Positions 1-63,375 of a stretch of DNA of 63,375 bases are shown here, piece after piece. Within the stretch, counting starts at the first letter, position 1, and every line of letters starts with the position of its first letter. The position numbers were made by a program, and so were the translations under genes. Below the pieces are notes generated by a model. It saw nothing but the letters and a program-made list of their open reading frames with translations, did no database searches and had not been told where the DNA came from. Location: assembly GCF_001194135.2 (NCBI RefSeq), contig NC_068981.1:146150294-146213668 (forward strand), read 5' to 3'. The stretch comes from Octopus bimaculoides (Eukaryota).

Positions 1-11028: not shown

Positions 11029-12734
11029 TGTTATTAAGAGTAGACAACTGATATCACTTCTTTCACCAGTTCCTTACTATAGAACTTTTGAGTTACGTGA
11101 AGAACGTCAGATGCTTGGCGTGAAGAGAACTGAACTGAGATTTTCCGCTATTTTTTATTGTATAACACTTAGAATTAATCCTTTTTACTATTACGTATCC
11201 ATATAAAAAGCTGTTTTAATTCATTTAGATGATCAACATCTAAAATTAGTGTCAGATGTTTCGAGTAACCTCTGATTTTTCTCATTCAAAAATCAGTAAG
11301 CAATATTTTGATTTAGTTTCTAAATTGTCTCCTTCCTTTATAAAAATATGGCAGGCAGTCGGTAAGTAATGCTCAGATGTTCTAGAAATAATAGTCAACT
11401 CTTCCCAGATACCATTCCACAGTCCTAAAAGAAGTTTGTTGCACAATATCTGAAATAAAACCGGAATTGTTACGGCTGGAAAGCCGCTGCGGTCAAAATT
11501 ATCCCATTAGTGCTAACAACAGCAGCAGTAGTAACGACAAGAAGAAATATTCCATTAAAGCATAGCCTAAATGTCATGAACAACAGGATTGCTTTTCACG
11601 AATCTGACATTCGTTGGTGAGGAATAATAGAACAGTCATATGTCAAAGTTTCATTGCGAGTTTGATTTCTTATCAATTTTACTTGCAAATCTGAACATTT
11701 TAGTATTCCAGAATTTTTTTTACTGCTACATATATGGTGATTTCAGAACTTCGATAGCATCTTTAGAAGTGTACTACTCAGTTATAAATTTATGCAACCT
11801 CGAAAATTTCCAGATAGTTTGAAGTTTTATTACCGACTAATTTTCTCTCTTTAAAACAAAATTAAAGTACAAATTTAAAATGTATCAAATAACTATTTTC
11901 CTTTTCTAACTTAAACTTTCTTTAAGATACATTGTTTTTGGTGATATTTTATACATGTGATTTGTTGAAATCACCTTCAAAATTCATTTTTTTAATGAGA
12001 AGAAAGTTTTATGCAATATCAATATATAATGTTCATATTTCTTGTTCTTACATTGAATAATAGTATTTCATATAATTACTTTGCTTTTATATTGTCTTTC
12101 AACTACATCATATAACTGTATTGCAAGTTGTTTTATGTGTCTCTGTGGCGTCAGTGAATTGATTTTCATTTATGATTCAGACTTAAACTCAATGAAAGTC
12201 ACATAAAATATTGTATTGCATGCATAAGTTTCACCGCTGAGGTATATACAGAAGTCAACAGCAGATACTCACATGTAAGCAGCTACACTTTTTCACTCTG
12301 TACAAAGCGTGACATATATTCGTTTAGAAAACTCAACATGGAAATATATACGTAAGTAACAAGGCGTTTTTCGGTCTTGCATCCTTAGGGTCTAATATAC
12401 TTTAAGACGCTAATTTAAATTGAAATCGAACACGCATGTGATGTGTCAAACATTTTGTAGTATTACCAGAACAGATATTTTCATACTTTTGTGCTAAAGA
12501 TGTAAAGGTAACCGTTTCTAAGTAACATAATTCATTTCACTTGAAAATAATAATTTTTCACCACGGAAAGGCAATTATTTTCAGCTTTTATCGATGTTTT
12601 CTGGTGCAGTATTTTAAATCATATTTTTATGTTTACAGTGTATATTCACGCAAACGCCATAGGAATAAGTACATTCCAGTGAAATAAAATGGTATTACTT
12701 ATAAACAGTTTAGTTTCTAATAAAATTCCATGCA

Positions 12735-12744
12735 CATACACACA

Positions 12745-12837
<93 letters not shown>

Positions 12838-12940
12838 TGTGTATGTATATTTATATATATGCGTGCATGTATAATCATATATACACATATACATACATAC
12901 ACACACACACACACGCATACATACATACATACATACATAC
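12735..12940. repeat. (TA)n(TG)n(CA)n(CATA)n compound microsatellite
   Basis: Direct reading. Confidence 0.95.
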
Positions 12941-15444
12941 GATTCTTTCATTTCGAACAAATCCCCAAACGACGTTATTCCTTTCATTGTTGGTCATTTA
13001 TTGTCCTTACAAAGTTGTTATACTGTTTCTCAATTGTCTAATTTTCTTATTCTCTAGCTTTTATCTTCACAAAATATTTACTACTCGCCTTCAATAAGCT
13101 GAATTTGTTTGTGGAACGAGGAGTTTTATCTATTTTATACTGCAGGGTAGCTACATGATGTTTACAAAAATGTTTGTTTTGTTTCTTAATTTTGAGATGA
13201 TTGTAAATCTATTTTCTGCTGTCGCAAAAAGTAGAACTCATAAATGTTTCAATCATTTGCCTCCATGCATTTTTAGATACTCAGTGGTGCAAATTATAAT
13301 AATTTATCCGTTTGTGCTCCACCTTCTCCTATGCTATTTATTCCTATTTGCCAAATAATATATCCACTTATATGCTGTCCTTTCTCTTTCCACTTCTTGC
13401 TTTGTACTCCTCTTTTACTTTATGTATTTACTAATCGATTGACCCTTGTATAGTAAACTGTTCTTTTAAACATCCTATGAAGTGAACAAAACAATTTTAA
13501 CCCCTAATTATATCAAGATTTAAAAAGACTGATAAATAGAAAACTACAAGTAATTGTAAGTACCGTAATTGGCATCATGTAGAGGAATTGTCCAACTAAA
13601 TGGTATTAAATGAACGTGGTGTTTAGCAAGTAAAATTTGGAAACTTGAGATACAAAAGTTTGTTTTAATGCCGTTGTATTTAATTATGAAGGACAGTTCT
13701 CTTGCAGCAGAAGAAAAGTGTGAACAAGAATTACTTGTTGATAATGATTTGAGAGAATGAATTACTGGTTGAGTTACAGTAACACATTTAAAGGAATAGA
13801 GAGAATTTCTACAATGAGATAAAGTATTTTGTTTAATGTTTACGTGATGAGCGGTAGATAAATTATAATGGTGAAACATGAATAGAAATAAGGTTATGCG
13901 AATGAAAAGATACAGTAAGAAAACTGTACAATGGTAAGTTACCGTGTTGAGGTTGTCAATGAGGTGTATTAGTTCAATGTAATATAAAGAATATACACAA
14001 AATTCACACACACAATGGTACACATAAAATAATACGTTACACAATAATATTACATGAACATAACTTGAACAGAGTCACCTATGCTATTTGACAAGTGCAA
14101 TGTTACAAAATCAATGCCATGTGAAGTATATTGCACGAAAGAGAAATATTGTTTATTTCACCAAATCAGATGTAATTGATTTTATGGAAGTTGAACTATA
14201 TGTTATGTCATTCAATATTTTCTCGTGATAGTTCTTTGGAAAATCATCCCATTTTCATATGTTCTTACTCATTCAATTCTTTTCTCGTTTAAACACCATT
14301 TTCGAGAACCCTACTAAGATGAACTTAGTTATTGCCAACATTACCAAGAAGAAAACAGAAGAAACATATATAAATACATAAATAAATAAAATTCTGTCAG
14401 CAAACACTTTCGGTAGGTGTATAATATTTGGACACATATATATAAAAAGAACCAAATTCAATAACAGTCTTATTGATTTCATTACATTCAAAACGGCTTT
14501 TTTTTTTTTTTTTTCAAATGAAGTAGAATATGAAAGATTGTACGGAGTCGGAAGTATCAAATCCCAATCATTATACTGTTAGAATATTATAGATTTATTT
14601 TTCCCCACAAAGAGAGGGGAGGTATTAATAATGGCTTGGGGTGTTATATTAACACCTGCTTAAAATACTTCCAAATGTAAATATCAAATTCTTTTTTTGA
14701 TGATGAAATTTTAATAATTACTTTTCGTCAAGTTATATAATTTTTTTTATCATCTACAAAACGAATGAAGCTAGGAAAAATTCATATAAAAGAATTATAA
14801 TTACAGCAGAATATATTAATATTCCCTATATTGCCAAAATACAGGAATAATTTAATTTTTTTTATAGCTTATTCTTTCAACATGATTCAATATTAGCTAT
14901 ATGTATACATAACTATGTATGAAATCATAGATGTCGGCACTTTAATAACTTAAAAACGAATATCCAGAAAGGAAACAGTTGAAAGATGAAAGGCGATTGA
15001 CGAGACCAATGTACAAAATGGCTTCAGATAATTAAACTTTGTGCTAAACCAGCATTTTAAATGTAAAGCCATTAGTCATGGTAAAGCAATTTAAAATTGA
15101 TTGGAAATCATTCCGTAAATGAATTGGATGAGTGTGTAATAACTAACTACATAATATCTATTATCCAGTGTAAAACAATTCGATCCTCGTAAAATGATTT
15201 GAAACAAATCTAAACAATTGGATTATCATCAGGGTTATGAGAAAGCTTTTAACCTAAAACGAATCAAATACAGATATCGATTTCTTTGCCAAGACACAAG
15301 ACCAATTTAAGAGAATATTGGATCGTCACCGACATATTCTCTTATTTTATCGATTCTGAAGAAATTGTAAGTATAGCCGAGCGTAGTTGTACTTGAGCAT
15401 AGAGGACTGATAGACTCGCAATTAGATATTTAAATGTATTTAGA

Positions 15445-15665
15445 ATATTGGTTTCAATTTTTGGCACGAGGTCAGCAATTACGAGATAGTGGTTAAGTCG
15501 ATTACATCGACCTCAGAACTTAACTGGTAATTGTTTTACCGATCTCGAAAGGATGAAAGGTAAAGTCAATCTCGGCGGAATTTGAAACCAAAACTTAAGG
15601 ATGGATGAAATGCTGCTAAGCATTTTGCCCGGCGTGCTAATGATTCTGCCAGCTCACCGCCTTAA
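15445..15665 (-). mobile_element. SINE family B, near full length
   Basis: Minus strand GGCGGTGAGCTGGCAGAATCATTAGCACGCCGGGCAAAATGCTTAGC...TTTCATCCTTTCGAGATCGG...CCAAAAATTGAAACCAATATT. Confidence 0.9.
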
Positions 15666-15744
15666 ATATATTTAAAACATTACAGACAGTTTACTGTGTA
15701 TTCGTTTCGAAATTTTAAATATTCTGAACGGGAGAATAGGCAGT

Positions 15745-15945
15745 GTTGGACGAAATACTTTGTGGTATATGATTACATCACTTTACATTCTGAGTTCAAA
15801 TGACATTCAGTCTACTTTGACATTTCTCCATTTGAGATTGATAAAATAAATACTAGAGTTGATTTAATGGGTTAAAACTTACAAAGTGATGCCTCCGTAT
15901 GGGCACGATCCAGTAACTGAAACAAGTAAAATAATAAAATAAAAT
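15745..15945 (+). mobile_element. Decayed chimeric SINE: family B head/core with family A-type tail
   Basis: TTCTGAGTTCAAAT...CTACTTTGACATTTCTCCATTTGAGATTGATAAAATAAATAC, then GTAACTGAAACAAGTAAAATAA. Confidence 0.55.
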
Positions 15946-16716
15946 AATACGGGAACGTTTATCAAGGATTTTAGTTTTGATTCATGGCATCGTATTAGTT
16001 TTCTTCGAATCAGATGATTAAAATAATTAAATAGTGATTAATAAGGGTATCAACTTGAGAAAATCATTAAATGTAACAAATGAAAAGAAATTCGACAGAA
16101 ACTGAAATGAAAGGAAAAGCAATCTAAACTATAGAACACAAAGACGGAAGTAATATCGATTAAATTCCACTTAAAGATGAGAAGCAACATATAATTGTTT
16201 ATAATAAGAAATAGTAATAAGATAGATTTTCTTCAGTAGATGTGGTGTCGGCAAATGAGATCGCATCATAATGAAGAACCAAGTGTTTGTATTTTATTTC
16301 TGGTATTATATTGCATAATTTAGATAGTGCTTTTCTCTTGATATATATATTTCTTAAAGTATTTTATCTGAAAATCGGTTATCAGTTATAAGTCTTCTCG
16401 AAGACATTTCTCAATGCACTTGCACAATACAAGTTAAAACAATAAAGAGCGTTATTGCTTGGTGAGACGCAAACAAAACAAAAACGAATGCCATTGTTTG
16501 TGCGAAGCTAATCTGTGATAATATAATTTGTTCTTTCCAGGGCAAGGTATATCTTATGTCACCTCGTTATTCTCAAAACCGGAAACAAAAATTGACAGTT
16601 ATATATATATTATAACTTCCAGTAAGATGAATAATATAACAATATTAAAGAATTACATAAACTAGACTCTGAAAATGAATACACACACACACGCACGCAC
16701 ACGCACACGCACGCAC

Positions 16717-16756
<40 letters not shown>

Positions 16757-16765
<9 letters not shown>

Positions 16766-16977
16766 GGGGGAGGCTAAAAAGTTTCTGGCTTTCAGTAAGA
16801 GAGAATACAGGTGGATCAGTTAATTATGATGTTATTCAACATATTCCCTTCAAAGATTCACACATTGCAGTGGTCTTTCAGTTTTTCTAAGCCCTGTAAA
16901 AGAACTTAGACGGTTAGGCCTCCAACCAGGCCTTTCGGGACACCCTTAAAGCTAGGAACTTTCCAGCACACCCTCGT
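16757..16977 (-). mobile_element. Mariner-derived MITE (~220 bp)
   Basis: TIRs ACGAGGGG...GCTAAAAAGTTTCTGGCTTT and AAAGCTAGGAACTTTCCAGCACACCCTCGT. The interior carries a mariner C-terminal remnant (QGLEKLKDHC..GEYVE-stop-like) on the minus strand. Confidence 0.8.
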
Positions 16978-16993
16978 CTATACATATATAGTT

Positions 16994-17248
16994 GAAATTT
17001 TCAGAAAAACAAAACACGAAGACAGGTGTAAAAAAAACAAGCAGATGTATTAGTTTGACACTCGGGAAGGTGAGAAAGTCTTTTACGTTTCGAGCCTACG
17101 CTCTTCAACAGAAAGGAACAAGAGGAAGTAAACAGAGAGAATATATATGTTCTCGTTAAAGACTTTTTCAATTCCCGAGCGTTATACTAATACATCTGTT
17201 TGTTTTCTACACCACCTGTTTTCGTCATTTGTTTTTTTGTGAATTCTC
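16994..17248. mobile_element. Inverted-repeat element (~90-bp arms), probably Penelope-like derived
   Basis: Arms 16994-~17087 and ~17155-17248 are reverse-complementary (ACAGGTG...CAGATGTATTAGT...CTCGGGAA...AAAGTCTTT); the spacer begins ACGTTTCGAGCCTACGCTCTTC. Confidence 0.75.
17080..17115 (-). ncRNA. Minimal hammerhead-ribozyme-like motif with a degenerate core
   Basis: Minus strand CTTT-CTGTTGA-A-GAGC-GTAG-GCTC-GAA-ACGT-A-AAAG: helix I, core (CUGUUGA vs CUGANGA), helix II hairpin, GAAA, palindromic ACGU, GUA site. Confidence 0.5.
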
Positions 17249-17254
17249 CTCAGA

Positions 17255-17293
<39 letters not shown>

Positions 17294-17313
17294 GGGGGTG
17301 CATGTGTGTGTAC

Positions 17314-17347
<34 letters not shown>

Positions 17348-18460
17348 AGAGTGTGTGCGTGCGTGCGTGGATAGATAAATTCTGCAAAAGAATATATGTA
17401 TGTATGTGTGTATGTATATAGATATGTATGTATTTACGTATGTATATATGTATGTGCGTACGTATGTATGCTTGTATGTATGTATGTATGTATGTATTTA
17501 TCTATCTATCTATCTGTGTGTGTGTGTATGTATCTATTCAAGTTGTTCATTTTGAACCCCCTACCAATCGATGTCGAGAAAATTCGTGAGAGCATGTAAG
17601 TCAAATTGATCTGAAAAATGAGGAATTTATTAACTTACCATAAAAGAAAAAGAAAATGGTGAAGAATATAATTTAATAGCTTCGTTTTTTTCTCTCTCTC
17701 TTAATCTTTTCTCCAACGTGTCATTTGTGTAACGAGGTGGTGAAACAGAAGTTATTCTCTTGGTAGGTTTATCAAGGTTTAAAATATTGATCACCCTTAT
17801 TAAATTATCTTCCATCTTTTATGCTATAGTGATTAGCAGAATATGAAACCATTCGAAAAATACGAAACACTTTAACAGTACAACTGAAGCTATTATTCAG
17901 TAAATCATGCTCGATCAATCAATTATTCTAGCAACTGTGCGACAATCATTAAATATTTGCGAGTAGTGTCTTACCTCACACACAATGCAGGCGTACACAA
18001 AGCAGGCATGTACACATATAATATGTACACTCACACAAGACAGTAATCCCATATAGCATTCATATTCAGCGATTAGATCAAATGATTCAAGTATTGATTT
18101 CTTTGTTGGATTGATTAGATTTATTCTTTTTAGGTTCATGCTAGCTTCAAATAAACTTAAATGTAAGACTAACGTTTCCTTTGGTAACTGTGTATATTTT
18201 TAACTCCATTGTTCACGTTAAAAAAATTAAAGTTGATAACTTATTTATTCATCTACTTACTCTAACATGTGTTAACTGAATTAAAACCATGTAAGCAAAC
18301 GAGTCAGATCTGCATTCCGTTTAAGAAATCAAAGAGACTTCAGTTTATCTATGGGATCGAAAAATATTTCAGTGTTTCTATCAGGCTAACCGTAAAGAAG
18401 TACAATAGAGTATTTCGTTGAATTTAATCTTACTGTGAGATGACTTGCCATAGAATCAAT

Positions 18461-18670
<210 letters not shown>

Positions 18671-18679
18671 AGTCTACAG

Positions 18680-19490
18680 TGAGCCTAAGTAACGAAAAGG
18701 TTATCAAACTGGCCAAACGGTTGGAAAGAGAAGGAATTAGTTACCCAATTCATGCAAAAACCGAGTATGTTGGAAGTACAGAACGCTGGCTATGGTTGAC
18801 AGATGAAAACCTGAAAATGCGAAACTGAATCATCGCTAGCTATGGCTGCTCAGAAACAAGCCATTAAAATGAATATGATAAAAACATTGATTGATAAAAC
18901 TCAGTCAGAGAGCAAACATAGAATCTGTGGGAAAGGAGACGAGAGTATAAACTGTCTCGTAAATGAATGCAGTAAGCGATCACAAAAGAACATAAGTGCA
19001 TTCATGATTGTTTCGATACAAAGTGCATTGGGATGTTAGCCAAGTGTATTGGTTCAATGTGACAGAAAAGTAGTATGAACACGAGCCAGAGGTTGTGATG
19101 ATGAATGATAATTAAAGTTTTATGAGATTTCTCTATAAAGACTGACCATTCTTTAGAAGCAAGGAGAGCAGATGCGATCGGAGAGGACAAAAAATGACAA
19201 AAAGTTTGCAATACAATGTGAAAATAGAGTGGACATCAAAGAAATTGTGAAAATTGATAAATATCAGGACATAGCCATAGAGAGATGAAGAGATTGTGGA
19301 AGTGAAAGGCAAGAATTATTTTTGTGGTAATTGGAGCGCTTGGAACAACACCCAAACTGCTATCTAAGATGAAGGATATTCGAATTTTGACACGCAGTAT
19401 TGACCTGCCGTGAAGTGCCATTCTGTATTCTGTATTCTTCATGAATCCTAAGAAGTATTCTTGATATTGCAGAAGACTTGTTGTCAAACC
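18680..19490 (+). mobile_element. Decayed RLE-type LINE (R4/Dong-like), C-terminal part
   Basis: WLWL..ENLK, AAQKQAIKMNMIKTLIDKTQSESKHRICGKGDESINCLVNECSK (CCHC knuckle), YEHEPEVV, then endonuclease region and VIGALGT; many stops and frameshifts. Confidence 0.85.
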
Positions 19491-19550
19491 TAAAAAGAAA
19501 AAGAAGAGACATCCCTGCTAACTGAACTAGCATGTAAATGCTTTTGAATA

Positions 19551-19761
19551 ATAATGGTTTAAAGTTTTGGCACAACGCCGGCAATTTCTGGGAGGAGGTA
19601 TGTCGATTGCACCGATCCCCAGTACTCAACTGGTACTTATTTTATCGACTCTGAAAGACAAAGTCGACCTCGGCAGAATTTTAACTCAATGTAAAGACAA
19701 TTGAAAGGCTTAGTAAGCATTTCGTCCGGCGTGCTAACGATTCTGCCAGGTCACCGCCTTA
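19551..19761 (-). mobile_element. SINE family B
   Basis: Aligns by eye to other B copies. Confidence 0.9.
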
Positions 19762-19788
19762 CTTTGAATGATGATGATAATAACAATA

Positions 19789-20337
19789 CAGTACCAGGCA
19801 GTGGTTCTCATGGGTTCTGATCTTAACTGATTGGAAGTGTTATCATATGTATATTTTGTCTTCGTATAAAAGTTGGGCCACAACAAATATTCTGCTTAAT
19901 ACCACAGATTTGCTTGTTAGTTGCTTGACCTTAACCAGTTGAACGTGTCTCTTAGTAGCTGACGATATGTGTATTTCTGATCACGAGCAGAAATAGTGTG
20001 GAAACATCAAAGTCATGTATTGAGAGGAATTCTTTGGGGTTTGCATAATTCACCTCTGGAAACATGGATGATTTGTTCACTATCCTTAAATAAACCTTAT
20101 CCAGGGATCCTTTTGAGCGGGTTGGGTTACTCAAGCTGAAAAAAAATTCTAATTGGGCCCCTCCTGCAAGATCACGCGCCGTTCATCTTGATATGAGATA
20201 ACCATGTCACGCATATATAATTGTGATACCTGTGCCTGGTGTACCCGTATCAGACAGGTAGTCATGATGGGTATACTGGGCTTCATATATTTGTATCCCA
20301 GTGTCACTTTGATGGCATGCGCTGCTCTCTCTCACAC
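19789..20337 (+). mobile_element. Unclassified ~550-bp non-coding interspersed element bordered by AAT-type repeats
   Basis: Starts CAGTACCAGGCAGTGG after GATGATGATAATAACAATA and ends GCTCTCTCTCACAC before (AAT)n. Recalled as a frequent octopod repeat; one copy here. Confidence 0.55.
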
Positions 20338-20359
20338 AATAATAATAATAATAATGATG

Positions 20360-20421
<62 letters not shown>
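20338..20421. repeat. (AAT)n microsatellite
   Basis: Direct reading. Confidence 0.95.
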
Positions 20422-20422
<1 letters not shown>

Positions 20423-20541
20423 GTTTCAATTTTTGGAACAAGACCATTTATTTCTGGAAGCGGATAAATCGATTATATCGATTAAATCGATTATATCGTT
20501 CAGCTGGTACTTATTTTATAGACCCCGAAAGGATGAAAGGC

Positions 20542-20545
<4 letters not shown>
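20420..20545 (-). mobile_element. SINE family B, 3' half, with an 18-bp internal tandem duplication
   Basis: CTGGTACTTATTTTATAGACCCCGAAAGGATGAAAGGCAAA; AAATCGATTATATCGATT duplicated. Confidence 0.8.
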
Positions 20546-20580
<35 letters not shown>

Positions 20581-20616
20581 GTGTTGTTGTTGTTGTTGTC
20601 GTTGTTGCTATCGTTA

Positions 20617-20830
20617 TTAAGGCAGAATCGTTAGCACGCTGGACGAAATGCTTAGTGATATTCGCCCGTCGCTATGTTCTGAGATAAAAAAAAATTCCGC
20701 CGATTTCGACTTTGCCTTTCATCCTTTCGGGGTCAATAAATGAAGTACCAATAAGACAGTGGGGTTGATGCAATCGACTAACTCCCTCCCCCGAAGTTTC
20801 AGGCCTTGTGCCTATAACAGGAAAGATTAT
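20617..20830 (+). mobile_element. SINE family B
   Basis: GGCAGAATCGTTAGCACGCTGGACGAAATGCTTAG...TCGACTTTGCCTTTCATCCTTTCGGGGTC. Confidence 0.9.
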
Positions 20831-20836
20831 TTTCAC

Positions 20837-21370
20837 TATTATTATTACTTTATTGTCTCTGCACTGCTTCTAACGCTGGAGATGTACTACAGTATCAGCT
20901 GTTCATTACTATTGAACTAAGGTAACACCCCTTCTTTTTCGAGCACCATTCGGAGTATTTGAGCGGTTCCAAGCAGTGCTGTTATCTGCTAGTGCTCCAC
21001 CCTTATTGCAGCCCCTATTTGTTCCATGTACTTCTCAAGATTTTTACTCACTGTTCCCAGAGCTCCGACAATTATTGGTGCTACTACCACCTTTTTCAGC
21101 GACCACAACTGCTTAACCTCCCAAGCTAACCAGTCATATCTCTCGACTTTTCTTCCTTCCTTATCGCATATATTGTTGTCAGCTAGGCATGCTATATCTA
21201 TGATCCAGCATCGTTTGCTTTCTTTCTCATTGAACACTATGTCTGGTTTCCTATTCTCTATCTCATGGTCGCACTGAATCATAAAATCTCTTCGGGTTTA
21301 TGTTCGTACCACTTTTTTGCTCTGACATGTACATACTTGTTGCAAAGTGTCCAATGGACAATCCTTGCTA
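20837..21370 (-). mobile_element. 5'-truncated RLE-type LINE (R4/Dong-like) with 3' UTR and (TAA)n tail
   Basis: HWTLCNKY..KWYEHKPEE; IENRKPDIVFNEKESKRCWIIDIAC (PD-(D/E)xK-like); PIIVGALGTVSKNLEKY; LLGTAQILRMVLE; ends AATAAAGTAATAATAATAG. Confidence 0.9.
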
Positions 21371-21411
21371 TTCTTCTTCTTCTTCTTCTTCTTCTTCTTC
21401 TTCTTCTTCTT

Positions 21412-21508
<97 letters not shown>
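21371..21508. repeat. (CTT)n then (ATT)n compound microsatellite running into a gap
   Basis: Direct reading. Confidence 0.95.
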
Positions 21509-21934
21509 NNNNNNNNNNNNNNNNNNNNNNNNNNNNNNNNNNNNNNNNNNNNNNNNNNNNNNNNNNNNNNNNNNNNNNNNNNNNNNNNNNNNNNNNNNNN
21601 NNNNNNNNNNNNNNNNNNNNNNNNNNNNNNNNNNNNNNNNNNNNNNNNNNNNNNNNNNNNNNNNNNNNNNNNNNNNNNNNNNNNNNNNNNNNNNNNNNNN
21701 NNNNNNNNNNNNNNNNNNNNNNNNNNNNNNNNNNNNNNNNNNNNNNNNNNNNNNNNNNNNNNNNNNNNNNNNNNNNNNNNNNNNNNNNNNNNNNNNNNNN
21801 NNNNNNNNNNNNNNNNNNNNNNNNNNNNNNNNNNNNNNNNNNNNNNNNNNNNNNNNNNNNNNNNNNNNNNNNNNNNNNNNNNNNNNNNNNNNNTATATAT
21901 ATATATATATATATGTATGTGCGTATGTGTATAT

Positions 21935-22140
21935 GTTTGTGTGTCTGTGTTTGTCCCCCCAACATCGCTTGACAACCGATGCTGGTGTGTTTACGTCCCC
22001 ATAACATAGCGGTTCGGCAAAAGAGACCGATAGAATAAGTACCAGGCTTACAAAGTATAAGTCCTGGGGTCAATTTGCTCGACTAAAGGTGGCGCTCCAG
22101 CATGGCCACAGTCAAATGACTGAAACAAGTAAAAGAGTAA
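21935..22140 (+). mobile_element. SINE family A 3' half, well preserved
   Basis: TTTGTCCCCCCAACATCGCTTGACAACCGATGCTGG...GGCGCTCCAGCATGGCCACAGTCAAATGACTGAAACAAGTAAAAGAGTAA. Confidence 0.9.
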
Positions 22141-23303
22141 TGATAATTAATAATAATCAGGAAATAGAATATAGCAAATTATAAAAAATAACGTCATTAG
22201 AAAGGTGTAATTTAGCTCCTGCCCAGACCATGAAACCTCACGGCTGCCAGAGGCATGTAAAGTTGTTTTAGATTACACCTTGAAGTAATAAAGGTTGGCT
22301 TAATATCTTGTAACATGATCCAACAACAGACGAAGATCAACCCTTTTTGGCTTTATCTCCCGACTTCTTTTTCTTTTTCTTTTTACCTCTATTGTCTTAC
22401 TCTCTCCTCTCTTGTCAGTCATTAGATTAGTTTTTTTATATTCTCCTGATCCCCTAACCAATTTATTGAGTTGATTTGTTGTACTGGAGAGGATATAAAG
22501 ATGAGGAAACGCAAGGAAAAGGAGAGGAAAAGAAGAAGGGAAGAGATTGAATGAGCTATACAAATATTGTTTATAATCTCTGTAAAGGAAATGTTTGTAG
22601 AATTGATAGCAAGAACACAAATAAAACATTTTCGTTAACCCGAAGAAGAAAAAAAAAAGATACTTGTTGAATAATAAAAGAGATTGATAAACAAGTTTGC
22701 AATCAAATGTCGGAAGGATACGTATGTGTATATGCATATAAGTATATATGTATATCAATGTATTTACTTTTAAGTAAATAAATGCATACACTTGCATATA
22801 TACATACATACATATATGCGTATATACATACATACATACANNNNNNNNNNNNNNNNNNNNNNNNNNNNNNNNNNNNNNNNNNNNNNNNNNNNNNNNNNNN
22901 NNNNNNNNNNNNNNNNNNNNNNNNNNNNNNNNNNNNNNNNNNNNNNNNNNNNNNNNNNNNNNNNNNNNNNNNNNNNNNNNNNNNNNNNNNNNNNNNNNNN
23001 NNNNNNNNNNNNNNNNNNNNNNNNNNNNNNNNNNNNNNNNNNNNNNNNNNNNNNNNNNNNNNNNNNNNNNNNNNNNNNNNNNNNNNNNNNNNNNNNNNNN
23101 NNNNNNNNNNNNNNNNNNNNNNNNNNNNNNNNNNNNNNNNNNNNNNNNNNNNNNNNNNNNNNNNNNNNNNNNNNNNNNNNNNNNNNNNNNNNNNNNNNNN
23201 NNNNNNNNNNNNNNNNNNNNNNNNNNNNNNNNNNNNNNNNNNNNNNNNNNNNNNNNNNNNNNNNNNNNNNNNNNNNNNNNNNNTATATATATAATATATA
23301 CGT

Positions 23304-36459: not shown

Positions 36460-36790
36460 TACTTTTCAGACATTTATAACGCATCAAAACTTCTGAATGG
36501 TTTACATGCAAACCGCCTCTACTTCTGTCAACCGTGATATTGGATTTTCCATATCTAAAGTACCCACATATACCATGTAATCGTTCCAGAAACCAACACA
36601 TCAAGAACTATATACAGTTTTGTTTTTATCCCAATGATGGACAATGTTTCAAGGTGCCTTTCCTTTTTAATTTGTTTCTATTATACACAAACCATTAACT
36701 AGTCAAACTCCACGATAGATGAAGCAATGTTTCATCCGCTACTCATTCTGAATCGTGAAGCTTATGATCTGGTCCTATTGGCCTAAACTA
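36460..36790 (-). mobile_element. Possible very decayed RTE-type RT fragment
   Basis: Weak resemblance only (IGPD..., KGTLKHC...). Confidence 0.3.
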
Positions 36791-37416
36791 TTAAATAAAG
36801 TCAACAGTCAGTTTTGTGTTAGCATATTTAATGCAGTGAGCATAGAATATCTAAGTAGAAACACCTATGTGGAGAGGAAAATGCAACATTAACTCGATTA
36901 TTTAGCAGCCTTGTGTTAACATATCTAGTGCAGAGGGTGAACAAAACATTTATGAGGAGAAGAAATCAGAAACATCTATGTGAAAATCTTTGTGGAGAAG
37001 AAAAGATATCGTAATTTCGTTAAGAATGAGAAACAACTTAAGACACGTTTCAAATCTATCAGATCTCATCTGCGAAGCATATGTTTCAAATTACTTGCCG
37101 AAGAAGTGAGAGACTTGTTCAGTAGAAACGCGATGTTGTAAACTTGAAGATCAATTACCCGGACACGCTATCGGCAAGAAAGACAACTGTTAAGTGAGTC
37201 ATATCATATCTCATGCATGGATCATTAAAAATATAAGTAAAAGTAGTTATGCGATGAGGAACAACACAATAATTTACTTTTGCATCCGTTCACGCGAATA
37301 TAAACATACAATCAAAGTACGTACACACACACACACAAACACACCCACACACCCACACACCCCATACACATACACACACTCACAAACACAATATATATAT
37401 ATATAATGTATATACA

Positions 37417-37453
<37 letters not shown>

Positions 37454-39309
37454 GATCAATTACGTTTGTGGACTTTTAGTTTCCATGCATACATCAATAT
37501 CAGATATAAACTAGAAGTAAACAAAGAATTCGATTAATACTGTTTTTGTTGTTGTTTAACTCCATGTCAACACTGATCGAACCAACCTACGATCAAATAT
37601 GTTTCAGCCGCAACCACTTCGTCTTTATACAGGCATCAAGAACTACATTCTTTAAAAATGTATCGTTTATCTGGCTGCTACATCATGCAAGTCGAGTGAC
37701 CACATAGAAGCTCAATCAAGATTGTTTTATTTTTCTTCTAATTGAAGTGGCAATTCTTATTCAAGTAAAATCAATTTTAAAAGAAATCAATTTTTTCGAT
37801 TTTGCACAAAATCTCTATAAGAAGGATATTTTTCTATGAAACGTAGACGATTAAACAGAATACAGATTTTGAAGTGTTGTATCTTAACTCTTTTCCTGTC
37901 CAAAGTATTTTAATAAGTTTGTCCTAAACATCCAAGCTTGTTTTAAAACTTTTTCATACTTTCTTGTTCGCCTTTGTTTCATACGTTCTGAGTAATATAA
38001 AGTTTTCCTTTAATAAGTCCAAAATTGCTCTAGTGGCTGAAAAATAAGTAATGTGTATTGTACAATGATGCATGGATATCAAGGAAATATATTCTGTGTA
38101 TGACATGTGATACACAGGACAGGCAAAGAGTTAATAGCTACATTGATTTTTAACATACGCCCGAAACCATAAATTTGAGAAGAGAAGTCTAACCGTTTAC
38201 ATTGACATCCAGTAGTCACTGGGAAACATTTTATCAACGCCAGACTGATGGAAACAAAACCTAAGCCAGAAGGTTTTGCACCCAGAAATAAAAAATATAT
38301 ATGTAAATACTGAAAAGCATTTGTTTGTCGGATGTTCTGACGATTTCGCCAGCCCACTTATCAATCTCCTTAACCTAATAACTTTAAGACGAAACAACGC
38401 AATCGCTCGGTCTGCTACAAAGTATATCGATAGCTGTACTTAACTGTTGTTTATTTTATAGATACCAAAAGGATGAAAAGTAAAGTTGACACCCATCATT
38501 GGAATCGAAATCAGAACATAATGAATTATAATTAACTACCGCTAGATGTTTAGTTCGTCAATTTACCGATCTCGCCAATGTCATTAAGCGCACTTATTGT
38601 AATTGTACTGAACACTGATAAATTAGAAAAAGGTCTTCTAGACACAAAGCAATAAGATGATGGGTTAAATGTTTTGAGTCAAGTTGCTGGACTTTTAGGT
38701 CCGTCACAGGCGTAGAGCGCTAACCTCTGTTTACTATCATAAAAATAGCTTTGCACAAACAATTATTATGTTGGTTTGAAAAAAGCATCCTCTACCATTC
38801 CCTCTAGACTATTAAGTGGACCAAATGCAGTCAAGGTATTTAGCATCAGTATGATAATAAAATAGTAAATTGTTTAGCACATGACGCTATAAGATTCCGG
38901 TTTTACATGTGAAGCTTTGTACATATTTCATCAAGAAATACAATTTACAATGGCATTTTACACTAGATTCATAAGGTCACCTGCCTCGAGAAGGGCATAT
39001 TTTCATTCCAAATATTCATTATTTTGGATTTAAAAAGTGTTCCAACTGGTCATTCTCTGAAGGTTTAAAGAATCAATGCCATGAGACTAAAAGGTTAAAT
39101 ATAAAGACGTCAGTTAAGTTTGTTTCATGTTTTAGAATCACAAATGTCAGCACACTCATATCGCCCACAAACACATGTACATACACTTATGTATGCATAT
39201 GTATATACGCATGTATGCTTATGTTTTGTATATATATATATATGTGTGCATATGTTTTGTACATATATGTATATGTATGTACGTATGTATGTATATATAT
39301 ATGTATATA

Positions 39310-39376
<67 letters not shown>

Positions 39377-39483
39377 NNNNNNNNNNNNNNNNNNNNNTAT
39401 GTATATATACACACATATATAGCATAAAGAATGATAAAAACAAGATACCGTATACATATGTATGTGTCTGTGTATATTTATGT

Positions 39484-39514
<31 letters not shown>

Positions 39515-39664
39515 TGTATGTATGTATGTATGTATGCATGTATACACATAACACACATACACAGAATATTTTCCCTTTCCACTAGAATAACAACCGCTCC
39601 CTAACAAAATAATGAGGCCCATGGTAGTGTTTCGGTACACATAGATCGTGTCAGTAAATGTATA

Positions 39665-39704
<40 letters not shown>

Positions 39705-40284
39705 ATTTGTGGTTGTGTGCGTGCGTGTGGATATAAATATGCTGACACGCTCGATTGAAAAATATATTAAACGTTTTGCAGTTTTTCATAACATCACTAA
39801 TGCTATTGTTGCTGTTTGGCCCCCAACCTGATGGACCAGACCGATTATCAAAGGCGTTCCAGTCATGTTCCTTACATCTTTTTGTAAATCTCGTCTTGTG
39901 TTCTCCGACGTCTCTTGCCTTTTTCTTTAGTTTATTTTATTTTTTTATTTTGTTAGGGTAAGATTTGACGGAGATTTAGTTGCTTAGTCGTTGGCTCAAA
40001 TCTAATTCATGTTGTTGATGATTACTCCAGGGCAAGGTTTGATCAAGTAGAAATACAAAGAGAGTCATTTCGAAGCATAATCATCGAGTATCATTTTTAA
40101 CTCATGAATAGAACTGTATAATTCAATTTGTCTTTTTCTTTTTTTTAAGACGGTAAGTGATTACTTGAAGAAAATTTAACGGCTTCTTCTGGCACATCAA
40201 ACGAGTCAATAGAAGTCTCTCGGTTAATTTGTGAGCAATTCAACAATATGAGGCGCGGACTGCAAGGTAGCTTGGTACCATCCT

Positions 40285-40665
40285 TTTTGACCACCCATTC
40301 ATCCATTCTCGGCAACCATTATTCCTGATAGAGTTGTGAGTGAGTGTAGAACATTTCCTTCATAGAAGCGTATCAGAAGCAACCGTCATTACTCTTTCCT
40401 GCCGGATTCCCAAGCGCGATCAACTGATATTATGGATATTATTCAATCATCTCACTCGTGGTCTACCCTTAGGTCTCCTGCAGGTTGGTTTGGCTCAAAG
40501 AATCCGTTTTGCGATCTTTTGCTGCTGCATTCTTACCACATGTCTGTAGTGACCTCACAATGTGTATAGGTAGTGGTTCAACATGGAGGGACACCTTGAT
40601 ATCAGAGGTACGCATCTGTCGAGTAACGTAACTCCAGTGATCCTTTTGAGAAAATATAAGCATTA
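40285..40665 (-). mobile_element. RTE-clade LINE 3' end
   Basis: GVTLLD..RTSDIKVSLHVEPL; KRIL.AKPTCRRPKGRPRVR-stop; RLGIRQERVMTVASD. Confidence 0.8.
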
Positions 40666-40946
40666 ACGGAGATATTTTGTTACTTAGAAAGCATCACAAG
40701 TGACGTAAGCTACGACTGATAACTATTGTACGTAGGTTTTGTATGACTTTACCAGCGGCATTCTCATTCTATATAACTTTACCTCAATGCATGTATATAA
40801 GTTCGTCTTGTTTTATTTTTCAAATTTCTCACCGATCATGACTCTGTTTCCAAGTTAGAAACAAGATTCAAATTTAAGCAGCATCAATTTAGTTGTAATG
40901 TATACTCGTGTGCCTGTATGTATCAATGCATGTATATATATAAAAA

Positions 40947-40989
<43 letters not shown>

Positions 40990-41089
40990 AAGTATAAATT
41001 TCTTTGCGTGCGTGAATCTGTATACTTTAATTTACATGCGGAGCATGTGCATGTATGTTTACTCGTTTGTATATGCAATACATGCCAAA

Positions 41090-44000
41090 AATTTCTAGAA
41101 TGTTTTAAATATTTGCACAGTTCTCTTAATGGCTTATAATTGTAAATCTTAATTAGCGGTATCCTTTTGGGATTTGTGAAGCTCAGTTTCTTAAGACTGG
41201 TGTTGAAACAACAAGTTACAGTTTCACAGTAATTACAAGTACAAAAAAGCTATGTATCAGCTAATATTTCATTAGTTCGCCGTGGATGTTTTTATTTTTA
41301 ATCATCTTTCACATTATGTTAACATCTGCTGGGCAATTAACTTTGACAACTATGCACACTTTTTCTCTATCCCAAACAATTAAGTCTGGTCTGTTACGCC
41401 TCTATTTTACTGAAGTCTTGATAAGAACATTCCACCATTATTCTTTCAAATTATGAGTGAGTCTGCCTCCTGATGACTCCGTTAGTTCTTATATTTTGAT
41501 CTTTAGAACTGTACTATCCACGGATTACATTGTATAATGTTTCGATCACGATATCATGCTACAAAGGATATTTTTTGACAATAATTTTGGATGGCTTTTT
41601 ACGATAGGAGTGATGCATTTGACGTTAATTTCACACAGTCTGCTTCAATCGTCGCATCTAGATATTTTACTTGTTTCACTATCCTTTTTTTGTACAAGTA
41701 TTTTGGTATCGTGGTGTGTGCGTACGAGTAGATGTAATCGTCTTACCTCGGTTTTCCTTTCCTCGACTGCGAGTCCGTCTTGCGGTATCCGATCCTCGAA
41801 GCTTGCCCCGACCCAAGGTACACCAGGTATAGCAGCTGCTTCTCCCAAACCTTCCCAAACCTAGACCGTCGCTTAACAGGTCTTGTCCTGACCGCAACCC
41901 CGTTCGAAAAGGGCACGAACGCCGATCGAGGCTCCCTCTGCCCTGTTTCCCCTTCCGGTCGACTCGCCCTTCCGGTCAGCCTCCCCAGACACTGACGTCA
42001 TGCCACAGGTATCACCTGTTCTTGGAATGTGAGAAGATATCATACAAAGAGGTAACATATTGGTTGTTAGTAATAGACAAAGTACAGAGGTTATTTTAGA
42101 CACTCTTACTTTGAAGCGTCCAAACAACGTAGCAAAGTATGGCCTTCTCATGGTGTGCATTCAGTCGATGTGTTGCGGTAGAGATAGATGTCTTTGGTCA
42201 TAAGTCGGGAAACATTTTCCGAGGATCACTTTCTCCCTTATAATCCATGCTATCCGCATCATATATTCATGTTTTCTACGACATGTTTTCATGAAATTTT
42301 CGCTATATATTCATGTCATCTGCGCCATGTATTCATACTTAATCCAGGGATACATTTCAAAGGGATATTATGCAACATACAAAGGTTGTTTGGATCTATA
42401 TTAAGCCCCAGCTTTCAGGTCATCTACAAAGAATCTATGTACTAGGTTGGTGTTTCTCTCCCCTTCAGATTTTTCTGAACAAAAAAGGTGAAGGAATTTA
42501 CAGGATATATGCACTATCCAAGCGAGACTGTCTCCTTGGAATATACTCCTGCAATGCTGTATCCTATCAGTCGCAATACGATCAGTTTCTGTATTTATCT
42601 TCAGATTGGTGGTCCAATGAAGTTAGGTTGCCTATGTTCTGATATCGATCTATGAAACTTTCGTAGATAGAATGGTCTCTAGCATCGGCGGGAAACAGAA
42701 TTTTCGTGTTATGACATAAGACTGTAACCAAGTCCTTCGTACGCCTTTGCACATTTGATACCTCAAATTTGTCCACAATACTCCGAATTTCCCCTTATTC
42801 TCCTGTTACTTGGTCGGATGATATCAAAGGGATTCTGAGGGAATAGGTTTAGACTAGTTGTATACATTTATGCATGAAACTCACCGATGCATTTTTCGCG
42901 ATTTATGCGGCTTTGTGTTTTGTGTTGGTTCTTCCAACACCAACCAGTTTTGTGGGATTGTATCTCTATTGAAAGCTTGCTGGTAAAGATTGATAGCTCC
43001 GATACGTCAAATTTCTGTACTAGTTTCCGAAAATCAAGTCTCAGTGCTCTCTTATCCTGAGGATTTTTTCAATCACAGTCTCAAGGGAAACATCATTTAT
43101 GCATATCTTTGGGGCAGTACAAGAAAAAGACTTCATGGAGAATTTCTTCTTATCCACGCTGTGTAATGATTAAGTACCATCTCCTCACTCCAGATTTTTC
43201 TCCACAATGGATCTGCATCTTCCTGAGAAAGAGACTCTATAATGCTTATTGATTATTTCTCCATATCTCTGTAAACTGCTGATTGCTTACAATTGATTTT
43301 GTTAATTATTTTCTTTTTCAGTAATTCTCTGGTAAAAGTTTTCAAATGAAAGCTCTGAAGATCTGCTTGGGCTAATTATTTTTCACTCAAGTGTTCTCGT
43401 TTTATCATCTACAAACATTGCTTCCATTTCATCTTTCAGTTTTGTTGCTAATGTTATTTGTTTGTATACGATAAGATTCGTTAGATCAACGATCTCTTTT
43501 ACCAGTTTTCCAAATCCATTATGGCACTTTTTCATCGTTTTGCATTTGTTTATGTTTTCGTAACTCCAAGATATTACTCTGAAGTTGTTTAGGGAACAAA
43601 TACACACGTAAAATTTGTTGAAATGAAGGGACATTACTCTGTTGCAACCTTTTCCTCTCGATTTCTTTTCTTACTCTTTATATCAGCTCAGTTAGTCCTG
43701 CCGGTGAAGAGAGTTCTTTCTTGTAGCGAGAGGTTTAAATTGAAATAGTCTTTTCTTGAAATATTGCACTAAGAATATATTTCAATTGTTTATATTCGTC
43801 ACACTTTTAGCTCGTTGTACACTTATCTTCATTGTTGTTACAGTCACTGACATTGTAATGCCGATTACTAGCATGACTGCGAGATAACGTTGTAATAGCA
43901 GGAATCTGGTCTGTTGGGACATGTGTTGTTATCATAAGTTCGTTCTAGTAAAGTTTTATTCGTGTCATATAGCCAACAGAGTTCTTGTTCGCCACTTTGC

Positions 44001-44222
44001 AGTAATTAAAAAGAATCATTGAGATCACAACTCTAGGTAACAAGAGATTCGATTTTTTAAAAGTAAAATCAGTTTCATTTAAAATTAAAAAGATTCTGTT
44101 TACCCTTCTCAATTATATTTTTGTTCTGTTCTTCATCAATGCTGTTAATATTATGTGCAGAATTGTAAACTGTAGCAAATGTCTGCATTGCGAATTCAAG
44201 TTTCAGTTGGGTATCGTGAAGT

Positions 44223-44224
<2 letters not shown>
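41090..44224 (-). mobile_element. Long decayed RLE-type LINE (copy C), interrupted by an LTR-like insert
   Basis: In order on the minus strand: GYMTRIK; PLWRKIWSEE; IPQNWLV; GIFQGDSL-like; HRFFVDDLK; [insert]; WWNVLIKT..NRPDLIVWDREKVCIVVKVNCPADVNI; AIKRTVQIFKTF. Confidence 0.8.
41531..42007 (-). mobile_element. GC/CpG-rich solo-LTR-like insertion
   Basis: TG...CA termini (TGTATAA...TGCCACA on plus), abrupt GC rise, internal short direct repeats, nested in a LINE. Flanks TACAT and GGTAT are not a clean TSD. Confidence 0.45.
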
Positions 44225-44254
<30 letters not shown>

Positions 44255-44265
44255 TGTATGTATGT
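44225..44265. repeat. (TATG)n tract between LINE copies C and B
   Basis: Direct reading. Confidence 0.95.
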
Positions 44266-44525
44266 CTCTTCTATTTTTCAATTATTATAAATCTTCCACT
44301 GAGGAGGGAGCCGGTTATCAACAAAGATACAAGGTTCCGTCTTTGGGATGTAGTTAACACAGACAAATTCATATTTGGAACTTCAGAAAAGTCTTGCATA
44401 TTTTTACTGTTCCACTCACAGATTGCACTTGTAATGTACGAATTAGCCAGTCGATTTCTCTTTCTGAAAATCCCAGTTTATCCTGATTCTCCTTTAAGCA
44501 TTTACTAACAAAACCTAGTGTTTCA
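44266..44525 (-). mobile_element. Short 5'-truncated RLE-type LINE (copy B), flanked by (TACA)n on both sides
   Basis: ETLGFVSKCLKENQDKLGFSEREIDWLIRTLQVQSVSGTVKICKTFLKFQI-stop with an open frame, then ~100-bp 3' UTR. Confidence 0.85.
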
Positions 44526-44609
44526 TGTATGTATGTATGTATGTATGTATTTATGTATGTATGTGTGCATGTATGCATGTATGTATATATGTATGAATGT
44601 ATGTATGTA
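44526..44609. repeat. (TATG)n tract between LINE copies B and A
   Basis: Direct reading. Confidence 0.95.
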
Positions 44610-45480
44610 ACTTTATCTTTTAATTCTTTGAATTATTTATATTAAGAAGTTGCTTAGAAAACAGCTAAGGTATATATAGAGCTACATTTTAAATATTAAA
44701 AAGTTTCGTATATTTTCCCTGTACCTCTTGCAGATTAAATTTGTAGAATTAAAATTAAATTCCCTCTTTCTTTCCCTAAAAACTCCAGATTTTTTAGATT
44801 ACTATTCACACTCTTAGCAACATCACATAACCGAATAATCTAATGATTATGGACACAAGTATAAATTAGTCATCTGAAGATAGAATTTGGGTGTTTTGGT
44901 GCTATTAATCAAATATTTTTCTCACTAATTTTGAACGAAATATTTACATCTGATGGGCAGCTGAACTCCATCATACAATATGAAATTTGTTTTTATATTC
45001 CAAACAATATATTTGGAATATTGCGAACATTTGGTGGTTATGTTACATCAATATTCTTCAGTTTGAAATGAGTGAATATACTCGACGCAAGAAATACCTT
45101 GTTTCCAGGGAAGACTTTTCTGCGAATGGAACTGTATATTATTTTGGCAACAGCTTTATACTATCTTGCTGACATTTCTTAGCTACTGCTGATTACATGT
45201 GTAATCTCAACGATTTGTGATGTAATCGACATTTTCGGTAGTATTTGGGGAGTTAAAAGACTTCACCCTCTCTTTCTTTAAACGCGTAGTTTGTAGTTGC
45301 CTCTTGCTCTTGTATTGAAAATGCATAACCTTCAAAATGTGACGTGATGTAATGGTCACGAGACCAGGGGAGGTTACACTTCCTGTCGATGTTGACATTC
45401 TCAAATTTCCTGGAAATCTACTCATGCATAACCTTTTGTTCTTATGCAGTGTATTTCCCTTTTAGGTTTTGTATTGAAGT
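44610..45480 (-). mobile_element. RLE-type LINE copy A (C-terminus, possibly with a 5' end joined by internal deletion)
   Basis: 44680-45200 gives IVMEFSCPSDVNISFKISEK...PIII..FGYV...RGTGKIYETF.IFKM-stop. Assigning 45210-45480 as its 5' part is tentative. Confidence 0.7.
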
Positions 45481-45987
45481 ATGTTCGTATGCCTGAATGC
45501 ATGTTTATATGTAGGCATATATGTATGTCTGTTTGCATGTAAGTATGTATGTAAGTATGTATGTATGTACGTAAGTACATACTTTATGCATATATGTATG
45601 TATGTTCTCTTTATGATCGGAGTTTTAGATCCCATTTTAGGCGAGCGTTTGCACGATGGTAGAGTTAAAAAGAAAAGGCAAAAAAAAAACGACTTCCTTT
45701 CCTTTCGTCATTCTTTGTGCAGCCTACTACTCTATATTTTATAAAATTCTGGAATATTTTGATTGTCTCAAATTTCTAGTGTTTATTGTCAGTAGTTATG
45801 AATTATGAGGTTACGTTCTATATTAGTAGTCAATTTTAATGGTCCTTTATTTAATCCACATAGGAACGATGAAAGAAAGTGTGAACCTGGCGGGATTTGA
45901 ACTAACAACGTAAAAAAACGAACCCAAACATCAATAGATATTTTGACTGATGGTTTACTGATTCTAGCATGGTTTTATAAGATATAT

Positions 45988-46205
45988 AATGATTTCAAAT
46001 TTTGGTAAAAGGCCAGCAATTTTGGAAGAGGATGTAAGTCGATTACACCAACCCCAGGGCTCAGCTGGTACTTATTTCATTGACCACGAAAGGATGAAAG
46101 GCACAGTCGACCTCGGCAGAATTTGAACTCAGAACACAAGGACGGACGATATGCCGCTAAGCATTTTGCTCGGCGTGCTAACGATTCTGCTAGCTCGCCG
46201 CCTTG
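45988..46205 (-). mobile_element. SINE family B
   Basis: Aligns by eye to other B copies. Confidence 0.9.
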
Positions 46206-47459
46206 TTCGTAAGGTATGTATCTATTTGTAACATAGTCACAAGATCTCAAATTTTGATGGCTGGAAAATGTTGATACAATCGATATTAAGATTGGTCTTA
46301 GTTCCTGATTAGCACAGGAACTTCTTTTAATGCAACAGGAAAAATGAAGGGTAAAGATAACACTGGCGGGATTCGAAATCAAGGCGTCAAATTGCGTTAC
46401 AAGATATCTACAGAGTTTTTTCAATGATTTATTTATTCTTCCATCAATTGCAGATTGCATTCGAAAGTTATTTAATTGTTTGATAAGTACTTATTTAACA
46501 GTCTGTTTTCTTTCGTAACATGATGCACGTTTACAATAGAATAAAATTAGGTCAAAGTGTTTGGTTAAAATTTTTCTTTAATTTAGTTTGTTGAGGGAAG
46601 AGTGACTTTGACGAGGTCAGGGAAAACGGAATGTCAAAATGCTGATGTTTTAGATGGGTAATTGGGAGAATTTACTAGTACGGGCTTCCGAGTGAGATAG
46701 TATAAAGGTAACGCGCCAAACGTGTAGCAGCAGGGAGAACTCAGATATGGTAGAATTCCATTACGATCCTTCAGGAGAATTGCAGAGGATCAGTAATTGA
46801 TTAGAGCTGAACAATTTTCTAAACGTCAATGCAGATATAACTGCACCATGTATTTGAGACTGTCAACTTTTGTTCTGTTTATGATGGGTTTCATAGTTTC
46901 TGTATGTAATGTACCGTACAAAAAACTGACAAAATGTACGGAGCATGAAATTCGGTTTGAAAATACCTTAGCATCAATAGAGGCTATTAAAATGTAGTCA
47001 ATGTAATTTCTTAAAACAAACACACATTAGAAATGTCTTACATATACATATGTTTCTCTGTATGTATAATTGATTCATGCACATATGTGTGCATGCTAGT
47101 ATGCAAGCACGTATCTCTGTATGATGACTCTGGTTATGTAGATGTGTATATGACTTTGTATGGTTGATTGTATAAACGTATGTATATATGTACTTATTAA
47201 TGTATATATGAATACAAGGGTGAACAATGTACGTATGAATTAACGACGTATATATGTATAAATATAAGCATACATGGTTATTTGTATGTATACCAAATAT
47301 AAATTCTATCCCGATCAGTCGATAAAACATATTTATTGTGGTTTTGCGAACAATGACTCTTGGAATTTATATCCATATATCATTTATTTCTGTTGGGAAT
47401 ATAAAGCTTATAAACTCCGTTTGAATAGAAGATATATTAAATCACAGAGACATGTGCAC

Positions 47460-47479
47460 ATATATGCAGTCGCATGTAC

Positions 47480-47558
<79 letters not shown>

Positions 47559-47918
47559 TAAACGTTCTCTCTGTCTTTCTCTCATTCTTTTTACCTCTAT
47601 CATTGTCTGCCCACTCGTAATCATATAAACATTCACTGGCTGAGAAATTTACACTTTCATATATACATAGCTCTCTTCCCCTTCCTTCTACATGTATACA
47701 TACATTCATACACACATACACACATACATACACATATACATATGTATATATGCATGTATGCATGTATGCATGTATGGGTGCTTGTCTATATATTCATAAA
47801 TATATGTATATGTGTATATAGATGTGTGTGTCGACATATCTGAATTACAACACATTTACATATATATATACATATATATGTCAATTTGCTTATAAATAAA
47901 TATATATATATATACATG

Positions 47919-47957
<39 letters not shown>

Positions 47958-47964
47958 GCGCGCG

Positions 47965-47998
<34 letters not shown>

Positions 47999-48680
47999 CA
48001 CGCCTGTGTCTGTATACACACTGAGGGGTAGATACACATATATGTCCACGTAAAAAACAGATTTATGCACAAATCTAAAGCAGATCGGTATATGAAACAC
48101 TCTCACAAATTCTCACTCACACAAGCTCACAAACGGTAATACAAATATATATACACACACATGAATCAAGTTGGAAAAAAAGACAAGCAAAATTGTTAAA
48201 AATGATGAATGATTTTTCTTGAACTTCTTGGAAATTGTTTAAAATATTCATAAATTTAATATCTGAGATCTATTTAGACCATTAATTATGGATACAATGT
48301 TTATTCGCTTGTTTTATGCTATGCATGTTTGTTTGTATGTATGTATGTATGTATGTATGTATGTATGTATGTATTCTGTGTATGTATACATATGTGTGTG
48401 TATCCATGTGTTTGTGCATATATGTATATATGCATGTGTGCATCCAACTATGAATGCTTGCATGCCTTCGCATATATGTTCATGTACATATCAATATATT
48501 TGTGTACGTTTATATGTACATACACACATACATACATATATATGTGTTTGTGTGTGTGTATGTGTGTGCATGTCTGTGCGCATGTATGTGTGTGTGCGTG
48601 CGTGTTCGTATGTGCGCGCGTGTGCTTGTGTGTGTGTGTGCTTGTGTGTTTGTGTATGCATATATATGAATGCATATATG
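47460..48680. repeat. Extended TA/CA/TATG microsatellite-rich region
   Basis: Direct reading; source of many spurious ORFs. Confidence 0.9.
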
Positions 48681-48849
48681 TATGTTTTCTATTTCCTTTA
48701 GTTTTACTAAAATTATTCTTTGAACTATCCAAGCCGGTCATCCAGTGCCAAAGCTTCCTTTTAAATCAAGACAGCTCTTGGAATGTATGAATATGTGTGT
48801 ATGTCATTATGTCGTATGAACATATGCAGATATGTAATGGTATGTATAT

Positions 48850-49200
48850 TCTCATTCAAGGAAACTCAAATGGAGAACATTTATGATGTTTTACACATCT
48901 TCAATTTCATTAATGGGTTGTGTTGAGAAGTGAGCTAGATTCGTTCTTTTTTGGAACACCAGCGTTTCCAAACTTTCATGCAAATCTTTTCTTACATAAT
49001 CTCTAATACTCATAAGAATAGGTACAAATGAAAATATGAGGCTTAACTTCAGATATGGTTAGAGGAATAGAAGCTTCGGAGTTCCAAAGTAGGAAACAAA
49101 AGGCATTATATTCTCATATGGTAGCGGAATATCATTTGTATTTCTAATTAAAAAATTGCCTATTAATTTTCTGCATGAAACCATTGGTACTAAATTATTA
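48850..49200 (-). mobile_element. Decayed C-terminus of the same RLE LINE family as copies A-C
   Basis: VPILMSIRDYV..LHESLETLVF...AAGATGTGTAAAACATC (KMCKTF-like), followed by degenerate CATA-rich sequence. Confidence 0.55.
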
Positions 49201-49429
49201 ATCTAAATTCCGTTAAGTACTTATTTTCCAGCTTTACGGTGTCGAGTACACATACTTCTAATTCGCCAATAACGTATATATGTATATGCTATCATAAAAC
49301 AGAGACATCAAATGCTTCAATTGCATGGCAACTCATTAGTCATCATCTATAAATACAAAATCTGGTTGCCTCTTGACATCTCTGATTGAGGCTTGGGTGC
49401 AAGTTGTATAAATGAAAGCAAGCTAAAAC

Positions 49430-49473
<44 letters not shown>

Positions 49474-49532
49474 TTATTACATACATACGTATACATATGT
49501 GTGCAATTATATACACACATACACACGCACAT

Positions 49533-49620
49533 ATCATCAGCATCATCATTTAACGTCCGTTGTCCTTACTGGCATGGGTTGGACGGTCTAACTAGGCTGG
49601 CTTGCTGGATGGCCCTACCA
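49533..49620 (-). mobile_element. 3' end of an RTE-associated repeat with (GAT)n tail
   Basis: CATCATCATTTAACGTCCGTTGTCCTTACTGGCATGGGTTGGACGG; family identity is recalled. Confidence 0.5.
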
Positions 49621-50409
49621 TGAATGTCCCAAATACATATCGATACTCATCCACGTAACACGCATTTCAGTTCCTCTGTTTAAAACATCTATCCATCTAA
49701 CCATCTATTCGTCCACCAAGATATCGCTACATTTGTAGCCGAATAATTTTATTCCATATAATTATGAACTCTCTATCACAGACACTGTAATTATAGAGTG
49801 AAACTGCTAGATTAATTTATGACGCATGCACAGAAAACCAATCAGTATCATTGCTACTAATTATATAAGGCGATGACTGTTTTAACTCCAGTATATTATC
49901 TCTGATCCCTCTAGATTTTGTGCTAATAGTTCTACATACATACAAATGAAATAGACCCCACCTCTTTCTTTCTCTCCTTTTTTCCCCTTTCACGCGCTTT
50001 CTTCTTATCGCCTATTCTCCATCTCCCCCTTCTGTATTTTCTTCTCTTCCTCTGACCTCTCTCTCTCTTTATCAGCCTCTCTCAATCCCTCCTGCTCAAT
50101 CTCACGCCCTCCCCCCCACCACACTTATATCTTTCTTTTCATATTTTGCTGCAGAACGAATTTTTCTCATATGTTTTCTTTCAATTACGCACATTACGTT
50201 TTTCAGAGCTAAATATATATAATTGAGAGTTGATATATAAATAATCAATAAAAAAAAGTTGATATATTCGATTTATGAAAGAAGATTATATGCAATGCTT
50301 TTCTTTGAATTCTTTGGAATAAGTTAAAGTGATTTTTTAAAATAGATATGGGCTAAGATAGATATTTAGTATTGATGTGTAACTGGTTAATGGTACTGTG
50401 GTATCTTAG

Positions 50410-50410
<1 letters not shown>

Positions 50411-50490
<80 letters not shown>
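50411..50490. repeat. (AAT)n microsatellite
   Basis: Direct reading. Confidence 0.95.
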
Positions 50491-50493
<3 letters not shown>

Positions 50494-51129
50494 CAGTAAC
50501 AGTAATAAAAAAAAAACTAGTAAAAGTGCTAGATCCTAACAAAAACTGAATCAATAACAGCAGAACACATTCTTCAGAAACAATGAATGGACATTTTACA
50601 AACAGCTGAACAATGAGAATGGACTTAAGAAGAATGATATATCAGATACTGAAACTGTAAGAAACCTTTAGTAAGATATTTGGTTCAAGAAATGAAATAG
50701 ATTGGTTACGCTAATTTAAAAGTGAAACACAATAATGAAGCTGCTTGGTTATAGCGGTTTGAAAGGTAAATGAAAAATAGGTCAATGAAGAGAATCTACA
50801 GGATGTTCATAGATTATCGTTACAACTTCCACAATTTAATATATTTATTGAAGTTGAGATCCATCGATCAACTTTGTATGTAAAATATATATTATGAAAG
50901 TCTTCTGACGTTTCCAATAAACTCTGTTGAGTTATCTTTATTTTTCATTTTTTATTCCTGAATTTTTAAATTGTAAAGGCAATTCATGGACACCTCGTAT
51001 GCATACATACGTAAATACGTACGTACGTACGTGTGTATGTGTGTGTGTGTGTTTCTGTGTGTGCTTAAAAAGGAACCAAATTTCGTAGGAATATACGAAC
51101 GTCTCTTATAGTTTATATAGAAAATTTAA

Positions 51130-51720
51130 GTACCAACATGAATGACAAAGATAGGATAGTGTTAAAACAAAGATTGATGAAGAAAATGGAGAAGTTTTTT
51201 ATTTTTTTTAATAGTAAATCTATTACGTGCTTACCATTGCTTTGGAAACTGATTTCGTAGCAGCTGTTTAGCTTTCTTAAGAAGGCGTGACTGTTACTAG
51301 GAGAACAATAGAGATGCAGAAAGAAATCAAAAGGAACTTCTGATCTATTGTTTAACACTAGAATAATACTAAATGAAGAGCAGACCAGAAAGAATTTAGC
51401 TATTCGTTGGATAGACAGGAAAGAATACGGTAACATACGACTGTGTTGACTTTTGGAGTGCCAAAATATCTCGAGGCCAATAAGAAAATTAATAGTTTAT
51501 TTAATAAAGCGTTGAGATCATGGCAAGTTGAACTGAAGAGCGGAAGTGAGTCGCTGGGAAATGTGATAATCCGGAAGAGAATATTTCAGGCAGACTCGTT
51601 TTCTCTAAATATTCCTTTCACAAGCATACTGGGGAAGTTTAGCTCTGATTATGAGTTTGCTGTGAACTAGAAGATATAGACGCATTTGCTGCAAATTAAT
51701 AGTAATCCTACTTCCTTCAT
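51130..51720 (+). mobile_element. R4/Dong-like LINE RT fragment
   Basis: ITCLPLLWKL; KNLAIRWID; WQVELKSGSESLGNVIIRKRIFQADSFS. Confidence 0.75.
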
Positions 51721-51896
51721 ATCTGTAACTGTTGAAATCGAATCGAGATGTCTGACGTTTTAAAATCCAGAGTTAGATCCGACTCAATTCAATGCGAATT
51801 TTATTTGAAATGTTTGAGTGACTTTAGTTAGAAACATATTTAACCCGATTTTCAAATATACAATGCTCTTTTTTTCATTTATGAGCTGTTAAATCA

Positions 51897-51971
51897 CTTC
51901 TCTCTCTCTCTCTCTCGCTCTCTCCCTCTCTCTCTTTCTCACACTCTCTCTCCCTCTCTACTTATCTCTCC

Positions 51972-52020
<49 letters not shown>
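51897..52020. repeat. (CT)n microsatellite
   Basis: Direct reading. Confidence 0.95.
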
Positions 52021-52024
<4 letters not shown>

Positions 52025-52759
52025 GCATATATGCATGTATGTATATTTATGTATATATCTGAATCTACCTAATATATATATGTACATAAACTTACACACA
52101 GCCATATATATATGTTGTTAAATGCTCGAAATACCAGACTAGAAAAGCAGCCAACAACTGATGAAGGATCGTTCTTTATGTTGTTTGTTTTCAACTTAAT
52201 GTGACAGTCCTCTGAAGGGAATAATACTACTGTTGGTTAGACATAGGAAGCTGCACCGCTTCCTGTCGGCCTTGACACATTTCCTGTGTCCTTATGTTTA
52301 CAAGGGGGAGACACGCACCTCCACCCAGTGATACTTCATCGTATCACTGCTGCATAAATCTCTCTGAGAGATTTAGAAATGTATTATTTCTAAAGTTGTT
52401 TGTTTTGTTTTCCATTCGTGTCTTTCATTGTTCGAAAGAATAATTCATGTTGCATGTTCTCGTGTTTTGTACTTTTTTGTTGTACACGTTTCGTGACGTC
52501 CTGTGCCCACATATGCATATATATATACGTATAGATGTAAGTATGTACATATACGTATGTATATATGCATATATATATATATATATATATACATATATAT
52601 ATACGTACAATTAAACACACACACAGATAAATAAATTTAAATATAAATAAAGTGATCCCCCACTTCCTCCAATGATGAAACAAAACTAAAAAAAACGACT
52701 TGCACCAAAATTACAGCCTCAAAAATTAAAGATCGGCTTAACACAAAAGCGTAAGTTGA

Positions 52760-53439
52760 CGCACAAAAAAAAAAGAACCAAGAAATGTACAGTAATTCAA
52801 TTGGAGGAAAACTTCAAATACAAAATAAGTCAAAGTTTAATATGTACAATTTGTAATGAAACAGAAGTTTCTAATGTGCTTAAACATCGCAAAGCATATA
52901 AAGAAGTGTTGAAGCTGAATTACCTGAAAAGACGTTTATCACACAAGGAACATATTTTTGCTACCGAAATTCTTTGAATCGAGATTAGTGAACCATTAAA
53001 AGTACTTTTTGAGGAAAGTTCAGATAAAGTAAAAACACAGAGAAGAGATGGGAGTAAAGGCCTCCAGAAAAATGACTTACTTATACAATGAGTTACTTGC
53101 AATATAAATATTCGCCTCAATGAACTCTGTAGAATATATACATTATCATATGTCTGAATAAGTACGTAGGCCAACATGTTGGCTTTGGGAAAATTATATA
53201 TTTAGGTTTGTAGAATCAGTATAAAGCGTTATCTATCGAAGCATTATGTCAGAAGTTCGACAATCAATATATCGTACTGTAATTGTTGATGAAAGCAGGT
53301 ATTTCTGAAGTAAAATGGTTATCCTGTATTTTAAGTTTAGGAAAAAGCTACTAGACACTATGAGACAAAGTTTCGGAGGAATTAAAATTTATTCTAACAA
53401 CACAATGTAGGATATACTGCAAAAGATATATAAGAATGC

Positions 53440-53533
<94 letters not shown>

Positions 53534-54000
53534 AAGAACTGTCCATTTTAGATGGTGGAGCTATAATGCTACGAACAACTCGACTTAAAATATTTCTCCT
53601 CTTATACTGTAACACTTTGTCGCGCCTCGTGATGATTTTGCCACACCCAATGCTAAGAATATAGTCCCAGTAACAGAAGTAGAGAATCTACTTGTAACAG
53701 TCTTTCGAAATAAGGAAGTTGAAGAGTAAGAGGAAGTTGGTAGGATTTAGTGACACGCTATCATTCCATGCTTCTAATGAAGCATGGTGGTTATCAGGAC
53801 ATTAACTTCACAAAGCATAAGCACGAATTTATGAAACCTTTCGATCCAATCGCTAAATACTGTCACAAAAAACTTTCCGATGAAACTGAAATGAGATGTT
53901 TGCAATAAATGATATTCTTCATAAACTGATGAAACTAAGCAGATTCTAACCAGAGTAAATAACGCAGTTTAATTTCTACTGAAGGTTTACAAACAGGAAA
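52760..54000 (+). mobile_element. Heavily decayed hAT-superfamily transposase, interrupted by (TG)n
   Basis: LICTICNE..KLNYLKRRLSHKEH; TVIVDES; DGGAIML; HFVAPRDD (HCxAH-like); NEAWWLSGH (RWLS-like); DPIAKYCHK; INDIL. Confidence 0.6.
53437..53530. repeat. (TG)n microsatellite
   Basis: Direct reading. Confidence 0.95.
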
Positions 54001-54285
54001 GGGAAATACTTGCAATATAAGAAAGCAATATTTTGGGAAACTTGACTAGAAAATGACAGGTCAAAACATAATTGCATCCCACAGAGAAGACAAACTATTA
54101 ACATTTCCTTGTTATATGAGTATTTGGAGAAATAATTGTTTACAAATGCGTTTGGTCTGCGCTTCATTTTCCTTTATTATTTGTATTACAAGAAATCTCC
54201 CATGATTTTGGCACAGAGAATGCTATATAAATTTTATGTGAAAATTCCAAGAATTCTTGAACTGTGTTAAAGAAAACAACCCTTT

Positions 54286-54490
54286 GCTGAATCGTTAGCA
54301 CGCCGGACAAAATGCTTAGCGGCATATCGTCTGTCTTTATGTTCTGAGTTCAAATTCTCCCGAGGTCGATTTTGCTATTCATCATTTCGGAATCGAAAAA
54401 GTAAGTACCAGTTGAACTCTGGGGTCGATATAATAGACTACCACCTCCAATGAAATAGTTGGTCTTGAGCCAGACTTTGAAAGCAATATT
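54286..54490 (+). mobile_element. SINE family B
   Basis: GAATCGTTAGCACGCCGGACAAAATGCTTAGCGGC...TTTGAAAGCAATATT. Confidence 0.9.
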
Positions 54491-54614
54491 ATGAGCGAAG
54501 TATTTAATAGCTCAAAATGTATCAGCGATATTCTAGAAAACAATTCAACCAATATGATCTACATTATGGAATAAGCCACGTCACAGATTTTTTAAATATA
54601 CCTCTTATCGTTTA

Positions 54615-54812
54615 CCTATTTTAGTCATTAGATTATGGCCATGCTGGGGCATCGTCTTAGAGAAATTTTAACCGAACGAAGCTACCCCAGTACATTTTTT
54701 AGAGCCTTGTACTTATTCTATCGAATAGTTGTGCTAAATCGCTAAGCTACGGGAAGTTAAACACACCAACAGCGGTTGTCAAGCGGTGGTGCGGAACAAA
54801 CACAGATACACA
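54615..54812 (-). mobile_element. SINE family A 3' half
   Basis: GGCCATGCTGGGGCATCG...CACACCAACAGCGGTTGTCAAGCGG...ACAAACACAGATAC. Confidence 0.8.
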
Positions 54813-55437
54813 CACACGCACACACACACACACGCTCACACACACACATACATATACATAAATACATACATATATATGTAAATATATTTTTTAAAGTATA
54901 TAATTATAAAGATTTAATTATGATTAAAGGCGCTGGAATGCTAACGCCCTTAATTATAGTTATATTTTTATAATTATATACTTAAAAATTAATTTTACGG
55001 ATGTGGTGGTTTTTTATATACTAGCTACTGATATAATCATTTTAATGATTATATCCTCAATGTATAAGTGTGTGTGCATANNNNNNNNNNNNNNNNNNNN
55101 NNNNNNNNNNNNNNNNNNNNNNNNNNNNNNNNNNNNNNNNNNNNNNNNNNNNNNNNNNNNNNNNNNNNNNNNNNNNNNNNNNNNNNNNNNNNNNNNNNNN
55201 NNNNNNNNNNNNNNNNNNNNNNNNNNNNNNNNNNNNNNNNNNNNNNNNNNNNNNNNNNNNNNNNNNNNNNNNNNNNNNNNNNNNNNNNNNNNNNNNNNNN
55301 NNNNNNNNNNNNNNNNNNNNNNNNNNNNNTATATATATTTTATATATACTTTATCTATAAGGCTCAATTTAATTTTAATTTTTTATAAATTGATTTTAAT
55401 TGAGTTTTTTACCTGTAATTTTGGATTTTGTCCCTAA

Positions 55438-55477
<40 letters not shown>

Positions 55478-55480
<3 letters not shown>

Positions 55481-55628
55481 GACAGGTTTCAGTTTCCATC
55501 TACCAAATCCACTCACAAGGTTTTGGTCGGCCATTATAGCAGAAGACATTTTCCCAAGGTGCCAAGCAGTCGGACTGAACCTGGAGCCATGTGGTTGGAA
55601 AGCAAATTTTTTATCGCACAGCCACCTT
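55478..55628 (-). mobile_element. SINE family A head
   Basis: CAGTTTCCATCTACCAAATCCACTCACAAGG...CCATGTGGTTGGAAAGC...ACAGCCAC. Confidence 0.85.
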
Positions 55629-56427
55629 TGGGCCCATGTGTTACATTGCAAGAAACGAATGTTGACTGTGGCCATGGATGCAATCTTAAGACTACCACTT
55701 TAACAACTCGATAACAGATTACAAGAATGCTGCTTCGATATGTCTGTACACATCAAATCCTGTAAATGTAGAAGGGAAATAAATCTTTAAAAATGTACAC
55801 GCATTTGAAACATGTAAAGCGTGCACGAAAAAATAATCTTATAATCTTTTTTGATAACTGAATGCTGATTACTAAAAGGCTTTTAACTGTGTTCTATTTC
55901 TGTGGATTCTTAAAACCTGAGACATGAATAAGGTAACATCAACATACAATGGGTGCAACCGATCCAATCAAAAGAAGGGATTTATAAAACGAAAGTCAAT
56001 ATTCGAAAGGTACTATCTCTTTCTTTTATCTCTCGTTTTCTTCTCGATTCTTTTCTGTTTAGTACCAACATTTTTAACAGACTGGATGAATTTACAACTG
56101 CTGTTGATTGACAATAAAGCGCCTCTCGCATGTGAAAGAATTCAAGCTGTGTGCAGCAGATTTAAAATATTCGAAGTACTGTTGCATATGGAGAACGGAT
56201 TCAAAAGAGAAGTTTGTATGAAATTATCCTTAGAAAAAAGCATTAAGATGAATTCGAAAAGACAAAAGAACTAATAAACAACACTAATTCATGTTAGATA
56301 AAAGAGAGATAAAAAAAAGAAGACCATGATCTATCTTAGAAGATCCTAAATAATAAACATAATCAATTGACAAAAAAAGGTTACTTTAAACGCATTAGAT
56401 TACTATTTAAGATTGAACTATGTAAAT

Positions 56428-56472
<45 letters not shown>

Positions 56473-56898
56473 TATATANNNNNNNNNNNNNNNNNNNNNN
56501 NNNNNNNNNNNNNNNNNNNNNNNNNNNNNNNNNNNNNNNNNNNNNNNNNNNNNNNNNNNNNNNNNNNNNNNNNNNNNNNNNNNNNNNNNNNNNNNNNNNN
56601 NNNNNNNNNNNNNNNNNNNNNNNNNNNNNNNNNNNNNNNNNNNNNNNNNNNNNNNNNNNNNNNNNNNNNNNNNNNNNNNNNNNNNNNNNNNNNNNNNNNN
56701 NNNNNNNNNNNNNNNNNNNNNNNNNNNNNNNNNNNNNNNNNNNNNNNNNNNNNNNNNNNNNNNNNNNNNNNNNNNNNNNNNNNNNNNNNNNNNNNNNNNN
56801 NNNNNNNNNNNNNNNNNNNNNNNNNNNNNNNNNNNNNNNNNNNNNNNNNNNNNNNNNNNNNNNNNNNNNNNNNNNNNNNNNNNNNNNAGAGAGAGAGA

Positions 56899-56950
<52 letters not shown>

Positions 56951-58208
56951 ATTTAGCACAAAAACAGGTAGGTTAAGTTTTCTAAAACTAGAAAACTCTT
57001 ACAGGATATCTACTGAAGAAGTATAAAAATATCGAGTAACGAATAAACGAAATGAATAGCAAAAGTTGTAAAACGGTTATATGATTAATAAATTTTCGCT
57101 TACAAGGAGCCAACACATATAGAACAAGGTTGAGGTAACAAAGAACTGCAAGTACGAATGTGACGATAATTTGAAAAAATTAGAAATAGGAGTACAAAAT
57201 CATTTGTAGAGAAAGAAGAAATAATATATATCACATACAGCTAATACAGAAATAACTGGACACCAGACGCGCGCGCGCACACACACACACATACATATGT
57301 ATNNNNNNNNNNCGGTGGTATTTTACCACACAGTTACTCGATTATCCTCATCTTGACTACACAACGACAATAGCTATAGATATAAACACATGCAGTGACA
57401 TCATAGTCACCATACATAAACACAGGGATAAATACCATACCATCATTGATATTTATCATAGTCATAGATATCCCTTAGCTTCAAAATCAACTGGGAGATT
57501 CTATTTGACTGCTAGAAATAGCAGTTAAATCCTCTACCACGCTGCATTGTCATAACAAACCTCAAATTGAATTATGTATTTTGGGCTACAATAAACATGA
57601 AGAACATTGGGAATCGTCAGAGCTCTAATGCCTTTGATCACGGAATTTCCAGATCGGGATCTAGATAAAATTAAATATCCACCCCATTAGTAACAAGGAA
57701 ATATAGCTGGATAAAATTAGATGAGGTATTATTAGTATTATAGCCATTACTGGCACAGAAAAGAAAAATTCATCACAAGAGCCTTTCATAACCAAAATGA
57801 TGAGCAAAATTAGAAAGATTTGAAAGCAAAAGTGACAATATCTTCACAGAATATTGAACATATCGTGACTAATTACATCAAAGGGAACTGCCGAAAACGA
57901 TTTGAGTTATTATAATAAAATGTCAGTTTATGAGCAGAACTCTCTTCTACCGAATAGAAGAATGAGTAATATTATATCTCCACGGAACGGTGAATGTCGA
58001 AATTGGTAGATACCTTGTGGTATCTATTAGTTGCTTCACTTTATATTCAAAATTCGAATCACGCTGAGGTGAACAATGCCTTTCATCCTTTCTTGCTCGA
58101 TAAACTAAATACCGGCGGAGTACTGGGCTCGATATGATCGATTGTTTCACTCCCATAAAATGTATAGCCTTGTACCTGACTTAGCAATCAATAATTAATT
58201 CTCTCATC

Positions 58209-58243
<35 letters not shown>

Positions 58244-59311
58244 ATCTATGTGGTCGAAATACCCGCAGCAAAGAGGAACCAAATCTTTCTCTATCTCTGT
58301 CTCACCCTCTCTCCCTTTTCTCTCTTTCTCTCTCTCTATTTATTTATTTATTTATCAATCTATCTATATATTTCTCATTATGCCATATCATTGCATTAGA
58401 TAAATAAATAAGAAGTAAGGACATATTGGATAATGCAATTTCATATACACTGTCTCTTGATATAAAAAATATGGAACGCTCATGGTTGGAACGTCTTTGA
58501 TCATAGGTCTGTTTAGTCATAGCCGACTCGGAGTGATCTACGACAATAACTCAAAGAAACATCAATGGTAGTACCATTGATATACATAAATTGCCTATTG
58601 TGTGTGCAACAGCTTCTGTAGTCATAGAACCAAAACTAGCTGGTTTATAAGGGAAGGGGAAAATGCATCCAACCATACCAAAATAGCAAATCAGGATCAT
58701 AAAAGAAGAATGGATCGATAAAAAACAAAACAACAAAAAAAGCATTGCCGATAAAATCAGAAGCCGTGTCTGGTATCACAAGTTGCGAGGTTAACTAGAA
58801 ACTGGCAACAGTAAAACAGGAATGTCGAGATCAGAGTAAAAATATTTTAATATCGATAGCCAAAATAATTTAATCTGAGCAGCGAGTCAACAGCAACAGC
58901 AACGCAGGAGGTATGTGATTATAAAGGGATTTGATGTGTGGGTTTGCTCTGTGGGGAAATTTTTACGAGAGTTTCAAGGTAAAATTAAACCCGGCAACAG
59001 CAACAGCAATCATCTTCGTCGTCGCTGAAATCATCGTCGTCGTCGTCATTATCATCATTATCATCATCACCATCATCGTCATCGTTGTCGTCATCATCAT
59101 CTACAACAACCGAAGCAGAAGAACATCGTATTATATTCAATTTGTATTTGCATCAGGCAAATGTGTCACATCTGCCGCTCCGTCATCAGTGCCTTGAGTC
59201 GGTCTCCACACCATTGCCCAGTAACAGGGTATTAAGCATTCTTTTGGAAGGAGGCCGCCATAGTAAAACAAGAATATCGTTATCAAAATTAATATTAATA
59301 GTAATTTTATT

Positions 59312-59522
59312 GAAGACGGCGAGCTATCAGAATCGTTAACAGGCCGGGTAAAATGCTTAGTGGTATTTCGTCTTTTCGTTCTGAGTTCAAATTCTGCCGA
59401 GGTCGACTTTGCTTTTCATCCCTTTCGGGGTCAATAAAATAGGTTTTAGTTGAGCACTGGGGTCGATGTAATCGACTTATCCCTGAACTTGCTCGCCTTG
59501 CGCCAAAATTTGAAGCCAATAG
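59312..59522 (+). mobile_element. SINE family B
   Basis: GACGGCGAGCTATCAGAATCGTT...GAGGTCGACTTTGCTTTTCATCCC...CCAAAATTTGAAGCCAAT. Confidence 0.9.
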
Positions 59523-59719
59523 TGATTTATGACAGAAATTTTGCTGTGGGTGGAGTCAGTTATTTATAGCAGCGAGTCAGCAACAACTCTAGTATTTGAC
59601 TCACATTTTATTTAATCGACCTCAGAACGTGGAGAGCAAAAACTATTCTAAGTAGCGAGCTGCCAACCCGAAAGTTAGAGACTTATCTGAAATAATAAAA
59701 TTTGAAATCGAATCTACCA

Positions 59720-59940
59720 ACACCATCATCACCATCACCATCACCATCACTGCATCACCCAAGTCCACCATCACAACCCCCAAATTGCCCATCACCACAA
59801 CTACTAAATCCACCGCCATCTCACCTCCAAATAACCCATCTAATCAATCACACCCGCCTTATCCACCATCCACAACACCACGGCACCAAATCCACCACTA
59901 GCACCACACTACCACTACCAGCACAACTACTACCCAATAC
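59720..59940. repeat. Degenerate (CAC/CAT)n low-complexity tract
   Basis: Direct reading. Confidence 0.85.
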
Positions 59941-59964
59941 ACATTTGCTGAAGAAACAGCTATA

Positions 59965-60180
59965 AACGGTGAGCGAGCGATACAATGAGTGACTCCATAC
60001 GTTGCCGTTCGACCTGCTAGAAACAGCAGCCAAATTTCCGTCAAATTTTCACATACTACCGCCTTCGAAAATGAAAGACATTGTGTAATGTAGTGCTCAT
60101 AACAATGTACGTGAAAAAGACGGTATGGTAATTGGTGAAACGCTTTTGATCATGGATCTGATTGATAACAACTATAAAGA
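59965..60180 (+). mobile_element. Repeat family C
   Basis: CGACCTGCTAGAAACAGCAGCCAAAT...GAAAAAGACGGTATGG...TTTTGATCATGGATCTG. Confidence 0.65.
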
Positions 60181-60335
60181 ATTTATGGCAGAAAAGATTG
60201 CCAGGAAATAGATGAGTACCGTCATTTTGATGCTAGTCATATATTTCATATACGCACGCACGCACACACACCCACGCACACACACATACACACACAAATA
60301 TATATACACATACTCTCATATACATACTATGCATA

Positions 60336-60376
<41 letters not shown>

Positions 60377-60399
60377 GTGCGCGCGCACGCGTGTATGTA

Positions 60400-60700
60400 A
60401 CAACATGAGCAGGAATGGAGAATATCACATCTTTATTTGATGATTATATATTACAGTTGTGATGATCGTTTCCACTGTACCAGTATAATGAGGTATACAA
60501 AAAAAGGTATAAAATACCAGTCAAGCATTAACTATGATATAAAGTCGTCCATAATTAGTTACGCTCTGCCATACAATACTGGCAATTTTAAATGTGATAT
60601 TTGCCTACAGGAAATGCATTATATGATTACTTGAAAATTAAAATTATTAAATTGTAGAACAAGTCTTACGTCGAAATGTTTCCATAAATATATAAAAGCA
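60400..60700 (+). mobile_element. Penelope-like element, GIY-YIG endonuclease C-terminal remnant
   Basis: INYDIKSSIISYALPYNTGNFKCDICLQEMHYMIT..LLNCRTSLTSKCFH resembles the PLE motif Y.IKW.I...Y......C.LCL.EK..I......LN.R.EL.SKCRH. Confidence 0.7.
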
Positions 60701-60859
60701 TTCAAATATTTCAATAGCCAATAACACCTCTATTATAATTGTTTTTCCTATAATCTAATTAGCATAATTTTTCTAGTTTTTTTTTAAAGATACATAAATA
60801 GCTAGATAACAAAACGTCATAGCGTAGAATTTTTATGTTTAATTTTTATTTTTCGTCAT

Positions 60860-61160
60860 CTACTGATGCCGTCATAAGTTTAATAGTAAACATGGGTTTT
60901 TCTCGAAACATAATATTTCTTCTTGTATACGTTCAAGTATTACAGATATCATTTAAGTTCGCTTTGAATTTAACCTATTTTGGGTTACCTTGATAACATT
61001 GTGCTAGCATAAATTTTTCGGATATATTCATTTAGCCTTTATTTTGTACCTTTTTTCTATATCTAAATACGCTCGCACAATAGAAACGATCTCCGGCAAT
61101 GTATGGTGTAATCATCAAATAAAGATGTAATATTCTCCATTCTTGTTCATGTTATTTACT
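60860..61160 (-). mobile_element. Second, inverted copy of the same Penelope-like fragment
   Basis: The reverse complement of 61040-61154 matches 60402-60517 (GAATGGAGAATATYACATCTTTATTTGATGATTA...GATCGTTTC...AAAAAAGGTAYAAAATA). Confidence 0.55.
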
Positions 61161-61719
61161 TTGGATTTCTTGAAATTTTTCTAAGCGATATTTGGATTTA
61201 CTTATCATGCACGAGGAATTAGCTCAGATATTAATTCTATTTAAGTTTATTGGTATCTGGTTGTTTGATGTAGTTCACCATATTTGCTTAACCAACGAGT
61301 ACTTTCTAGATATCTGACTGGATTTATTAATCCCCTCTACCTCTCATATATATATATATANNNNNNNNNNNNNNNNNNNNNNNNNNNNNNNNNNNNNNNN
61401 NNNNNNNNNNNNNNNNNNNNNNNNNNNNNNNNNNNNNNNNNNNNNNNNNNNNNNNNNNNNNNNNNNNNNNNNNNNNNNNNNNNNNNNNNNNNNNNNNNNN
61501 NNNNNNNNNNNNNNNNNNNNNNNNNNNNNNNNNNNNNNNNNNNNNNNNNNNNNNNNNNNNNNNNNNNNNNNNNNNNNNNNNNNNNNNNNNNNNNNNNNNN
61601 NNNNNNNNNNNNNNNNNNNNNNNNNNNNNNNNNNNNNNNNNNNNNNNNNNNNNNNNNNNNNNNNNNNNNNNNNNNNNNNNNNNNNNNNNNNNNNNNNNNN
61701 NNNNNNNNNNNNNNNNNNN

Positions 61720-61766
<47 letters not shown>

Positions 61767-62709
61767 CATACATGCAAACATAAAGCCACACGTACACGCA
61801 TATGTTTTCACGTATATCTTGGATAAAATAACTGATTAATGACATGTATGCAGCGACTCCCATAAATTTGGTTTTGCTTAAAAACGAAAGCAAGTAATCA
61901 CCGTTGTGATAACTTTTATATCCATATCTTTGTTTATAACAAACGACTTTGGATATGTACAGTGTTACTGGAAGGTTTTTTTTATTACATAGGCTTTAGA
62001 TATATATGGAATAATGTAAAATGCCTTCCCAACGAAAAAACATATAAACTGGAATGAATTCGATCGCAGCTTTAATCGCACAACATCATTGTCGTAGTTT
62101 TGCTTTATGTTTTAGTTTATGCGTCAGATCATATAACGATTAGTGGTACTAGTGAGTTATTTTGATTATGGCCAACTCGTCAGGTTGTTCAATAATCTTG
62201 GTAATAACAGCCGGACTAATTCTTCATAGAAATTCTTGACAGGAACCGTTGTTATATTATTGATATTCCTGAAAAAATTGTTAAATCGCTTAAGTCTTTA
62301 TGGGAAGTTCTGCAGAAGAGTTTTCTTGATGTATGGGAATTTAACTTGGCTTAAAGATTTTAAGATGTTCTTCAAAGTAGCTGTCTATTTTTGAGAAGTA
62401 TGGCATCTTCTTGCATATTTTTTTCTTATCCAAAATTTCTTGCATGCATGCGGGTCATATAGGAATTATTTGGTGTTCAGTCTGAATGATCTATTGAATC
62501 TGTAATGACACTAGTAAAAAAAAAAGTGTAAAGAAAAGAAAAAGCAAGAGGAGGAAATGGAAGAAATTTTGATATTTTCATAAATAGGTTTTAACAAATA
62601 AAATGCGAAAGTTTCAGTATTTCTGATTGGAAGCAGCTATCGTTGTCCTTTAACTTACAAATATATAATATAAAATTATAAAAGAAAAGATAAGCATTTA
62701 TATATATAT

Positions 62710-63375
62710 CAGGTCATCCCATAAATTCTGTCCGATTTTACCTTTTTTAAAATTAAATGAAATTTAATAGTATTTTAGAATGTCTAATGGAATTAAAAAT
62801 TATTTTTATGCATTTGTGTACATTTAAACTAATTAAATATCATTTTACAGAATAATAGAATTAAATTTTCTTTGATTAAAACCGTTTCTAACATGGAAGT
62901 ATCCAAAGAGCATTTAATGCACATAATGCTTTGTGAGTACGAAAAAGGAAACTCTGCACCCGAAGCGACTTGAAACATACACTCAGTTTGTGGGAAAGAA
63001 TGCTTGAATGAAAGAGTTTGCAGAAGATGGTTTGCAAAATTCAGAAGTGGAGATTTCAGCCTTGAAGATGAAGATCGAACAGGACGTCCAGTTGAGTTTG
63101 ATGATAAGCTCTTTGAGGCATTACTTGAGAAGAAAATCCTGCATTATCAGTTGAAGAATTGGCACTAAAGCTTAGTTCAAACCATACGACTGTTCATCAT
63201 CATCAACAACTTGGAAAGGTTCCTAAACTTGGAAAATTGGTGCCTCATGAATTTTCCGAAAGCAACTGCAAATCCCGAGTTGACATCTGCTCTTCTCTCC
63301 ATTCTCGCGAACTCATTTCACCCTTTTTGGATAGAATTGTGACTGGTGACGAAAAATGGATCTTCTATCGAAATG
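62710..63375 (+). mobile_element. Mariner (DD34D, Mos1/SETMAR-like) transposon 5' part with pseudogenized transposase, running off the window edge
   Basis: TA then CAGGTCATCCCATAA terminus; ATG at 62893: MEVSKEHLMHIMLCEYEKGNSAPEAT-stop(62971)...RRWFAKFRSGDFSLEDEDRTGRP..., frameshift near 63130, LVPHE, FLDRIVTGDEKWIFY. Confidence 0.95.

What the first reader, a model, noticed from the sequence alone, without database searches (positions are those of the whole stretch)
41090..45610. Head-to-tail array of RLE-endonuclease LINEs separated by (TACA)n: candidate tetranucleotide-targeting retrotransposon lineage
Seen: three same-orientation copies (A 44610-45200+, B 44266-44525, C 41090-44224) carry homologous C-termini (..GTVKICKTFLKF-like) of different ages. 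Copies A and B each end in a (CATA)n tract, and the next copy begins right after it. Short copy B has the repeat on both sides, and a degenerate CATA tract also lies 5' of copy A (45480-45610). A fourth decayed copy at 48850-49200 ends in CATA-rich sequence. Established: RLE-bearing non-LTR elements are often sequence-specific; Dong of Bombyx sits in (TAA)n. Inference: this family cleaves (TACA/TATG)n and its tail regenerates the target, producing self-stacking arrays and feeding the (CATA)n abundance. I do not know of this target being described for this lineage, but I cannot check.
Basis: partly seen in the sequence, partly recalled or inferred. Interest (0 to 1): 0.75.

Follow-up and report, generated by a model that had tools for sequence, protein, structure and literature searches.

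The report
LINE family that lands in (ACAT)n repeats
Three decayed copies of a jumping gene sit head to tail, each separated by an ACAT four-letter repeat; intact relatives elsewhere have the same repeat on both sides, so the family most likely inserts into that repeat, a new target for a known kind of element.

Summary
On the minus strand, three same-orientation copies of one non-LTR retrotransposon lineage lie head to tail: A 45495-44610, B 44524-44266, C 44224-40989. Sense-strand (ACAT)n tracts stand exactly at each junction.

Intact relatives are single-ORF proteins of about 1150 aa. They carry RT, a CCHC knuckle and a C-terminal restriction-like endonuclease (RLE) that aligns end to end with solved R2 proteins. 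They have no N-terminal zinc fingers.

Ten independent loci from other assemblies show sense (ACAT)n at both the 5' and 3' ends of full-length and 5'-truncated copies (26 sense tracts, 1 antisense). Four of them hold head-to-tail arrays. Related families nested within the (ACAT)n group carry (ACTT)n instead. A Dong-like fragment in this window sits in (TAA)n.

Best reading: a microsatellite-specific RLE LINE lineage whose own tail recreates its target, so copies stack.

Not shown:
- cleavage specificity;
- clade (R4/Dong or HERO), because no reference sequences were available;
- any contribution to (ACAT)n abundance.

One relative (L005) has a 55-bp flanking duplication that argues for 5' repeat addition at integration.

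Microsatellite-specific LINEs are known; this target was not found in the searchable literature. I rate it a new variant of a known kind, of moderate interest.

The parts
45479..45605 (-). Degenerate (ACAT)n tract directly 5' of copy A (in element sense)
   Evidence: TRF period 4, 31.5 copies, 66% matches. Junction sequence.
44610..45495 (-). Copy A: 5'-truncated, decayed copy. It holds the linker, a CCHC remnant, the RLE and the C-terminus (aa ~872-1146 of P0003), plus a ~90-bp 3'UTR.
   Evidence: tblastn with several relatives, E down to 5e-19. HMM hit at 45402-45265, E 7.5e-9. Many stops and frameshifts.
44525..44609 (-). (TACA)21 tract: the tail of copy A and the 5' flank of copy B
   Evidence: TRF 21.2 copies, 85% matches. 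Junctions '..gataaagt|TACA' and 'ACAT|gaaacactagg'.
44266..44524 (-). Copy B: the last 50 codons of the ORF, without stops (44521-44372, stop codon at 44371-44369), plus a 103-bp 3'UTR. It looks the youngest of the three.
   Evidence: 60% identity to P0003 aa 1102-1151, E 1e-11. Open reading frame 44369-44578.
44225..44265 (-). (ACAT)10 tract, perfect: the tail of copy B and the 5' flank of copy C
   Evidence: TRF 10.2 copies, 100% matches. Junction.
40989..44224 (-). Copy C: a near-full-length, heavily decayed copy. Features: RT motifs at 42544-42419; a CCHC-equivalent stretch with three of its four C/H positions substituted near 41644-41590; RLE PD motif near 41398-41384; C-terminus at 41145-41089; ~100-bp 3'UTR.
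   Evidence: tblastn hits collinear with aa 299-362, 563-638 and 938-1150 of P0003. HMM hits E 1e-11 and 1e-6. Translations.
40915..40988 (-). Tail of copy C: (CA)n followed by (TACA)-like units
   Evidence: TRF rows 40947-40988 (TG, 95%) and 40915-40985 (TGTA, 82%). The Argonauta relative has the same mixed ACAT/AC tail.
41740..42010 (.). 59% GC block of about 270 bp inside copy C, with no similarity to the family; a probable later insertion
   Evidence: Unique in the window. It interrupts the RT-to-CCHC linker, which is otherwise shortened.
48784..49200 (-). Possible fourth, very decayed C-terminal fragment (49200-48890) with a degenerate CATA-rich tail (48826-48784)
   Evidence: Only a weak HMM hit at 49034-48942, model positions 1102-1132, i-E 0.19. 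Sequence. Not significant on its own.

Best explanation
The region is a stack of three independent insertions of a non-LTR retrotransposon lineage. The lineage encodes one ORF with this order of parts: a short helical N-terminal domain, reverse transcriptase, a CCHC knuckle, and a C-terminal restriction-like (PD-(D/E)XK) endonuclease. Its RNA ends in (ACAU)n.

Most likely mechanism (inferred from what is established for R2 and proposed for Dong):
1. The element integrates by target-primed reverse transcription into (ACAT)n microsatellites.
2. The (ATGT)n strand is nicked.
3. Its 3' end pairs with the (ACAU)n tail and primes cDNA synthesis.

Each new copy then lies between (ACAT)n on both sides, and its own tail offers a fresh target. 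Later copies of any family of the lineage land in the tails of earlier ones and build head-to-tail arrays.

In this window, copy B is short, has an open reading frame and a perfect tail. It probably inserted last, into the older tract between A and C.

Shown: the anatomy, the homology, the flanking pattern in many loci, the strand bias, and the family-specific repeat unit.
Inferred: which strand is nicked, and whether the protein, the RNA tail or both read the target.
For: 1. Domains.
- P0003 matches RVT_1 at 2e-25 and zf-RVT. It matches R2 RT structures at E 3e-28.
- The C-terminal profile aligns over 200 residues with the CCHC + RLE of solved R2 proteins 9nl3/9dou, E 1e-12.
- The Asp of the PD motif and the Lys are invariant, the CCHC and RH residues are near-invariant, and the middle acidic residue is E or D in all 17 aligned sequences.

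2. Window junctions. The copies differ: 61-65% DNA identity and different truncation points.

3. Relatives from other assemblies.
- L001: copy | (CATA)42 | 5'-truncated copy | (CATA)58 | full-length copy of another family.
- L003: unrelated DNA | (CATA)41 | full-length 5' end.
- L005, L006, L007-L010 and L018-L021 have sense (ACAT)n at both ends.
- 5'-truncated copies with no LINE upstream also start at (ACAT)n: L018 and L019.

4. In the 10 loci there are 26 sense and 1 antisense (ACAT)n tracts, p = 4e-7; the tracts cover only 2.6% of the sequence.

5. Arrays recur in L001, L006, L018 and L019.

6. Families L012-L015 and P0002 carry (ACTT)n instead. L012 has it at both ends, L015 at its 5' end, and L013, L014 and L002 at the 3' end. 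None of them holds an (ACAT)n tract.

7. These (ACTT)n families are 47-54% identical to the nearest (ACAT)n families, while (ACAT)n families differ among themselves down to 35%. The (ACTT)n state is therefore nested within the (ACAT)n diversity.

8. Tract purity falls from B's own tail (100%) to the tract 5' of B (85%) to the tract 5' of A (66%). This fits B landing in an older tract.

9. Precedent: RLE LINEs are mostly target-specific, some for microsatellites (PMC4640811). Dong inserts in (TAA)n in insects, molluscs and cnidarians (PMC7998251).
Against:
- Target-site duplications cannot be seen inside a microsatellite, so integration into a pre-existing tract is inferred from flanks only.
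- L005 is bracketed by a (GATA)n + 55-bp direct duplication (96% identical) that lies outside its 5' (TACA)n tract. There the 5' repeat seems to have arrived with, or been made during, the insertion, into a (GATA)n site.
- The Argonauta copy has its nearest 5' tract about 800 bp upstream of the ORF.
- Most short contigs may simply have been broken by assemblers at the repeats. That explains why the contigs end there, but not why the repeats are there.
- The hosts of nearly all relatives are unknown.
Confidence: 0.7

Rival explanations
1. The repeat is only the element's tail. The 5' repeat is added at integration: after reaching the 5' end of the RNA, or after stopping early, the reverse transcriptase jumps to the (ACAU)n tail of a second RNA. 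This adds a 5' tract, or a whole second copy, in one event. Alternatively, the RNA starts in the donor's upstream tract. Under this reading the target is not (ACAT)n, and arrays are single events.
For: - L005: a 55-bp direct duplication plus (GATA)n brackets the whole (TACA)n-LINE-(ACAT)n unit.
- L001 copies 1 and 2 are 99.8% identical, as a one-step tandem would be.
- End-to-end template jumping is established for the R2 reverse transcriptase (my own knowledge: Bibillo and Eickbush; not checked here).
Against: - In the window, A, B and C differ in family and age (61-65% identity), and the internal copy B is only 259 bp. They are not one event.
- The third copy in L001 and the copies in L006 and L019 belong to different families.
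- The tract 5' of B is less pure than B's own tail.
- No flanking duplication was found around six other units or arrays.
Confidence: 0.17
2. The array is a segmental tandem duplication of one copy plus its microsatellite.
For: Same orientation and regular copy-tract-copy layout.
Against: The copies share only 61-65% DNA identity over about 100-130 bp, are truncated at aa ~872, 1102 and near 1, and differ in decay. The tracts differ in length and purity.
Confidence: 0.02
3. Chance adjacency in a genome rich in (CATA)n.
For: The window holds many tetranucleotide and dinucleotide tracts.
Against: There are only 9 perfect minus-sense tracts in about 60 kb, and three lie exactly on junctions. The same pattern, with a 26:1 strand bias, appears in 10 loci from other assemblies. 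The repeat unit changes with the family.
Confidence: 0.02

Closest known systems
Dong (R4/Dong clade, Bombyx mori; DongAg, DongBg, ostracod Dong)
   Same: Both have a single ORF with RT, CCHC and a C-terminal restriction-like endonuclease, and no N-terminal zinc fingers. Both insert into a microsatellite that also forms the element's tail (PMC3812793; PMC7998251). A (TAA)n-flanked fragment of this type lies in the same window at 21369-20846 and matches the family HMM at 3e-21. Cephalopod annotations report abundant, recently active 'Dong-R4' LINEs averaging about 4.2 kb (my calculation from the coverage and insertion counts in the paper's table), similar to the ~4 kb full-length contigs found here (PMC13282606).
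   Different: The target and tail are (ACAT)n, or (ACTT)n in related families, not (TAA)n. Membership by RT phylogeny was not tested. The Myb-like N-terminal domain reported for R4/Dong could not be confirmed.
Waldo (R1 clade: WaldoAg1/2, WaldoFs1)
   Same: Waldo inserts into (ACAY)n microsatellites, nearly the same repeat (PMC3812793).
   Different: Waldo encodes an N-terminal AP-type endonuclease and belongs to the R1 clade. The present lineage has a C-terminal RLE, and Pfam finds no AP endonuclease domain. The shared target would be convergent.
R2 (28S rDNA-specific; solved structures 9dou, 9nl3, 8gh6)
   Same: The RT and the whole CCHC + RLE module are homologous. R2 provides the TPRT model.
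   Different: R2 has N-terminal zinc fingers plus Myb and targets 28S rDNA. Here 0 of 40 full-length proteins show an N-terminal zinc-finger pattern, and the flanks are microsatellites.
HERO (some families, e.g. the leech family cited in Repbase Reports) and Togen ((TG)n, fish)
   Same: These are RLE LINEs, and some families are microsatellite-specific (PMC4640811).
   Different: The targets differ. Relationship by RT phylogeny was not testable here. O. vulgaris is reported to have few HERO copies (13) against 1129 recent Dong-R4 copies. That makes HERO the less likely home, but this is an inference.

Membership tests
RLE-encoding non-LTR retrotransposons (R2 group) | Reverse transcriptase domain of the non-LTR type | tested here: met
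   P0003 matches RVT_1 at E 2.1e-25 and R2 proteins at E 2.8e-28. Copy C retains IFQGDSL and FVDD.
RLE-encoding non-LTR retrotransposons (R2 group) | CCHC knuckle followed by a C-terminal PD-(D/E)XK endonuclease, downstream of the RT | tested here: met
   In alignment A1 the Asp of the PD motif and the Lys are invariant, the CCHC and RH residues are near-invariant, and the middle acidic residue is E or D in all 17 sequences. The profile aligns with R2 RLE domains 9nl3/9dou at E 1e-12 over profile positions 13-214.
RLE-encoding non-LTR retrotransposons (R2 group) | Single ORF and no AP endonuclease | tested here: met
   Full-length loci carry one ORF of about 1130-1200 aa. Pfam finds only RVT_1 and zf-RVT.
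R4/Dong clade | RT groups with R4, Dong and Rex6 references in a phylogeny | not testable with these tools
   No R4, Dong or HERO reference sequences could be obtained. The one supplement found holds only R2, CRE and BLAG RT sequences. The last homology search was lost to my own error.
R4/Dong clade | No N-terminal zinc fingers | tested here: met
   0 of 40 full-length proteins have a CCHH/CCHC-like pattern in their first 420 residues.
R4/Dong clade | Divergent SANT/Myb-like N-terminal domain (Schön et al. 2021, PMC7998251) | tested here: inconclusive
   A conserved ~70-aa N-terminal domain has invariant R10, Y12, W18, K47, W50, D51, P55 and L65. AlphaFold2 predicts three helices with mean pLDDT 84.7. 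There is no Myb/SANT hit in Pfam, PDB sequences or Foldseek.
R4/Dong clade | Target is rDNA (R4) or (TAA)n (Dong) | tested here: not met
   The flanks are (ACAT)n or (ACTT)n. Only the separate fragment at 21369-20846 lies in (TAA)n. The general property 'microsatellite target' is met.
R2 clade sensu stricto | N-terminal zinc finger(s) plus Myb, and insertion in 28S rDNA | tested here: not met
   No zinc-finger pattern. No rRNA match in the window or in the related loci (Rfam).
Waldo / R1 clade | N-terminal AP endonuclease | tested here: not met
   Pfam finds no AP endonuclease domain in P0003. The endonuclease is a C-terminal RLE.
HERO clade | RT groups with HERO references | not testable with these tools
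   No HERO sequences were at hand.

The most novel reading that the evidence does not exclude
Target choice in this lineage may be set mainly by the element's own 3' repeat, which pairs with the nicked microsatellite, rather than by a protein reading head. A one-base change in the tail unit (ACAT to ACTT) would then be enough to move a family to a new microsatellite. That would make this a naturally RNA-retargetable RLE retrotransposon.

Hints:
- The (ACTT)n families are nested among (ACAT)n families.
- Their N-terminal domain, including the third helix, shows no residue that separates the two groups.
- One (ACAT)n element appears to have entered a (GATA)n tract.
Probability: 0.25. Interest if true: 0.8.

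Novelty: new variant of a known kind. Interest (0 to 1): 0.45.

Why it matters
Microsatellite-specific LINEs have been known for about twenty years: Dong in (TAA)n, Waldo in (ACAY)n, Togen in (TG)n. The principle is therefore not new.

What seems new is a large, diversified RLE lineage whose families sit in (ACAT)n. The C-terminal domain profile finds 107 representatives at the 50%-identity level at E <= 1e-30, and 635 proteins match P0001 at E <= 1e-10. Nested within it are relatives that sit in (ACTT)n.

That offers a natural pair of related enzymes with targets one base apart. It is a convenient system for asking what sets target choice in R2-like elements, which are now being developed for site-specific DNA insertion.

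It also bears on cephalopod and other marine-animal genome annotation. Insertions inside microsatellites are hard to detect with short reads. This may explain why a 'Dong' element showed almost no non-reference insertions in octopus (PMC9115989), although another study counts over a thousand recent copies (PMC13282606). That link is an inference.

I could not check Repbase or Dfam, where such a target may already be recorded.

Tried and rejected
- **Pfam on the raw frames.** Scanning the three raw minus-strand frames (stops as X) found nothing.
- **DNA comparison of the copies.** It gave only short 61-65% matches. Protein space was needed.
- **Sequencing reads.** No read-level or empty-site evidence could be obtained.
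- **Rfam.** No family reached the gathering score in the window or in eight related loci. In particular there is no HDV-like ribozyme at the 5' ends at that threshold.
- **Clade assignment.** I looked for R4/Dong/HERO reference sequences in paper supplements. Only R2, CRE and BLAG RT sequences and a 25-residue block of R4/HERO were held, so no reference tree was built.
- **My error.** spent the last homologous-protein search on a wrongly typed, out-of-frame string instead of the (TAA)n-flanked fragment's protein, and found nothing.
- **The search for related loci.** A 7-sequence alignment worked.
- **N-terminal domain.** Pfam on each member, a PDB sequence profile and Foldseek gave no Myb/SANT match.
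- **Trees.** The NJ trees are poorly resolved. Bootstrap values were computed but not printed, so I cite none. Whether (ACTT)n arose once or several times is open.
- **Host identification.** The listing of cluster members gave no names. Only one relative is named, from Argonauta hians.
- **Flanking duplications.** A search around units and arrays was positive only for L005.
- **Sequence upstream of the 45605 tract.** It has no further copies ending in (ACAT)n in the window.
- **Papers.** Novick 2009 and Biedler 2015 were not held, nor was Kojima 2019.


Full report
**What is in the window**

Read on the minus strand, 45605->40915 has this order:
- a degenerate (ACAT)n tract, 45605-45479, 66% matches;
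- copy A, 45495/45478-44610;
- (TACA)21, 44609-44525, 85% matches;
- copy B, 44524-44266;
- a perfect (ACAT)10, 44265-44225;
- copy C, 44224-40989;
- a (CA)n/(TACA)-like tail, 40988-40915.

Raw six-frame translations gave no Pfam hit. By eye, copy C retains IFQGDSL and FVDD (RT), a CCHC-equivalent stretch in which three of the four C/H positions are substituted, and 'RPDLIVWD...VNCPADVN', the PD-(D/E)XK motif.

A stitched translation of copy C found two proteins, P0001 and P0002. P0001 ends in '..SGTVKICKTFMKFST', which matches copy B's '..SGTVKICKTFLKFQI*'.

Mapping relatives back onto the window gives these extents:
- A = aa ~872-1146;
- B = aa 1102-1151 (60% identity);
- C = aa 299-1150 in collinear pieces, all in P0003 numbering;
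- a weak, collinear N-terminal motif further 5' in C.

The copies share only 61-65% DNA identity over about 100-130 bp and are truncated at different points. They are therefore separate insertions, not a tandem duplication.

The window has 9 perfect minus-sense tracts of at least 3 units in about 60 kb. Three tracts falling exactly on three junctions is not a chance pattern.

**What kind of element it is**

A search with P0001 found 635 proteins at E <= 1e-10. Full-length members are 1130-1200 aa. The only named one is from the octopod Argonauta hians.

P0003 (1151 aa) has these features:
- RVT_1 at residues 445-707 and zf-RVT at 910-975;
- RT similarity to solved R2 proteins (9nl3, 9dou) at E about 3e-28;
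- a C-terminal 215 residues whose alignment has a near-invariant CCHC and RH, an invariant Asp in the N(R/K)PD motif, an acidic residue in 'I(I/V)(E/D)', and an invariant Lys.

The profile of that C-terminal alignment aligns over its whole length with the CCHC + RLE module of R2 proteins at E 1e-12. The 'GTVKICKTF' end is thus the last helix of a restriction-like endonuclease domain.

None of 40 full-length proteins has an N-terminal zinc-finger pattern. Instead there is a conserved N-terminal domain of about 70 aa, predicted as three helices with mean pLDDT 84.7. I could not show that it is Myb/SANT-like. Schön et al. report such a domain for R4/Dong elements (PMC7998251).

The element is therefore an RLE-type LINE of the R2 group, without the R2, NeSL or CRE style of N-terminus.

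Cephalopod repeat annotations report abundant, recently active 'Dong-R4' LINEs:
- five families and 1129 recent insertions covering 4.7 Mb in Octopus vulgaris (PMC13282606);
- a full-length 'Dong' in the O. bimaculoides library (PMC9115989).

This makes R4/Dong the likely home. I had no R4, Dong or HERO references to test it, and I lost my last homology search to a typing error.

The C-terminal profile finds 107 representatives (50% clusters) at E <= 1e-30 and 1616 at E <= 1e-10, so the lineage is large.

**Do relatives share the flanks?**

Yes. I fetched the DNA around relatives that are 35-54% identical to one another in the last 480 residues.

| Locus | Layout |
|---|---|
| L001 | 3' end of a copy, (CATA)42, a copy truncated at aa 327, (CATA)58, then the full-length 5' end of a different family |
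| L003 | unrelated DNA, (CATA)41, then a full-length 5'UTR |
| L005 | (TACA)n complex, element, (ACAT)23 |
| L006 | two copies, with (ACAT)55, (TACA)15 and (CATA)9+30 |
| L007-L010 | the same full-length element from four samples; the contigs begin with (TACA)n and end with (ACAT)n |
| L018 | (ACAT)23, a copy truncated at aa 197, about 920 bp of (ATAC/ACAT)n, then the next copy |
| L019 | three copies separated by such tracts |
| L020, L021 | full-length contigs bounded by the repeat at both ends |
| L004 (Argonauta) | ends in a short ACAT/AC tail, as copy C does; its nearest 5' tract is about 800 bp upstream of the ORF |

- Full-length 5' ends resemble each other between families: '(CATA)n|cgacaccg..' and '(TACA)n|ttagacaccg..'.
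- Truncated copies in L018 and L019 start at (ACAT)n with no LINE upstream.
- Across the ten loci there are 26 sense and 1 antisense tracts (p = 4e-7), and the tracts cover 2.6% of the sequence.

**The repeat goes with the family**

A metagenome scan with the C-terminal alignment returned seven loci.
- L012 is a full-length element with (CTTA)n at its 5' end and (TTAC)n at its 3' end.
- L015 starts with (TACT)14.
- L013 and L014 end in (CTTA/ACTT)n, as does L002, the locus of P0002.
- None of these holds an (ACAT)n tract.

These (ACTT)n families are 47-54% identical to the nearest (ACAT)n families. (ACAT)n families differ among themselves down to 35% and occupy both halves of a midpoint-rooted NJ tree (supports not read). 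The (ACAT)n state is therefore probably ancestral, and (ACTT)n, one base different per unit, is derived. Whether that happened once or more is unresolved.

In the window itself, a more distant RLE fragment at 21369-20941 matches the family HMM at 3e-21.
- It carries the motif 'RKPDIV...IIDIA...IVGALGTV..LLGTAQILR'.
- It is preceded by (TAA)n(GAA)n at 21508-21371.
- It ends near a short (TAA)3.

That is the pattern described for Dong.

**Mechanism**

The best-supported reading is target-primed reverse transcription into (ACAT)n. The element's (ACAU)n tail pairs with the nicked (ATGT)n strand, and each insertion leaves a fresh tract at its 3' end that later insertions use. This accounts for:
- the both-sided flanks;
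- the strand bias;
- the recurrence of arrays built from different families;
- the purity gradient in the window, where B's own tail is perfect and the tracts 5' of B and A are 85% and 66% pure. This fits B, the only copy with an intact reading frame, having landed last between A and C.

Which strand is nicked, and whether the protein or the RNA reads the target, is inferred from R2 and Dong and is not shown here.

The N-terminal domains of (ACTT)n and (ACAT)n families show no residue that separates the groups. This leaves room for tail-guided targeting.

**A contrary observation**

In L005 the whole unit (TACA)n-LINE-(ACAT)23 is bracketed by (GATA)n plus a 55-bp direct duplication that is 96% identical.
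- That looks like a long target-site duplication around an insertion into a (GATA)n tract, with the 5' (TACA)n lying inside the duplication.
- In that case the 5' repeat came with the RNA or was added by template jumping.
- This is the main rival explanation for both-sided repeats and for some arrays. For example, L001 copies 1 and 2 are 99.8% identical.
- It does not fit the window, where the three copies differ in family and age and the internal copy is 259 bp long.
- No such duplication was found around six other units.

**Comparison with the literature**

- RLE LINEs are mostly target-specific, some for microsatellites (PMC4640811).
- Dong targets (TAA)n in insects, molluscs and cnidarians.
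- Waldo, an AP-endonuclease element of the R1 clade, targets (ACAY)n.
- Togen targets (TG)n.
- I found no paper describing an RLE LINE in (ACAT)n or (ACTT)n. Repbase Reports and Dfam could not be searched.

**Verdict**

- It is a new target variant of a known kind of element, of moderate interest.
- Interest would be higher if the ACAT/ACTT switch proves to be tail-guided.

Noticed in passing
window 20846-21508 (minus strand): A 5'-truncated fragment of a different, Dong-like RLE LINE (C-terminal about 145 aa; motif 'RKPDIV..IIDIA..IVGALGTV..LLGTAQILR'). It is preceded by (TAA)n(GAA)n and ends near a short (TAA)3, so a (TAA)n-type relative lies in the same window. An assembly gap (a run of N) starts in the (TAA)n tract at about 21510.
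   Followed up: partly
window 41740-42010: A 59% GC block of about 270 bp inside copy C. It is unique in the window and has no similarity to the family proteins. It is probably a later insertion of unknown origin.
   Followed up: partly
window 20690-20830, also 46124-46009, 2857-2754, 59389-59484, 15583-15463, 19682-19569, 26826-26770: A short interspersed repeat ('..ggcacaaggcctgaaa..') with at least seven copies at 71-79% identity. One copy lies directly after the tail of the Dong-like fragment.
   Followed up: no
L006 8492-9566 and 13778-14043: Two units without a LINE ORF (about 1.07 kb and about 266 bp), each bounded by (ACAT)n on both sides inside a LINE array. The start of the 1.07-kb unit resembles the sequence that follows another (TACA)8 at 2557. 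They are candidate non-autonomous elements that use the same target or tail.
   Followed up: no
L005 8441-8505 and 12818-12872: A 55-bp direct duplication (96% identical) plus (GATA)n brackets the whole (TACA)n-LINE-(ACAT)n unit. It may be a long target-site duplication of an insertion into (GATA)n.
   Followed up: partly
L018 5903-6826: About 920 bp of almost pure (ATAC/ACAT)n between two LINE copies. Tracts between stacked copies can grow very long.
   Followed up: no
L018 2750-2810: A tRNA-like sequence in antisense orientation lies directly upstream of the (ACAT)23 tract that precedes a truncated LINE copy.
   Followed up: no
window 18836-19386 (+), 51135-51497 (+), 33560-33497 (-): Very weak, non-significant matches to the family HMM or to relatives (E 0.004-0.5). 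They may be further decayed fragments or noise.
   Followed up: no
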